From a virus (lineage: Duplodnaviria; Caudoviricetes): a stretch of 64,000 nt of DNA. Location: the IMG/VR virus record IMGVR_UViG_3300031998_000061, positions 6,976-70,975 of that record; one strand, written 5' to 3'. Below are positions 1 to 64,000 of the stretch, piece by piece (position 1 is the first letter of the stretch; every line of letters begins with the position of its first letter). A model generated the notes under the pieces. It was not told the DNA's origin. It was given only the letters and a program-made list of their open reading frames with translations, and made no database searches. The translations under genes were made by a program, and so were the position numbers.

Positions 1-215
1 GATTCCGGCGGCAGACATTTAATGTCTTCTTCCGAATATCCGTGAACCTTTCCGGCTTCTTCGTGATACTTGATTGTTTCGCTCAACGGATTCAAGAAAA
101 AGCACCTGTCGCAAAAGAATTTGCCGTTATCAACAAGTATCATTGCAACTTCAAAAGCCGCGCTGTCTGTAACTTCAAGCCCTGTAGTTTCTGTATCAAG
201 CCATAGAAAGCGCAT
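1..215 (-). CDS. DEDDh (DnaQ-like) 3'-5' exonuclease, runs off the window edge; not in the ORF track
   Basis: My translation from ATG at 215: MRFLWLDTETTGLEVTDSAAFEVAMILVD..., containing the ExoI motif DxETTG. Confidence 0.8.
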   Translation of the reverse strand, partial: MRFLWLDTETTGLEVTDSAAFEVAMILVDNGKFFCDRCFFLNPLSETIKYHEEAGKVHGYSEEDIKCLPPE

Positions 216-495
216 CTTCTTTCTCCTGTATTTTGGCAAGCCGCAAAATAAAGCCGTATTTTGCGTTTGCGTAGAAAATCACAAGGCAAAAATCCTTATC
301 TAACTCTCCGCCGCCTTTAAGAATTTCGCGGTTAAACTTTGCGAAAGTCTCCGCAACTTCTTGCGGCGGAACTTTGTCAGCGCATTCACAAATTTCGATT
401 TCACCTTTTGCAAATCCGTTCATATCCCAATTCTTCAGAAACTCGTCGCATTTCCCGATTCCGGCAAGAGCTTGTTTTCGTTCTGTCTCAAACAT
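196..495 (-). CDS. Hypothetical protein (99 aa)
   Basis: Tightly coupled to both flanking minus-strand genes. Confidence 0.7.
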   Translation of the reverse strand: MFETERKQALAGIGKCDEFLKNWDMNGFAKGEIEICECADKVPPQEVAETFAKFNREILKGGGELDKDFCLVIFYANAKYGFILRLAKIQEKEDALSMA

Positions 496-1503
496 TTACA
501 GCCCCTTCGACTTCGTAATGCGAACAATTTTAGAAACGCTGTCTTTTGCATATTGCTCGTAGATCCCGGCTTTTTTCAAAGCACCTGTATCAACGCGCTT
601 AGACACCTGTGTGCTTACTGTGATTTTCCAGTTTCCGCAAGTTGCAACAGCCTTAGCCGCGTCAGTTCCGTTTGAACACTGCGACATTCTTAAGATAATC
701 TGCTCTTTGATTGCATCCGACTTTTCCGAAAGTTCCTTGATTTGCGCGTCAAGCTGCTCTTTTTCGTCAAGCATTGCCTCGCATTCATCATCAAGCGTGA
801 TTTCTTCCGCCATAGGCAGAGACTTAACCAAGTCTATTTCGTTTTCGTTGCCTGTCGGTGCGGGTGCGGTGTCTGTCAAAATGTAGTTCTCCCAGAAGTC
901 AGTTTCACGCTCTACAAGCTGCGCTATAAAATCATCATTGCGCGGAATCACATAATGACGACCCTCGTATCTGTCGAAAATGAAAACGGTAAGCACAAAG
1001 TAAGAAAGCCCTGTAACTGCCATGTAATGCTGAACTTGCGCATAGTAGGAATCGGGAATTTCATCTTGTGTGAAACCGTCGCCGGTTCGTGAAGTCTTAA
1101 TTTCGTGTCCGCCAAGACCAGAGACAACACTTCCGGCGATTTCTTTTTCACCTTCAACATAAACAAGACCGTCAAAATTCGCGTTCATGAAATACCAATT
1201 TTTATTGCGGAACATGCCCGGAACGGTTTCAATTTCTATTCCAAGTTCTTCACGCGCTTTCTGCCTTACAGGATCTTCAAGAATATTTCCCCATTCTGTA
1301 GCCTTGTTGCCCTCAAAACTTGCAAAATCCTTTTTCGCAAGATAAACCGAAAGCGGTGTAGCATATTTATTCAGCCCCATGATTGCGCCAGCGTCCGAAC
1401 CGCCGATACCTGTTTTGCGCAATTCAAGCCACTGCTCATGTGTAAAACTTGACGTGTCTACAAAGCGCACGTTACCAAGCTCAACAACCTTGTCGTACAG
1501 CAT
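496..1503 (-). CDS. YqaJ/lambda-exonuclease family recombination nuclease
   Basis: WLELRKTGIGGSD, ANFDG, EIKT and YYAQVQHYMAVTG motifs. Confidence 0.92.
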   Translation of the reverse strand: MLYDKVVELGNVRFVDTSSFTHEQWLELRKTGIGGSDAGAIMGLNKYATPLSVYLAKKDFASFEGNKATEWGNILEDPVRQKAREELGIEIETVPGMFRNKNWYFMNANFDGLVYVEGEKEIAGSVVSGLGGHEIKTSRTGDGFTQDEIPDSYYAQVQHYMAVTGLSYFVLTVFIFDRYEGRHYVIPRNDDFIAQLVERETDFWENYILTDTAPAPTGNENEIDLVKSLPMAEEITLDDECEAMLDEKEQLDAQIKELSEKSDAIKEQIILRMSQCSNGTDAAKAVATCGNWKITVSTQVSKRVDTGALKKAGIYEQYAKDSVSKIVRITKSKGL

Positions 1504-2137
1504 TCTTTTCTCCTTCGCCTTTTATCATTTTCAGAACAAAATCAACGCCTTTCTGACTTACAACCGTCTTTGCATAAATGCGCTGTTTTCCGGCTGCGTC
1601 CGTGAAAGTTGATTCAATCAGTCTGAAATAGCCGCGTTCAACATATTCCTGATAAGGGCTGTTGTTGCCCATCAGAACCCTTTTGTCTTTCAAAAACTTA
1701 AACAAGTTGTTACGTCCGTAACCTTTCACGCATAAAGTCTTTGAAACCTGCTCAAAATCAAGCCAGTCTTTGCTTTCCGCAACCGCATCAAAAAACTCAA
1801 CTTTCGGCTGCTGTTCAATCAGCTTGCATTCAGCTACTTCCGCTCTCTGCTTGTAAGTCTGAACACGCCGCTCAAGAATCTGATAAGCGTGAAGAATAAC
1901 GGCGTTTTCCTCGATGTCTGTCATTGCAGAATCAATCTGACGGCTTGCCAGATTGTGATGCCGCTGAATTTCTTGCTTAATCAGAGTTGCCTGGTTTTCG
2001 CTGAAAACCCTTGATTCTCCGCCGTTGATAACCCTACGCACTACTGCGGAAGGGTCTAAAACCCTGTTTGCTGCTCTTGTGATTGTGTCAGTAGACACAT
2101 TCAGAGTTTCAGCAAGTTCTCTTGTTGTCATTTCCAT
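1481..2137 (-). CDS. Phage antirepressor with C-terminal KilAC/ANT domain (likely start 2137; ORF track opens at 2221)
   Basis: PKVEFFDAV...GRNNLFKFL...PYQEYVERGYF...KTVVSQKG. Confidence 0.85.
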   Translation of the reverse strand: MEMTTRELAETLNVSTDTITRAANRVLDPSAVVRRVINGGESRVFSENQATLIKQEIQRHHNLASRQIDSAMTDIEENAVILHAYQILERRVQTYKQRAEVAECKLIEQQPKVEFFDAVAESKDWLDFEQVSKTLCVKGYGRNNLFKFLKDKRVLMGNNSPYQEYVERGYFRLIESTFTDAAGKQRIYAKTVVSQKGVDFVLKMIKGEGEKNAVRQGC

Positions 2138-2294
2138 AAGCCGCCATCTTCTTTTTGCAAAGTTTACGGAACATAAGTTCTGCCGCCTGGTTCTTGCATC
2201 CTGTTGCTTCAAGCAATGCACTGTGAAGGTCTTTTGACGTATATTCTCTGTCAGTTGTTACGACAAACACGCCGTTTTCTCTGCGGATTTTCAT
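2109..2294 (-). CDS. Hypothetical protein (61 aa)
   Basis: ATGA-type coupling with the upstream gene. Confidence 0.6.
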   Translation of the reverse strand: MKIRRENGVFVVTTDREYTSKDLHSALLEATGCKNQAAELMFRKLCKKKMAAYGNDNKRTC

Positions 2295-3076
2295 TGCTCG
2301 CCGCCTTGCATACTCAAGAGTGTTTCCTCAACCTGTACGAGCCTGTCTTGCAGACGTTCGATTGTCGTTTCAAGCCTTCTCTTTTCACGGCGCAACTGTT
2401 CGGGATTCTCAAGGTCGTCGTCAGCAGCTTTAGCTTTTTGTGTCGCAATAGCCTTGACCTGTTCAACGGTTTTTCCTTCATCCGCTGCCTGTTGTGCCGC
2501 ATTGCGGATCATTACGTCTTTTGCGGAATTGACGGCTTTTGAAATTTCATCTGAATTGCCGTCCGACATCTTGCAGAGGTCTTGTGCTTTTTTGCGCGTT
2601 ATCTGAATGTCATGCTCAATGACATCTTCAACGCGGTCGCCGTTCTCGCGGCAGCTTTCATAGATTTTGGAAATGACTTCACCGAGTTTCTGTTGAAGTT
2701 CAGAAATTGACTTTTCAATTTCTTTCGCTTCGTCAATCAGCTTTTGAGTTTCAACGCTTCTGGTTCTTGAATAAAAACCGAGTTCAACGGCTTTATCCAG
2801 AAGGTCATAGAATGTTGACCAGAACAAGCCGGAATGTGCTTTAGCAGTTTTAACGCCTTTTTCGGTAGTCAGAATGTGGTGGGTGAGTTCATGTACAGCC
2901 GTGTACATCAGCTCGTTTTCGTTTTTGAAATTTCTGTTATGCAAGAAAATCTCGCAAGTGTTCGGGCGGTAAAAACCGTTCACCTTGCTTGACTGCTTGC
3001 CGGTCATTGTAACTGAAAAGTCAGTCTTGCAGCAGAAAAGCTTTTGAAGATTGCTTTTGATTTCTCCGTTATTCAT
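2291..3076 (-). CDS. SprT/ImmA-like zinc metalloprotease domain plus coiled coil
   Basis: VNGFY...TAVHELTHH (HExxH) and a downstream His in KAHSGLFW. Confidence 0.7.
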   Translation of the reverse strand: MNNGEIKSNLQKLFCCKTDFSVTMTGKQSSKVNGFYRPNTCEIFLHNRNFKNENELMYTAVHELTHHILTTEKGVKTAKAHSGLFWSTFYDLLDKAVELGFYSRTRSVETQKLIDEAKEIEKSISELQQKLGEVISKIYESCRENGDRVEDVIEHDIQITRKKAQDLCKMSDGNSDEISKAVNSAKDVMIRNAAQQAADEGKTVEQVKAIATQKAKAADDDLENPEQLRREKRRLETTIERLQDRLVQVEETLLSMQGGEQ

Positions 3077-3097
3077 TTTCTAACCCTTGCTTAAAAG

Positions 3098-3234
3098 AAA
3101 AGGGATTGTCCTGCACGTTTGAACAATCCCTTTTGAAAACTTACAGAGGATTCTCTGCAAGACCGCGCAAGCGGTTTAGAAAACGTGCTAGTCTAAACAG
3201 CTCGCAAAGATTCGACTTTTACGAATCTCAAGTT
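3098..3234 (-). ncRNA. Structured 5' leader (five hairpins ending in a terminator-like stem)
   Basis: Hairpins at 3208-3228, 3174-3198, 3163-3174, 3141-3160 and 3098-3134, lying between a promoter and the first gene. Confidence 0.55.
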
Positions 3235-3240
3235 ATTTAG

Positions 3241-3269
3241 ACTATAAGTCTTAATTACTACATTGTCAA
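3241..3269 (-). promoter_or_regulatory. Sigma70-type promoter of the early leftward operon
   Basis: TTGACA-17 bp-TATAGT on the minus strand. Confidence 0.8.
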
Positions 3270-3325
3270 TATCTTTTTTCAATTTCCACCCCAAATTCTG
3301 AAAAAAAAAATGAAAAAATTTTTTC

Positions 3326-3441
3326 TGGTTGCCAAGTGGTTGCCAAAATGTTGTCAACGATGTGCATTTTGGTTGCCATTCGCCTATACTATTCTCTCCT
3401 ATACTTAACTATACTATCCTATACTATACTATACTATACTA
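3326..3441. repeat. TGGTTGCCA repeats (3326, 3337, 3370) followed by a (CTATA)n tract
   Basis: Visible directly in the sequence. Confidence 0.85.
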
Positions 3442-3445
3442 CGCA

Positions 3446-3646
3446 CCCACAAAATATTTTATGGTTTACCAATTTTACCCATTTACAAACCAAAAACACC
3501 CAGATTCTGTCATTAAAAAACCAATAATATTTTTATGGAAACCATGATATATTTTTATGCCGTCACATTGCAACCATAATATTTTATATGGTTTATATAT
3601 TATAACCAAAATATATTTTATGGTTTACCAATAAAATTAAATTGGA
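3446..3646. repeat. Six degenerate 20-bp palindromes, consensus ACCATAAAATATTTTATGGT
   Basis: Copies start at 3446, 3520, 3541, 3573, 3605 and 3627. Confidence 0.8.
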
Positions 3647-4943
3647 AACCGTAAGTTATAAAATGGGAAAAGTTGCCGAAAAAATAATCATGCAAAGAAA
3701 ATACCCGAAAAACAGAGAAAATCTTGAGTTCTATATACAAGGTTTGATTGAAAGAAGGTTTACTTTAAGGCAGGTTTCGTATATCACCAAGTATACAACA
3801 AGGCAGCTTACACGGCTAAAAAGCAGATATGCCGCAAAGGGAAAAGCCGCTTTTATCAATGGTCATAGAGGTCTTAAATCAAAAACCAAAGTGCCGGAAC
3901 GGATGAAGAATCAAATCGTAAACGTCTACAAAACGGAATTTCTGAACTTCAATTTTAACTTTTTCGCGGCGGCTCTGCATGAATTTTATGACATACACTA
4001 CTCATACAGCACCATATATAAGATACTCGCCGAAGCCGGGATTGAATCGCCGGAGAAACATCATAAGAAGAAAAAAGACAAAATTCACAGACCGCGCTAC
4101 AGAAGGGAATGCGGCGGCGATCTAGTACAGATTGACGCAACGCCTTATCAGTGGTTTAGCTGGTGCGGCGATAACACGTATTATGCACTTCACGGCGCAA
4201 TCGACGATGCAGAAGAAAGAATTACAGGCTTGTGCATGACCGAAAATGAATGCAGTTACGGCTATTACGAGATTCTTTCACAAACTATAGAACGGCACGG
4301 CTTGATGTTTGATATTTATTCAGACCGTTCAGCAATTTTCTGCGCTACGCCGAAAGAAAAAGACAAGCTCACAGTACAGGAACAATTAGCCGGATTGCAT
4401 GAGAAACGCACACAATGGCAGCGCATTTTGACTGATTTCCGCATAAACCAGATTCTTGCATGGTCGCCGCAAGCAAAAGGACGTGTTGAACGCATGTGGA
4501 AGACCTTACAAGGTCGCTTGCCGTGGTATTTCAAACATTACAAAATAAAGACGGTTGAAGCGGCAAATATTTTCCTTAAAGAACATTATATTGATATTTT
4601 CAACAAGGAATTTTCTATAAAAAGAGAAAAGAAAGCCGTATGGAGAATTCCGCCTGTTAATTGGCGTGATTTAATCTGCTCGCGCTTTGACAGAACCACA
4701 AACAGTGCCGGTGTTATTTCTTTTCAAGGCTATAAGTTCCAGATTGAAGCAAGAGATTGCGCCCGGAAAAAGATAGAGCTTTGCATTTACAAAGACTGCA
4801 TAAAGGCATACATGGACGGCAAATTTTACGCCGTAAGGCTGCTTGATGAGCTTACTGACGGAATCGGCGAAACTATGAGCGTCTCGCTTAAAAATCTGAT
4901 TTACCAATACATGTATTCTGACGCAAAGCAGATAAGCGCATAA
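3642..4943 (+). CDS. DDE transposase, ISNCY/IS1202(IS481)-like
   Basis: N-terminal HTH; HRPRYRRECGGDLVQIDAT (D), YSDRSAIF (D), QAKGRVERMWKTLQGRL (E). Confidence 0.9.
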   Translation: METVSYKMGKVAEKIIMQRKYPKNRENLEFYIQGLIERRFTLRQVSYITKYTTRQLTRLKSRYAAKGKAAFINGHRGLKSKTKVPERMKNQIVNVYKTEFLNFNFNFFAAALHEFYDIHYSYSTIYKILAEAGIESPEKHHKKKKDKIHRPRYRRECGGDLVQIDATPYQWFSWCGDNTYYALHGAIDDAEERITGLCMTENECSYGYYEILSQTIERHGLMFDIYSDRSAIFCATPKEKDKLTVQEQLAGLHEKRTQWQRILTDFRINQILAWSPQAKGRVERMWKTLQGRLPWYFKHYKIKTVEAANIFLKEHYIDIFNKEFSIKREKKAVWRIPPVNWRDLICSRFDRTTNSAGVISFQGYKFQIEARDCARKKIELCIYKDCIKAYMDGKFYAVRLLDELTDGIGETMSVSLKNLIYQYMYSDAKQISA

Positions 4944-4983
4944 AAAAAAGAAGCCCGGCAGCTTGACCGATTGCCGGACTTCT
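4942..4983 (-). terminator. Intrinsic terminator ending the lysis cassette
   Basis: 12-bp stem with one G.U pair followed by a U8 tract on the minus strand. Confidence 0.8.
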
Positions 4984-5068
4984 AAGGTTTAGAAAAAGAA
5001 AAGAGCTGTTTTTCAGCTACAAGCATATTGTAGCGTATTGTTCAAAAAAATCTCAATAAAGCTGTATA

Positions 5069-5470
5069 TTACAGCATTTTGATGATTCTTTTGCTTACAG
5101 GTTTTCCGAGCTTTACAGTTCTTGAAGAACCGAACGGATCATAAATAACTTTGCCGTTGCTTGTAACAACGAAATGCGCGTATGTGATACCTGTCTCGCA
5201 ATACTCATATCTTGTAACTTCATACTCATTCTGCTTGAGCTGATAACCGACGGCGGCATGGAAAACATCAGCCTTATTGCCGGTTATTTCTTTTATGATT
5301 TCAGCAGGTTTCGCAACATAGCAATCAGCTTCTATCCAGCCTTTTGACAGAGCCTTTTCATAAAAGCGAACGACGTCAGTTTTCTTTCCCGCAATCTGAT
5401 TCGCAACATGAATAAGACAGAGAAAGTAACAACCGCTCGCGCCGATTTTCTTACATATCGCTTGTGTCAT
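5069..5470 (-). CDS. Papain/C39-like cysteine peptidase (DUF261-like), candidate endolysin (ORF track opens at 5521)
   Basis: GCYF...HFVV...YDP Cys/His/Asp arrangement; directly follows a holin-like gene; GGGGG SD before ATG 5470. Confidence 0.6.
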   Translation of the reverse strand: MTQAICKKIGASGCYFLCLIHVANQIAGKKTDVVRFYEKALSKGWIEADCYVAKPAEIIKEITGNKADVFHAAVGYQLKQNEYEVTRYEYCETGITYAHFVVTSNGKVIYDPFGSSRTVKLGKPVSKRIIKML

Positions 5471-5756
5471 GACCGCCCCCATTGAAAGAACCTCTTGAAA
5501 TGTTCTTAATAACCGAATCAAACCCTTGTATCAATGTCTGATAGCTGATTTGCACAGTTCCTAAAGTCAAGAGACTGCCGATAACCCATACAGGCAGCAG
5601 CTCAGCTGCAAGGTAGCAGCCGATGCAAATAGGTATCATGATATAAGCCCATATTTTTTTATTGCTGAAATTGAGAAAGTTTTTCAGCCATTCAACAATT
5701 CCTACCGTTGCGAAAGCGGCACAAGCTACTTTGCAAATAAACATTGTGTTAAGCAT
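5451..5756 (-). CDS. Putative holin
   Basis: About 100 aa with 2-3 hydrophobic segments, upstream of the peptidase; SD before ATG 5756. Confidence 0.6.
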   Translation of the reverse strand: MLNTMFICKVACAAFATVGIVEWLKNFLNFSNKKIWAYIMIPICIGCYLAAELLPVWVIGSLLTLGTVQISYQTLIQGFDSVIKNISRGSFNGGGHDTSDM

Positions 5757-6360
5757 TCTTTTCCCCCTGCCAACCGGCAATATCCCTTGCGCTTTTGTAT
5801 ATTTCACCGAAAAAGTCTTTTGTCTCGTCGTAAGAAATCTTCGTCATAATATCCGGCAGGTTATATTGCGGAAGTTTGTCATTGAATATGTAAAGCCTTT
5901 CCCTTACAAGCGCGTAATAAGCCTTAGACTTTGCGCTTGTATATTGGTCTAGCTCTGCATTGCTTTTGCTCGTAATATGATTTCTGGTAAAATCATTTTT
6001 CAACTCATAATTGAGCCTGTCTGAAATTCGGTACGTTATAAGCTCAAAAATTATTTTGTCAGACTGATTGGTGATATTCAGTTCTCGTAAACCAATCTCA
6101 TAAAGCTTTGCTCTCCATCCTTTTATAAGCAGCTTTGCAACTTGCGACTGGTTATCAACCAAGTCTTTTCCTTCTGCAATGTAACGCTCTTTGATTTCCG
6201 GCTTGATCTCGTTTATCTCAAAAAACTTCGTCTTTATATTCTTTTTCCATAGAAGAATGAATACACCGCAAATAATCAGCATAAGCACAACCAAAACAAC
6301 CATCGAAATTAAGCCAATTACAACCCACCCTGTAGACGGAATAGAATTTAAGCTTTCCAT
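5749..6360 (-). CDS. N-terminally anchored membrane protein of the lysis cassette
   Basis: Long hydrophobic stretch WVVIGLISMVVLVVLMLIICGVFILLW followed by KK. Confidence 0.7.
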   Translation of the reverse strand: MESLNSIPSTGWVVIGLISMVVLVVLMLIICGVFILLWKKNIKTKFFEINEIKPEIKERYIAEGKDLVDNQSQVAKLLIKGWRAKLYEIGLRELNITNQSDKIIFELITYRISDRLNYELKNDFTRNHITSKSNAELDQYTSAKSKAYYALVRERLYIFNDKLPQYNLPDIMTKISYDETKDFFGEIYKSARDIAGWQGEKNA

Positions 6361-6377
6361 TAGACACCCCCTGTAGC

Positions 6378-6415
6378 AAAAAAAAGAGAGCCGAGGAATA
6401 AACCCCGGCTCTCTT
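6378..6415 (-). terminator. Intrinsic terminator just upstream of the lysis cassette
   Basis: AAGAGAGCCG/CGGCTCTCTT stem plus U8. Confidence 0.8.
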
Positions 6416-6433
6416 ATCGATGATACCGCTTTA

Positions 6434-6462
6434 ATTATAATTTACGGCGCAAATATTGACAA
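6434..6462 (-). promoter_or_regulatory. Sigma70-type promoter
   Basis: TTGTCA-17 bp-TATAAT. Confidence 0.7.
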
Positions 6463-6471
6463 TAAAGGCTT

Positions 6472-6756
6472 TTAAGCCAGTATCTTTTCAATTTCTTTAA
6501 CCGTAAAACCAAGACGGAAAAGCTGCGCATTCTTGTCTTCAACTTCTTCAAATTGATAAAACTTGTCGTCTTCGCTAAGAACACGGTGCTTTACGTCATT
6601 AACGCCGTCAGATTCGCTTTTCAGCTCTTTCTTCTTTTCCCAGATAAACCTGTTGGCAAGCAAACCGCGCAAAGCCTTTTTAGTCTGTTCTGGATAAAGC
6701 TGCAAGCAATTCAAATAATCCTGCTTTGTAGCAAAGCTTTCTGGAAAACCTCTCAT
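6472..6756 (-). CDS. Hypothetical protein (94 aa), last gene after the DGR cassette
   Basis: GGGG SD; plausible globular composition. Confidence 0.75.
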   Translation of the reverse strand: MRGFPESFATKQDYLNCLQLYPEQTKKALRGLLANRFIWEKKKELKSESDGVNDVKHRVLSEDDKFYQFEEVEDKNAQLFRLGFTVKEIEKILA

Positions 6757-6772
6757 ATTAACCCCCTGTACC

Positions 6773-7072
6773 TTATGAGAATGTGTAATATTTATCTATT
6801 TTCTTTACCATTGTTATAAATGGCAATTTATCGCTGTATTTTTCAAGCATACTGATAATAACGCTGCTGCCGGTGAAGAATATCCTCTTACGCTCATCGT
6901 TTTCTTCGTAGAATTGTACCGTAGCGCATTTATTGCAACCTCTTTCAAATTTTGATTGCCGTATTTTGAAAGCATGAATTATAATTTCTTTGTTCAAGAT
7001 ACTGTCAATTCTTACTTTCTCGCCGTCGAGCACCATTTCTTCTTTTTCTGCAAAATCGCTGAATCTATGCAT
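6773..7072 (-). CDS. Hypothetical beta-rich protein coupled to the RT (candidate DGR accessory)
   Basis: Start overlaps the RT stop by 8 nt; alternating hydrophobic strand pattern rather than an Avd helical bundle. Confidence 0.75.
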   Translation of the reverse strand: MHRFSDFAEKEEMVLDGEKVRIDSILNKEIIIHAFKIRQSKFERGCNKCATVQFYEENDERKRIFFTGSSVIISMLEKYSDKLPFITMVKKIDKYYTFS

Positions 7073-8072
7073 AAACTCTCCTCAATGCCTCTAAATCCAT
7101 TGCAATCTGCAAATTATGTGTTTTTGCGTGCTTTATCCAGCCGCGTACGCTCTCAACTTTTGACCGTAGTTTTTCTTTTGAAATTCTGTTTTCTTGATAC
7201 AGCTTCGCCAATTTTCTGACTTTTCTCAGCTGCCGTTTTGCCGTAGATTTTCTAAGCAGAATATAATTCTTGAAATGCCGGTAACCGCAAAAATCTACGC
7301 CCTGTTTTACGTTAAAAACATCGCTTTTGGAATATTCAAGCTCAAGTTCTTTAAGCAGAAATTCCTGTATCTTAACCCTGCAATAATGCAGGTATTTTTT
7401 GTCATTGCCGAAAAGCATGAAATCATCGCAATAGCGTATGTAATCTTTAATTTTAAGAGTATGTTTTACGTACATATCAAGTTTTGTAAGGTAGAAATTG
7501 CCGAACCATTGGCTTGTATAATTTCCTATAGGAACGTTCTTTTCACCTGGAAAACTGAAAATAATATCATCAAGCAGAAATAGCAGATCCTTGTCTTTGA
7601 TTTTTTCATGAAACATTTTTGATAGAATGCTTTGATTTATTGAAGGGTAGAATTTCCTTATATCACATTTCAAGCAATATTTATTTCTTCTAATGGCTTG
7701 CATTGTACGCATACTTGCCTTGTGCTGTCCTCTGCCGCTTATACATGCGTAGCTGTCTTTTATAAATAATTTCTCCATTAAAGGCGCAAGTATGTTCATT
7801 ATTGCATGTTGCACGATTCTGTCCTGAAACGGCAGAATATAAATTGTTCTCTTTTTGGGTTCAAATATTTCTTTATGCCTGTATTCCGAAGTTGTGAATG
7901 TCTTATTGATAACGGATTGTCTGATTTCTTCTAGCTTGCGTTCCGCGTCCTTTTCAAATTCTCTGACATCTCTTCTTCTGGTCTTTCCTTTCCGTGCATT
8001 CTTATAGGCAAGGTCAAAGTTCTCTTTCGTGATTATCTGTACCCAGAGATTTTTATATGTTTTCATTCGCAC
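7065..8072 (-). CDS. DGR reverse transcriptase
   Basis: KRTIYILPFQDRIVQHA, LKCDIRKFYPSI, VPIGNYTSQWFGN (SQ motif), YIRYCDD, GVDFCGY; no endonuclease or X domain. Confidence 0.96.
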   Translation of the reverse strand: MRMKTYKNLWVQIITKENFDLAYKNARKGKTRRRDVREFEKDAERKLEEIRQSVINKTFTTSEYRHKEIFEPKKRTIYILPFQDRIVQHAIMNILAPLMEKLFIKDSYACISGRGQHKASMRTMQAIRRNKYCLKCDIRKFYPSINQSILSKMFHEKIKDKDLLFLLDDIIFSFPGEKNVPIGNYTSQWFGNFYLTKLDMYVKHTLKIKDYIRYCDDFMLFGNDKKYLHYCRVKIQEFLLKELELEYSKSDVFNVKQGVDFCGYRHFKNYILLRKSTAKRQLRKVRKLAKLYQENRISKEKLRSKVESVRGWIKHAKTHNLQIAMDLEALRRVYA

Positions 8073-8202
8073 CCCCTTAAAAAATGGTTATTCCAGTATT
8101 CGATTAAAAACCTACTAACTGGAATAACTCTTCCGTTTTCGTATTTGGGCATTCCGCCACAGGTCAGATGTTCAGCCGGAGTTCTCAACCCCAAACTCCG
8201 TA

Positions 8203-8318
8203 TCACCTCGCGCCCCGCATTATTCGCATTCGCATTCGAACGCGCATTATTCGAATTGCGCGTACGAGACCCGCAAGACGTGGAATTATTCCAATTACCG
8301 CCGCCAAGCAAAGCCGTA
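8203..8318 (-). repeat. DGR template repeat (TR), 116 bp
   Basis: AAT-rich copy of the VR; reads ALLGGGNWNNSTSCGSRTRNSNNARSNANANNAGR. Confidence 0.96.
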
Positions 8319-8341
8319 CTTAACACCTAACCCCAAAAGAA

Positions 8342-8377
8342 CTCGAAAACTTCAAATTAGTATTTGAAGTTTTCGAG
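8342..8377. other. Perfect 16-bp inverted repeat (DGR target hairpin/cruciform candidate)
   Basis: CTCGAAAACTTCAAAT-tagt-ATTTGAAGTTTTCGAG, 17 nt beyond the target gene stop. Confidence 0.85.
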
Positions 8378-8394
8378 AGTTTTGCGTTTTTGTT

Positions 8395-10914
8395 TTACGT
8401 CCTGTAGAGAACGCGGCTCACCCCGCGCCCCGCACCAGCCGCATACGCAGACGAACGCGCATAAAACGAATCGCGCGCACGAAACCCGCAAGACGCGGAA
8501 CCACCCCAAGCACCGCCGCCAAGCAAAGCCGTAGAAGAAGCGTATTGCTGTCCAAACGAGCCTTGACCATCATAAGTCGCAAATACATTCTGGTTATTAG
8601 ACGGATAGATATTGATTACGCTGTTTGTTGCAGCAATATTACCGAGCGATGATACATCGTTGAGCCACTGCCAGAAGTGACCGCAAGCCTCTTCAACGCC
8701 GATAAAGCTAATCATTCTTCTGCTTGCAGTATCGGAGTGTCCACCGGCTGTTACGCCGCTTGCAGAACCGGCAATATTCGTTTTTTCGTTACTGCCCAAT
8801 GCAATGCTTGTAAATTCACTGTCATAAAGCAGACGCTTGCGAACCTGTCTCATATCGTCCTGATGATTCATGTGCTCGCGTGTGTTCGTGATTGTGCCGC
8901 CGTATGCTGATTTTGTGTTCTTTCCTGTTCCAGACTGCAAATAAATATCAACAGCCATATCAATATCAACATCGTAGACCATTCCGTCACCGCTTGAGTA
9001 CGGTTTGAATGTGAGACACCAGACACTTTCCGGCAGAATATCACCGGCTGCAAATCCTTTAAGCGGATGGTCAACTGTTACAACATCGTAGATTGTGCCG
9101 GTTGTAACAGCCGTAATTTCCTTGTTATAGAAATTGTAGAAGTCCGGGTCTTCGCCGCTTGAATACTGCTTGATAAGATAGTCTTCGCCAACGGCATTTG
9201 CAGATTTCGCTCCTGCTAACTGACCTGAAAGAGTTGCACCGGCAGCCGCACAAAGCGTGTGGAACTGACCGATTTTTCTTGTGTTGTTAGCTGTATAGTC
9301 CGGGTTAATGTCGTTCGGATATGTCGAGTTGCAGGAAACAACAAGGTCAACATCATTGCTTGAACCTGGTACAAGATAGATGTAAAAGTCACGTCCGTTG
9401 ACTTCACCTGTACGAGTTGAAGAAGCGTCTGCAGCGTCCTGTATCTTGTCTGACAAATCATAAACGGCAGCTTCTTTTACATCGAGATACCTTATTTCTC
9501 TTGTTGTGTCGTCGTTCACAATGTCAAGCCGGATTCTTGTACCCTTCGCAATTTTGATAGCCTGATTGTTGCCGTTGAATGCGAAAGTCAAGAATCTTGG
9601 CTTTGATACGGTTATTCCGTTCGCTTCGCCGCCGATTCCCTCTGCCATTCCGTTTTCGTCTCTCATTACCAATGAGAAAGGCTTTTCTTTCGTTGAAAAC
9701 AAAGTGACTTCTTCAAAATCAAGCTCGCTTGTTCCAACTGCATAAGAATCGCCGGAAAGGTAGAAGAATTTACCTGCGTTTGCAGTGCCTTTCTTAACGT
9801 AAATCAGCTTATGAGTGAAGCAGTCTGCCTGAAGGTTTGTATATCCCGGCTGTCTTGACCATGTACCAGTGTTGACTTTATAGAAGCCGTTCTGCTTTGT
9901 GTCAGTCTGGTCTTTCAAGAAAACAAGCTGTCCTGACGTACACGAAATGCCGTCAATAACCATTTCACCGCCTGCGGTTATATCAATGTTTTCCGTACTT
10001 GCAGCAACAGGCAAATCAGTGATAACTGCATAACGGCTCAAAAGCTTGTTTGCATACGGTCTGTTTGAGCTTGCAAAACCGTTCAGAGCACCGATAATAG
10101 TAAGCAATGTGGCGGTTGCTTCGTAGTGCTCGTCGTCAACATCAATACTTGTGCCGAGCGGAATTGCAGAAGCGTTTACATCTTCACCGCCAGAGCCGAA
10201 TTTGATGTTCTGACGCTTGATTGAATTGTTTTTGTGCGTACCGTCTGGATTGTGTTCCTTGAGCAGAATCTTTGAGTAGTCACAGTAATGCATCGGGTTA
10301 AAAACGCTGTCTTTCTTTGTAGTCCAGCTTTCGTTGCTTCTATCCGGGCTTGAAGCTTCGATGTTGATAATGTTCTCTTCCTGAATGTTCAGCGTTCCGG
10401 CAGGAATATTGATTTCAGCAAGTTTGACATATCCCGGATCTGGAAGCGGCGCACTTGAACTGCCGTTAGAACCTTTCTTGACGTTTACCGTAAGAGCGAT
10501 TCTCTTCTTTGTTTCCGTTGCTTCAAACGTGATTTCGCCGGTTACAGGGTCTTTGTAAGCACGTACTTGTTCGTCGAACGTTTCTTCTGTACCCTTAATC
10601 TGAATGATGTCAATACGGTCATTCACCAAATCCGCTTCTTCGATTGATACAGGTTCTTTCACGGAATTGTTTACAACCAAAACGCCGGTATCTTTGCAAA
10701 ATGCAATCAACGGCTCAATACTGACGTTCATTCCCTGTGACACATACGGCTTTACCTTGCCGCCAATTACATAGTCCTTAGAGCTGTCGCTGATAAGGGC
10801 TTGTATTGCAGTCGCCATGTTTTCAATCGCGGCATCGTACCCATAATTGAAATCAGTAGTTTTCATGATTTCATTGTCGTACGCTTTTGTCGTCTGAAAA
10901 TTATTCATAACCAC
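8395..10914 (-). CDS. Tail fibre/receptor-binding protein with C-terminal CLec (Mtd-like) domain; DGR target
   Basis: Follows the baseplate genes; IDGISCTSGQLVFLKDQTDTKQNGFYKV fibre motif; GVEEACGHFWQWL followed by the VR. Confidence 0.9.
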   Translation of the reverse strand: MVMNNFQTTKAYDNEIMKTTDFNYGYDAAIENMATAIQALISDSSKDYVIGGKVKPYVSQGMNVSIEPLIAFCKDTGVLVVNNSVKEPVSIEEADLVNDRIDIIQIKGTEETFDEQVRAYKDPVTGEITFEATETKKRIALTVNVKKGSNGSSSAPLPDPGYVKLAEINIPAGTLNIQEENIINIEASSPDRSNESWTTKKDSVFNPMHYCDYSKILLKEHNPDGTHKNNSIKRQNIKFGSGGEDVNASAIPLGTSIDVDDEHYEATATLLTIIGALNGFASSNRPYANKLLSRYAVITDLPVAASTENIDITAGGEMVIDGISCTSGQLVFLKDQTDTKQNGFYKVNTGTWSRQPGYTNLQADCFTHKLIYVKKGTANAGKFFYLSGDSYAVGTSELDFEEVTLFSTKEKPFSLVMRDENGMAEGIGGEANGITVSKPRFLTFAFNGNNQAIKIAKGTRIRLDIVNDDTTREIRYLDVKEAAVYDLSDKIQDAADASSTRTGEVNGRDFYIYLVPGSSNDVDLVVSCNSTYPNDINPDYTANNTRKIGQFHTLCAAAGATLSGQLAGAKSANAVGEDYLIKQYSSGEDPDFYNFYNKEITAVTTGTIYDVVTVDHPLKGFAAGDILPESVWCLTFKPYSSGDGMVYDVDIDMAVDIYLQSGTGKNTKSAYGGTITNTREHMNHQDDMRQVRKRLLYDSEFTSIALGSNEKTNIAGSASGVTAGGHSDTASRRMISFIGVEEACGHFWQWLNDVSSLGNIAATNSVINIYPSNNQNVFATYDGQGSFGQQYASSTALLGGGAWGGSASCGFRARDSFYARSSAYAAGAGRGVSRVLYRT
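8418..8533 (-). repeat. DGR variable repeat (VR) at the 3' end of the tail fibre gene
   Basis: Ungapped alignment to TR at offset 215: 21 mismatches, 20 at TR adenines; GC-rich IMH-like 3' end GCGGGGCGCGGGGTGA. Confidence 0.96.
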
Positions 10915-10923
10915 ACCCCTTTG

Positions 10924-12234
10924 TTAAAGTTCTGCCTCGCGCGAAAGCAGCTCAACAAAGTGAACCGTTCCGTAGGCTTTTGTTATATCTATCAGTTCGT
11001 TATATGCGCTTATGCCCCTTGCGCCGCCCGCGCCGGATATAAACGCCTGATTCCAATAAGACATTTTTCTGTATTCGATTGACTTAAAATCATCATTGCC
11101 GTAAGGCGCATCGGCGGTCATCGGCACTTCTTCTGTCAAGAAATCTGCATGAGTTAAGTCGTCCGCGCCTCTGTCTTCGCCGCCCTTCAAAAGAACAGGG
11201 CTTGCGTCTTCATTGATTGAACTCTGGTCAACGTAATCAGCCCGCTCGTATTTTGAAGCCTCTTGCGGCGAAATATCATCTTCGTTCTGCCAGCCGTAAC
11301 CGGCTTTTGTATAATCTGGTCGTGATACAGGGTCATTCGTATAAGGCGCAAGGCTTGCCGTATCGTCTGTATATTCAAGCTCAAGCGTACTGATAATCGT
11401 GAAAGTCGGATAAGGCGGCTTTTCAAACAGCCGCACATAATCAACAAATCCGTAATCATTCGCATACTCAAAACTTATTGTTACGTTCAAATCCGTTCCG
11501 GGAAGGAAATAAAAGCCCTTGTTATCCCAGTCTTCGGTATAGTACGTCTCATAATATGCAGCATCCTGCCAGTCGCCGAATTCGCCTTTAGAGCCGTTCC
11601 AGTATTTACCACTACTGTTTTTGACCGAAACCTTTACAGTGCCCTTCAAAAAGAAATGCAGAAAATATGTCTTGTTCTCATGTTCCAAAGTAACTTCTTG
11701 ACGGCAATATCCGTTGCTGAGAATTTTTAAGCCGTAAGAGCCGGAAAAACGCGCGTCCTTTGTCTGCGAAAATCCGCCGTCAATTTCCCAAGCTTCGTCT
11801 TCCGCTTCAAAATCAGCATTAAGCAGATAGTTCGTGTCTATCCTGTTTGTGTTGTTGACGATAAACAGGTATTCATTGTTAAAATACGTTCTGAAAAGTT
11901 TAAGAATATTCCAGTAATCGCCCCACAAATCATCACCGTTGCGCTGAAAAAGGCATCTGTTGCGGAATTTAAACCTGTCGTCTTTCTCTTCGTGCATCCT
12001 CTTCAGCACGGAATAATATTCCATTGTCCGTTCAAGCTGTTCGCCTGTCTGGTCATAGACGTTGTTTTTCCCCCAATCATCTCTTTCTGCCTGGAATTCT
12101 GTAAGCAGCTTTTCCATTGTGCCCGGAGATTCTTCCGTATCTGCAAGTAATGCCTTGAAAACCTTATCATTGCGGCTAACGGTAGAGGGAAAAACTGCCT
12201 TTATGAAATCACCTATAGAGTTGTTACCGTCCAT
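10924..12234 (-). CDS. Baseplate wedge protein (gpI-like position) with a CBM-like insertion
   Basis: Position after baseplate J; LLNADFE...DARFSGSYGLKI beta-sandwich-like segment. Confidence 0.6.
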   Translation of the reverse strand: MDGNNSIGDFIKAVFPSTVSRNDKVFKALLADTEESPGTMEKLLTEFQAERDDWGKNNVYDQTGEQLERTMEYYSVLKRMHEEKDDRFKFRNRCLFQRNGDDLWGDYWNILKLFRTYFNNEYLFIVNNTNRIDTNYLLNADFEAEDEAWEIDGGFSQTKDARFSGSYGLKILSNGYCRQEVTLEHENKTYFLHFFLKGTVKVSVKNSSGKYWNGSKGEFGDWQDAAYYETYYTEDWDNKGFYFLPGTDLNVTISFEYANDYGFVDYVRLFEKPPYPTFTIISTLELEYTDDTASLAPYTNDPVSRPDYTKAGYGWQNEDDISPQEASKYERADYVDQSSINEDASPVLLKGGEDRGADDLTHADFLTEEVPMTADAPYGNDDFKSIEYRKMSYWNQAFISGAGGARGISAYNELIDITKAYGTVHFVELLSREAEL

Positions 12235-13304
12235 TATTCCACCTCAATAATGTCAACGGTTGCAGTTCCGAAGCGGACAATCTGCTCTGCCGTCGGCGTG
12301 ATGTTCTCTGCCGGTGTCGTGATTTTTACGTCCTTAACGTAAATAACAGACATGATTTTCTGTACAATTTCTGAAAGCAATAACTGCTGACCGATAACAA
12401 GACCGTTTGTATATTCCGTAAGCAGCTTGATTATTTCAGCCTGTGCAGTTTCTTTGTCTGTTCTGAAAACAGTTGCGGCAATATGGAAATTTACAGGAAC
12501 GGCGATAGGCGCAAGAACACGCGCATTTATACCAGGCGCAAGGTGTCCATTTCCGTCTTTAGTTCCTTCAATCGCTTCTTTTGCGGCTTGCAGCGTCTCT
12601 TCGTTAGCCGCGCCGCTGCCGTCGTCAACATACACAGAGAGATTATAAACATCTTTGAGCGGCGGCGCATGTTCCTGAATTGAAACGCTTCTTACGCTGT
12701 CAAGCTCAAGAACGGCGTTTTTGATTGCATATTTGTTCGTTCCCGAAAGACCGTTGATGAAGTTCTTAAACCGTTCGTCTACTTCCTGTACGCTCTCTTC
12801 ATTCGAGCCGCCTGTTACCGGCACAAGGTTGATTACCGACACAACTTCTGCCGGAACATTGCTTTCAATCGAAGTAATAAGACCAGGCGCGACATTGTAT
12901 GCAGTGCCGGATTTATCAGCCCTTATCGGCACAGGCTGCGACTGTGTTTCACCTGACGTGATTTTGCCTGTAGATGTCGTAAGGTAAATAAGACCGTCGC
13001 AAGACAATCTTGTGCCGGACGGTATTGAAGTTTCCGCTTCAAGAGCCTGTTTTCTTGTGAACACAACAGAGCCGGATGCGTAAGTTCCCTGTTTTTTTGA
13101 GAATCCGAAAAGCGTAAACGGTATAAGCCGCAAAAGCTCGTTGTAGCCCTGCCGTATTGCGACATACGCCCTTTCAAGCAGACGTGAAAAAGTATCAAGT
13201 ATCGTGTGAATGATACTTCCCTCATTGAAATCAGTCAGTTTATCCTGCTTTGCAATCATATTTGCTTTTGCAGAATCCATAATATCTTCGTAGCGTCTTA
13301 TCAT
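12234..13304 (-). CDS. Baseplate J-like protein
   Basis: TDFNEGSIIHTIL, ASGSVVFTR, NVAPGLITSI, VTGGSNEES. Confidence 0.9.
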   Translation of the reverse strand: MIRRYEDIMDSAKANMIAKQDKLTDFNEGSIIHTILDTFSRLLERAYVAIRQGYNELLRLIPFTLFGFSKKQGTYASGSVVFTRKQALEAETSIPSGTRLSCDGLIYLTTSTGKITSGETQSQPVPIRADKSGTAYNVAPGLITSIESNVPAEVVSVINLVPVTGGSNEESVQEVDERFKNFINGLSGTNKYAIKNAVLELDSVRSVSIQEHAPPLKDVYNLSVYVDDGSGAANEETLQAAKEAIEGTKDGNGHLAPGINARVLAPIAVPVNFHIAATVFRTDKETAQAEIIKLLTEYTNGLVIGQQLLLSEIVQKIMSVIYVKDVKITTPAENITPTAEQIVRFGTATVDIIEVE

Positions 13305-14035
13305 TAGAATACTCCTTCCGCTCTGCCTGTCGTATGGTTATGATCTGTATATACAACTTCCGCCTGTAAGTTATCACCAACGCCGGAAAAGTTAATTTCG
13401 TCAACGGTTGCAACACGCGGGTCAGCAAGAACTGTCTGCTCCATTGAAGCCAGGATATAGTTATTGATGAAACGCGGCGTACCGACGGAAGTTTTGATAC
13501 CGTAGCTTGTAAGGCGTATGCGCTTTGCAACGCTTGTCGCAAGCCTGTTGACGATACCTTGAGCAAGGTTTTCTTTTTGCGCGACAATCTTGAAATCACC
13601 TGCAAAAGTCGCAAAGATACCGTCGTCTGATAATTGAATATCCCTGCCGTAAAGTTCTTTCTGTTCCGGCGGATAATACACCTTATTCAACAGAACCTTG
13701 TTGTCCTGCACAAAAATAGGAATCTTAATCAATGTTCCGGCTGCAAGCTCGTTTTCTTTCTTTACGCCGTTATAATAAGCAAGGATAGTGCCGTAGCTCG
13801 CGTCGCCGTATTCTTTTTCAGCTATCTTGTCGAATGTGTCTGTACTTAACCAAGCCTGTGTTTTGTGGTCATAAACAATCAGATATTGGTCGTTTCCGTC
13901 TTCATCTACGTATACAACCGTTTCAAGATTTACAGATGATTCTTTTGCAATCTGAATAAGTCTGTTCGAGGCATCATCAATAATGGCAAGGTCTTCTATA
14001 ACTCTGTCGTTAATGTCGTTCTGTGTATCTTTCAT
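13304..14035 (-). CDS. LysM-like plus gp25/gpW-like baseplate protein
   Basis: TFDKIAEKEYGD...LAYYNG...GTLIKIP; ENLAQGIVNRL...LADPRVATV. Confidence 0.7.
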   Translation of the reverse strand: MKDTQNDINDRVIEDLAIIDDASNRLIQIAKESSVNLETVVYVDEDGNDQYLIVYDHKTQAWLSTDTFDKIAEKEYGDASYGTILAYYNGVKKENELAAGTLIKIPIFVQDNKVLLNKVYYPPEQKELYGRDIQLSDDGIFATFAGDFKIVAQKENLAQGIVNRLATSVAKRIRLTSYGIKTSVGTPRFINNYILASMEQTVLADPRVATVDEINFSGVGDNLQAEVVYTDHNHTTGRAEGVF

Positions 14036-15963
14036 TCGTTACCCCCGAACCATTTTGCATAAAGCGTGAAACCCTCTGTAACAGGCGTTTCAAAATCATA
14101 TTCGTTTTGCAGTTCTTCATCCGTGCACCACTTGTCGAATACATAGCCGGATTTTGTCGGTTTATCCGGGAATATAAGCAGCTGACCGTGCGCAACATGA
14201 TCAGCTGATACAGCACTGCCGCCGTTTGAGTTGAAAGTGATTGTATAAACGTTGACGTTCCAACGCGCATAAAGATGCAGTTCAGAATTGACAGGCGTAT
14301 TAAAGAAATACTCGTTTGTAGCGTCCGGGTCGTCGCACCAGAACACAAATTCGTAACCTTCTTTTGTCGGCGGCGTAGGTTCTGTTGCTGTCTGCCCGAT
14401 AAGAACCGACTGCGTTTCTACTGCCGTACCGCCGTTTGAATGGAAAACTACGTTATTAGCGTACTGAACCCATTTAGCGTAAAGGTTGAAACTTGCCGTT
14501 ACCGTGTCGCTGAAATCATAAGGAATCGTACATGCTTCGTCGGTGTACCAACCCTCAAACTGGTAATTTTCCCTTGTCGGAGTAAGCGGATAAATGACAA
14601 GCTCGTTTTCCTTTACAAGCTGTGTTTCGTAGATTGCGTCTCTGTCAAAGAAATTTACGCTGTACTGTGGAATGTATTTTGCATAAAGCGTCAAATCTTC
14701 GTTTACAGGCGTTGTCATGTCAAATTCAGTAGTACATTCATAGTCAATGCACCATGCAACAAACAGGCTGTCGGGCTTTGTCGGTGTAGGCGCGTCTTCT
14801 ATAATGCTTCCCACTGGAATAGACTGATAAGTAGGAAAGCTGCCGTTCTTTGCGTTGAAAGTAACCGTAACAAGTTCCCTTATCCACTTTGCGTAAAGCC
14901 TTATGCTTGAAGTTATCTCTGTATTGAAATTGAAAACCGTTTCAAGAGAATCATCTGTATACCAGTCGTCAAAGCGGTATTTTTCACGTGTCGGGTCTGT
15001 CGGTCTTTTTGCCGTGCCCAAGAATTCTACAACCTGATTAGGCACAAGGCTGCCGCCGTTTGAATCGAATGAGACTGTATACCGTTCTGTAAAGTTTGTA
15101 CCGATTTTATAGTCATTACCTTTCTTGCCTGTTACCATTCCGGCGTATTTCTTGACAAGCCGCCCGATTTTAAGAGCCTGTGTGTAAAAGTTGGTATTGC
15201 TCGCTACCGAAACAATACGCAATGCATCACCGCCGAGCTTTACCGCCGTATCAAGAGGATTATTAAGGTTTTCATAAGTCTTTTTAAGCCGGATAAGTTC
15301 GTTCGCAATTGTGTCAACGACATCAAGTGACAAAAGCACCTTGTTATCAATGAACTCGTTTACTTCCGTCAGCTTTTCCTGAATCCTTGCGCTCTGCTTT
15401 TTTACTTCCGAAGATTCGTCATTGTCCAGAATCGTCGGTATGGTGTCTTTGTCTGAATCATTCGCAATCATTTCAAGCGTGTAGTAATAAGTCATTGGCT
15501 TGTCTTTTGCGCGTCTGATTTTGAAATCTTTTATTTTGACTTCCCAATATGACTTTGTGACCTTGCCGGAAATGAATTTGTCAATCATGCTTGATTTTGA
15601 CAAATCGTAAAGATAAACCTTCTTCTTCGGTATTTTCTCCAAGCCGCCGAAATCTTTAATAAGGCTTTGTAAAGTGAATATTTCTTTCTCGCCTGTAAGA
15701 TACAGCTGTTCTTTTGAAGCCTGGTAGATATATTTTTCTTCTTCGTTGAATGTCGAGCCGGAAAGAGTTATTTTTACTGAATCGTTTCCGTAGTCGTCAA
15801 ACACGACACCGCCGTATGTCTTTGTTTCAGATACGCGCTGCGGAAATGACAGGTCTTCGCTTTCCGGCGGCGTTGAGAACGTGAATATCTTCGGGTCTGA
15901 ACCTTCTTCATTGAATTCGAGCATATAGGCTTTGTGCCAGAATCTTGCGTTAATTATTGCCAT
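14032..15963 (-). CDS. Tail/baseplate protein with five C-terminal InlB B-repeats (Listeria-Bacteroides repeat, Flg_new)
   Basis: Five units of the form Y.V.F.SNGG...P..PT+.GY.F..WY.D.......F...V.....LYAKW. Confidence 0.8.
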   Translation of the reverse strand: MAIINARFWHKAYMLEFNEEGSDPKIFTFSTPPESEDLSFPQRVSETKTYGGVVFDDYGNDSVKITLSGSTFNEEEKYIYQASKEQLYLTGEKEIFTLQSLIKDFGGLEKIPKKKVYLYDLSKSSMIDKFISGKVTKSYWEVKIKDFKIRRAKDKPMTYYYTLEMIANDSDKDTIPTILDNDESSEVKKQSARIQEKLTEVNEFIDNKVLLSLDVVDTIANELIRLKKTYENLNNPLDTAVKLGGDALRIVSVASNTNFYTQALKIGRLVKKYAGMVTGKKGNDYKIGTNFTERYTVSFDSNGGSLVPNQVVEFLGTAKRPTDPTREKYRFDDWYTDDSLETVFNFNTEITSSIRLYAKWIRELVTVTFNAKNGSFPTYQSIPVGSIIEDAPTPTKPDSLFVAWCIDYECTTEFDMTTPVNEDLTLYAKYIPQYSVNFFDRDAIYETQLVKENELVIYPLTPTRENYQFEGWYTDEACTIPYDFSDTVTASFNLYAKWVQYANNVVFHSNGGTAVETQSVLIGQTATEPTPPTKEGYEFVFWCDDPDATNEYFFNTPVNSELHLYARWNVNVYTITFNSNGGSAVSADHVAHGQLLIFPDKPTKSGYVFDKWCTDEELQNEYDFETPVTEGFTLYAKWFGGNE

Positions 15964-15964
15964 G

Positions 15965-16810
15965 TTACAACTCCAAAACTTTACGAGCCTTTTCTTTCAA
16001 AGGTCTTATCATGTCCTCAGCCCAAAGCTTTGACGTATGCTTATGCACGAGCGGACCCATTGCCGTATTTGTGTAATGAGCTATAAGCGCGTCGCACAAT
16101 TCATCAAACAGCTTGCCTATGGTTGCAACTTCATTGCCGATTTTAAGTTTGTCTTCTGCGTTGTTAACCATAAGGTCAATCTTGCCGTTAAGCTCGAATG
16201 TGTCTTTCTTGGTGTCAACAAGCACCTGCTTTTCGTTTGTCGTAACATGAATGAAATCTTTTGTTATTTGTATCTCATGCTCATGCACGTTAAGCGTGAT
16301 TGTCTCTTCACCTTCGGTTTCCTGATCTATTACGAGCTTTATTGTTTCGTCTTTCTTCCTGTTTTTTGTTGTCTTTGTGCCGTTGTTAATATCAGTGATA
16401 TGCTGCCAGCCGGAATTCTCTATGCGCTCGTATTCGTTGCCCTTGTCTTCTACTTTATAGTAGTCGTGCACTGCCTGTTGGCGCGTAAAGCCCGAACACA
16501 AAACGAACGCGCTTGACGGTTCACCTGTAGGCATAAGGCAGAATACATAGCTGTCAACTTGCGGCAGCTTTCTTTCACCTGCCAGAAAATCCTTGTCTTC
16601 GTTCTTGTAAACCCATTCAAGAGAAGCTACACGCACGTTTTCAAGAATCCGTCCGATGTCCATTCTTACGTCAACGGAGCAGTCTTGCGAATTTACTTTC
16701 GTAACCGTTCCCCAAAAGCCGAATCTGTTGCTTTTTGGAGTTGTAAGAACATAATCATCTTGTGCCAGTTTCGCCGGTCTTTTGAATTCTATATTGATGT
16801 TGTTTGTCAT
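15965..16810 (-). CDS. Baseplate spike/gpV-like protein
   Basis: GFWGTVTKVN OB-fold-like start, LPQVDSYVFCL, beta-rich C-terminal half; position. Confidence 0.65.
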   Translation of the reverse strand: MTNNINIEFKRPAKLAQDDYVLTTPKSNRFGFWGTVTKVNSQDCSVDVRMDIGRILENVRVASLEWVYKNEDKDFLAGERKLPQVDSYVFCLMPTGEPSSAFVLCSGFTRQQAVHDYYKVEDKGNEYERIENSGWQHITDINNGTKTTKNRKKDETIKLVIDQETEGEETITLNVHEHEIQITKDFIHVTTNEKQVLVDTKKDTFELNGKIDLMVNNAEDKLKIGNEVATIGKLFDELCDALIAHYTNTAMGPLVHKHTSKLWAEDMIRPLKEKARKVLEL

Positions 16811-18195
16811 TGCTGCACCGCCTTTGCAGCTTCAATCATTGCGAATTTGTCTGCAATGTCTTCAAAAGGTTCAAACTTGCCGCTGTCATACTTGCCGCCG
16901 CGTGAAACTATGAGCGTTGCTTCCGTGTTGCCGCCGTAGTTCCATTTGACTTCAACGCCCTCAACGTAGAATTCGCCGCCGAGAAACTTAATTTTTCCGC
17001 CTGTTACCGGCATTTCGTCCATTGTCTTGCATGAAATATTGATAGTGCCGTTAAGCATGTTCTCAAGATTGCCGTACCAGTCTCTAAGCCGTGTATTCAG
17101 CTTTGTTATATTGTCCTGTGTCGAAGTGTCTTTCTTGCCGGTCTGAATTGAATAGCCCTTGAAATTTGCAAACAGCGGTCTGTAGCCGTACTTTTGGTAC
17201 TTTTCATCATACAGAATAAGAGAGCTGTCTTGTCGTGTTTCAACAGCCTGTGTTTTCAGTGCAATATCTTCTTGAATCGCGTAACCGTCAAGATAAGAGA
17301 AGAAAACGGTATAGACTTCTTCGTCCGAAAGCGAAAAATCAAAGCCTTTAACGTCAAGCGGCTTTATTTCTTGTGTAGGCAGCTTATCCCATGTATCGCC
17401 TACGTCAAAAGGAACTTCGCGCACTTTTACCCTCATCTTTCCTTCATCGTCTCTGAATACGAATGATTCATAGACAGGCTGTGTACAAAGCACGTTAAGG
17501 ATGCTGTAAAAGTTCTGCGTAGTCTGACCTGCAAAGACGCTTCCGAGCGGATAATGCAGTTTCGGCGGCGATTCAAAATCAAAAGGATTTGAACCTACGT
17601 ATTTTTCTATATAATCAAGCATTTTTATGCTTGAAAGTTTGTCATATTTCTTTGCAAGTTTGCAAAAAGACTTCCACATGTTATCAACAACGACATCAAG
17701 CGTCGGTAGGCTGCTTGGGTCTGTAAGATTGTTGACAGTGAACCTTAGTTCTTCGTCACCGGCGGCTTGTGCCGTTATTGATGTTGCGTTTACATCGAGA
17801 TTTATAAAGAACTGGTCAATAAGACCTGCAACGGAATAGCCGGAAATCACAAGCCGTCTTGATACGCTGTCGCTGCACTGCGATACATACTTGCGCTTCT
17901 TTACGATTCCTGTAAAAGACGGCTTTGTTACCTGTTCCTTGCCGGTAATGTTCTGGTAAATGTTCACAATATCCAGAGTGTTTATCTTTTTAAGAAGGTG
18001 TTCTTTTGTTTTCAAGTCGTCCGGGTAAAGGGTAATGCTGAATTTGCCTTGAGTGTCGCGTACATTAGTTGAGTAGCTGAAAGAGAGAAGAGGAGAATCT
18101 TTGATATTGAATTTTACTTTAACGTCGCCGCTGTCTGGGTCTAGGAATTCAACAATGTGCTGCGGCGCGTTATAAACTACTTGTCTATAGTCCAT
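16807..18195 (-). CDS. Baseplate hub/tail tip protein
   Basis: Directly after the tape measure; FYVEGVEVKWNYGG C-terminal hub-like motif. Confidence 0.65.
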   Translation of the reverse strand: MDYRQVVYNAPQHIVEFLDPDSGDVKVKFNIKDSPLLSFSYSTNVRDTQGKFSITLYPDDLKTKEHLLKKINTLDIVNIYQNITGKEQVTKPSFTGIVKKRKYVSQCSDSVSRRLVISGYSVAGLIDQFFINLDVNATSITAQAAGDEELRFTVNNLTDPSSLPTLDVVVDNMWKSFCKLAKKYDKLSSIKMLDYIEKYVGSNPFDFESPPKLHYPLGSVFAGQTTQNFYSILNVLCTQPVYESFVFRDDEGKMRVKVREVPFDVGDTWDKLPTQEIKPLDVKGFDFSLSDEEVYTVFFSYLDGYAIQEDIALKTQAVETRQDSSLILYDEKYQKYGYRPLFANFKGYSIQTGKKDTSTQDNITKLNTRLRDWYGNLENMLNGTINISCKTMDEMPVTGGKIKFLGGEFYVEGVEVKWNYGGNTEATLIVSRGGKYDSGKFEPFEDIADKFAMIEAAKAVQQ

Positions 18196-18246
18196 CGTAT
18201 GCCCTCAAAGAATCGCTGCCGGTGAAAGTCATACGATGTTATATTC

Positions 18247-18275
18247 ATTATATTTTTAATTTTTCTATTTTGCAA
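18247..18275 (-). promoter_or_regulatory. Promoter for the baseplate operon
   Basis: TTGCAA-17 bp-TATAAT. Confidence 0.75.
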
Positions 18276-18280
18276 TAAAG

Positions 18281-20374
18281 TTAAGGCATAATTGCTGTTA
18301 TGTTGAATGTGTTAGCAGAAGCACCTGGATTATAAATTTCATGGCGTACATTTGCTTTCTCTATAAACTCTGATAGTGTTCTCATAATCTTATAAAACTC
18401 TTCCTGACTTATATACCCTGCCTCTTCTGTTTTTGTTTCTTTCTTCGCTTTATTTATATCCTTAACAAGAGCTGCCATTTCAGAATCTTCCATGTATTCG
18501 CCAAGCTTTTTACCTGCCATTACACGCATGGAATCTGCAAGCCCTGCATAATTGCCGCTCGCATCCGGGGTAAATGCTTCAAATTTTTTCAATTGTTCAA
18601 TTTCGTTTGGATTTGAAAAATCTATTTTGTTTGCAAAGTTCGTTTCGTCAATTAACCGTTGCGCTTCTGGTGAAAGTGACTGCAATGTGGTTATAGCTTG
18701 AGTTGTGGCAAGACGGACATTCGGGTCTGTGCTTTCAAGCCCTTTTCGAAGCGATTCCTCCGCCTTAGTAGCAGCTTTTCGTTCCTCGTGCAATATTCTG
18801 TCACCAAAAAGCCCCTTAACGCCGTCTCTTGCCATTTTACCGTTTTCATCTTTGATGAAATGGTTTACAAGCTTATCAACACCAGTGCTTATGTGACTTA
18901 AAGCACCAACCTTTATGTCAGCCATCTTGCTTCCGATTTTAACGATATTCTCTTTGACGATGTTGACGTTATCTTGAAGCTTGGTTCTGTCAGATTCAGC
19001 CTTATGGTCAACGTTCATGTTCGTTACCTGGTCGGCAATTTTCTTCCAGTCAGATTCGGTGTAGTTGCCCGAATTCTGGTACATGGTATAAATGTCAGCC
19101 GCTTCGGTGTATGTGGTGTTGAACATGTTCTTGAAGCGCGAAATAATTTCATCAGGGCTTGAATCCAGTTTGCCGACTTCGCTGAAAATGCCTTTGAGCA
19201 TGTCAGCAGAAACGCCTCTTTCAAGAATTCGCATTGTGTCGGTAAAACCGCCTGTCGCGGTATTGCCAAGATACTTTCCTGCATCCAGTTTGTTTGCAAC
19301 ACTATACATGATAACGTCATTCGTAGTCTGCAAAGATGTTGCGTTTGCTATGGCATTGTTCATGCCAGAAAGACGGTTCATGCCGGTCTCTCCCTGCCAC
19401 ATCTTGCTTTCGCCTGAAAGCTTATACAGCATGTTTGCGTTTGCAGAGATTTCTTCCGTGCTTCTTACAAAGCCTTTCTGTATGCCTTCCTGCATAACTC
19501 TGAGCATTGAACTCAAGAATTCATCTGTCTGACCTTTTTGAAGTCCTGTAAGCTGTGCACCGGCATAAGCTTTCTGTAAGGCGTTCTCGCCGTTTCTTCC
19601 GTAACGTTCAGAAAGACCGCTTATCTGTTGGAATAAATCAAGACTGCCGCCTGTAAAGTTTGCCCAGTTTGCCTGGTCTCTTGCAAGCGTCATAGAGCGT
19701 TCTGCACCGAGACCGTATTTTGCCATACCTGCCGCGTGCTGCATGAATTCAGTGGTCTCCATGCCAGTTCCGGCAGCATAATTAACAGCTCTGCTATAAT
19801 AGTTCAGTGCCTGGTCTGAATTTTTCTTATAGTCGTTTCCGGCAACATTACTGCCCCACAGTGCATTAAGCTTGTCAGCATCCGGCAGAATCTGCTCATA
19901 CTGCTCGCTTAATGCGTTCATACCTGCGCCGATAGCTCCGGTAACAATACTTGCTATACCGATACCACTTAAAAGACTGCCGAGACCGCCGCCCAACATG
20001 CCGCCAAGACTTTTTAAGACACCGCCGCCGCCTTTCAAGCCTTGTACAGCAGCACTTGAAGGGTCTCCACGCGCCCATGTCTGAACCATACCAGAGCCGG
20101 TATTGGCTGCATTCTCAACATTAGCAGCAAGACCGCTGGCTTGAGCCTGTTTCTGTTCTCTTGCAGCGTTGGCGGCTTCTCGACTTACCCCATTGCGGTA
20201 CTGCTGCAAGTTGTCCATGGCTTTAGATAGCGTTGCAACTTGTCCCCAGTCTCCTTGAGAAGAAGCCTCTTTCATAGCTTCATTAAGTTTTTTAATTTCT
20301 TCGGCAGCACTGGACGCGCCGGATTTCAGCTCCGATGCATCCATTGACAGCCGTATAGCTGTATTTGCCATCAC
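18281..20374 (-). CDS. Tape measure protein
   Basis: Follows the chaperone pair; Ala/Gly-rich helical composition. Confidence 0.8.
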   Translation of the reverse strand: MMANTAIRLSMDASELKSGASSAAEEIKKLNEAMKEASSQGDWGQVATLSKAMDNLQQYRNGVSREAANAAREQKQAQASGLAANVENAANTGSGMVQTWARGDPSSAAVQGLKGGGGVLKSLGGMLGGGLGSLLSGIGIASIVTGAIGAGMNALSEQYEQILPDADKLNALWGSNVAGNDYKKNSDQALNYYSRAVNYAAGTGMETTEFMQHAAGMAKYGLGAERSMTLARDQANWANFTGGSLDLFQQISGLSERYGRNGENALQKAYAGAQLTGLQKGQTDEFLSSMLRVMQEGIQKGFVRSTEEISANANMLYKLSGESKMWQGETGMNRLSGMNNAIANATSLQTTNDVIMYSVANKLDAGKYLGNTATGGFTDTMRILERGVSADMLKGIFSEVGKLDSSPDEIISRFKNMFNTTYTEAADIYTMYQNSGNYTESDWKKIADQVTNMNVDHKAESDRTKLQDNVNIVKENIVKIGSKMADIKVGALSHISTGVDKLVNHFIKDENGKMARDGVKGLFGDRILHEERKAATKAEESLRKGLESTDPNVRLATTQAITTLQSLSPEAQRLIDETNFANKIDFSNPNEIEQLKKFEAFTPDASGNYAGLADSMRVMAGKKLGEYMEDSEMAALVKDINKAKKETKTEEAGYISQEEFYKIMRTLSEFIEKANVRHEIYNPGASANTFNITAIMP

Positions 20375-20703
20375 TTAACTCCCATGTAAAAAATATCCTC
20401 TTCCGAATAACCGAGACTGCGCATTGTGTCTTTATCTTTACGGTCTTTCCATTTCTTCCGGGCTTTCAATATGCCGTCTCTTATGGAATCTTCCGTGTAT
20501 GTATTAGCAAAATTAAAGAAGATGTCTATGAAGTCGTCATTTTCCGTCAGCTGCGGATTGGCAACCCGAAAATACGCCATCGTCCATAGTTTCTTGAACG
20601 TTCTTTCCGTCAGAAGGTCTTCTATCGGAATTTTCTTCAGTTCTTCCAAGTGCTGCTTTAACTTCTTGACGAAAAGACCATGCCTTAACATAAAGCTCAT
20701 CAA
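20371..20703 (-). CDS. Tail assembly chaperone, second (frameshift) segment
   Basis: Overlaps the first chaperone ORF in the +1 frame; directly precedes the tape measure. Confidence 0.7.
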   Translation of the reverse strand: MMSFMLRHGLFVKKLKQHLEELKKIPIEDLLTERTFKKLWTMAYFRVANPQLTENDDFIDIFFNFANTYTEDSIRDGILKARKKWKDRKDKDTMRSLGYSEEDIFYMGVK

Positions 20704-21034
20704 TCAGCTCTGTATCGGGCACATCCCTCCAATCAAATAATTCATTTTTTTCTTTCGCCTTGCTGAACCATGTAGGTGTTTCGGTAACACAAACATTAAG
20801 TGTCGCCGTCTTGAGCAGCGCGATAGTTGCGTTATCATCAAAGCTTGTTGCCGGTAAACCGCCGCGCCATCTTGCCATAAGCCAGTCTATAGACTGCAAA
20901 TCCCTTTGATTTGGGTATTTGACGGAAAAATTACCCCTTTTGGTTTTGATTGTTTTTATAAGCTCTTCGCCGTTAATAATCGCATAGAAAAGGTCGTCGC
21001 CTTTTTCTTTCAGCATTTCATCTGTTACTTTCAT
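20537..21034 (-). CDS. Tail assembly chaperone
   Basis: Between tube and tape measure genes. Confidence 0.75.
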   Translation of the reverse strand: MKVTDEMLKEKGDDLFYAIINGEELIKTIKTKRGNFSVKYPNQRDLQSIDWLMARWRGGLPATSFDDNATIALLKTATLNVCVTETPTWFSKAKEKNELFDWRDVPDTELIDELYVKAWSFRQEVKAALGRTEENSDRRPSDGKNVQETMDDGVFSGCQSAADGK

Positions 21035-21100
21035 TTTTTCGTTTCTCCCAGAAAGTGTTGCAGGACTGCCCTAAAAGTTTGAACAGCCCTGTTTTGTTGA

Positions 21101-21628
21101 TTATGTTACAGTCTCGTAATCGCCGCCGTTATCGTAGCCGATACCTTCAAGCGTTACATCCGCTTCAATATAGCCCTTGCCCTGCGAAGAATCGCTGTAA
21201 GAAGAAGCTATAAGCCATGTACTTGAACCGATAACACAACCGTGCTTTTCGTCGTACAAGTCAAGATACGGAATCTTTGTGGCAAGTTTCGTATCTACAA
21301 GCTTACGTTCATCGGGATTGAGGGATTTGACGGAATAAATGCCGCCACCTCTTACCGACTGAAAACCGTCTTTTGCGAAAGGTTTTGTCGGAACAAAGCC
21401 GCGCAAAGAAATCTGCGTGCTTACGCCCTGCGCATCCAGAGACATAGGCAGAAATTCGCCGAGCGTTTCCGCACGGTTTACGGTTATTGATTTACGCGCC
21501 TGGAAACTTGACACCGCGCCAATCTTTTTAGGGTTTGAACCGTTTTCGTCGTCCATATCAATACGGACGATACAGTTAAAACCCTGTCCTAAGATGTCGC
21601 CCTGTAAGTTATAACTTGGAACCATCAT
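21101..21628 (-). CDS. Tail tube protein
   Basis: 175 aa, beta-rich, directly after the sheath. Confidence 0.8.
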   Translation of the reverse strand: MMVPSYNLQGDILGQGFNCIVRIDMDDENGSNPKKIGAVSSFQARKSITVNRAETLGEFLPMSLDAQGVSTQISLRGFVPTKPFAKDGFQSVRGGGIYSVKSLNPDERKLVDTKLATKIPYLDLYDEKHGCVIGSSTWLIASSYSDSSQGKGYIEADVTLEGIGYDNGGDYETVT

Positions 21629-21637
21629 TCACCCCCT

Positions 21638-23362
21638 TTATACTTCGATTGTCGAAGAATAGATTCTGTTCACGCTCGTAATAAAGATGAAGTTGTTCGG
21701 TGCGCGAAGGTAACGAGAGAAGGTGAGATAAGTCTTGTCACCGTCAAAACGAACCTTTGCGTCAAACACAAGCTCGCCCTGGTCTGATTTGGTAATCAAA
21801 TCTTCCAGATACCAGCTCTTAGCTTTATTGTTGAGAATGTTGAGAATATCAGATTCAGACGGTTCAGAATAACCGCCGATTCTCTTTGAATAAGCCTTGC
21901 GCAAATCCCTGTCCATATACAGAGCTTCACGAACCATTGAACGCTCGTTAAGTGCAAGGTTATCGCCCTGATATGTTGTAACAGCTCTGATGCAGACAAG
22001 CTGACCATCATCATTCTCGCCGAACGGCATGATACCGCCCTTGATAAGAGTGTTGAGCTGTGAATTGCGGAGCTTTTCTGTAAAGGCATTTACCTTCATC
22101 ACTTTATTTGTGATCGGGTTTGAAATACCCAGAGCCGCTTCAACACCGGCAGCCTTACAAGCAAGCATTGCAGGTGTAATTTCTTCCCTTGCGCCTGTAA
22201 ACGGATTGTTAGAAATCGCACCGTTCCAAACATAAGAGCCGAAATCAGTATTGAGTTCAGCTGCATTTGCAAGGGCAACGTTCATCTGTGTGCCTTTTGC
22301 GCATCCAAGAAGGAACATTCTTTCTTTCTTCTTTTCAACGCCCGACATTTCAACACAATGGTTTGAAATGAGCACATGAACGCTGTGAGTAGTAGACGGT
22401 GTAGCAATACAGTTGATGTCGCATACTTCAAGCGCACTGAGCGTGTTTACCCAGTCAGAAACGGAATATGTACCGTCTGTAGCACCTGTAAAGTATTCGT
22501 AACCGTCCATAATATCCGGCAGAACTCTGTCTGCATTTTCAGCGTATTCAACTTCATCAATGAACTGAATGCTCTTCAATGCGTCTACAAGCGCGTTGCA
22601 GTTTGCATAAAGCACTGTAGCTGTTTCAGTGAGTGCAGTTGAAGAAATGCAGTCGAGAACATCAGCCTTTACATCCGGCTGCTGAATAAGGCTTGTCGCA
22701 ATATAAACGTCTGTGTCGTTGATTGCGGCAATAAGCTCGTCAAGACTGTCAAAGTCCTTGAAATTGAATGTGTACGAATCAGTTGCTACGCTCTGGTCGT
22801 CAAGAGCAGAAAGCGTGATAGAAGACTTTGTAACGGCAACAGTCGCGCTTACGCCGTCACCGACATAAAGCAGAGAGAACATCGCCTGTCCGATGTTGTC
22901 AATCTCTATTTCTTCACCCTTGAACACAACAGAAACTTTCCGTGTGTTAGCATCTGTTCCGGCTTTGAGCCACAATTTGAGCTGATTGTTTCTTGCGCCG
23001 TAATCGGCAGACTTCATCTTGATGATGTTGTTCAAGCCGGATTTAAGCGTAAGAGCTGACTGTGTGGCAGAGTTTACGCGCATGGCATAAACTTTCTGCG
23101 GAACAAAGTCGTTTGAACCGTTGAAAGCGTTTGCAACAGCTTCAAGCAGTTCGCCGCCAACAAGAATGTCTTTTGCTTCATCTTTGTCGGCAAATTCATA
23201 AAGCGTATTCGGTTTGCCGCCGTAGCTGTAACCAAGAATCACCAGGTTATTTGCGCTTACGCCGGTTTCCGATGATACGGTGTGCCGTCTTGAGTAGACG
23301 CCTGGAATCCAGTGTTCCGTACGTTTTCCGGCACTGGCAAATATTGCAGGACTTACACCCAT
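21638..23362 (-). CDS. Tail sheath protein
   Basis: HWIPGVYSR, VLISNHCVEMS, LIKGGIMPF, IRAVTTY, ERSMVREALY. Confidence 0.92.
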   Translation of the reverse strand: MGVSPAIFASAGKRTEHWIPGVYSRRHTVSSETGVSANNLVILGYSYGGKPNTLYEFADKDEAKDILVGGELLEAVANAFNGSNDFVPQKVYAMRVNSATQSALTLKSGLNNIIKMKSADYGARNNQLKLWLKAGTDANTRKVSVVFKGEEIEIDNIGQAMFSLLYVGDGVSATVAVTKSSITLSALDDQSVATDSYTFNFKDFDSLDELIAAINDTDVYIATSLIQQPDVKADVLDCISSTALTETATVLYANCNALVDALKSIQFIDEVEYAENADRVLPDIMDGYEYFTGATDGTYSVSDWVNTLSALEVCDINCIATPSTTHSVHVLISNHCVEMSGVEKKKERMFLLGCAKGTQMNVALANAAELNTDFGSYVWNGAISNNPFTGAREEITPAMLACKAAGVEAALGISNPITNKVMKVNAFTEKLRNSQLNTLIKGGIMPFGENDDGQLVCIRAVTTYQGDNLALNERSMVREALYMDRDLRKAYSKRIGGYSEPSESDILNILNNKAKSWYLEDLITKSDQGELVFDAKVRFDGDKTYLTFSRYLRAPNNFIFITSVNRIYSSTIEV

Positions 23363-23377
23363 AGTATCCCCCTTTTT

Positions 23378-23587
23378 TTAAGTTCTTTCGTTGAGCAGAC
23401 TTTCTACAACGGCAAGCCATTCAGCTTCTGTCTTGAGCTGCTGACCGTACCGAGATCTAAGAATTGCTGCAACGCCCGGATTCTGAGGATGCAGCCGAAG
23501 GAATTTAGTCAGTGTCATTTTTCCCTGCTGTGGGGAACGGACAACTTTATTACCCTTCAATTCAGTCTTTGGATTTGAGCCACTCAT
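23378..23587 (-). CDS. Small hypothetical virion protein
   Basis: Coupled between the tail-completion and sheath genes. Confidence 0.65.
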   Translation of the reverse strand: MSGSNPKTELKGNKVVRSPQQGKMTLTKFLRLHPQNPGVAAILRSRYGQQLKTEAEWLAVVESLLNERT

Positions 23588-24344
23588 TAATTACCTCCAC
23601 AATTATTTCGCGCGTCAGTTGTTTTTTTTCTGTGTCTAAAATCAACTGTTCCACACAATAGTTCACATCGAAACTGATATGCGCACCGCAAAGCAGAACG
23701 TCAAAATCAAAGTTATAGTTATTGCTGCGGTGTCCGATTACGGTATTGTCGAAAATTGCGATGTCAAAAAATGGGTATCTCTGCGTCAGAATGTTCCTAA
23801 GATTGCCGGTAACAAAAAGCCTTAGTTGCTCGTAAATCTCATTCTTGAGCTGTGAGTTTTCAGCCCATATCTCAAGATTGATGTTATCCCTTCGCCTTGT
23901 CCTGATTGAAAAGCCGTAGCAGTATTCCTGACGGTCAATCGTGTCCTGAATCGCCGCAATGGTCTGCGCGTCTGCGACAGTGCAAAGTCCGGGAATTTCC
24001 CTTTCCTTTTCACGTCCTTTTTTGTCGATGTACTTTTCTGTCGTGCTTGTGATTGCCGCCAAGTCATAGGCACTCACGCCGACACCTTCAACGTTAGGCG
24101 CAAGCTCGTCAAACTCGCTAGGCTTGTTGTCTTCTTCCGTTGAAACTACGACACAAGGAAAGCTGTCAGAAGCCTTTCTGCCTGATTCAGAATACAAGTC
24201 TGCAAAAGGGTGGTCTGTTGTTACTGAAATGTGGAAATTGCTGTATTTGTGATCTAATTTGAGAATCTCAAAATAATCGTGAATTAAGGAGCAAATCGCC
24301 TGTTCGAGAATCAAACCGCGATTAAGATAACACATCATATACAA
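23562..24344 (-). CDS. Tail completion/terminator-like protein
   Basis: Position before the sheath; FPCVVVS motif. Confidence 0.55.
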   Translation of the reverse strand: MYMMCYLNRGLILEQAICSLIHDYFEILKLDHKYSNFHISVTTDHPFADLYSESGRKASDSFPCVVVSTEEDNKPSEFDELAPNVEGVGVSAYDLAAITSTTEKYIDKKGREKEREIPGLCTVADAQTIAAIQDTIDRQEYCYGFSIRTRRRDNINLEIWAENSQLKNEIYEQLRLFVTGNLRNILTQRYPFFDIAIFDNTVIGHRSNNYNFDFDVLLCGAHISFDVNYCVEQLILDTEKKQLTREIIVEVINEWLKSKD

Positions 24345-24403
24345 GCACCCTCTGACAATCGCAATCGCTGCTCGTGAAAGTCAAACGATACCTGTTTAAA
24401 AAT

Positions 24404-24433
24404 ATGATACAGTCTATAGAGATTTATTGTCAA
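24404..24433 (-). promoter_or_regulatory. Promoter for the tail operon
   Basis: TTGACA-18 bp-TATCAT. Confidence 0.65.
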
Positions 24434-24450
24434 TCAACGGCAAATTGACG

Positions 24451-25254
24451 CTAATCTATCCCGAAATCCTCTTCAAGTGCAGAATGCAGCTGTTCTTCAA
24501 TGAACGGTCTTGTTGAGCTTTCAATGGCAGATATAACATCATTAGCCGGAACAGCCTTGCGAACCCAGCTTCCGGCAGGTGATTTTGCGGAAATAATGCG
24601 GAAAGTAAAATATGTGCTGTGCGGATTTCCTGCCATTTTCACCATTCCGGCAATATTCGGGCTTTCTTCCGGCATAAGCGGCAATCTGTCGCCCCAGTCA
24701 TAATTGCTTCGTGCTATCTGCTCGCCGTTGTAATTCGGTTCAAGATGAATTTCGCCTGTTGTTTGGCTTTTCTTGAAATTCCGCGACTGCATAATCTTAT
24801 AAGCTACAAGCGGAATCGTATTCCCAAAATGCGCCCTTGCTGAACCGTCACTGTTCGGTGTTGCCCATCTGAACGGAATAATAAGATAAGGCACTCCCTT
24901 TTCGCTTACACGGCTTTTCTTGCCATAAGGATAAGATTCTTTCATGTCGTAAGCTTCAGCACCGTTCTGAATCCGTTCCATGTAGCGTGAATCAGTCTCA
25001 ATGCTTACGTCAAAGTCATTTCTTGAACGTATGCGGATAGAGCTTGCAAGTTTCGGGTTCGGGTTTCTTATGTCAGCCGCGCCCCGGACGCTTCCGCCCA
25101 TTGCCCAGTTTTTCCATGTGCGCTGAATCATCTTTGCAGAAGAATCAAAAGCCTGTTTTGCCGCCGGAAAGACACGCCTACCGCCAAAATCATTAAGCCG
25201 TGCTTGCAATTCAAAGAGAACATCATTAGAAAGACTTACATCAACCTTAATCAT
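24451..25254 (-). CDS. Neck/head-tail joining protein
   Basis: Position; KGVPYLIIPFRW and YFTFRIISAKS motifs. Confidence 0.6.
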   Translation of the reverse strand: MIKVDVSLSNDVLFELQARLNDFGGRRVFPAAKQAFDSSAKMIQRTWKNWAMGGSVRGAADIRNPNPKLASSIRIRSRNDFDVSIETDSRYMERIQNGAEAYDMKESYPYGKKSRVSEKGVPYLIIPFRWATPNSDGSARAHFGNTIPLVAYKIMQSRNFKKSQTTGEIHLEPNYNGEQIARSNYDWGDRLPLMPEESPNIAGMVKMAGNPHSTYFTFRIISAKSPAGSWVRKAVPANDVISAIESSTRPFIEEQLHSALEEDFGID

Positions 25255-25315
25255 ACCGCTTATCTTTTTCGAGTTGTTAAGTAATCCTTAACAACTGATT
25301 TTCTTAGAACAATCA

Positions 25316-26518
25316 TCATTTTCTGTTTACGCCCCGCGCTTCACCGTAGGTGTCATACAGCTTGATAACAGCCTTTTTCGGCATACGCTGATTTTCGCTT
25401 GTGCGTATCTGCGGAATTGACTTAACGACCTTATAAGTAGGGTAGACCTTGTAAGTAACAGAATAAGGCTCACCGTCTTCGGGGCAATCGTAGCAAAGCC
25501 ACTTGATATAGTTCGCGCCGCAAAGCACAAAATCAACGCCTGGAACATACGCGCGTTCCCTGCCGATGCAGCTTACAATCTCGCCGACAAAATAAGCCGG
25601 AATAACATCATAATCAGCGTCTTTTTTCGTGTAAACGCCTTTAAGCGTATAAGTTCCGCTCAAAACAGTGATAACATCATCCTGTGCAACGTCGTATTCA
25701 TAAGGGAATGTAAGAACCGCGTCACCGTTGTTATCTTGAATGACTTGTTCGTCCGACTTTGACAAGCTCTGATTGAGAATGACAAAAAGCACAGGCGGAA
25801 TATACTTTACTTCGTTTACATAAAGCGTTTCCGGCGGCTCAATTTCAATAATTACAGTTTCCTGCGTTTCGAGGTCTATCTGCTCAACTTCGCGCGGCTT
25901 TACAAATATGCAGTCCTGTCTTATTTCTTCGGGTTCATATTCGTATTCGTTACCTTCACTGTCATAAACCTTGCCTACGCTTACAATATCCCCCGGCGCG
26001 GTATGAAACAAACCTTCCGTGCGCCGTCTTTCACTCGTAAGACCTCTTATGCGGAAATAACCGCCGCCGACTTTATCAGCTGTTGACGTTGAAAGCGTCT
26101 TGATTACGCTCTGTACCATTACAGCCGTAACATACACGCCCTTAACAGGCAGTTCCGGCGTATTGAGCATTACAAAGTTTCCTGTTTTGGTTGCTTCTTC
26201 GTAAACCCTGCCGGAATTGTCATAGCACTTAATCATCGTGCAGTCTGTATATTCTGCGTCAAGCTCAACCATGCCGGAACTATCGCGAATCATTACCGTT
26301 TGGGTAACAACTGCGTCTTTCTGGTAACTGTAAGTTACGCCCAAGCCCTTGCATTTCGGGCAGTGTATATCCGGCTGCATGGTGTTAGGCTTGCAGCATG
26401 GGCATTTCTGCGCGGTACGCCACCGCACCCATTGACCGTGCCGCAATATGAGAGCTTCATAGTTTTCTTTGCCAAGTTCAAGCTGAACAGGTGAATTCTT
26501 GCCGAGACCAGTGCCCAT
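25316..26518 (-). CDS. Head-tail connector/head closure protein
   Basis: CPC...CPKCKGLG zinc motif near the N-terminus; position. Confidence 0.6.
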   Translation of the reverse strand: MGTGLGKNSPVQLELGKENYEALILRHGQWVRWRTAQKCPCCKPNTMQPDIHCPKCKGLGVTYSYQKDAVVTQTVMIRDSSGMVELDAEYTDCTMIKCYDNSGRVYEEATKTGNFVMLNTPELPVKGVYVTAVMVQSVIKTLSTSTADKVGGGYFRIRGLTSERRRTEGLFHTAPGDIVSVGKVYDSEGNEYEYEPEEIRQDCIFVKPREVEQIDLETQETVIIEIEPPETLYVNEVKYIPPVLFVILNQSLSKSDEQVIQDNNGDAVLTFPYEYDVAQDDVITVLSGTYTLKGVYTKKDADYDVIPAYFVGEIVSCIGRERAYVPGVDFVLCGANYIKWLCYDCPEDGEPYSVTYKVYPTYKVVKSIPQIRTSENQRMPKKAVIKLYDTYGEARGVNRK

Positions 26519-26527
26519 TTTCTGCCC

Positions 26528-26953
26528 TTAGAAAAACTTAATTTTCTTCTTGATAATCAATATTGTGAGCAGAAGAGCGTTCTCTGCTATCAGCAGTCCT
26601 ATTACTATCCACTTTACTCTCTTGTGATGCTTCGAGTTCGCTTCTGAGACGGTCAATTTCGTCGAGTATTCGCTCAACCTCAAGTTCATATTCTGTGATG
26701 AGGAAGTCAAGGCGTTCACTTGCATCTCTAATACGCGCACTTGCTCTTCCGACAATTTCAAGGCGTTCTCGACTATCGTGTATTGTGTCACTGAGAGTGC
26801 CGATTGATCCTTCAATTCGTCCAATGTTTCGTGAATTTGCTTCGATAAGCTCTGCGTCTTTGCCCTGTAATCCTGTGACTGTTGCGCATCCTGTGCATAC
26901 AAAACACAGCACGAGAACAAGCAGATAAATAAAAACCTTCTTAACCATTTCAT
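26528..26953 (-). CDS. Exported coiled-coil protein with C-terminal TM helix (i-spanin-like candidate)
   Basis: Signal peptide ending VLYA/Q; C-terminal WIVIGLLIAENALLLTILII-KKK. Confidence 0.6.
   Translation of the reverse strand: MKWLRRFLFICLFSCCVLYAQDAQQSQDYRAKTQSLSKQIHETLDELKDQSALSVTQYTIVENALKLSEEQVRVLEMQVNALTSSSQNMNLRLSEYSTKLTVSEANSKHHKRVKWIVIGLLIAENALLLTILIIKKKIKFF
26538..26948 (-). CDS. Coiled-coil lipoprotein nested in another frame (o-spanin-like candidate)
   Basis: MVKK plus hydrophobic core plus CTG/C lipobox; heptad-rich body. Confidence 0.65.
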   Translation of the reverse strand: MVKKVFIYLLVLVLCFVCTGCATVTGLQGKDAELIEANSRNIGRIEGSIGTLSDTIHDSRERLEIVGRASARIRDASERLDFLITEYELEVERILDEIDRLRSELEASQESKVDSNRTADSRERSSAHNIDYQEEN

Positions 26954-27006
26954 TATTTCCCCCTTTGTTTATTCCTAAGATTCAGCAACCCTTTGTATTA
27001 CCGCCT

Positions 27007-29121
27007 TTAGAATGTCATTTTTCTGACATAGCCGTTTTGAGTAAGTGAATAAAGATAACCGTTGTGTACGTGCAAATCTTCTGCTTCTCTTGCTTTCCAA
27101 ATTGTCTGCGACAAATCAACCTTAGATACTTCACAACCTTCTAACAAATCATAAACAAGTATTGCGTTTTTATGGTCTGTATTATTTCCATCGCCAAACA
27201 AACAGAACATCTGATTATTAAATATTGTACCGCCCTGTGTGAAGTCAACATCATAAGGAAGCTCCCACTGAATAAGTACATCATCTGCTGTCAAAGTAAC
27301 TGAGTTGTTTGAAAGGTCTGGAATCTTGAATCTTGTGATATAGTATCGGTTTTCATTGTCATACTGACTTTGAGAGCCGTTTGTTCTGTATTTTGCACTG
27401 AATGTATACAGATAACCGTTATCCACATCGCACAAAAAGTTCAGGTATGGATAAGGTACTTTGAACCCTTTTGAAGCAAAATCTGTATAATCTATATCGA
27501 TTGTCTGCAACAAGCTTGAGGTATAGCCGTCATTGCCGTCAGAAACAAGACGCTCAACATAGCAGCAAGAGCCTGTACCACCTGTTTCAATATCATCAAT
27601 CCAGCCTGTAACATAGAGTAATGGGAACGGATCACTGTTGTCATACTTCTTACCAAAAGTAAGACTGTTAGCATGATTGTCAGCTCCTGCACTTCCAAGA
27701 GAACCCGAAGCAATAGCAGTACCATTATTAGGGTTGTTCATATCGTACATTGCCCACATACCGCCGTTAAACAGCTGAATCCATATATCATTCCAGATAG
27801 CAAGACCTTGATATGAGCCAGCACCTGTCGGTTTCTTCAATGTCTTGTTATCCATTCCTTCTGTGCTTGTAAAGTCATGTTTTGGTAAAAGATTTATTTT
27901 TCTTCCCTCGTAGTAATATTTACCTGTAGTAGATGATGAATTACCCACAGTGCTATAGATAGAGCCGTCCATAACAACAATACCCTTGAAGTCTGGACCC
28001 ATAATCTGATTAGCACCACAAGTAAAGAATACATCGCGAGGAATAGTAAGTTGACTGTTTTCACTATGTCCACTTGGATAAGTGTCAAAACCAAATGTTA
28101 TATTTGTCATTTTAGTAGAATTAGGTTTACCAAAGGCAAAAACATTTGAAGACTCAAAGCTGAATCCGTATCTGTTTCCCGTAGATTCATTCTTTAGGAT
28201 TATATCTCTAAAGACAAAGTTTGCACACTTCGCAACACGAATATCACGTCCATTAACCGTTGCGCCCGAAGAGTTTGTAACTTGTAAATATCCTGTATAA
28301 GCGACACCACAATTCTGAATATAAATATCCGTACCTGCTCCTGTGCCTACAGATGCTACTTTCAAGAATTGAAGGAACACTTCATTGATATTGTTCAAAA
28401 CAAACTTGCCGTTTACCGTATAACTATTTGTTTCCCAATTAGAAGCCACTACATCTTTTGATTTGAAAACAATACAAGTAAAGTTTTCTACTGTAATGTC
28501 TCCTGTATAATCTGACATAAAAAGTACAGTAAAACGAGAATAGAGTGGATATTTATTTCTTAGTGCTTGAAAATCAAATATCTTAATAGGTGTTTCTTCT
28601 GTAAGACCGTCATTTTCATCAGAACCGTTTGCATAATCTACATAGATTGTCAGTTCAGTAGTTGCAAGTTCATCAAGTTTATCTAAAAAGTCAGAAGCTT
28701 TCTTTCCGCTGTCCTGCAAATCACCGCCCGATGTAAGGCTTGCAAGGTGTCCGCTTGTCGCACCGCTGACTTTTGTTGCCTTACTTGATACGTCAATTTC
28801 CCCTGCGTCTACTTCTTGGTCGTCTGTGTAAGTTACGATAAGGTGATTGCTTGCGTTTACAGCGACCGACTTAATGCCTTTTCCAGTTGCACCTGTAGCA
28901 CCAGTCTGACCGTCTGCACCGTCAACGCCGTCCATAACGTCGATTGCGTCGGTCTTCACAGTACCGTCATCGGCAGTCCACTTGAAAGTGATTCTGTTTC
29001 CGCCGGTTATCGGCGTAATTGAATCGACCGTACAGTTTTTACCTGCAAGAGTGCCTGTTATTCCGGCGATGCTGCCGTCTGTATATTTCTTTGCAATCGC
29101 AAGAAGAGCTAATATATTCAT
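27007..29121 (-). CDS. Virion fibre/appendage protein (collagen-like GXY stretch, beta-helix-like middle, propeller-like C-terminus)
   Basis: DGVDGADGQTGATGATGKG; IYVDYANGSDENDG; QGLAI/HANSL/QGGTI repeats. Confidence 0.6.
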   Translation of the reverse strand: MNILALLAIAKKYTDGSIAGITGTLAGKNCTVDSITPITGGNRITFKWTADDGTVKTDAIDVMDGVDGADGQTGATGATGKGIKSVAVNASNHLIVTYTDDQEVDAGEIDVSSKATKVSGATSGHLASLTSGGDLQDSGKKASDFLDKLDELATTELTIYVDYANGSDENDGLTEETPIKIFDFQALRNKYPLYSRFTVLFMSDYTGDITVENFTCIVFKSKDVVASNWETNSYTVNGKFVLNNINEVFLQFLKVASVGTGAGTDIYIQNCGVAYTGYLQVTNSSGATVNGRDIRVAKCANFVFRDIILKNESTGNRYGFSFESSNVFAFGKPNSTKMTNITFGFDTYPSGHSENSQLTIPRDVFFTCGANQIMGPDFKGIVVMDGSIYSTVGNSSSTTGKYYYEGRKINLLPKHDFTSTEGMDNKTLKKPTGAGSYQGLAIWNDIWIQLFNGGMWAMYDMNNPNNGTAIASGSLGSAGADNHANSLTFGKKYDNSDPFPLLYVTGWIDDIETGGTGSCCYVERLVSDGNDGYTSSLLQTIDIDYTDFASKGFKVPYPYLNFLCDVDNGYLYTFSAKYRTNGSQSQYDNENRYYITRFKIPDLSNNSVTLTADDVLIQWELPYDVDFTQGGTIFNNQMFCLFGDGNNTDHKNAILVYDLLEGCEVSKVDLSQTIWKAREAEDLHVHNGYLYSLTQNGYVRKMTF

Positions 29122-29133
29122 AACCCAGCCCCC

Positions 29134-29358
29134 TTACTGTGCATACCAAGTGCGTGATGATTTTTCGTAAATGTAAAGTTCCGCCGTATCAATGCAGTAC
29201 GCCGTTGAACCTGTTCCTATTGCGTTTACTTTAGGCAGAGAAGAAACGTCTGCTTTCAAGCCCTGAAAATCATATCTGTCGTCGTTCACTTCGACCAAGA
29301 CAAAGCTCTTCAAGTCAAGTGTCTCGCCCTGTGCCAAAGGTATAGCTGTTGATGTCAT
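29134..29358 (-). CDS. Small hypothetical virion-associated protein
   Basis: IGTGSTAYCIDTAELYIY. Confidence 0.65.
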   Translation of the reverse strand: MTSTAIPLAQGETLDLKSFVLVEVNDDRYDFQGLKADVSSLPKVNAIGTGSTAYCIDTAELYIYEKSSRTWYAQ

Positions 29359-29388
29359 AGTTAAGCTCCTTATATATAAAAAAGATTT

Positions 29389-29592
29389 TTACTTGTCTTT
29401 GTTCTTCTCGTATTCAATCCGTTCTGCAAGACATTCTGCATAACTCTGCATGTACTTTATCTGCTCCGCAAGCAGCATTTTCTGCGTCTTATCAAGCCTG
29501 TGCGGTTCTTTTTCGATTACTTTCTTAGCCCTTCTGATTTTTCCGGCTAAATCCTCGCTTTCGCGCAACATTCTTTCAACATACAGCGGCAT
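29389..29592 (-). CDS. Small helical phage protein (crAss001_48-like)
   Basis: YVERM..E..DL..KI...LLAEQIKYMQSYAECLAERI. Confidence 0.6.
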   Translation of the reverse strand: MPLYVERMLRESEDLAGKIRRAKKVIEKEPHRLDKTQKMLLAEQIKYMQSYAECLAERIEYEKNKDK

Positions 29593-29703
29593 TTTTCTAT
29601 TCCTCTGAATTATGCAAAAATAAAATACGGTTTCCGCTTGTTTTACTTTTAGGCGGAAAAGTAAAATAACGCCTTTATCCCTTCATAGGCTTTGCAACCG
29701 TGC

Positions 29704-29895
29704 TTATACAGTAACAAGCGCAACCTTGCCGTTTGAATCAATCTGCAAAGTCTTGCCGTCGTCTGTGTCTGTAGCAGCAAGAACAGCCGCAAATTTTGCT
29801 TCAAGAGCCGCAAGCCGTGCTTCTACGCCGCTGTCAAGCTCTTCTGCCAGTTTCTTGCCATAAGGGCAGCCCTTTTTCATTTTAGATAAATCCAT
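29704..29895 (-). CDS. Hypothetical protein (63 aa)
   Basis: SD and operon position. Confidence 0.6.
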   Translation of the reverse strand: MDLSKMKKGCPYGKKLAEELDSGVEARLAALEAKFAAVLAATDTDDGKTLQIDSNGKVALVTV

Positions 29896-29939
29896 AACAA
29901 CACCCCTTAAATATTTTTACCGCCTTACAAGCGGATAAA

Positions 29940-31070
29940 TCACAATGAGCCGATAACCATATTTGTGAACTTGAACCTGTTGTTTTTAATATAAAGGTCT
30001 ATATCGTCTTTGTACTCTTTAATACGTGCACCGAAGTAGGCAGATGTAGCACTTTGTGTAGAGCTGAATGATTCAGAAAGACCGTCCATAGAAAGAGAAG
30101 AGCTTGAAAAGCCCGACATAAGACCGTCACCGATGATGTTCAAGAGACTTACAGCCGCCATTTTGGCTATAATCTGCCTTAAATCCTTCGGCACATCGTC
30201 ACTTGTTTCAAATCCTGCGTCATAGTCGATTGCATAGAAAAGCTGTGACTGCAAGGTCTGGTTTCCGTAAATACTTACGGCTGTATGAATCATGCTTGAG
30301 CGGTCGTCTGGTCTTATCGGGCGTTCCATCAGCTTGAGAACGCCTTTTTCCTTGTCAACGATTGTTGTAGACGTTATATCCCTTACGCCCTGCATTCTTG
30401 TGAGCAGTTCCAGTTTATGAAGCTTTATAATTGGTTTCTGCCTTGTCTTGATAAGACCGTATCTTGAGATTCTTGAAAACTTAAAGTCATAAACCGCTTC
30501 GTCAACGTCATAGTCTTTGCCTTTTTCAAGTTTCCTGTCTTTTGCATTGCAGCGGATTTTCCGCTTCTTAATCGTAATATCAAGCCGCCGTTCAATTTCT
30601 TCAACGCTTGCATCGATAAAGTATTGTATCTGCTCGTCAGTGTATGACTGTCCGTTTGTCGCCTTAAAATCAGTTCCCCAAAGATATGTAAAGCGCATAT
30701 CATCGGGCGTTACGATTGTTCCCCACTGACCGTCAGGAACTTTATAATTGTTGAATGTATATCCAATCGCCTTATCGCCGCCGTTCCTTACCCAGTTTGA
30801 GTAAATATAGTCAGTTTCGGCAGGTTCAACCGCTTCAAAATCAACGTAGCGGTATGAATAAAGCTTATTGCTTTCGAGATTAAAATTGTCAAGAATATCG
30901 CCGTTTACGGCTACTGGTGGATGTTCAATATCAGGAACACAGAAGCCGCTTTCGGTGTAAACTAAATATGTTTCATCATCGTAGCTACGCCGTTCCAGTC
31001 TGTAACCTGTATGAGCTGCGTCGTCTATGGTGATTACTATTCTGTTGTTAACCGAATATGCGGCTATCAT
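29940..31070 (-). CDS. Head-tail adaptor/neck protein
   Basis: IDYDAGF...VPKDL, SSSSLSMDGLSESFS. Confidence 0.7.
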   Translation of the reverse strand: MIAAYSVNNRIVITIDDAAHTGYRLERRSYDDETYLVYTESGFCVPDIEHPPVAVNGDILDNFNLESNKLYSYRYVDFEAVEPAETDYIYSNWVRNGGDKAIGYTFNNYKVPDGQWGTIVTPDDMRFTYLWGTDFKATNGQSYTDEQIQYFIDASVEEIERRLDITIKKRKIRCNAKDRKLEKGKDYDVDEAVYDFKFSRISRYGLIKTRQKPIIKLHKLELLTRMQGVRDITSTTIVDKEKGVLKLMERPIRPDDRSSMIHTAVSIYGNQTLQSQLFYAIDYDAGFETSDDVPKDLRQIIAKMAAVSLLNIIGDGLMSGFSSSSLSMDGLSESFSSTQSATSAYFGARIKEYKDDIDLYIKNNRFKFTNMVIGSL

Positions 31071-31087
31071 TCTGCGCCCTCTTAATT

Positions 31088-31465
31088 TTATTTGAATTCA
31101 AAGCCGGGAATCTGCTGAAAATGCAGTGCGTCTTCGAGCTTGACTTTGGCAATGCCGTTTTCGTCAAACTTTACGATGTCGCCTGTAGTTCCATATACAG
31201 CTTTTCCGGCGCGTTTTTTAGAAATAACAGTAACAAGACCGTCTTCAACCTTAAAAGGCAAGCCGTTCAAGCCGTCTGTTTTTCCGCTTTCTGTATTTTT
31301 GACAGTCTTTTCCACTGGTGTTTCTGTCTTTTCAACAGCCTTTTCTTCTGTTGTAGTTTCAACAGCATTTTCCACTGGTGTTTCTGTCTTTTTGGCTGCC
31401 GCCTTTGGAGCAGCAGCCTTAGACTTTGCAACACCTATGTTCGATTTCTTAGATGTTGCAGCCAT
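31088..31465 (-). CDS. Hypothetical protein following the major capsid gene
   Basis: Low-complexity N-terminus, compact C-terminal domain. Confidence 0.65.
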   Translation of the reverse strand: MAATSKKSNIGVAKSKAAAPKAAAKKTETPVENAVETTTEEKAVEKTETPVEKTVKNTESGKTDGLNGLPFKVEDGLVTVISKKRAGKAVYGTTGDIVKFDENGIAKVKLEDALHFQQIPGFEFK

Positions 31466-31466
31466 G

Positions 31467-32873
31467 TTAGTACAAGCCTCCGCTGTAAGAGATGTTCTTT
31501 ACAAGACCGAGGTGTTTAGCCGCGCGGACTTCAAGAGCACCGTACATCATTACGAGGAATGGTGTTTCCGCCTTGTCAACAGGAGCAAGCGGGAATGTGC
31601 ATACAGGGAGAAGCTGAGCGAATGTATAAACATTCTGCATTCTCTTCTTAGGCAGGAAGATCATTGAAGCTGTACCAGGCAGTTCTTCGTTCTTGTCTGC
31701 ATAAGTTGTAGTAGCGTCACCGCTGTTTGCAACCTTGTCCATTTCCATAACGGTTGTTTCGTCTTTCTTTGAACGGCAGATGATGAAGCCTGTTGCGGCA
31801 TTGCCAGAGCCAGGAGTGATTGTCAAAGTGACAACGTTTCCGGCTGCAACTGTAACAGCTGCGGCAAGTGATGTACCTGCTGAAATACCGTACTGGTTTA
31901 CGGCGTGTACAGTGTACATATAGTCACCTGCATCGGCGGCAACAAACTTTGAACCTGTTCCGGCAGCTGCGTTTGCAGTTACGCTTGCAGGAGCGGCAGG
32001 ACGTTTTGTTGCGTCACCTTCGGCAGCAACAGTACCCTTTACTTCAAAGAGCATATCGTCACCGGCATCTTCACCGCTGAGAGCAATCTTTGCACCGACA
32101 GCAGTGTCGTAGTCAGGAATTGACTTGAAAGAAAGGTTCGGGAGAGGCATGTTCATAACATAACGAGCCTTGTCTGCGAACATTTCCTTAATGTCTTTTG
32201 CAAGGGCAACAGGGAAGAATGCTTTTTCCAGGAATCCGCCCTTACCGCGTACCATAGCGGCGATTTCATCAAAGATTCTTTCACCGTAAGAACCGAGTGA
32301 AGCACCATTGAGGTTGATGATGTTCTGGTCTGCTGCGCTTGCTTTCTTGATAGAAGCAAGGAAACCGTCAAACTCTGTAGGAACTACATCAGAATCACCG
32401 TGGAAGCACTGGAATTCAGAAGCCTTGATGATTGTTTCAACACCAGAGAGCTTTTCAGAAGCAAGTGCACCTTCAAAAGTTTCAGACGCTTCCATCTGCT
32501 TTGTTACAGAACGGCGTGTCTGAAGGTACTTAATCATAAAAGATTTACGGTTAAGTGCCTGGTCTGTTCCGATTGAAGAACCACCTTCTGCTACAGACAG
32601 GTGTCTGTAATCACCGTGAGAAGTTCGCAAGTTTACTTCGTGTACGGTTGAACGTACAGGAGTTTTCTTTACGGAATTCACAATCTTGCAGTCTTCTTTG
32701 AGTTCTGCAACAACATTGATAACCTCTGCTTCGAGGTTTTCAGGAATCAACGCACGACCGCCGGTAAACTGAGATGAATCAGTTCCGTAACCAGCCTGCA
32801 ATGCTTTCTGCAAATCGTTGACTTCCTGCGAACTCATTTCGCCGGAAGAAACGTTATCAAAATAACCGCCCAT
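31467..32873 (-). CDS. Major capsid protein
   Basis: LQKALQAGYGTD...GGRALIPENLE, EFQCFHGDS..VPTEFDG. Confidence 0.9.
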   Translation of the reverse strand: MGGYFDNVSSGEMSSQEVNDLQKALQAGYGTDSSQFTGGRALIPENLEAEVINVVAELKEDCKIVNSVKKTPVRSTVHEVNLRTSHGDYRHLSVAEGGSSIGTDQALNRKSFMIKYLQTRRSVTKQMEASETFEGALASEKLSGVETIIKASEFQCFHGDSDVVPTEFDGFLASIKKASAADQNIINLNGASLGSYGERIFDEIAAMVRGKGGFLEKAFFPVALAKDIKEMFADKARYVMNMPLPNLSFKSIPDYDTAVGAKIALSGEDAGDDMLFEVKGTVAAEGDATKRPAAPASVTANAAAGTGSKFVAADAGDYMYTVHAVNQYGISAGTSLAAAVTVAAGNVVTLTITPGSGNAATGFIICRSKKDETTVMEMDKVANSGDATTTYADKNEELPGTASMIFLPKKRMQNVYTFAQLLPVCTFPLAPVDKAETPFLVMMYGALEVRAAKHLGLVKNISYSGGLY

Positions 32874-34363
32874 TAGTTAGCCTCCTTCGCAAGTTCTTTC
32901 TGCAAGAACTCGTAATAATCTTTGCGCATTGGTTTTCCGGTGTACATGCACTTCTGCATATCAGAAGAAATCATGCTTGACTTCACCATGTCCAAACGTC
33001 CTTCTTTGACAGCCTTAGCAAGAACGCACTGCGCCCTGTAAAGGTCGTCTTCGGTTGGTCTCTGTGATGTGCCGGGCTGTGCAGCAGCCTGTGTGCCGTC
33101 AAGACTTTTTGACATCACCGATTTCGGCGGCAGCTTTTCATTGCCGATTGCAGTCAAAGCCTGTGCAATGCTCGTAAGAGCTTCGCCCAAGTCGTCAATA
33201 CGCTTGTTTGTATCGACAATGGACTTCTGCATAAGCGTAAGGTCTGCGTCGAGAGCCTTGAGAATTTCGCCGCCTTCAACCATTTCGTCGTCATCTTTTT
33301 CAGCAGATTCCGGCTTTTTGTCTTTCTCTTCGCCTTCGTCTTTTTCGCCGCCGTCCTTTTCGTCCGGCTCTTCGATAACGAGTTTCTCTTCTTCTTTAAG
33401 CTCTGCGTCAGGAAGTTCGGCTTTATTGCATTTCTTTTCCGATTCTCCGCCTGTGAGAGACTTCAAGATAGCGGAAACCGCACTGGAAAATGATTTGCTC
33501 ATCATTTGTCCCCCTTCTTGTATAATATCCGAGGTAATCTCCCCGGCTTTTTCCTTGTCAATTCCGTTTGCCACAAGGTAGTCGATTGCGTCTTTCTCGT
33601 TCTCAATGCGCCTTTTCTTCAAAAGGTCTACCAAGTCGGCAATAACGGCTTTTTCGTCTTTTTTTGTTGCTGATTTTTCCGTTGCGTCGATTGTTTTTGT
33701 ACCAACGTCTTCAGGAATGAGTGTTTCACCGCCGGTTTTAGCCGCTGAATCAGTGTTATATCCGGCGCAAAGTGATTTCTTTACTTCAAGAGGCAAGGCG
33801 CGGACGAATTCAGCAGCCGTCATGCTCTTTGCAAAGTTTGCATAACCGACTGTATTGTTTACAGGCGCGGTAGTAAGTGCCAAATCATTCCAAAGCACAT
33901 GAGTGATTGTCTCAATGCCTGTTTTCGCGTCCTTAATAATCTGCGGAAAAATGCCGCCTACGCTCGCACGAACCCTTGTTGAACCGGCTTTGAGCAGGTC
34001 TATAATGTCCTTTGCCTTTTCTTTGGTCTTGTAGAGCTTGCCTTTTACGATTGTTTTCTTCTGCTTTTCATCAAAACGCACGTCAACCGGCTCGCCGATA
34101 ACCATTGAATCATCAATTATCACATTGCCGTCTTCGTCCTTGCGTCTGTGCTGATGATCAAGCGAAATAACGCCGCCGCGCAAGAATTCGTCTTTCGATT
34201 CCATGAGCGCACGCTGCAAGACAATCTGGTCTTGCAAATCCACATTTTCATTGCTTGCTTCAACTTCAAAATAATAGTTTCCGAATTCGTCAGTCTGTTC
34301 TTCAATAGACTTGCGGATTGTCAGCTCCAAAAAAACTTCATTGTGTTTGTCTGTTCCTGTCAT
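32873..34363 (-). CDS. Prohead protease with C-terminal scaffold (likely start 34363; ORF track opens at 34396)
   Basis: EASNENVDLQDQIV, ISLDHQH, RASVGG, LALTTAPVN; acidic low-complexity tail. Confidence 0.85.
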   Translation of the reverse strand: MTGTDKHNEVFLELTIRKSIEEQTDEFGNYYFEVEASNENVDLQDQIVLQRALMESKDEFLRGGVISLDHQHRRKDEDGNVIIDDSMVIGEPVDVRFDEKQKKTIVKGKLYKTKEKAKDIIDLLKAGSTRVRASVGGIFPQIIKDAKTGIETITHVLWNDLALTTAPVNNTVGYANFAKSMTAAEFVRALPLEVKKSLCAGYNTDSAAKTGGETLIPEDVGTKTIDATEKSATKKDEKAVIADLVDLLKKRRIENEKDAIDYLVANGIDKEKAGEITSDIIQEGGQMMSKSFSSAVSAILKSLTGGESEKKCNKAELPDAELKEEEKLVIEEPDEKDGGEKDEGEEKDKKPESAEKDDDEMVEGGEILKALDADLTLMQKSIVDTNKRIDDLGEALTSIAQALTAIGNEKLPPKSVMSKSLDGTQAAAQPGTSQRPTEDDLYRAQCVLAKAVKEGRLDMVKSSMISSDMQKCMYTGKPMRKDYYEFLQKELAKEAN

Positions 34364-34377
34364 ATCCACTCCAAAAC

Positions 34378-34417
34378 AAAAAAAAAGGGCAGCCATTACC
34401 GTAGTAACGACTGCCCT
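34378..34417 (-). terminator. Intrinsic terminator just upstream of the protease/capsid operon
   Basis: AGGGCAGTCGTTAC/GTAATGGCTGCCCT stem plus U9. Confidence 0.75.
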
Positions 34418-34472
34418 GTAGGGTCAAATCTTAATAAAATTGCTAATAATATGTGTCAGTGTTCCGTCTGCA

Positions 34473-34742
34473 TTAAGGGTCGGGCAGAACAGGCACTTCC
34501 CATGCAAGTATCTTTTCTTTCAGTTCTTCATATAAAGCAGTTATTTCAGCTGTTTTATCTTTACACCAGTTATAGTAAAGCTCAAGCTCTTCAAGTGCAA
34601 AAGCCTTGTTAATCTGCTTGTACCTCAACAACGAATAAATGTCTTTAAGCTGTATTTCCGGGTTATCATAAAAGAAATCCGGCGTATACATACACATTTG
34701 TTCAAAGTTGTTGGTGGTGACTTCGTGAATTTCTCCGTCCAT
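34473..34742 (-). CDS. Hypothetical protein (89 aa)
   Basis: Follows the XRE gene. Confidence 0.6.
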   Translation of the reverse strand: MDGEIHEVTTNNFEQMCMYTPDFFYDNPEIQLKDIYSLLRYKQINKAFALEELELYYNWCKDKTAEITALYEELKEKILAWEVPVLPDP

Positions 34743-34786
34743 AATTTTATGCTATATGAATACTTTTGTGTTTGTCAATAAACCGA

Positions 34787-35002
34787 TTAAGCTAAAGATT
34801 TACCGCTTTCCTTATCCAGAAATTTTATCTCCAAATCACAGTCAAGAGCTTTCGCTATAATCTCCAAATCATCTGTTGAGAAATTATTGCGCTGCATCTT
34901 ATGGTTAAGATTCGCCGGTGAGGTGTTCATCTTACGCGCAAGCTCCGCATTTGAAATTTTCCGTCTGACACAACAAACATTTATTATCTCTTTCATATCC
35001 AT
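34787..35002 (-). CDS. XRE-family HTH regulator
   Basis: ISNAELARKMNTSPANLNHKMQRNNFSTDDLEIIAKALDC. Confidence 0.88.
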   Translation of the reverse strand: MDMKEIINVCCVRRKISNAELARKMNTSPANLNHKMQRNNFSTDDLEIIAKALDCDLEIKFLDKESGKSLA

Positions 35003-35035
35003 TTGTCAATCCCGTATATTGTGTATATTTTACAC

Positions 35036-35071
35036 TTGATATTGTATACTTATTGATATATAATATCAATA
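35036..35071 (+). promoter_or_regulatory. Divergent promoter with a palindromic operator over the -10 box
   Basis: TTGATA-17-TATAAT (35036-35064); inverted repeat TATTGATAT-ata-ATATCAATA (35051-35071). Confidence 0.7.
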
Positions 35072-35421
35072 AAGCTGATTTAGCAGCCGGTTATATAATC
35101 GGCATGTTTTCAGAGAATTTTATGTCAGTTCCTATAAATATTAACGATGATATACACCAAAAGATTATCTCATTATTAAAAAGCGGCTGGGTGTCATGTC
35201 AGGAAATCCGCCGTATATTGGGCGAAGTATCTCCCATAGTGCTGACAAATCACATCAATACAATTTCGACTAAATATACGGTGTCAGAACGTATGGGGGT
35301 CTACGGCATTGAATATAAAATTCTGACAAAAGAGGATTATGAAATGTACGAACAAAGACGGCAGCTGAAAATGAAACTAGGCATTAAAGAAAAAGCTGTA
35401 CATGGTACAGCTAAAAAATAA
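35053..35421 (+). CDS. Hypothetical wHTH-like protein (true start probably further downstream)
   Basis: KIISLLKSGWVSCQEIRRIL; the annotated start falls inside the promoter. Confidence 0.55.
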   Translation: MIYNINKADLAAGYIIGMFSENFMSVPININDDIHQKIISLLKSGWVSCQEIRRILGEVSPIVLTNHINTISTKYTVSERMGVYGIEYKILTKEDYEMYEQRRQLKMKLGIKEKAVHGTAKK

Positions 35422-35638
35422 ACAGGGAGGAAAGTCAGAAATGAATATCAAGGACTTTTTCAAGCAGAAGTGGGTTAAATACACGGCTTGGGCTATGGTT
35501 GCAGTCGGTCTTATCGTGCTTCTTTTAGGCGGCATGACAGAAGCCGAAATCAGCAGCGGCGTTAAAATGCTCTTTGTCGCAATCGCCGCAATCGGTGCAG
35601 CTGTTGCTTTCATCACCGGCGAAACACAAAAAAAGTAG
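35402..35638 (+). CDS. Small two-TM membrane protein (likely start 35441)
   Basis: Two hydrophobic helices; GGAGG SD. Confidence 0.7.
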   Translation: MVQLKNKQGGKSEMNIKDFFKQKWVKYTAWAMVAVGLIVLLLGGMTEAEISSGVKMLFVAIAAIGAAVAFITGETQKK

Positions 35639-35666
35639 CTTAAAAAATTAAGGGCTTTTGCCCTGT

Positions 35667-35722
35667 GCAGGTGTATTCCCATCAGGATAACGGTAATGAA
35701 GGTTCAAGTCCTTTCACCTGCA
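35667..35722 (+). ncRNA. 56-nt tRNA-like element (acceptor stem and T-arm only)
   Basis: GCAGGTG/CACCTGC stem; GAAGG-TTCAAGT-CCTTT T-arm; too short for D and anticodon arms. Confidence 0.5.
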
Positions 35723-35744
35723 AGACTGGAGAAACGGAGCTTAA

Positions 35745-36260
35745 ATGAACAATTTCAACAAAGACGATGGCGGAAAATTAAGATGGTCTCTCTTGCCGTT
35801 TGAACTTATGGAAGACGTTATAAAAGTGCTCATGAACGGCGCAAAAAAATACGGCGACGACAACTGGAAAAAATGTGACGACACAAAACGTTATGTTGAC
35901 GCGCTTATGCGACATGTAACCGCATACACCAAAGGGCAGAAGAACGACACAGGAAAAGGCGGCGACGGCTTGCCGCACCTTGCTCATGCTATCTGCAACT
36001 GCCTTTTTCTTATGCACTTTGACAAGGAAATTCCGCACGATAAAAGAACGGCAAAAGACATAGGATATTTTGAATATACGGTAAATCAGCTTATAGAAGA
36101 AAGAAACGCATTGCAGAAAAAGCTCGAAAACTTACAAAAAAAAGAGAAAAAGCAGACAAAATGCCTTGTCTGCGACGGAACAGGCATCAGAACAAGCCCT
36201 TTTACTGCAATAAAAACCGTCTGCCATGCTTGCAAAGGCAAGGGAATCAGACACCAATAA
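35745..36260 (+). CDS. dATP/dGTP diphosphohydrolase-like protein (DUF5664) with C-terminal CxxCxGxG zinc finger
   Basis: KDDGGKLRWSLLP...GAKKYGDDNW...ALMRH...GLPHLAHAICNCLFL; CLVCDGTG/CHACKGKG. Confidence 0.85.
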   Translation: MNNFNKDDGGKLRWSLLPFELMEDVIKVLMNGAKKYGDDNWKKCDDTKRYVDALMRHVTAYTKGQKNDTGKGGDGLPHLAHAICNCLFLMHFDKEIPHDKRTAKDIGYFEYTVNQLIEERNALQKKLENLQKKEKKQTKCLVCDGTGIRTSPFTAIKTVCHACKGKGIRHQ

Positions 36261-36420
36261 CCAGGTATCAGCCGCCGTTGACGGTTGTTATACACCCTTG
36301 TCCGTATGGATGAGGTTAGTCTTTTTTTTACTTTTATATCATATATCTTAATTTTGGAAATGAACTCAAGCTGTCCACAGCAGCCGCTGACTTTGCAAAA
36401 GAAACCTCTCTCCATCTTTC

Positions 36421-36996
36421 TTGAGCAAAGCGAAACAGCACGGTCAAAAGAACATTGAATTCGTAGATGTTCTTCTTGACCATGTGTTCCTTATTCCAGA
36501 CAAGAAGGTGATTATGATCTCGAAAGAGTTTGAAGAATGGAAAGCCGACCATGCGCAAGAAATAGAAGAGCTTGCAGATTATTTTATGGCGCATGATACG
36601 GAAAAGTATTTCACCGGCGACAAATACAACGAAGCATATAAAAAAATAGAAGACCTGTGTGCATCAGCCGTAGTTTACGGCACTATGGCAGACAATGAAC
36701 CATTCTGCAAGGAAATTAAAAAGCCGGAAGAAACATTCCTTTATGATTCAGTCAAAATCATCTTGCAGACATCATTCAGCAGCAAAAAGATTTATCACTA
36801 TTACGTCATTGACCAGTACAGCACCGAAGACGAGCCGAGCACTTTAGGCGGCTTGCAGCAGATGATTGAAAAGAAATATGGTCACATCAGATATTGTACG
36901 GTTGTATCTGAATCTGGATTGGAAGGAGACATTTTCAGATACGGCAACCACGGCAATTTTTGGGAAAGAACTGGCAAGACTTGCGGCTACGCATAG
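36421..36996 (+). CDS. Hypothetical protein (true start uncertain)
   Basis: Long ORF in the plus-strand operon. Confidence 0.65.
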   Translation: MSKAKQHGQKNIEFVDVLLDHVFLIPDKKVIMISKEFEEWKADHAQEIEELADYFMAHDTEKYFTGDKYNEAYKKIEDLCASAVVYGTMADNEPFCKEIKKPEETFLYDSVKIILQTSFSSKKIYHYYVIDQYSTEDEPSTLGGLQQMIEKKYGHIRYCTVVSESGLEGDIFRYGNHGNFWERTGKTCGYA

Positions 36997-37268
36997 GAGA
37001 CAACAGCATGAAAAAAGATGATGCAATCAAGATGATTCAGGAATCAGACTGCAACAATTTTACGGTAATCTGCGTATATCCTAAAAAAGTCTGTGATTTA
37101 TGCAAAAAGCCTAAAGACAGGGAATTTACAATAACGGCAAAGCACTGCTACGGATATAACGAAGCCGGAATAAAGCTCAAATATCCCGAATCACACGGAA
37201 GACGCATAACAAAGCATATCTGTACTGAATGTTTTGTTAAGCTGTTTCCCGAAGAAAAAGAAGAATAG
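36960..37268 (+). CDS. Hypothetical Cys-containing protein (likely start 37008)
   Basis: CDLC...CTEC; AGGAG SD. Confidence 0.6.
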   Translation: MGKNWQDLRLRIGDNSMKKDDAIKMIQESDCNNFTVICVYPKKVCDLCKKPKDREFTITAKHCYGYNEAGIKLKYPESHGRRITKHICTECFVKLFPEEKEE

Positions 37269-37587
37269 AGGTGATGTTATGTATAAGGCAAAACTGATAA
37301 CAGGCGAAGAAGTCTCTGTAATGCAGCATGACGACTGGAAAACGAGCATTGATGAAAATTTCAAGCCGGGAGACTATTTTGACGAAAATATAGCATGGGA
37401 TTTAATCAACAGCGTACCGCCGAAAAATTTAGACTGGGGTTATTTCCAACTGGGAGAGCCGCACAGTCACGTTGACGGAAAACCGACATATCTTACTCTT
37501 GTAAAGGCAAATGAACAGCCGGAATTTTGGCGTTTTCTCGGCTATTGTTACGCCGGAGAATATAAGAACATGGAGAAAGCACAATGA
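37234..37587 (+). CDS. Hypothetical protein (likely start 37278)
   Basis: GAGGTG SD; coupled to the next gene. Confidence 0.6.
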   Translation: MLSCFPKKKKNRGDVMYKAKLITGEEVSVMQHDDWKTSIDENFKPGDYFDENIAWDLINSVPPKNLDWGYFQLGEPHSHVDGKPTYLTLVKANEQPEFWRFLGYCYAGEYKNMEKAQ

Positions 37588-38012
37588 ACGCAATTCAAGA
37601 GGCGATAATTTTCGCTACAATCAAACACCAGAACCAGAAACGCAAGGGAACGGATATTCCTTACATAGTTCACCCTATGGAAGTAATGCAGATTCTTACA
37701 TCAATGAATTGCAAGGAACGCAAACAGGCAACTATAGATCATCTTGAAAAAGCGAACGTTAAAACAAAGCTCGTCTGTTTTGCAGATAAGCTGTCAAATA
37801 TTCGCAGCATGTACCGCGACAAGCAGCAGATAGGTGCTGACCTCTGGAAGCGTTTCAACGCAAGCAAAGAAGATATTGAATGGTATTACCGCGAAATATT
37901 ACGCGCGATAAGGTTAGGCGAATTCTGTTACAATGGTTATGTAGAAGGACATGCTTTTGTATGCCTTATCTGTGAATTTGAAGACACCATAAACGCCGTT
38001 TTCGCTGAATAA
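37584..38012 (+). CDS. Small alarmone hydrolase (Mesh1/SpoT HD family) homologue lacking the HD core
   Basis: AIIFATIKHQNQKRKGTDIPYIVHPMEV and LVCFADKLSNIRS present; LHD/ED segment absent. Confidence 0.75.
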   Translation: MNAIQEAIIFATIKHQNQKRKGTDIPYIVHPMEVMQILTSMNCKERKQATIDHLEKANVKTKLVCFADKLSNIRSMYRDKQQIGADLWKRFNASKEDIEWYYREILRAIRLGEFCYNGYVEGHAFVCLICEFEDTINAVFAE

Positions 38013-38024
38013 ATATGGAAAAAT

Positions 38025-38387
38025 ATGGAAAAACTTCGTTATTTTGACGGCTTAGACAAGCGCCATCTAAGAAACGCTATTCGTACTCTGATGAGATACA
38101 GAAAAGTAGAAATAGTCGAGGACTATGCAAATTCGTTAGGTATGAATTATATAAACAAGTGGAAAGGAAAATTACTCGATTATAAAATAGAATCCTATCC
38201 CGATTCAGCCCAATGCAAACTAATACTGCATATAAAAGAAGGACGCATAAAAAGAGAAATAGAATTTTATATACCTTATGATTCAGAAATTTATTTCGGC
38301 GACATAACAAAAGGTGAAAAATATATCATAGATTATATCAATAGTGGTCCACATTGTTATTACTCATTCAGGAAGGTTATAATATGA
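38025..38387 (+). CDS. Hypothetical protein, AT-rich
   Basis: ORF in operon. Confidence 0.6.
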   Translation: MEKLRYFDGLDKRHLRNAIRTLMRYRKVEIVEDYANSLGMNYINKWKGKLLDYKIESYPDSAQCKLILHIKEGRIKREIEFYIPYDSEIYFGDITKGEKYIIDYINSGPHCYYSFRKVII

Positions 38388-38677
38388 AAGATAAAGTTAG
38401 CGTTAATTATGTGTATACTTGGAAAAACTGCATTTTGGAAGACGATAACAGCCTTACTTTTGAAGAACATGATAACTATGCAGGTGGAATAATTTTATCC
38501 AAAAACTGGAAAGCGTATGGAGAAAGAACAAAAGACGGCAAACCCATAAATTATGTAAAAGACGTTGAAGAATTATTAAACAGATATAAGAAAGAAGACC
38601 TGGAATATTATAATAAAATTCAAACAATGTTTAAGAAAAATAAATATTTATTGCCAAAAGAAGAAGATTTTTCTTGA
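38354..38677 (+). CDS. Hypothetical protein, AT-rich (likely start 38384)
   Basis: ORF in operon. Confidence 0.55.
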   Translation: MLLLIQEGYNMKDKVSVNYVYTWKNCILEDDNSLTFEEHDNYAGGIILSKNWKAYGERTKDGKPINYVKDVEELLNRYKKEDLEYYNKIQTMFKKNKYLLPKEEDFS

Positions 38678-38807
38678 TTTCCGAACAACTGATAAAAAAA
38701 AGCCGCTGATTGCGCTTGTTTTGTGCCGGAATGTAATTTATCAAACAACAAATAAAACCCTCTTACAGCCCCGAATTTAGCCGATAAGAGGGTATTTATT
38801 GAAAGTT

Positions 38808-39011
38808 TTAGCTATTTATAAAATCGTTTATATCTCTTTCAGATATTATCTTTGCAGATTCTTCATAAACTGCAATTCCTTCATCCAGTCCTTTTTGATA
38901 TGCCTTTTTTAATTCTTTTCTCTGCTCTTCGTCAATTTCTCTACTGCCTATTTTATAGCCGATTTTTTCAAGTCTTGCGCAAAAGGTATTTAATTCAGTT
39001 CCGCTAATCAT
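38808..39011 (-). CDS. Hypothetical protein (67 aa)
   Basis: GAGG SD. Confidence 0.55.
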   Translation of the reverse strand: MISGTELNTFCARLEKIGYKIGSREIDEEQRKELKKAYQKGLDEGIAVYEESAKIISERDINDFINS

Positions 39012-39053
39012 TTTTCTTTTTCCTGCCTCAATTAGTTTATCGGCAGAAAAAAT

Positions 39054-39081
39054 AAAAAAAAGCCGTGATAATTCACGGCTT
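39054..39081 (-). terminator. Intrinsic terminator
   Basis: AAGCCGTGA/TCACGGCTT stem plus U tract. Confidence 0.8.
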
Positions 39082-39101
39082 GATTAGTCTTTATTTATTA
39101 G

Positions 39102-39281
39102 TTAAGCAGCAGCAATTTCTGCCATACGCTGTTTTGCGTATTCCTCTGTACAACCGCCCCACATTATATCAACGCAATTAGGACGTTCTTCAAGTTTTTT
39201 GGTTTTTGCGTTAAAGGCGTACTGCTTGCCGTCTTTATCAATGGCATAAACCCAATCGTTATCGTCAAGGTAGTAATTCAT
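39102..39281 (-). CDS. 59-aa ORF directly after the synthetase (not in the ORF track); candidate immunity protein
   Basis: MNYYLDDNDWVYAIDKDGKQYAFNAKTKKLEERPNCVDIMWGGCTEEYAKQRMAEIAAA; GGGGG SD; own promoter TTGAAA-17-TATATT at 39303-39331. Confidence 0.75.
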   Translation of the reverse strand: MNYYLDDNDWVYAIDKDGKQYAFNAKTKKLEERPNCVDIMWGGCTEEYAKQRMAEIAAA

Positions 39282-39336
39282 ATTTAACCCCCTTACACTT
39301 TTAATATAAACCTAAAGGCTTATTTTTTCAAGTGAA

Positions 39337-40590
39337 TTATCGTATATAATCAATCAAGTTCTCAAAGTGCTTTACAGTCTCTTCATTCAAAGCACCTTCT
39401 GACTTAGCCTGATTGAAAAGCGGCATTGCACTGTTTACATAACCTCTGATTGCAGCTGCATAAGGTTCATGCTTATAGCCGCCGTCAAAAATATTTGCGT
39501 TACCGTCCTTGCCTTTTGGTATATTGTCGGTCGGGAAATTTCCTTCCCTTGAATATTTGTTAGAAAGTCCGTAAAGGTCTGTCTGTGCCTTACCCATAAT
39601 ATCGGCAAGTTTTGCATATTTCGGATTGCTTGCAACAGAGCGGAAAACTTCATAAAGTGCATGACCATAACGCTCTTTTGCAACCATGTTAGCGGTAGTA
39701 TTTACCTGCAATTCGACAATCGCGCCGTTTGAAAGTCTGACATTTGCGTTAATGTCGGAATATCCGACAGGTGACGGCTTGCCGAAATTATTTTTTATTC
39801 TTGCAACTTCTTTCATGCCGTCAAGGTGTTTAAGCACGTTCGCAACATCTTCAACGCTGTTCAAGCAGATTGTATGTCCGTCACAATCGCGGATTGTACG
39901 GCAATGATAAGTGTCTGTCTTTTTATCATAAACAACATCTTTGCAACCGTTAAGGTCATTCTGTTTCTGGTCTTCACGCAGCTTTTCTTTGATTCGTTTT
40001 TCGCTCTTCAAAGTTGCTCTTTTCATTACAATAGGGTTGAGCGCAAGGAATTTCTGACAGATACCGTCTGTAATACCGCTGAATTCGCCGCGCACGGCTT
40101 CGATTGTCTTATACAAGCCGTCAATCGAATCGCAAGATTCCGGCTGCAAACCGTTTGTACCGCGCCAACCTGGTTTAACGCTGTTTGCGTCCATAAGTCC
40201 GCGTATCGCGTCATTCGGGTTAATCATCTTAGTAACCTGTTTTACATCTTCATGCTTTACACGGAACATCTGACCTTTTGCCTTGCCTGTGCCTTTAACT
40301 GTTACGCCGTCCGCTCCGATTCCGACAATCTGCCCTGTCAAATCAGTTCCGCCCTGATTGAAGACAATGCAGTCGCCTCTGGTATGCGCGTATGAATGCA
40401 TTTTTCCTTCTTCTTTCGGCTCTGCATTGCCTTTGGCTTGCTGCTTTCCGGCTTCATCATTTTTGACCCATACATCGCGCTGGTGTCCGTTTTTGTCAGT
40501 TATCCGTTTCTTGTGGAGCTTTGAAGTGTCTTTCTTGCCGAAAGATTTAACCATTTCATCATAAAGCCCGCGCTTGAACATTATTTTCAT
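39337..40590 (-). CDS. RelA/SpoT-type small alarmone synthetase domain protein with N-terminal virion-targeting-like motif
   Basis: LKSEKRIKEKL, IRDCDGHTI, GYSDIN, VELQVNT..M..KE.YGHALYE. Confidence 0.8.
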   Translation of the reverse strand: MKIMFKRGLYDEMVKSFGKKDTSKLHKKRITDKNGHQRDVWVKNDEAGKQQAKGNAEPKEEGKMHSYAHTRGDCIVFNQGGTDLTGQIVGIGADGVTVKGTGKAKGQMFRVKHEDVKQVTKMINPNDAIRGLMDANSVKPGWRGTNGLQPESCDSIDGLYKTIEAVRGEFSGITDGICQKFLALNPIVMKRATLKSEKRIKEKLREDQKQNDLNGCKDVVYDKKTDTYHCRTIRDCDGHTICLNSVEDVANVLKHLDGMKEVARIKNNFGKPSPVGYSDINANVRLSNGAIVELQVNTTANMVAKERYGHALYEVFRSVASNPKYAKLADIMGKAQTDLYGLSNKYSREGNFPTDNIPKGKDGNANIFDGGYKHEPYAAAIRGYVNSAMPLFNQAKSEGALNEETVKHFENLIDYIR

Positions 40591-40602
40591 TTTGCCACCC
40601 CT

Positions 40603-43600
40603 TTATGCAATATCTGAAAGAACCTCTGCAACAAGCTGTCTTGTTGTCTGTTCTTTTCTTACAATGTTTGTTAATAATTCTTGAACTGATTTCTTAATCT
40701 CAAGAAACTTCTCCATAAGGCTCTGCTTGCTTTCAACGCCGCCGATAAAGATGTCCATTTCGCCGTTTGCGCTCTGCTGCAAACCTGTGCCCAAATCTTT
40801 CATGCGGTTTGCAAAAGCCTTTTCACCTTCATCGTGAATCAGCTTTGCGAGCTTTCCTGTCACTTCGTCCGGCTTCTTTTCTCCGAACAAAGAACCTTGC
40901 GCAAGATAAGTCTCTACGTCTGGATATGTCTTGTGGTCTTTCGCAACGTTTACGGCAATATCAACAGCTTCGTTCAGCTCATTGTTGAAAGAATATTCCT
41001 TGCCGTTTCCCTTGTTCTCAATCAGCGGAAGGATTGCCCTTACAAGTTTCTGTCTGATTCTCTTTCCGCCCGCGCTGTCGAGCTTTCTGATGTTGTTTTC
41101 ATTGAGCACTGAACCGACAAGAACGGTTTCGACAAAATCTTTTCCAGTATCGTTCAAAGTGCCGTCTGACTTGCAGTATTGAGCCTTTTCGTTATCGCCG
41201 ATAATTCCGGCTTCAATCAGCTTTGAAACAAACTTCTGACAACCTGTAGCGTCGTTGTATAGATCGCTCATTGTGTCATAGTTCGAAAGTTCACCGGCTA
41301 TTGATGATATTTTCTCTTCATTCAGCGTTTTTGTGAGCTTTACGGCTTTTTCGACATTGCTCATAGTCTTTTTTGTGTCGCGGTTGAATTGCGCGAATTC
41401 TTCCGTCGTATAATCGCCCTTGTGCTCTTCGTCAACCTCAAGAATAAGACGAGGATTCTTGAATCCGTCCAAGTCGCTTTCTTCAAGTCCGTATTCGTCT
41501 ATCATGTCGCGCAAATCGTTCAAATATGCCTTGTCAGTGCCGTTTTTCGCGGCAAGTTTGCTTGACATAGTGCGGTTGTTGCCAGAAATAACAATACCGT
41601 CTTTTGTGACAATCGGCGGTGATTCAAGCGCAAGGGAATTGAAGTTAGCTGCAATCTTTCTTACGCTTTCCTGCGCGTCTTTGTCATTCTGATAGTCGCG
41701 GTCATTTATGTTTTGTCCGTTTTCATTCTTCGGAAATCCCTTTGTAGGCGCATAGCTGACTTCATCATGGCTTGCAGTCGGCGCGTCAGCTTCTACGAGC
41801 TTATAATGGCACTTTATCTTTGTACCGTCCGGCAGAGTAACAGTCTTTTTGTTTCCCTCTATGCTTTTTGATGATTCATACTTCTTGCGAATATCAGAAA
41901 TTCCACTTGAATTTTTTCCAGATTGTGATATATTTGAATCAGAGGTACGAAGCGTTTCGGACGTTTGCCCGGGGTTTTTCATCGGTGCGTCTGCCCTTTT
42001 TTCACGATATGCCGTAACAAGCGACAAATCGCCTTTTCTTGCTCTAAACTCCATAATTAGATTTATACCGTTTTCAACTTCTTCAACGAATCTTATTACG
42101 TCGTTATTCTGATGCTTTTCATCTTCAAGTGTGATTTCATTTGTAGAGTTTACAATTTCACCGATTCTTTCTAAATCAGACAGGTTTATATGGTGCTCTG
42201 GCTTTTTCATTGCATGACGAATTTCACCACTATCAAGAATGATTCTGTTTACATCTTTGCCTGTCTTATCCTTAATTCTTTCTTTTGCAGAATCAGAAAC
42301 ACTTCCTAAACTAATACGGCGTTCCTCTTTTGTATTTATTGCATCTTTTAAGAATTGTTTTACTTCTTCTTTTGTAGCCGTTTTAAGTTTCTTAGAATCA
42401 TCTTTCGGCGGTTCATCGCCGCCATTGCCACCGTCTGGATTTTCTTCTTTTTTCTTGCCTTTCGGAATGTCTTTCAGAATATCCAGTGCATACTGGAGAC
42501 GCATTTTTATAGACTTGCCGTTTATTTCGAAAATTTGAATTGTATTTGTTTGTTTTTTTAGCTTGTCGTAGATGCCTTTTATCTTGCTTTCTGGAAGTTT
42601 GGAAAAATCTTTTTTAAAACCATCAATCTCTCTATCATAAAGCTCTTTGTCATAAAGTGCCGTTGTTTCCATCTTTTCAAAACCAATATCGGGATGCAAA
42701 GATATATCACGGTTAATGCCATGAACGAAAACGTCGTATCTGCCTTTAAGCTCTTTTGATGGAACAAACGCTATATCCTTTTCTGCATTGTAATATGAGC
42801 CGTCGTCTGTCTTTTTGTAGCCATTGCTTTCAAATGTTTCTTCTATCGTGCCGTCTTTCTTAGCGTTCTGGTTTCCCTTCATCGCGTCGCTTCGGTTCTG
42901 GTGCTTTTCTGCTTCTGATTCTTTTTCTTCATTCTCATGTTTCCAACTATGCACAAGATTGCTCAATGCACCTTCGTTCCAGTCGTCGCCGTGACCGTCC
43001 TTTTTGTCTGCGTCATATATGAACTTATGCGTTGATTCGATACCGTCTTTTTCAACAGACACATAGCCGTTTTTTACGTTTACTTTGAAACCTTCATAAT
43101 ATTTTTTGCCTTTCATGTAGTTTTCAAGTTTTTCTTTTGCATTCGTATCTTTCTGCTTTTTCCCTTCGATTTTGTCATTTCTTGCTGAAACATAATCAGA
43201 AAGTTCCTTCACAAACGGCAGCGGTCTGCCTTTATCGTCAGAGAATCTTTCGCGGTTTTCAAGAATAAGCTGCAAAAGCTCTTCTGAACTTTCGCAAGCG
43301 TCTGCTTTTCTTTTAAGAGCTGCAATAGAAAGTTTTGCGCCTCTTGAATTGCTGTCGTATTTCGGTCTCCACTTGTTCGGCGCAACCTTAATATATTTTC
43401 TTCCCTTCCATTCGCGGATAGTTCCGACTGGATAACCGGCTTTCTGCAAATTCTCTGCATCAAGAATCGCTTTTTTTACCTCTTCATGTTCCTTGTCTTG
43501 CAGGGAAGCAAGATGTTCAAGAACCTTTTTCTTGAAATAATCGAACTTTGAATCTTTTTCAGAAGTTTTTTCCTGTACAGACTTCTGAACACATTTATGA

Positions 43601-43614
43601 AATACAATTCTCAT
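40603..43614 (-). CDS. Polyvalent DarA/DdrB-like protein: PBECR-type nuclease-fold domain plus DdrB-like ParB domain
   Basis: KAGYPVGTIREWKGRKYIK; IILDSGEIRHAMK...LSLVTAY; YKLVEA...ASHD...NDRDY...PPIVTKDGIVISGNNRTM. Confidence 0.75.
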   Translation of the reverse strand: MRIVFHKCVQKSVQEKTSEKDSKFDYFKKKVLEHLASLQDKEHEEVKKAILDAENLQKAGYPVGTIREWKGRKYIKVAPNKWRPKYDSNSRGAKLSIAALKRKADACESSEELLQLILENRERFSDDKGRPLPFVKELSDYVSARNDKIEGKKQKDTNAKEKLENYMKGKKYYEGFKVNVKNGYVSVEKDGIESTHKFIYDADKKDGHGDDWNEGALSNLVHSWKHENEEKESEAEKHQNRSDAMKGNQNAKKDGTIEETFESNGYKKTDDGSYYNAEKDIAFVPSKELKGRYDVFVHGINRDISLHPDIGFEKMETTALYDKELYDREIDGFKKDFSKLPESKIKGIYDKLKKQTNTIQIFEINGKSIKMRLQYALDILKDIPKGKKKEENPDGGNGGDEPPKDDSKKLKTATKEEVKQFLKDAINTKEERRISLGSVSDSAKERIKDKTGKDVNRIILDSGEIRHAMKKPEHHINLSDLERIGEIVNSTNEITLEDEKHQNNDVIRFVEEVENGINLIMEFRARKGDLSLVTAYREKRADAPMKNPGQTSETLRTSDSNISQSGKNSSGISDIRKKYESSKSIEGNKKTVTLPDGTKIKCHYKLVEADAPTASHDEVSYAPTKGFPKNENGQNINDRDYQNDKDAQESVRKIAANFNSLALESPPIVTKDGIVISGNNRTMSSKLAAKNGTDKAYLNDLRDMIDEYGLEESDLDGFKNPRLILEVDEEHKGDYTTEEFAQFNRDTKKTMSNVEKAVKLTKTLNEEKISSIAGELSNYDTMSDLYNDATGCQKFVSKLIEAGIIGDNEKAQYCKSDGTLNDTGKDFVETVLVGSVLNENNIRKLDSAGGKRIRQKLVRAILPLIENKGNGKEYSFNNELNEAVDIAVNVAKDHKTYPDVETYLAQGSLFGEKKPDEVTGKLAKLIHDEGEKAFANRMKDLGTGLQQSANGEMDIFIGGVESKQSLMEKFLEIKKSVQELLTNIVRKEQTTRQLVAEVLSDIA

Positions 43615-43633
43615 GAAAATCCCCCTCAGTGAT

Positions 43634-43681
43634 AAAAAAAGCCGGTTATCTCAAGGGAAAAACCCTTAAAGATAACCGGCT
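43634..43681 (-). terminator. Intrinsic terminator just upstream of the DarA-like gene
   Basis: GCCGGTTATCT/AGATAACCGGC stem plus U7. Confidence 0.8.
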
Positions 43682-43753
43682 CTGCAAGCAGCATGAAACC
43701 ATTCAATCGTTTAAGCAATTTTTAGTATAAACTCACACTGTCTGTTTAATCAA

Positions 43754-46700
43754 TCAACTGTAAAATGCGCTTTTTCTAAGATAAAACCGTCCGTTTTTAT
43801 CAAAATAACACCAAGACTTGCTGACATTGCCGCGTCCGAAACGCTTGTCATTTTCAGCCTTAATCTTTTCTTTCCACTCATCATCCATAGGGTGAAGGTC
43901 GTTCATAATGTTATCAACGTTCTGTTTTACAAGCTCATCAACAGTAAGAAGATTTTTCTTGTTGGCTTCGTTATATGCAACGGCTTCAACATAGAACTGA
44001 TCTCTCATGCTCTTAGCCTTGTCAACATTATCTCGCGCCTCTTCCATGAGCTTTACATAGTCCTGAATTTTTTGCTCGCAATCTTCTTTTGTTTTCAAGC
44101 CCTTAGATTCAAGATATTTCTTGCAAGACTTGCGCGTATCATTCAGCTTTTTAAAGTTATTGTTGTACTGCTTGATAAGGTTCTTTGATTCAGCTGCTTT
44201 ATCCTCGTTGTTAGCAATGCCTCTTTCCATATCTGCTATTGCTTCCTCGTAACCTTTCTTACCGTCGAAGTAATTCCATGCGATAGTAATTCCTGCGACA
44301 TCGTACTTTTTTAAGTTTTCTCTGTCGTTATGGTTATAAGAATCTTCCTTGCCCTTAAAGTCCTTCTTGAACTTTGCAAGCATTTCTTTAATAGCGTTGA
44401 TATTTTCCTTTCGTTCATTGATTTTCTTTTCTTCTGCCTCAACACCTTCAAAACGCCAGTTCACGCCGTTCTTTGCCTCTTCTGCAATGGTTTCATCGCT
44501 CTTGAAAGCAACGTCAATCTGCTTGTGCATAACGTCGATGAGCTGCGCATACATTTTCTGGTCGCTCTTGTTCTTTTCGGTGAACTCCATAACTTGCAAA
44601 TCTGCTCTTTTGTTCGGGTCTTTAATAAGCGCAAATTTCAGCTCTTCTGGGTTTACATCGTTTGAATTCATCAAGTCGCCTTTGTAAGAGTAGAGGTCGT
44701 CCGTGCGAGATGATTTTTCATCATGCTTCTGGTAAATCATCGGGTCAAGTGAATCGTGCATAAGCGGCGTTACACAATGAACAATTCCCTGATGATTGCC
44801 CTGTCTCCAGCCGCGTCCCCAAAGCTGCTGAACATCAGTCGGATTCCATTCGAGCTGTGCGCAATAAATAGCAGTTGTATTGCCGTTGAGCGTTACACCT
44901 TCTTTAATGTCCTGACCGCCGATAATGACCTTGCACTTGCCGTCAACATCGTTGAAATCGTTCTTAATTTCTTCGCGCCTGTCCAACAGTTTGCCGGTGC
45001 TGCCTTTCGGCATTATTTCAATAGCTTCTTTCGGGATTCCGTGCTTAATCAGATAGTTCTTTACCTGCGGATGCTGTTCAACGCCAAGCGGCATGTACAT
45101 AATTTGTCCGTTTTTCGGTTCTTTTTTGTACTGTGCAACGATTGAATCACAGATAAACTTCAATTTTGGAGAAGATTCTACAATTTCGCTCATCGGCGGC
45201 ACTTCGTAACCGTCCGGGATAAAGCTGGAATCTACAAGAGCAGGGCTTAATGCGCAATTCCGCATTGCATTCATCGCGCGGAACATATAACCGTCGTCAC
45301 GTTTATCTTTTGGCAAACCTTCCTGTTCCTCAATATATGCTGAACATTCGTCCATTATTGCATTTTGAAGTTCTGTAAGCTCAAGTTCCGGCGCATGCAT
45401 TCTCTTGTAAGGTCTTACAACTCCTGCCTCTTCGCCGTCAACTTTATCCATGTAGTTTGTAAGCAAGCCTTGCAATTCCGTAAGATTTTCAAAGCCTTTA
45501 ACTACAGGTGCTTCCGTTACACGGTTAGCCTTTACAACATACTCACGCTGCACTTTGCAGAAGTTTGAAATAAACTGCTCAAGTGAGTAATAGCCCATTT
45601 CTTTCAGCTTGTCACGCGCCATATAAGACAGAATCGAATAAACCTCTGTCGGTGAATTCTGGAATGGTGTAGCACTTAACAGGAATGTGTTTCTACCGTC
45701 ATTGTGACGCTGAATTAATTGCGTAATTGCAAAAAGTTTCATTGCACGGTTAGAAGGGTCTCCGCCGCTTCCAAGACCGTCAAATTCGTTGCTTTCTCCC
45801 TGTTCGCTTTCACCTTTTTTATTCATGTGCTTAGGCATTTTGAACAAGTTGCGGAAGTTGTGCACTTCGTCAACGGTAATATGGTCAAAACCCAAATCCG
45901 AGAACTGTACACCTTCATCGCGTGTTTTTGTCATGCCGCCTACGGTTTCGGCTGCCTTTTCTGATTCGCTTGCTCGCTGTCTTTTTGACTTCTCGCCTGT
46001 AGACATCATAGCTCCGAATTCAACATCATCTTGAATTTCAGCTTCTTCGGCTTCATTAAATCCGATGTTTTCCAGTCCTTCGTAAGTACATACTGAAATA
46101 GAACCGTCTTCAATCTTCATTCCGTCATTCCAATAATCCTTAGAAAAGTTTCCAAGCTCATTTACTTTAATATCCGGGAATAACTGATGAATTGATTTTA
46201 TCCAGTTCTTATAAACAGGTTTCGGAACACAAATAAGCGGTCTCTTGCTCCGTCCAGTCTGAATCTGGTTTACGGTCGCAACAATACCGCAAGCAGTTTT
46301 TCCTACACCTACATCATAAGCAAGCAAGCCTGTGCCCTTATTGCAGAGCATTGAAATACCTTTCAGCTGTTGCGGCAAAAGGTTGAATTCTTTCTTTCCC
46401 TTGTGTGTGCTCATGTTATCCACAAAGAGCGGAATCTGTGAGTAATCTGGATTTACAAAAGAATTTGCCTTATCGTTCCATGCTTCTATAAGGTCTTTCT
46501 GGTCTTCTATGCTCAAACCTTCTGACAAATAACGGTTGAACAGCTTGATTGCAGTATCGCGTCTAAGCTGCTTTTTGCGTTCACGGTATCTTGTTTGACC
46601 TTTCTTATCGTCAGTTCCGGCTTCTCCACGGTCAAGCCTTAACGCTTCTTTGTTGATAAACGCCTTAATATCATTGAAACTCAATTCAGCAGGAATTTCA

Positions 46701-49495
46701 GTTCTTGAAATCGGGCTTTCGCTTGCATCGTAATAACCGTTTCCGGCATACGCCCATTCAAAGAAACCGCTTATAAGGTCTTTACCGTCTTTCGTCTTGT
46801 ATTCACGTGTCCAGTCGGTAATAGGTGAGAGTGTGAAACCTTCCGATTTCTCAACCTCTACGCCGTTTTCGTCTGTTTCTTTCCAGACTTTAAGCAGACC
46901 TTTTTCTTCCGGCATTACCGCTTCGAGCAATGATTTCTTTATTTCAAATTGCGGGTCGTTCGGGTCAAGTTCCCTTAGTTTCTTACGTACATTGCCGCTT
47001 GCAAAGTTTACCTTGTTCACATAAATGCCGCCGTCCTTAACATAATGGTTCGATTTCTCTACATACGCTCTCTGTTCTGGATCAAGACGCGACATATCGA
47101 CATTACCGTATTTGTCGGTAACTCTCCAAATCTCAAGGTCTTTCGGGTCAATGCTCTTACCGTATTTTTTGTTAAACTCGTCCGCATTCATTAAATGTGC
47201 GTTAGGGTCTATCGGATAATCATGTTCGCCCTCTGCGTTTTTGTTGCCTTTCATGGCTTCGCTTCGGTTGCGTTTTGCAAGCTGTTCATCAGTAAACGGC
47301 ACTTCAACACTTTCGCCGCCGACATTTACGACAACGCCGCTTGCCTTGCGGTTCTTCATTGTATAGCCGATAACCTTGCCGATTCTGCCATCTTTCAGTT
47401 TTACCACATCGCCGAAAACAGTTTTTGAAGTAACTTCTTTCGGCTCTTCTTTTTCAACTGTAACAGCAACGTTTTCGGCGGCTTTTGCTATAGCTTTTTC
47501 AACTTCTGAACTGCCGACATTGATGTTTTCTACGGCACTTTCAAAAGTCTCGCCGTCTTTCGGCTTGATATATGTTTCTTCTCCGAAACGTCCGATTCTT
47601 GTAGAAACTTCTCCGGCTATATGGTCTGGATTTTCTGTAAAATAGTTTTTGAGCGCGTCTGTTGTCGTGCCTTTTCCCTTGCGGAATACGACAATATCCG
47701 TTCCTACATCCGTACTGTCAAAAGTTCCGTTAGGCAGTCTCCACGCTTCAAGCAATTCAGCTTTTTCAGCGATTTTCTCAAGGTCTTTTCCGTATGTACC
47801 GCCGCCGTTCAAAAAGCCGCTCGGCACTACCATTGCCATAATACCACCGTCTTTCAGTGTATCAAGAGTGCGCGACATAAAGTAAGTTTCGTAACGCTTA
47901 TAGTCTTTACCTTCTCCCATACCCTTATATTTGCCTGTGTAAGCACCATAAGGCGGATTTCCTACAGCTACATCGTACTTTTCAAAATCTTTTGTAAAGC
48001 GTCCTCTTTTCTGTTTCATGAAGTTTTCTTGAAACGCTCCCTGTACGATTTCTGCATCGGGATGCAGTAAGTGCGCGATTCTTGCAGATTCTTCTTCCAG
48101 TTCAAACATTGTGAACTTTTCGTTTCTTCCCTCTGCAAAGCGTCCTATACCGCTTGAAGGTTCAATAACGGTCTTATCCTGTCTCGGATTGTATTTATCG
48201 ACAATTTCCCAAACTTTAGAAATGACATTGCGCGGTGTATAGAATTCATAAAGAACGCCGCTGTTTGAGCTTCCTTCTTCGTCCGTTCCACCTGCACCGA
48301 CATACTGTGCAAGAATCTGCTTGTCTGCGTCTGTAATTTCTGAATCAGATTTTTTAAGAATCTCGCGGCACTGTTCGCGGATTTTACGCGCCTGTCCTTT
48401 TGTTATTCTTCCTCTTCCGGCGTTGACATCATCACCGTTTGATTCTGCAAGTCCTCTTCCAGGTTCATCAAGCAGCTGTACAGATTCACTTCCGTTATTT
48501 CCGCTCCCTGTGCCAGACACATTCTTATCGCCTGTTCCTTCGCTCCGTCCGCTCCGTAAGTTTTCAGCACCATCGGAAATTCCGTTTCTTCCAGTTTCAG
48601 TGTTATTTTTTCCATTTCTGTCTCCTATAACCTCATCGTATAATGTATTGAAAATATCAGACCTGTTATAGCCTGTTATTTGTTCGTTTGTTGTACCGCC
48701 GTATTTGTCAAGTTTTTGTCTGAACCAATCATCGCGCTTATACAGCTTGTCAAACAGAATTTGACGGTTCACAACTCCAAAGCTGTTGACCTGTTCGCTT
48801 ACCATGTTGCGCATTATCTCGTAGTCATTTTCCGGCATACCGAATTTCTTTGCATTCTGGTTGCCCATCATTGCTTGTGAACGGTTTTCATGCGCTTCGG
48901 CTTCGCTTTCTTTATCATCAGTGAAAACGCCGTCTTTTGCTGCCTGTTTTTCAGCTTCTTTGCTTTCAATAGCTGCAACTCTCTGACCTTCAACGCTGTA
49001 AATGCTCCAAACTTTGCGCATTAAAGAGCGGTTTACTACCATCTTGTCAGATTCTTTTTTCTTTTCCGCCGGATTCTTTGCTACACCTTCTGCGTATACA
49101 CGTTCTTTTACTTCTTTCTGCGTTTCCGGCTTTTTGTATTGCTCGCGCTTTTCTTTGTTTGAAAAATACTTATCCCAACTCATCTTATGCGTAAAATATT
49201 CAAGCACATGCGCGGCAAAAGTCTGCTTGTCAGCTCCGTATTCTTTTTGAATGTTGTGTTTTGAATAATCATCTTCTATACGCTTACGTTTGATAGCGAA
49301 TGTTTCAAGTAACACCGCAAACGGATTTCTAAAACTTGTTTTCGATTCATCATTTCTCTTGTAAACCGTTTTTTTGTGTCCGTTCTTGTCGATTATTACT
49401 TCTTTGTGTAATTTGGACGTGTCTTTAAAAGATTTCGCTATGAAACCCCATTCTTTACGCGCCCTGTACCTCTCTAAAAATCCTATCTTTGCCAT
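43754..49495 (-). CDS. DarB-like N6-adenine methyltransferase plus SNF2 helicase
   Basis: IEPSSGIGRF and GNPPYG (MTase); AYDVGVGKT, DEVH, SATP, QQLWGRGWRQGN (helicase). Confidence 0.9.
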   Translation of the reverse strand: MAKIGFLERYRARKEWGFIAKSFKDTSKLHKEVIIDKNGHKKTVYKRNDESKTSFRNPFAVLLETFAIKRKRIEDDYSKHNIQKEYGADKQTFAAHVLEYFTHKMSWDKYFSNKEKREQYKKPETQKEVKERVYAEGVAKNPAEKKKESDKMVVNRSLMRKVWSIYSVEGQRVAAIESKEAEKQAAKDGVFTDDKESEAEAHENRSQAMMGNQNAKKFGMPENDYEIMRNMVSEQVNSFGVVNRQILFDKLYKRDDWFRQKLDKYGGTTNEQITGYNRSDIFNTLYDEVIGDRNGKNNTETGRNGISDGAENLRSGRSEGTGDKNVSGTGSGNNGSESVQLLDEPGRGLAESNGDDVNAGRGRITKGQARKIREQCREILKKSDSEITDADKQILAQYVGAGGTDEEGSSNSGVLYEFYTPRNVISKVWEIVDKYNPRQDKTVIEPSSGIGRFAEGRNEKFTMFELEEESARIAHLLHPDAEIVQGAFQENFMKQKRGRFTKDFEKYDVAVGNPPYGAYTGKYKGMGEGKDYKRYETYFMSRTLDTLKDGGIMAMVVPSGFLNGGGTYGKDLEKIAEKAELLEAWRLPNGTFDSTDVGTDIVVFRKGKGTTTDALKNYFTENPDHIAGEVSTRIGRFGEETYIKPKDGETFESAVENINVGSSEVEKAIAKAAENVAVTVEKEEPKEVTSKTVFGDVVKLKDGRIGKVIGYTMKNRKASGVVVNVGGESVEVPFTDEQLAKRNRSEAMKGNKNAEGEHDYPIDPNAHLMNADEFNKKYGKSIDPKDLEIWRVTDKYGNVDMSRLDPEQRAYVEKSNHYVKDGGIYVNKVNFASGNVRKKLRELDPNDPQFEIKKSLLEAVMPEEKGLLKVWKETDENGVEVEKSEGFTLSPITDWTREYKTKDGKDLISGFFEWAYAGNGYYDASESPISRTEIPAELSFNDIKAFINKEALRLDRGEAGTDDKKGQTRYRERKKQLRRDTAIKLFNRYLSEGLSIEDQKDLIEAWNDKANSFVNPDYSQIPLFVDNMSTHKGKKEFNLLPQQLKGISMLCNKGTGLLAYDVGVGKTACGIVATVNQIQTGRSKRPLICVPKPVYKNWIKSIHQLFPDIKVNELGNFSKDYWNDGMKIEDGSISVCTYEGLENIGFNEAEEAEIQDDVEFGAMMSTGEKSKRQRASESEKAAETVGGMTKTRDEGVQFSDLGFDHITVDEVHNFRNLFKMPKHMNKKGESEQGESNEFDGLGSGGDPSNRAMKLFAITQLIQRHNDGRNTFLLSATPFQNSPTEVYSILSYMARDKLKEMGYYSLEQFISNFCKVQREYVVKANRVTEAPVVKGFENLTELQGLLTNYMDKVDGEEAGVVRPYKRMHAPELELTELQNAIMDECSAYIEEQEGLPKDKRDDGYMFRAMNAMRNCALSPALVDSSFIPDGYEVPPMSEIVESSPKLKFICDSIVAQYKKEPKNGQIMYMPLGVEQHPQVKNYLIKHGIPKEAIEIMPKGSTGKLLDRREEIKNDFNDVDGKCKVIIGGQDIKEGVTLNGNTTAIYCAQLEWNPTDVQQLWGRGWRQGNHQGIVHCVTPLMHDSLDPMIYQKHDEKSSRTDDLYSYKGDLMNSNDVNPEELKFALIKDPNKRADLQVMEFTEKNKSDQKMYAQLIDVMHKQIDVAFKSDETIAEEAKNGVNWRFEGVEAEEKKINERKENINAIKEMLAKFKKDFKGKEDSYNHNDRENLKKYDVAGITIAWNYFDGKKGYEEAIADMERGIANNEDKAAESKNLIKQYNNNFKKLNDTRKSCKKYLESKGLKTKEDCEQKIQDYVKLMEEARDNVDKAKSMRDQFYVEAVAYNEANKKNLLTVDELVKQNVDNIMNDLHPMDDEWKEKIKAENDKRFGRGNVSKSWCYFDKNGRFYLRKSAFYS

Positions 49496-49510
49496 ATATA
49501 CCTCCCAGTG

Positions 49511-51775
49511 TTATTTCAGATTTAATCTTTTTCCGTGCCATTTCTTAGAAAGCACTTTTTCTTTGAATACATCAAACGGAACAGTATCAACACCGCCAAA
49601 GAATCCGGGCTTATCATACTGTCTTAAATAAGCTGCTTTAGCGTCTGCAAGCGTATCAAAGCCAAGCATACATTTATCTTCATCATATTTATCAGTTCCT
49701 GGTATTTTCTGATGAATTATGTAAACGTTCTTTGCGTCTTCATTGCCGCCTAAATAACAGTCTACGTGATCGCCGTCAACACCTTCTGTACCGCGTATAT
49801 ATCCGTAGTCATAGTGCATTGTGATTGCCCATTCGTGACCGTCTGAATCAGTGCCGCGTCTTATGCTGCCTTTTTTGTTTTCAATGCTGATATTCAAGCC
49901 GTTAAAGGTAGTGCGTCCTTGCAGCTTGTGACCGCTCCATGTAAGGGATTTTTCTGTTATTTCAGTATTAAGAATATATGCAACTTTTTTTCGCAAATCT
50001 CTTTTATCTTCTTTTTTGCATTTGCTTATTACCTTTGCTGATAATTTGTCATTTTTACCGATTTCAAATTTTACCAGTTTTTCATCTTGCCAATCTCCAC
50101 CACAAGAGATAACAAAATAAGTATCAGCAAGTTCAAAAAGTTCACAGTTTTCTAAATCTTGTCCTTCTGGAAAACCTTCAACTTGATATACTTTACGAGG
50201 TATTAGATGAAAATCGTCGCTTTTATCGTTTAAGAGTTTCAGCATTTCTTTCTGTAATTCTGGAGATAAACGTCTTTGCCATAACGAAAAAAGCTTCTCT
50301 TTTATAGTCCGTTGCCCCAAAAATTCTTCACCTCTTTTTCTTAATTCACTTTCAGAAAAATAATGCCGTGCATGATTGTCTTTTTCTCCATCAAGAGATT
50401 TTTGAACATCTTCGCTGTTAAAGATTGCTTGTATTCTGTCTGTAAAGCCTTTTGTGGAATCATCGGGATTCTTTACGCCTTTTTCTTCAAACTCTTTTGT
50501 TGCCTGTTTTACGGCGTTATTCCACTTCTTAGCGCGGTTGCTGTTTTCAGCAATCAGAGCGTCAATGTGTGCATCGCTTTCGTCGTATCGTTCCCAAGTG
50601 CCTCTGCACCACGGATGAAAGCAGCCGATAGCAACTGTATGCTCTTTGCCGTTCCATTCTTTACCTTCCCAAAGCACATAATCAGCTATAGGGTCTTTTG
50701 CAATATCACTCTGTAACGGCTTGTCACTCCATACCGCTATTTTGCCGTTCATCTGTCTGCAAAATGGGCAAGTGTTGCCGTCAATTATCTCGATTCGTCT
50801 GAAATATGTTTTCTTGTTTTCCGGCGTATTCTGGACTTCTTCTCTAATAAATGAATTGTTGAAAGCGTTCTGAACCTCTGTGTCTGCAAGCCGTTGATAA
50901 TCGCGGTTATCGCCTACCATTTTATCAAACAAATCTTGCGACACCTGCGATTTGCTTTTTTTAGCTCTTACGCCGTCAATAAGAACCTGCTGAATTTCGC
51001 CTCTTACCTTTTCGGTAACATTCTGAACTTTGACGGCGGCAGACTGCTGATATATTTCAATTCGTGCCTGTTCCTGTCGTGTCAGTTCTTCACCGAAAAC
51101 ATCTTTCATGTTCTTAATGTCTTTGCTTATCCAGTCAAAAGATTTTCCGTGATATGCAGTATCTTCAAGCCGTAATTTTTTTACAGCTTCCAAAGTATTG
51201 TATTTCAGCATCCTGTTAAGGATTTTCGCAAGACATTGTGACTGCAGCACGATTCTTTCAGCCGGATTATCATTGTTACGGTTAAGGAACTTTTCAAGGT
51301 TTTTAAGAAACTTTTCCCAATCGGCTTTTTTAATCGGCTCGCCGGTAGAAGGTGAGTAAAGAATCTTGCCTTTATATGTGAGATTTTCGGCTTTTGACAT
51401 TACGGTTTTCTTTGGCAAATCACAGTATTCCGTAACGAAATCATAAATATTCTGAATGTAATTTGAAAAATAATCACACCATTTGTCGGTTAAATCTTCT
51501 TGCGCCTTATAGAAAAAAACTTCACCTTTTGCAGCTTTACCAGGCAAGCGCAAGCTCATAGACATTGTACGCAATGCCTTTTCAACTCTTGCCGGTTCAT
51601 TGTTTTTAAGGCTTATCTTAATATCCGGCAATCTTGACGTATTATCAGCCGGAACATATTCAGGTGTAAGACCGTTAAGGCATTTTGCAAGCTGTTCAAA
51701 TTTCTGCTGCCGGTTTCCCTCTGTTATATCCTTTATCTCGATGTTAATTTTCTTATTGATAACGTTTCCAGACAT
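49511..51775 (-). CDS. MuF-like head morphogenesis protein fused to an unknown domain and an inorganic pyrophosphatase-like domain
   Basis: DYQRLADTE...TCPFC...CFHPWCRG (MuF); ISIENKKGSIRRG...DYGYIRGTEGVDGDHVD...DEDKCMLGF (InPase). Confidence 0.85.
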   Translation of the reverse strand: MSGNVINKKINIEIKDITEGNRQQKFEQLAKCLNGLTPEYVPADNTSRLPDIKISLKNNEPARVEKALRTMSMSLRLPGKAAKGEVFFYKAQEDLTDKWCDYFSNYIQNIYDFVTEYCDLPKKTVMSKAENLTYKGKILYSPSTGEPIKKADWEKFLKNLEKFLNRNNDNPAERIVLQSQCLAKILNRMLKYNTLEAVKKLRLEDTAYHGKSFDWISKDIKNMKDVFGEELTRQEQARIEIYQQSAAVKVQNVTEKVRGEIQQVLIDGVRAKKSKSQVSQDLFDKMVGDNRDYQRLADTEVQNAFNNSFIREEVQNTPENKKTYFRRIEIIDGNTCPFCRQMNGKIAVWSDKPLQSDIAKDPIADYVLWEGKEWNGKEHTVAIGCFHPWCRGTWERYDESDAHIDALIAENSNRAKKWNNAVKQATKEFEEKGVKNPDDSTKGFTDRIQAIFNSEDVQKSLDGEKDNHARHYFSESELRKRGEEFLGQRTIKEKLFSLWQRRLSPELQKEMLKLLNDKSDDFHLIPRKVYQVEGFPEGQDLENCELFELADTYFVISCGGDWQDEKLVKFEIGKNDKLSAKVISKCKKEDKRDLRKKVAYILNTEITEKSLTWSGHKLQGRTTFNGLNISIENKKGSIRRGTDSDGHEWAITMHYDYGYIRGTEGVDGDHVDCYLGGNEDAKNVYIIHQKIPGTDKYDEDKCMLGFDTLADAKAAYLRQYDKPGFFGGVDTVPFDVFKEKVLSKKWHGKRLNLK

Positions 51776-51784
51776 AACACCCTC

Positions 51785-53413
51785 TTAAAAGCTAAAATTC
51801 AATGACTTTCCGATTTCGGTTGTTTCGGGCTTTTCTTCTTCGTTACCGCCGCCGACACCTTCCCATGCGTTATCATCTATCTCGCTTTCAGCTTCTTCAC
51901 CTGTAGGCTCTTCTTCTTCTCCAAAATCGCCGTTTCCTTCCAGTGTTTCTTCTTCCGCACCTTCTATGTCTTCCATGCCGCCGCCGTCCATCTGTGATGA
52001 TTGATACATCTGCACAAGCTGCGGATTTGCCGGGCACTTATCCGCCCAATCAGCGTCAATGGGTTTCAAGCCTTTTTCCTTGCGCACTTCATTCAGCGTC
52101 TTGTATGATTCAAGCTCGCCTTTTGTAAGGTCAAGAATCTGCTTCGGGTCGTCTCTTTCGTAACCGACAAACTCAATTTCATAGCCCGGAAACGCTTTTT
52201 CTACGATCTGATTGATATACTGCTGCATATAAGAAAGCATATCGCCCAAAATAAGCGATTTTGACGCTTCTATTTCCGGCGTTGTATTGCGTTCAAACAT
52301 TGCCTGTGATTTTGAGCTATGCAGTCCTAATTCTTCCATGCTGCAACCGAAAAGCGAAACGATTGCACTTGTAAGGAAATCTAACCAGTTCTGGAATTCC
52401 ATTTCCTTGTTAGTTCCAGTAAGAGAAATCCATTTAATTGAATTCGCTTCTCCGTCTTTTCCGTTTCCAGCCGGAATAATAGGAACTCTCCACTGGTTAG
52501 TAACTGAACCGCTCATGATGTCGGCTATATAGTCTTCCATCTGTTCAACGGTCTCTTGATTGGCGTTTCCGTCAAGCAAAAGCATACCGCGCGGCAATTT
52601 GTTTTCTGTGAAGAATCCGGCATTGTATGTGAATGCGTTAATGCAGCTTGTTATAAGGTCTATAGCCTGTTCCACGGCTGAATAACCGTAGAATGAGAAA
52701 TTTACATCAGTTCTAGGGTTTTGATAGTCGAAAATCAACGTTCCTTCTGGATAGTATGCAGTAGGAATAGCGTTGATAATCTGAACATGCTTGATATTGT
52801 ACGGATTGTCTTGATTAGGCAAAACCTTTTCAATAGTTGCTCCATCTACAGCCCAAAACGCATAAGGCTTTCCGGCGCGTGTATATCCTATTTCTGTAGC
52901 GTTCTGGTCAATCTCAAGAGCATCGCGGACAAACTTCAAGCCCCATCTTGTGAAATTATCCCTGTCGTAGCTTTTTTCCGTGCCGGTGTTCAAAAGGAAA
53001 CGTTCAATTTCTTCGCGCTCTTTTGATTTTTGTCCGGCTGCTTTGATAACATCTTCACCGATTTTCTTGACTACAAAACCGCGTATATTTCTATTGGTTG
53101 ACGGCTTTAAGAATGGTTTGATTTTCTTCTGGACGTTCAAAATACAAAGATTGATTATCCATGCTTTTTTAGAGACACGGCGCAAGGTCTTGCAGTCAAC
53201 TTCTCTGTTAATATGTCCGTCTGCTGTCTTTAAGTTGCCGTAAAGATTGTTTGTGACTGTCCATTCGTCAAAGAATGATGATTGAGCACCGTCTTGTTTT
53301 GGGTGAAAGTAGCCGGAATTCTGGAATCTTCTTGCAGTCCGATTCATGCGCTCAATTTCGTTTTTAATGTCTATTGGTGTTGGTTGAGCGGGTAGGAGTT
53401 TATTATTATTCAT
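51785..53413 (-). CDS. Portal protein
   Basis: FWAVDGATI, NAFTYNAGFFTENKLPRGML, EMEFQNWL. Confidence 0.9.
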   Translation of the reverse strand: MNNNKLLPAQPTPIDIKNEIERMNRTARRFQNSGYFHPKQDGAQSSFFDEWTVTNNLYGNLKTADGHINREVDCKTLRRVSKKAWIINLCILNVQKKIKPFLKPSTNRNIRGFVVKKIGEDVIKAAGQKSKEREEIERFLLNTGTEKSYDRDNFTRWGLKFVRDALEIDQNATEIGYTRAGKPYAFWAVDGATIEKVLPNQDNPYNIKHVQIINAIPTAYYPEGTLIFDYQNPRTDVNFSFYGYSAVEQAIDLITSCINAFTYNAGFFTENKLPRGMLLLDGNANQETVEQMEDYIADIMSGSVTNQWRVPIIPAGNGKDGEANSIKWISLTGTNKEMEFQNWLDFLTSAIVSLFGCSMEELGLHSSKSQAMFERNTTPEIEASKSLILGDMLSYMQQYINQIVEKAFPGYEIEFVGYERDDPKQILDLTKGELESYKTLNEVRKEKGLKPIDADWADKCPANPQLVQMYQSSQMDGGGMEDIEGAEEETLEGNGDFGEEEEPTGEEAESEIDDNAWEGVGGGNEEEKPETTEIGKSLNFSF

Positions 53414-55013
53414 TTCGAACCTTCCTTAACACTGAATTCAGTGATTTTCCTCTTGTTCTAGCGGTCAAGCTCTGGGAAATAACAGGTTCTTTTTCTAAAC
53501 TCTCTGATAATTTTACACCGTTCTGTGTTTTTTTTCTATGATAAGCCGAATAAAAATTCTCTTCGATTTGCGGCGCACTTGCTGCATGGTTTGCCAAAGC
53601 CCAAGCCCAAAAGCTGTCTGCGTGTCCTTTTTCGTTTCTTTCCGCGTCATATCGGAAACTGCCGCCGCTTGACGGCATACGCTTAATTGAATGTATTTGC
53701 GCGTGAAAATCCCTGTCGTTTTCAAGCTCGAATTCGTTCTTCTCAAGCCCGAATTTAACGCCCATTGCAAGCACTTCTTTTGATTGCAGTGTAAAGGTGA
53801 TACCTTCGATTCTGTCTCCGAATTCATTATGCAGGTCTTCATGAATCGGCGCACCCATACCTGTACAGTCTATGCAGCCGCGGTAAATAGGCAGAGAATT
53901 CATAAGTTTTCGTACTGTATCTTTCTGCTCCGTAAAAGATACCGATGTTTTCTCTAGCCGCATTACGGCGCGTTTTTTGCCGTCCTTTTTTCCCAATATG
54001 TAAATGGCGGCAGCATCCCTGTTTTTTGAAACATCGTAACCCAAAAAGAGCGGCGTTCCGTGCTTTTGCGGATTGTAGTTTGCAATTAAAGAATCTGCAT
54101 CTGAAAAACTTTTTATTTCAAAATCATAACTGGAATATTCTTCATCGTTCATATCATCGGGCAATGTGTCGCTTTCACGTCTTCCAGGTGTGTTTGCATA
54201 AATCAGATCCAGTGAAATATAACTTGCCGCGCTATCTATAAACGTGCATTCACATTCCTGTTGAAAGTCTTCAAGAGTTGTATTGTGATAAAGGTCTAGC
54301 AGCTTGTCAGTGCCGAATTTCTCCACACGTTCCTGTGTGGTCATATCTTTTGCAAACTTTACAGCCGCCGCTACGTCATTGCACATTACTTTTGCATACC
54401 ACCACGGCACAAAATAGCGGTCATATCCGGGATAGTTCTTCTTATCCGTGCATATTTCGTAAAACTTACCGATAGTTCCTAAAGGCGTGCTTCCAACTTC
54501 AATACAGCCGTGTCGCAAAGTACAAAATGAAGCTGCCGTATATACTTCTTTTGCTAATCGGGGAGTGTAAATTCCGTATTCGTCAAGGCAGATGTCGCCA
54601 TTGCGCCCGCGTGGCTGACGGCATGGCAAGCTGATTAAACGGCTTGTAGTATTTGATTCACAATCTTTGAATTCAAGCATCGTTGTTGTTGCATGAACGA
54701 GCTTCTTTTTGTGTTTTTTCGGAATTGATTCATAAAATTCTTTTGCGTATCGTATCTTTTCTTGCGCGTCTTCCATGTTGTATGAAATGAACTGCTTTGT
54801 ATAATCAAACCTTGCAGGATCAAGAGCTTTTACAAGCCCTTTCATTGCGACAATAAAAGAAAAGCCTGTCTGTCTGCTTTTTAACAGGCAGATATAGCGG
54901 TTGCGGTTAAGAATAAAATCATCTTGCCAAAAATCTAGTGTTATCGGTTCTCCATGATAGCGCATGAACGCATAGGCATAATTCAGCTTTTCTTCTGGTG
55001 TCCAAAGTCTCAT
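53406..55013 (-). CDS. Terminase large subunit (Terminase_6/Mu gp28-like)
   Basis: KSRQTGFS, ICLDEYG, GSTP, GYDVSKNRD, GHADSFWAWALA. Confidence 0.92.
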   Translation of the reverse strand: MRLWTPEEKLNYAYAFMRYHGEPITLDFWQDDFILNRNRYICLLKSRQTGFSFIVAMKGLVKALDPARFDYTKQFISYNMEDAQEKIRYAKEFYESIPKKHKKKLVHATTTMLEFKDCESNTTSRLISLPCRQPRGRNGDICLDEYGIYTPRLAKEVYTAASFCTLRHGCIEVGSTPLGTIGKFYEICTDKKNYPGYDRYFVPWWYAKVMCNDVAAAVKFAKDMTTQERVEKFGTDKLLDLYHNTTLEDFQQECECTFIDSAASYISLDLIYANTPGRRESDTLPDDMNDEEYSSYDFEIKSFSDADSLIANYNPQKHGTPLFLGYDVSKNRDAAAIYILGKKDGKKRAVMRLEKTSVSFTEQKDTVRKLMNSLPIYRGCIDCTGMGAPIHEDLHNEFGDRIEGITFTLQSKEVLAMGVKFGLEKNEFELENDRDFHAQIHSIKRMPSSGGSFRYDAERNEKGHADSFWAWALANHAASAPQIEENFYSAYHRKKTQNGVKLSESLEKEPVISQSLTARTRGKSLNSVLRKVRNE

Positions 55014-55180
55014 TTTCTTTCTGCCTTTCGCTTTTCAAAAAACTCTTGAACAATCATCTTAGTCGCTTTTTTTGCGGAATTATTTCCGTGGTCAATAGCA
55101 TAATGCTTTATAAGACAGTAAAGCTCCGTATCAACTTTTATCGTAATTGAATGTTCTTCATAGTCAAAAGGATTATTCAT
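55010..55180 (-). CDS. 56-aa ribbon-helix-helix-like protein between the terminase genes (not in the ORF track)
   Basis: MNNPFDYEEHSITIKVDTELYCLIKHYAIDHGNNSAKKATKMIVQEFFEKRKAERK; ATGA coupling to the large terminase. Confidence 0.6.
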   Translation of the reverse strand: MNNPFDYEEHSITIKVDTELYCLIKHYAIDHGNNSAKKATKMIVQEFFEKRKAERK

Positions 55181-55184
55181 ATTA

Positions 55185-55970
55185 TCAATCCTCTTCCGTT
55201 CTTTGAGTTGTCTTGTTGTTCAATTCTGATTCTCTGACAATCTCCGCATTTGCCCGCATGACTTTTGTCTTTACTTGCAGATTGCCTTTAATTATTTCCG
55301 CTGTTGTTTCTACTTCATAATCATCATTCTGCTGCTCGTTTTCGGTGAAGTCCTTATAGATTTTCAAAAGCTCGTTTTCTGTCTGAACTTTTGACGGCAG
55401 CTTGTAATGCGGTATGCTTCTTTGCCCGACATACTCAATATCTTCAATAAGTGCTTTCTGCTCGTCTGTCAGCTTGTCGGGCGTTTTCATTGTTGCGTCG
55501 ATGTATTCAAACCCTTTATCAGAGTGTTTCAGCTCAATGTCATAAAACTCATGCGGTTTCATATTCAGACGCGCTTGTTTTCGTGCGATAATGTCTTTGA
55601 CAGTCGTTTCCAAGTCAAGTTTCGTCAAGCTCTTTAGAAACTGCGAATTGATGTTTTTAATCTCTGCAATTATTAACGGCTTTCTCAAAAGCTGCTCTGC
55701 TTGTGTCTTTGCAGTCTTTACGGAATATCCGGCTTGCCTTGCCGCTTCTGCTGCATTTTTTTTAAGAGAAGATTGATTGCACCAATAGACAACAAAAAGT
55801 TTTTGCGCATCCGTCAGAGGTTGAGACCATTTAAATTCAGTGTCAACATCGATGTATTTATTTCCGTTGAATACGGCAATAAGTGAGTGTTTCTTTTTTG
55901 TCAGTGTCTTTTTTTGTTTTGCAGAAGTTTTATTGACTTCGATGTTCGTTACTTCCGTTTCCATGCTCAA
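55185..55970 (-). CDS. Terminase small subunit
   Basis: LTDAQKLFV...NAAEAARQAGYSVKTAKTQAEQLLRKP. Confidence 0.88.
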   Translation of the reverse strand: MSMETEVTNIEVNKTSAKQKKTLTKKKHSLIAVFNGNKYIDVDTEFKWSQPLTDAQKLFVVYWCNQSSLKKNAAEAARQAGYSVKTAKTQAEQLLRKPLIIAEIKNINSQFLKSLTKLDLETTVKDIIARKQARLNMKPHEFYDIELKHSDKGFEYIDATMKTPDKLTDEQKALIEDIEYVGQRSIPHYKLPSKVQTENELLKIYKDFTENEQQNDDYEVETTAEIIKGNLQVKTKVMRANAEIVRESELNNKTTQRTEED

Positions 55971-56118
55971 CCGCCTTGCATGTATGCAGCAGAAAACCGC
56001 TGAACTTATGACCTCTTTCGTTTACGATGGTTATTTCATTAACCTCGCACACCGCAACTGATTCATAGCCTGTCGCTATGTACTTAACCTCTTTTCCGCA
56101 CTTCGGGCAAAACTGCAT
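55930..56118 (-). CDS. Small zinc-ribbon protein
   Basis: CPKCG...H.C. Confidence 0.6.
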   Translation of the reverse strand: MQFCPKCGKEVKYIATGYESVAVCEVNEITIVNERGHKFSGFLLHTCKAVEHGNGSNEHRSQ

Positions 56119-56119
56119 G

Positions 56120-56476
56120 TTACACCCCCAAAAGCTGCCGCAATGTTTCGGCGCGATATGTTGAGTATGTCGCGTACCCTGTCAGTTTTCCTTCGGTAAG
56201 TTCAAAAGCGATAAAGCCGCAGAAATTCCGTTGACCGCCGAATTCGTTGAGAATTTCAGCGACAAATTCTTGTTCTGGTTTCGTACCGGCAAATTTTTTC
56301 AAGAGTTGGTCATAGTTAGAATATTCATTGATTGAAACAGGCTTGCCGAATTCATAGCTGATTTTAGTAACCAGTGTTTTTTTAGAATCCTGCAATTTCT
56401 TGAGATATTTTTGTATTTTTTCTGTCATCATAATTACCCCTAAACGGTCAAGCTCTAAGGTAACTGATTCAGACAT
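56120..56476 (-). CDS. Hypothetical protein
   Basis: Operon position. Confidence 0.6.
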   Translation of the reverse strand: MSESVTLELDRLGVIMMTEKIQKYLKKLQDSKKTLVTKISYEFGKPVSINEYSNYDQLLKKFAGTKPEQEFVAEILNEFGGQRNFCGFIAFELTEGKLTGYATYSTYRAETLRQLLGV

Positions 56477-56498
56477 CTTTTCTTTTCTTAATTATATT

Positions 56499-57026
56499 TT
56501 AGTTTTTTTTGATTATCAATTCAGCAAGAATCTCAAACTTTGAGAGCGGCATTACCACAACTCTATGCATCGGCAGCAGCTTGCTTTTGATAAACAAAAG
56601 CCAGTTGTCCAGATCATCACAGTTGCTTTCGGCTTGCCGTACCCATTCCGGCAGAGATATTGTGTTCACGTTCTTGCACTCAATGCAGAACGGAAATTTC
56701 TTCTTTGCCTCGCCTCTAAGAATTACATCAGTTCCGTTCAAGCCGGATTCCCTCGAATGAATAGGGCAATCATCTGACTGCTGATTGTATTCTATGCCTG
56801 TGATTCGTGAAATCATCGCGCAAATTTCTTTCTGCCAGTCCAAGCCCTTCTGCTTTGCGGAACGCGGCTTTATTTTCTGCATTGATTTTTCAATGCGCTT
56901 TGCCAACTTCTCGTTTGCCTTTGTGTTCTCGCTCCGCAACAGTGCAATGATTTTCTTTTTTTCATCGGCATTAAGTGTAAGAACCAAAATACAGCCCCCT
57001 AAAATTCCGGATATGGATATAAACAA
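56499..57026 (-). CDS. PD-(D/E)XK nuclease, Holliday junction resolvase-like
   Basis: KQKGLDWQKEI...GTDV...IECKN. Confidence 0.75.
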   Translation of the reverse strand: MFISISGILGGCILVLTLNADEKKKIIALLRSENTKANEKLAKRIEKSMQKIKPRSAKQKGLDWQKEICAMISRITGIEYNQQSDDCPIHSRESGLNGTDVILRGEAKKKFPFCIECKNVNTISLPEWVRQAESNCDDLDNWLLFIKSKLLPMHRVVVMPLSKFEILAELIIKKN

Positions 57027-57616
57027 TGACCGTACACCCGATGGCGTTGGTCTAAGTTTTCAGGCTTGTCTGGGTCTTTCGGCTCTACGTTTGTTGACGG
57101 CGACCGCTTGCACAAGAGAATAAGCGACTTTATCCAATCATTCTCATATAAGAAATTTTCCACAGTGCCGAAGCAACCGCAAAGCGTGTCAAGGCTTTTC
57201 TGACCGAAACAAAAAGCTGGTGTTCCATACATGATAAGATTGCTTTGTACTATGCCGTCCATCAAAAAGCCCAAGATTGCAGAAGTTGCACCACCCTGAC
57301 TCCACCCTGTAAAGAACCACTGATAGCCAATCGGAAACTTACTGTTAAGCCAGTCTTCGTAGACGTAATTAAAAACTGCTTTTGCTTGCAAATAAAAGCC
57401 AAGCGTTGTGATTATTTTCTTCTTTCCGTTCGTAACAACTACAGGTATTACGAGAAAGTTGAAAACCCAATCCCACAATGTTTTTGTTTCCTGCATTTCA
57501 ACAAAGATGCGTTTTTCTTTCTTGTCGATTCTATATCTCCAGTTTGCGCCGGTTTTCTTGTCGAGATTATAATCGCGGCTCAACTGGATTTCGTTAAATA
57601 GATCCAAATATTTCAC
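56999..57616 (-). CDS. Lipase class 3-like alpha/beta hydrolase
   Basis: FTGWSQGGA (GxSxG), YGTP, ENDWI, terminal His. Confidence 0.75.
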   Translation of the reverse strand: MKYLDLFNEIQLSRDYNLDKKTGANWRYRIDKKEKRIFVEMQETKTLWDWVFNFLVIPVVVTNGKKKIITTLGFYLQAKAVFNYVYEDWLNSKFPIGYQWFFTGWSQGGATSAILGFLMDGIVQSNLIMYGTPAFCFGQKSLDTLCGCFGTVENFLYENDWIKSLILLCKRSPSTNVEPKDPDKPENLDQRHRVYGHCLYPYPEF

Positions 57617-58227
57617 TGTTCAGCTCCGTTTTTAAGCATTTTATAGTTAAGGTTTACAGCCGCAAGATAGCTTATAGTTGTATCGGGAATATTGCCCTGC
57701 ATGACGGCGGCAGAACCGCAATTATATGCCATGATTACATCGTCTTTTACTTTCAGTGATTCTGACAAATCAGACAAAAGGTGTAAGGCAATAAATGTAT
57801 TCATTTTCCAGTTGAAAGGGTCAAATTCGCTTTCGAGCTTCCAATATCGCGGCACAAAATTTGCCCATAAATACCTGTCGTTTAATTGCCATAAACCGAT
57901 GTCTATAGTTCCGTTCGGGTTTGTATGCACGGCTTCCGTTATAAGCTGCGGATTTTCCCGCAACAGAATTGAAACAGCTAGATCCGTATCAACATCAAGC
58001 TGATTACCCAAAAGACAGATATAATCGCTTATTTCCGTCGGCAAAAAATCATATTTGCCTTTTACTTCTTCCGCTACCGCTTCCGGCACGCCGAATTCGC
58101 AATAGACGATTTTTTCTTTCGCTTTCCGTGATTTTGAGAACGCCGACATTCCGGCGCAAAAAAACAGAAAAGAAACTGCAAGCAGAATTCCTACTGCTGC
58201 ATAAATTTTAGTTTTTGGTATGTTCAT
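57613..58227 (-). CDS. Lytic transglycosylase (SLT) with N-terminal membrane anchor
   Basis: ILLRENP (catalytic E), NGTIDIGLWQLN, AYNCG. Confidence 0.85.
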   Translation of the reverse strand: MNIPKTKIYAAVGILLAVSFLFFCAGMSAFSKSRKAKEKIVYCEFGVPEAVAEEVKGKYDFLPTEISDYICLLGNQLDVDTDLAVSILLRENPQLITEAVHTNPNGTIDIGLWQLNDRYLWANFVPRYWKLESEFDPFNWKMNTFIALHLLSDLSESLKVKDDVIMAYNCGSAAVMQGNIPDTTISYLAAVNLNYKMLKNGAEQ

Positions 58228-58239
58228 ACCGCCCCTCCG

Positions 58240-58737
58240 CTATCTATTATCACCCGAACCGCTTATCACGTTCCGGGCTTTTCTATCCTCAAGTTTTTTG
58301 ATGTTCAGCTCCATAACTTCCGACAAAGAAAGGTCGAGCACAGAACATATTTCTGCTATCATCCACAAGCAATCGCCCAATTCTTTTGAAATAGCCAGCT
58401 TATCTTCATTGGAAATCGCGCCGCCTTTGTCGCGGATAATTTTTGCGAATTTTCCGGCAACTTCTCCGGCTTCTTCCGTAAGTCCGTGAGACGGATAATC
58501 CCATTCGAGAGATTCTTTAATTCTCAATTCTCCGTCAACAGTCTCAACGATTACAGGTATCTCGTACATCTTAAAACTGAGCGCTTTTTTCTGGTAAATA
58601 TCAGCCTCGCTTTGTTCCATGCCGTATATAACAGCTTTCTGAACAAGCTCCCAGACCCATTTATGGAATCCCGGAATATTCTGTCTGTCTGCGTATTCCC
58701 TTGCAATTTCTTCTTGATTCATATTTTCACCTTCCAT
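58240..58737 (-). CDS. MazG-like nucleotide pyrophosphohydrolase
   Basis: GLTEEAGEV...KELGDCLW...NIKKL. Confidence 0.88.
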   Translation of the reverse strand: MEGENMNQEEIAREYADRQNIPGFHKWVWELVQKAVIYGMEQSEADIYQKKALSFKMYEIPVIVETVDGELRIKESLEWDYPSHGLTEEAGEVAGKFAKIIRDKGGAISNEDKLAISKELGDCLWMIAEICSVLDLSLSEVMELNIKKLEDRKARNVISGSGDNR

Positions 58738-59338
58738 GTGTGTTTTCTATGCAGTCTTGATAATATGCAGCAGGTTTGTAATTTACGCCTGTATTGTTGT
58801 GATCAAGATGAATGAACACCGTGTTTTTTATAAACTTATAGCAGACATAACCGCTGCAAAAACTGGACGTTTTGCCGTTAAAAGATACTTTCTTATCCGG
58901 GATAATAAATTGAATGTCTCCATGCCGCAAAGAAGCAAAGAAAAAGCCTATTTCCTGATAGTTAATCGCCATCATGTTCATAAGCAACGCAAAAGGCTTT
59001 TCTTCGTAAACGCATTTTGTGAATACTTCGAGCTTTAATGAAAACGGCGGGTTTGAAACAACTATATCAGCTTCTTTCGGAATCGGCTTTTCAAAGAAAT
59101 CTTGCCCGGTCTCAAGACTGCCGAAAATGACATTGTAACCGGCTTCTTTAAGCGTTATTACGTACTCTGATTTTTCCGTATCAAACGGACAATAAATAGT
59201 GTGTGCAGCTCTGCCGCACTCTACTGCATTGGCAAAGATACAGAAATAATCATCAAGAAACGGAATCAGCGGCGTTACAAGCATTTTGGGCGTGTAGTAG
59301 TTGTCTGACTTGTTAAACGCTTTCTTAAAACTTTTCAT
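58727..59338 (-). CDS. Small adenine-specific DNA methyltransferase
   Basis: DNYYTP, CPFD, GQDFF, NPPFS. Confidence 0.8.
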   Translation of the reverse strand: MKSFKKAFNKSDNYYTPKMLVTPLIPFLDDYFCIFANAVECGRAAHTIYCPFDTEKSEYVITLKEAGYNVIFGSLETGQDFFEKPIPKEADIVVSNPPFSLKLEVFTKCVYEEKPFALLMNMMAINYQEIGFFFASLRHGDIQFIIPDKKVSFNGKTSSFCSGYVCYKFIKNTVFIHLDHNNTGVNYKPAAYYQDCIENTHGR

Positions 59339-60076
59339 TCTTCCCCCACAAATAAATCAAGCTGCTTTTCGCTTAAACTTGCTTCGTTTATCCGTCTTTC
59401 GCAAATCTCGTAAAACTTCGCGTCAATTTCCACGCCGATGAAATCCCTTTCCAGTTCCTTACAGGCAACGCCTGTTGTACCGCTTCCCATATAGCAATCC
59501 AGAATTACCCCCCCCCCTCGGAGAGCTAATGTTTATAAGGCGTTTCACCAGTTCAAGCGGCTTTTCGGCAGGGTGAATTCTTTTTGTGCAGCCGGTCAAA
59601 AACCACTTGCGGTAATAGTCCAAATCAAAACCCTTGCCCTGAAAAAACGTTCCTTTTGCCCTTATCAAGATGATGTATTCAAGGTCTGAAACATGGTGTG
59701 TTGAATGCGCCGGAATAGGGTTGGACTTTGCCATTACAAGAACATCGTATGTATAATTCTGCTTACGCGCCCAGTTGATATAATCTGCAATCAGCATTTT
59801 ATTGCAGAAAAAATATCCGTAAAAACTCTTCATTTTCGGCTTTAGCATGTCGAGTATTTCAACAGGATTGAAGACAACGGAATCCAGCTTCTCCAAGTCA
59901 TGCAGAAAATCAATATTCCTAGACCTTCCGTATTTTTCAAAATTGCTTTCGGAAAACATGCCGCTTCCGTGAATATTGCCGAACTGATAAGGCGGGTCAG
60001 TTACAACCAAATCAACGGATTTATCCGGCAGGGTAGGAATAATGTTCTTACAATCATCATTGTAGAGCTGAATCAT
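59335..60076 (-). pseudogene. N4/N6 DNA methyltransferase interrupted at a G10 tract (possibly phase-variable)
   Basis: DPPY and HPAEKP upstream of the tract; ILDCYMGSGTTG...FIGVEID continues in another frame and ends at TGA 59335-59337. Confidence 0.85.
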
Positions 60077-60082
60077 ACTACT

Positions 60083-60111
60083 ATAATATACTAAAAAGTA
60101 TATTATGTCAA
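60083..60111 (-). promoter_or_regulatory. Promoter with embedded 10-bp inverted repeat; probably yields a leaderless mRNA
   Basis: TTGACA-17-TATTAT, 6 nt before the ATG; ATAATATACT-aaaa-AGTATATTAT. Confidence 0.7.
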
Positions 60112-60152
60112 TTCAAAGATATATTTTATCTATTTTTAGCGATATATTTTGA

Positions 60153-61394
60153 CTATAAAAAAGCGTTAAAATCTTTCTTGAAAAGAAATTTCATGCATAT
60201 TTTTAATCTTTGAAAGAAGTTTGCGCTTCGCATCTTTGCTTCGATGTAGATTCTTACGTCTTCAAAAGCGGCTGAATAATTATTGTTCATTGCCTTTCTT
60301 ATCTGTCTTCTGTATTTTTCTCCCATGTTCCACCTCTTAATAAATATCAAACAGTTCCGGGTTCTTTTCTTTTTCAATACGCGCTTTTCTTTCAGCAAGC
60401 ACTTTATCTACTTCACCTTCATAACGCTTTGATATTGCCAAAGCATCCTGTGTTCGTGTTCTGAAATATTCCTTTTGCGCGGTTCTCATTTTCTCAACCA
60501 AATCAGCAAATTCGCCTGTTGTCATAACTTCACCACCTTATATGGAGTTTTTGAAAGTTCTTCGACTAATTTGTTGAAGTTTCTTTCCCTAATCTCTTTT
60601 GTCATACAAACAAGAACAGCTTCTCTTTTTGCTTCAAGATAACGAAACCCCTCTTCAAGTTCTTCTTTACTTGCTGAATAAGCAAACCGTGTTACATCAA
60701 AGCATGATATGTCTATCGGTGTATTAACAATCAGCTCTTTTTCTTCTGAAGTAAACTCTCGCATTTTTTATCCCCTGTTTCAAAATAAATTTGAATCGGT
60801 CTTAACAAACATTCTTTACAAGGCTCTGGGTAATCTTGATAAATGTCCAATCTAAAAGCTTTCCATTCCATTTCTTTAGATTTATGCTTGCAGTCCTGGC
60901 ACTCTTTCCTGAATTGTCGTCTGTCTAAAGTAAGCATCTTTTTACTCCGTCGTCTGTATGTCTTTTCCAGTTGTTTTTCTAAGGAATTCTGCAATCTTTT
61001 CAGATTCATGTCCTTCGTTCACAACGCCGAAAGTTTCTTTCAATGTCTTATTATCCGGTAGAGGTCTTTTGTTTTCCTGCCTCTTCCCAAAAGGTTTCTT
61101 TTCACGCATTTGTATTTTTCCCCATTGTTCTGCAGTAGCACAAACTAATATACGAGCATGAGTTTTACCCATTTCCTTAAAATCTGTTACCTTCTTATCC
61201 TTTATTTCTAACCAACCATTAAAAACTAGCTCTCCCATTGTTGGTTGTATTCCAAAATAATCTTTATAAACCTTAGAAAAGCCAGCTACATATTTTCTAA
61301 ACTTTTGACTAAAACCATTTTTGATTAAAAACCTCTGCATCATTGCTTTCTCAATGAAATTAAGAGCATTTAAGAATCTTTTAATCATTTTCAA
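60153..61394 (-). other. Cluster of five small overlapping hypothetical ORFs (60153-60398, 60337-60525, 60522-60764, 60731-61009, 60942-61394)
   Basis: Chained minus-strand ORFs; exact starts uncertain. Confidence 0.6.
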
Positions 61395-61740
61395 GCTCCT
61401 TTACATCAGTAAGATGTATCGCATATACAGGCTTGTCTATATGCAGGTCTGTGTCCTTGCCGTCAACTATCATAATCTTCTTGATATTGGCAGTCATATA
61501 TTGATTTGTATAACCAAGTCGAAGCTTGCATTTTAACTTAGCATCTTCTTCACACTTCACAGCAGAAAAAGTAAAATCTACATAATTACAAAATTTTCGA
61601 TTAAATCTTCTTTCAAACTCTTTAGACAGTTCTGAATAAATCCTTTGAGACCAATACGGCTTCACTTCCCTGTACTCAATCGTTTTCTCTCCGCTTTTGA
61701 TTTTCTCGTACCATTCTTTTTTCAAAGGAAATATCAGCAT
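61381..61740 (-). CDS. ASCH/PUA-like domain protein
   Basis: LKKEWYEKIKSGEKTIEYRE. Confidence 0.85.
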   Translation of the reverse strand: MLIFPLKKEWYEKIKSGEKTIEYREVKPYWSQRIYSELSKEFERRFNRKFCNYVDFTFSAVKCEEDAKLKCKLRLGYTNQYMTANIKKIMIVDGKDTDLHIDKPVYAIHLTDVKELEND

Positions 61741-63601
61741 GATTCAAGCTCCCGCCATTTTAAGATGTTTTTTGTATTTACAGCTGAAGCTCCTATTGTA
61801 GATTCCAAAATATCAAACCGCCAAAAATCATAATTCCAAAAACAAACAACAGGCGTATATTCTCCAAATCTGAATTTTTCTGGACTGTTTGAATAAACGT
61901 AAACTAAATAGAGTTTATCATCATCTGTTGTAGGTAGATCATTTGGGTTTTTCTTTAAGTCATGCCACCTTTTAACGTTGTTCTGACCATCGTTATAAAC
62001 TTCTTTTAATATGCCATAAAGTTCTTGTGTTATTTCTACACCAATTTCTGACATATCTAATTCTTTCTTGTAATATTCTTCAAATGTCATTCTTTTAGCT
62101 CCTATTATTTTTTACCTTTTTATTCTCAAGTTCTTTCCAACATTCATATCTACCAAGTTTTTCATAAGCATCATAAGCAAACTTAATTTCATCAGCATCA
62201 ACATGCCCATGATTTACTATCTCACGCAGAATATGAAATCTTGTTCTTACTTCAAGAAAGTTTTTATCATTTTTATATTTTTCCAGCTCTTTTGCGTAAT
62301 ATAAAGCATTGTCTATTGTTGCAATTTCACTTTCAGAAAAATCAATCTGAATATCTGTTGCAAGATGTGTTTCTTCATGACAATCGTATTTTATTATTCT
62401 CATATTAGCCCTCAATCCTTTTTCCGAGTTCAAGCACAAGCGTAGTATCTCCATCTGCATTCAGAATGTGATACCCAACTACTTTATAGTGTCCTTTTCC
62501 CTTCTGGCATACAATAAAATCCGTCTTGTTTTCAGCAAGCACCTTTTCAAAGTCTTTTCTTTCAATCAAATCCATTTCATTTCCCTCTCAAGAAATTTTT
62601 TGCTCGTTCAAGATATTTTTTATCTGCATCTGAAATCTTGTAGATTTCAAACTGCCTTAGAACTTCTTCCAAAATCTCCCTTGTTTTAATGAACTTGTCT
62701 TGCAGCGGAAAATACCTTTGTTGTGTTGTGGTTAAAGCTTTTTCCAGTTCTGCATTCTTCTGTTCAAGTTCTGCAATATATTCAAGTGCGATTCTTCCAA
62801 TTTCTGCACCAATATCAGAAAGTCTATATTTAATTCTTTCTGGTGAAAGTCTTTTAATAGGCGGAAACTTTTCTTTTGGCGCGTCGTATCTCTTCTTTAC
62901 GAATTCATTTATAGGTCTTTGAAACTTCCAATAAGGGCATTCTTTACAGCTCATGCTCTTATCAGAATTGAAAACCGGGCAGTCTTGTATATGCTGCTGA
63001 TAATCACAGTTTTCAAAGTTCTGCATCTGTTTTACTTGTGTTTCAAGCTCTGAATTCTGTTTCTGCAAATTTTCGATATAGGTTGTATCTATATCTGTTT
63101 TCAGATACTTTCTGCCAACCTTTATGTAAAAACTACCCTCATAGTCAACTTTCATCACAAACACCCTGCCTTTTCCCTGAATTCGTCAATCTGCTCATTC
63201 GTACACTTTTCAAGAAACTTCCATGCGATAACTTTCTGTTGCGTCCATGAGCAGCGGAAATCATTTTTCAGCTGATACATACCTTTATCAGCAAAGAAAA
63301 ATCCGTTTTGGTATTGACCTCTGTAATAGTTCCAGCCGCCGCTTATGTTGTCTTGATAGAGAATTACCATAACGTCGTAGAAAATGCCGTCTGACGGCGG
63401 TAAAGCGTCTTTTACGCTTCGGTAATCGTTCGTATTTTGGATTTTTTCTTTAAGCAGTCTGTTATCGTTGCATACCTTTATAATTTCCTCATGCAAATGT
63501 TCTAAGTCAGAAGGATAGGCATACATACCACTTTTGCGGTAATAAACCTCTTTAACAGACTGGAAATATTCTGTAAGCCTTTTGGGAATAATACTCTTCA
63601 T
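61734..63601 (-). other. Small early hypothetical ORFs (61734-62090, 62095-62403, 62405-62575, 62577-63164, 63155-63601)
   Basis: Translationally coupled chain; 62405-62575 (56 aa) is my own call. Confidence 0.6.
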
Positions 63602-64000
63602 TACTCATAGTCCTTATCTTTTGCTTTTACAAACTTGCCATCTTTAAGCGTATACCATGTATCAGCTTTGATTCTTTTGCCGTCAACTTTAGCAACACGA
63701 ACAAGGTCGATAAAATCTTGACAAGATTCATTGTCGTGGTGACATTCCGTAAGAACAATCCAAGAACCGATTGCGCCTTTTGCTCTGGTTTCTCGTCCAA
63801 CAGACAAGGCGACACTGCCTTTTCCGGCACTTGCGCCGCTCTTGTAGCCTGTTGCACTTGCGCCGCTACAGTTGCCTGTTGCACTTGCGCCGCTCTTGTA
63901 GCCTGTTGCACTTGCGCCGCTATAGTCGCCTGTTGCACTTGCGCCGCTACAGTTGCCTGTTGCACTTGCGCCGCTACAGTTGCCTGTTGCACTTGCGCCG
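63601..64000 (-). CDS. Phage protein with GASATG(NC/DY/YK)S nonapeptide repeats, runs off the window edge
   Basis: Frame of the 63601-63807 ORF stays open to the edge; C-terminal KVDGKRIKADTWYTLKDGKFV. Confidence 0.8.
   Translation of the reverse strand, partial: GASATGNCSGASATGNCSGASATGDYSGASATGYKSGASATGNCSGASATGYKSGASAGKGSVALSVGRETRAKGAIGSWIVLTECHHDNESCQDFIDLVRVAKVDGKRIKADTWYTLKDGKFVKAKDKDYE
63827..64000. repeat. 27-bp tandem repeat, at least 6 copies
   Basis: GGCGCAAGTGCAACAGGC-N6-AGC units on the minus strand. Confidence 0.95.

Follow-up and report, generated by a model that had tools for sequence, protein, structure and literature searches.

One question posed by the phage genome described here is whether two open reading frames that occupy almost exactly the same DNA, with starts only a few nucleotides apart, are both genes, and, if they are, what their two products do for the phage. 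The source virus record is 70,975 bp long and carries direct terminal repeats, and the stretch that was analysed (the window, 64,000 nt) comprises its bases 6976-70975. A first-pass annotation made from the sequence had pointed out two stop-free frames, here called A and B, starting 5 nt apart behind one GGGGG Shine-Dalgarno sequence, and both ORFs and the Shine-Dalgarno were located on the minus strand (Table 1). The same annotation had read the pair as spanin-like, with a lipoprotein and an inverted inner-membrane partner, and had placed it about 20 kb from the holin; a holin-like gene does lie ~21 kb away.

The arrangement of the locus is compact. The start region reads GGGGG-AAATA-ATGAAATG, the last element containing the two ATGs, and the overlap takes up >95% of each gene, both proteins being ~140 aa. 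A virion structural gene follows the pair after 10 nt, and a tail-fibre-like gene precedes it by 54 nt. No terminator-like sites were found between 26200 and 27300, promoter-like matches in the same interval were no more frequent than in shuffled sequence, with none directly ahead of the pair, and no promoter- or terminator-like sites were found between the pair and its neighbouring genes. The predicted RNA fold at the start region is nothing unusual (z = -0.26). The pair has probably remained a late gene in the window.

Table 1. Features of the A/B locus and of the lysis cassette, in window positions
Feature	Coordinates	Strand	Remarks
ORF A	26528..26953	minus	141 aa; proposed type I inner-membrane subunit
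ORF B	26538..26948	minus	136 aa; predicted coiled-coil lipoprotein, nested wholly in ORF A, +2 frame
Shared Shine-Dalgarno GGGGG	26959..26963 (plus-strand CCCCC)	minus	5 nt before the A ATG, 10 nt before the B ATG
Signal peptide of A, residues 1-20	26894..26953	minus	likely signal peptidase I cut between LYA and QD
Lipobox of B, C-T-G-C	26886..26897	minus	Cys21 is the predicted lipidated residue
C-terminal membrane helix of A, ~residues 115-134	26552..26611	minus	polar pair E-N mid-helix; DNA shared with the B tail
Lysis cassette	5069..6360	minus	pair absent from its usual slot after DUF261
203-aa protein with N-terminal membrane helix	5749-6360	minus	opens the cassette
Holin-like multi-helix membrane protein	5451-5807	minus	cassette ORF
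DUF261 protein, endolysin slot	5069-5521	minus	PF03196, E=5e-21
IS-type transposase	3642-4943	plus	occupies the pair's slot after DUF261

Both frames are genes

Three sets of relatives bear on the coding status of the two frames: 14 metagenomic loci, whose A is 29-96% and whose B is 35-92% identical to that of the window; 12 loci from genomes of the family containing Treponema MAGs; and 10 much more distant loci found with a frame A profile (E = 1e-4 to 1e-24). Both frames are open over their whole length in 36/36 related loci, with B constantly in the +2 frame of A, and they stay open though the superfamily has diverged to almost no sequence identity, amino-acid identity falling in step and equally for A and B. 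An interruption of one frame in close homologues, which the first-pass annotation had named as a possible refutation, was thus found in none of the 36. Within the overlap of the 26 closer loci there are no stops in A and none in B, 2.6-8.9 in the antisense frames and a mean of 17.6 in the third sense frame, so that the region is not simply stop-poor; a general scarcity of stops in coiled-coil DNA is likewise ruled out by the ~18 stops of that third frame.

Resampling, in which one protein was held fixed and synonymous codons were redrawn according to each phage's own codon usage, points in the same direction. With the B of the window fixed, A was open in 0.08% of trials, and with A fixed, B was open in 0/5000; across 15 loci, A was open in ~0.04-1% of trials with B fixed, and B in <=0.02% with A fixed. 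A conservative within-gene permutation left the other frame open mostly in 0.2-9%.

Codon-position variation in the homologues also speaks for coding in both frames, with constrained wobble positions. In the coiled-coil core, codon positions 1/2/3 of B vary by 0.237/0.140/0.269, and the usual wobble excess is absent. The contrast is clearest in three loci (L006, L010 and L011) with an Amidase_2 neighbour, where that gene gives 0.043/0.061/0.329 versus 0.128/0.026/0.111 for the pair; the pair's protein identity is lower than that of Amidase_2, yet its wobble variation is suppressed. The segment encoding the A membrane helix follows the pattern expected of frame A alone, with 0.455/0.215/0.587 in the prophage group.

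The start region is also conserved. A ribosome-binding site is kept at both starts in every lineage, and the two starts are <=19 nt apart in 26/26 loci with mapped starts. Where the B start lies 13-19 nt ahead of that of A, the first codons of B are mostly ATGAGGAG or a near variant, and codons 2-3 of this type supply an AGGAG-type site for A. Furthermore, searching with the frame A profile gives 221 cluster representatives (50% identity) at E<=1e-3, of which 116 reach E<=1e-10; family members are nearly all 130-165 aa and align end to end. The 54 representatives that were read all share a signal peptide, a helical middle part, a membrane helix at the C-terminus and a conserved motif at the end.

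Set beside these comparisons, the reading in which only B is a gene, and A a long open frame that arises as a by-product of B's composition, has next to no probability and is already effectively refuted. It draws on the codon usage of A, which resembles that of an off-frame (a score of -0.057 in the window, versus -0.054 for off-frames and 0.108 +/- 0.044 for real genes), and on the gene callers, which pick mostly B among close relatives (called B homologues, n=23). Each of the results above counts against it: the open A frame at every locus, the stops of the third sense frame, the constrained wobble positions of B, the rarity with which resampling of B alone leaves A open, and the A-only codon pattern of the membrane-helix segment. 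Moreover, A keeps its signal peptide, membrane helix, basic tail and C-terminal motif where the tail of B varies. On this comparative evidence, that both A and B code for protein can be regarded as essentially proven, which upholds the claim that both nested frames are genes.

Features of the two proteins

Protein A opens with a hydrophobic N-terminal signal, continues as a long helix, turns hydrophobic again over residues 116-133 and ends in the tail IKKKIKFF. The C-terminal membrane helix, with a mean Kyte-Doolittle score of 2.5, is found in 36/36 loci, followed in nearly all by a basic tail, and the N-termini of relatives resemble A-x-A-type signal peptidase I sites. AlphaFold2, run with a 26-row alignment, predicts a single helix over residues 2-140 (mean pLDDT 84.7). 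Heptad a/d positions of A are 56% hydrophobic versus 24% elsewhere (p=0.03), a weaker pattern than that of B. The cleavable-looking signal, coiled coil and C-terminal helix attributed to A in the first-pass annotation recur in the 36 loci. By standard rules, mature A would be a type I inner-membrane protein with ~90 helical periplasmic residues.

Two further features of A vary by clade. A polar residue in the middle of the membrane helix is conserved, as E-N in the window's clade and as Arg in the prophage clade (L028-L038), and the end motif is strongly conserved as IKIPYLLNLLL or, in the wider family, LPRWLDILL, with LPRWLDILL and IPYLLNLLL both occurring among the 54 representatives. The possibility that A is itself a lipoprotein, or a unimolecular spanin, was considered and rejected: most relatives have L, F, V or P just ahead of the Cys in A's hydrophobic region, contrary to a lipobox, and signal peptidase I-like sites lie downstream of that Cys.

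Protein B begins with a lipoprotein signal ending in C-T-G-C, which is followed by a hydrophilic stretch and an acidic tail. Of the 36 loci, 34 have a lipobox-like motif; all 26 aligned sequences keep Cys21, and none of the B sequences listed for related loci has an Asp at +2 of the lipobox. AlphaFold2 (26-row alignment) predicts a helix over residues 2-121 and a disordered tail, with a mean pLDDT of 81.9 that rises to 86-98 over residues 31-110. Hydrophobic residues fill 71% of heptad a/d positions versus 20% of the others (p=0.0005). The description of B as a coiled-coil lipoprotein cut at CTG/C thus holds on lipobox, heptads and predicted helix alike, and by standard rules mature B would be a lipid-anchored helix of ~80 residues. 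Two distant loci (L070 and L072) appear to have a B without a recognisable lipobox and with a plain N-terminal membrane helix instead, so that their pairs represent a variant made of two membrane-helix proteins.

The tail of B, which lies opposite the A membrane helix in the DNA, is of variable length, and in three loci (L004, L015 and L036) B ends before this segment. It is conceivable that the functional product is a frameshift fusion, initiated at the B start and shifted +1 into A near the end of the coiled coil, so that a lipobox at the N-terminus and a membrane helix at the C-terminus would give it the topology of a unimolecular spanin. The unconstrained B tail beyond the coiled coil, and the encoding of the A membrane helix exactly there, are what such a product would show, and its layout would match that of T1 gp11 (PMC6139136). 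However, A retains its own ATG, Shine-Dalgarno and signal peptide in 36/36 loci, all of which a fusion would render needless, and an informal look noticed no conserved slippery site. A fusion is thus highly improbable, and A and B are treated below as two separate polypeptides.

Relatives in sequence databases

Neither blastn nor tblastn against 50,697 GenBank phage records gave a match for the region, A or B, and pattern scans of IMG/VR and GTDB genomes based on the B alignment returned nothing, although an HMM search of genomes did find relatives. Pfam gave only sub-threshold coiled-coil matches for A and B, sequence searches of the PDB gave only generic coiled coils, and a protein atlas returned only leads scoring <=0.91. 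Among PHROG families, the top match of B was phrog_89 'Rz-like spanin' (11/26 members, best E=1.5e-5, a weak match), and that of A was phrog_3268 'spanin' (9/26 members, best E=5e-4, a full-length but weak alignment). These matches are consistent with one another and fit a spanin reading without proving it, and could stem from composition alone, namely a signal peptide plus a coiled coil.

The pair in lysis cassettes

The lysis cassettes of relatives carry the pair as their last or second-to-last gene. The usual order in genome-borne copies is a ~200-280 aa protein with an N-terminal membrane helix, a holin, a DUF261 or CHAP protein, and the pair last, where the holin is a small multi-helix membrane protein that is read as such; one locus (L046) has no small holin, and in another (L041) a small membrane protein lies downstream of DUF261. 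The genome-borne loci in the Treponema-containing family are most likely prophages. Elsewhere, 10 nt separate the end of the pair from a following Amidase_2 gene in L010, and one gene intervenes in L006 and L011. Even among distant pairs, some directly adjoin a gene for CHAP (L082), Peptidase_M15_4 (L085) or a DUF261-like protein (L084), and others are one gene removed from CHAP (L081) or Peptidase_M15_4 (L083).

The window departs from this pattern. Its cassette is 44-57% identical to Treponema prophage cassettes, except for one match of 23%, but the pair, which lies beside the endolysin gene in relatives, is embedded among other genes 21 kb away, a separation that counts against a lysis role. 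The transposase found in the vacated slot has its closest relatives mostly in Treponema MAGs, and in two Treponema MAG contigs (L028 and L029) a transposase 69-72% identical to it lies within ~1 kb of the pair. These observations suggest that IS activity is linked to relocation of the pair in the window's phage lineage.

Several neighbours of the pair deserve mention in their own right. The DUF261 slot is filled in related cassettes by CHAP, Peptidase_M15_4 or Amidase_2, and since DUF261 occupies the endolysin slot it is probably a peptidoglycan hydrolase with an endolysin role; its conserved motif G-C-Y-F-L could hold a catalytic Cys, and a PDB sequence search with DUF261 gave no match. Lipase-like proteins with a G-x-S-x-G motif adjoin the pair in two unrelated phages, L006 (10406-11026) and L007 (9416-9991); that of L007 matches Lipase_3 (E=1.6e-10), and that of L006 has no Pfam match and a 51% identical homologue in the window (56999-57616, minus strand), 30 kb from the pair. 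From its sequence motif and position, the lipase-like protein may be an auxiliary lysis esterase.

The 203-aa protein of the window has one long N-terminal membrane helix followed by a basic flank, and its relatives, 160-280 aa long, open lysis cassettes of the Treponema-family loci. One could suppose that B partners this cassette-opening protein (~200-280 aa; 5749-6360 in the window) as a classical i-/o-spanin pair, with A as an accessory or regulatory protein, for the protein is conserved at the heads of cassettes and is anchored N-terminally, as an i-spanin should be. The membrane helix of the window protein, however, is followed by the basic flank WKKNIKTK, its N-terminus not being basic, and by the positive-inside rule the large domain would then be cytoplasmic. 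In L082 and L085, which lack a small holin, a protein of this type is the sole holin candidate. Furthermore, A is no less conserved than B, and this extends to its membrane helix and C-terminal motif. Pairing of B with the 203-aa protein is thus very unlikely, and A is preferred as the partner of B.

The host

A spanin presupposes a host with an outer membrane, as the hosts of relatives have: relatives of the pair lie on chromosomal contigs of Treponema-family genomes that bear FlaA. Among 301 sampled genomes of the family containing Treponema MAGs, the B profile matched 12 and the A profile 22. In one genome, two copies of the pair lie on a 2.74-Mb contig that also carries FlaA, a spirochaete flagellar sheath gene. 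A phylum-wide sample of 401 genomes gave strong matches only in genomes already known from the family sample. The host of the window's phage, which comes from the gut, is probably Treponema, judging from cassette homology and the relatives of the transposase.

Some taxonomic labels disagree. Two genomes labelled Lachnospiraceae or Clostridia (L017/G653 and L020/G655) carry the pair on phage-like contigs and have no FlaA. A Lachnospiraceae host was rejected, the two genomes so labelled or labelled Clostridia being probably binning errors. A genome labelled 'Anaerobutyricum sp.' (L024/G229) comes from the Treponema-containing family sample and has three FlaA genes; its label looks wrong.

A spanin-like reading of the pair

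A lipoprotein and an inner-membrane protein, both with coiled coils, encoded at the end of holin-endolysin cassettes of phages with a diderm host, agree with the working picture of a two-component spanin (PMC6139136), and we consider it reasonably probable that A and B form a two-component spanin-like module that breaches the outer membrane, with an inverted, type I inner-membrane subunit. The lysis role proposed for the pair in the first-pass annotation thus finds support in position, since the pairs of relatives abut endolysin genes, and in the diderm host.

It is possible, though unlikely, that A and B are real envelope proteins with another job, such as superinfection exclusion, antiholin-like timing of lysis or a periplasmic tether, and that adjacency to endolysin genes reflects co-expression only. 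Phage lipoproteins beside lysis genes can be 'morons', accessory and dispensable for the lytic cycle, as is lambda Bor; the look-alikes of B in the protein atlas include clusters of Lpp-like and alanine-zipper lipoproteins (scores of 0.83-0.85, leads only); and in the window the pair lies in a structural operon, away from the cassette. Co-expression alone would nonetheless have to account for an association, on the same strand and down to a distance of 10 nt, with genes for three unrelated families of peptidoglycan hydrolases plus DUF261, and for its recurrence both in large phages that encode a DNA polymerase of their own (L006, L010 and L011) and in probable prophages. Some outer-membrane step is moreover required in a diderm host, and B is the sole convincing lipoprotein ORF in the 71-kb genome, so no other spanin candidate was found there.

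For the preferred, spanin-like reading, we infer that B sits in the outer membrane, that A and B bind each other and that the membrane is broken by them. A and B would be translated from one late mRNA, from two ATGs 5 nt apart behind a single Shine-Dalgarno. B would be exported and would carry its lipid on Cys21, with an N-terminal anchor that most likely sits in the outer membrane's inner leaflet; its coiled coil could reach out from there over ~80 residues, or ~12 nm. A would be exported by its cleavable signal until the C-terminal membrane helix stopped transfer, leaving the N-terminus out and the C-terminus in, with a helix of ~90 residues (~14 nm) whose free N-terminus points towards the outer membrane. 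Both helices would then run N to C from the outer to the inner membrane, and two geometries can be envisaged: a parallel, side-by-side A/B coil of ~12-14 nm, or a tip-to-tip arrangement of ~26 nm, in which the B helix's C-terminal end meets the N-terminal end of A. The latter length comes near the widths published for the treponemal periplasm. In either case the coils would associate and link both membranes across the peptidoglycan, and once holin and endolysin had removed the wall, the complex would collapse or oligomerise and breach the outer membrane, a step modelled on the proposal for Rz/Rz1.

Origin of the overlap

Codon usage bears on which frame came first. It was scored in seven loci with a local reference, and B is gene-like (+0.068 in the window). 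By the usual criterion, gene-like usage in B and off-frame-like usage in A mean that B is ancestral and A overprinted, and on codon usage B thus looks like the older frame. The usage of A fits overprinting; taken alone, it would argue against A as a gene.

The overlapping codons that encode heptad a/d positions in B also encode them in A (B residue j, A residue j+2), and this coincidence suggests that A inherited a 'shadow' of B's hydrophobicity via the genetic code. A tentative proposal, which we hold to be possible but doubtful, is that A arose through overprinting of the gene for the very protein that was to become its partner, one DNA stretch coming to encode both strands of a heteromeric coiled coil. 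The older B would have been a coiled-coil lipoprotein, the shifted reading would have turned its hydrophobic N-terminus into a signal peptide, the second coiled coil would pair with B in register and in parallel, and the A membrane helix would have been gained where the B tail was unconstrained. If this is true, a single gene gave rise, with no duplication, to a membrane-bridging machine of two subunits.

Whatever its origin, the A/B pair is, among double-stranded DNA phages, an old and extreme instance of dual coding, and a clean natural system for overprinting, twin start codons and the co-evolution of interacting proteins in the same DNA. Because gene callers give one frame only, half of the module is absent from most annotations. 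If the spanin-like reading is true, the pair fills two gaps, that of a spirochaete-phage spanin and that of a type I i-spanin, and explains how Treponema phages pass an outer membrane unlike the enterobacterial one.

Comparison with known spanins

Literature on Treponema spanins, type I i-spanins, DUF261, BlyA/BlyB and overprinted spanins did not describe the arrangement, and no spanin of spirochaete phages was found described in the literature searched. In the 2018 spanin census, a type I, C-terminally anchored i-spanin figures only as an unexamined possibility outside its criteria (PMC6139136), and a 2025 spanin survey keeps the 2018 categories, so that the pair would be, as the first-pass annotation had suggested, a new spanin architecture. 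Judged by the criteria of Kongari et al. (2018), A has the coiled coil of an i-spanin and lacks the type II N-terminal anchor, and B has the lipobox of an o-spanin, with atypical length and helicity. Neither is a unimolecular spanin, A being without a lipobox and B without a membrane helix.

The closest parallel is Rz/Rz1 of phage lambda, in which one gene also lies inside the other in a different frame (PMC6139136), and a lipoprotein is likewise combined with an inner-membrane protein that has a periplasmic coiled coil; the pair of relatives, too, comes last in a holin-endolysin cassette of phages with a diderm host. In contrast to Rz1, which is short and nested in a much longer Rz, A and B are near-equal in size and overlap almost completely. 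Rz is a type II inner-membrane protein, whereas A, with a cleavable signal and a C-terminal membrane helix, would be type I, and the short periplasmic domain of Rz1-type lipoproteins is predicted to be unstructured, whereas B forms a long predicted heptad helix. The A and B starts also share one ribosome-binding region, B lies in the +2 frame of A, and the hosts are spirochaetes.

Two other systems resemble the pair in part. T1 gp11, a unimolecular spanin (PMC6139136), has a lipobox and a C-terminal membrane helix, features that are divided here between B and A, in proteins of ~130-150 aa; in T1 gp11 both anchors are on one polypeptide, whereas A and B each carry only one, and T1 gp11 is predicted to be mainly beta-sheet (PMC6139136), unlike the periplasmic parts of A and B, which are predicted alpha-helical coiled coils. 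The Rz-like i-spanins of phrog_89 share with B a hydrophobic anchor at the N-terminus and a coiled coil after it, but their anchor is a plain membrane helix where B has a lipobox Cys, and the matches, which are weak, may reflect composition.
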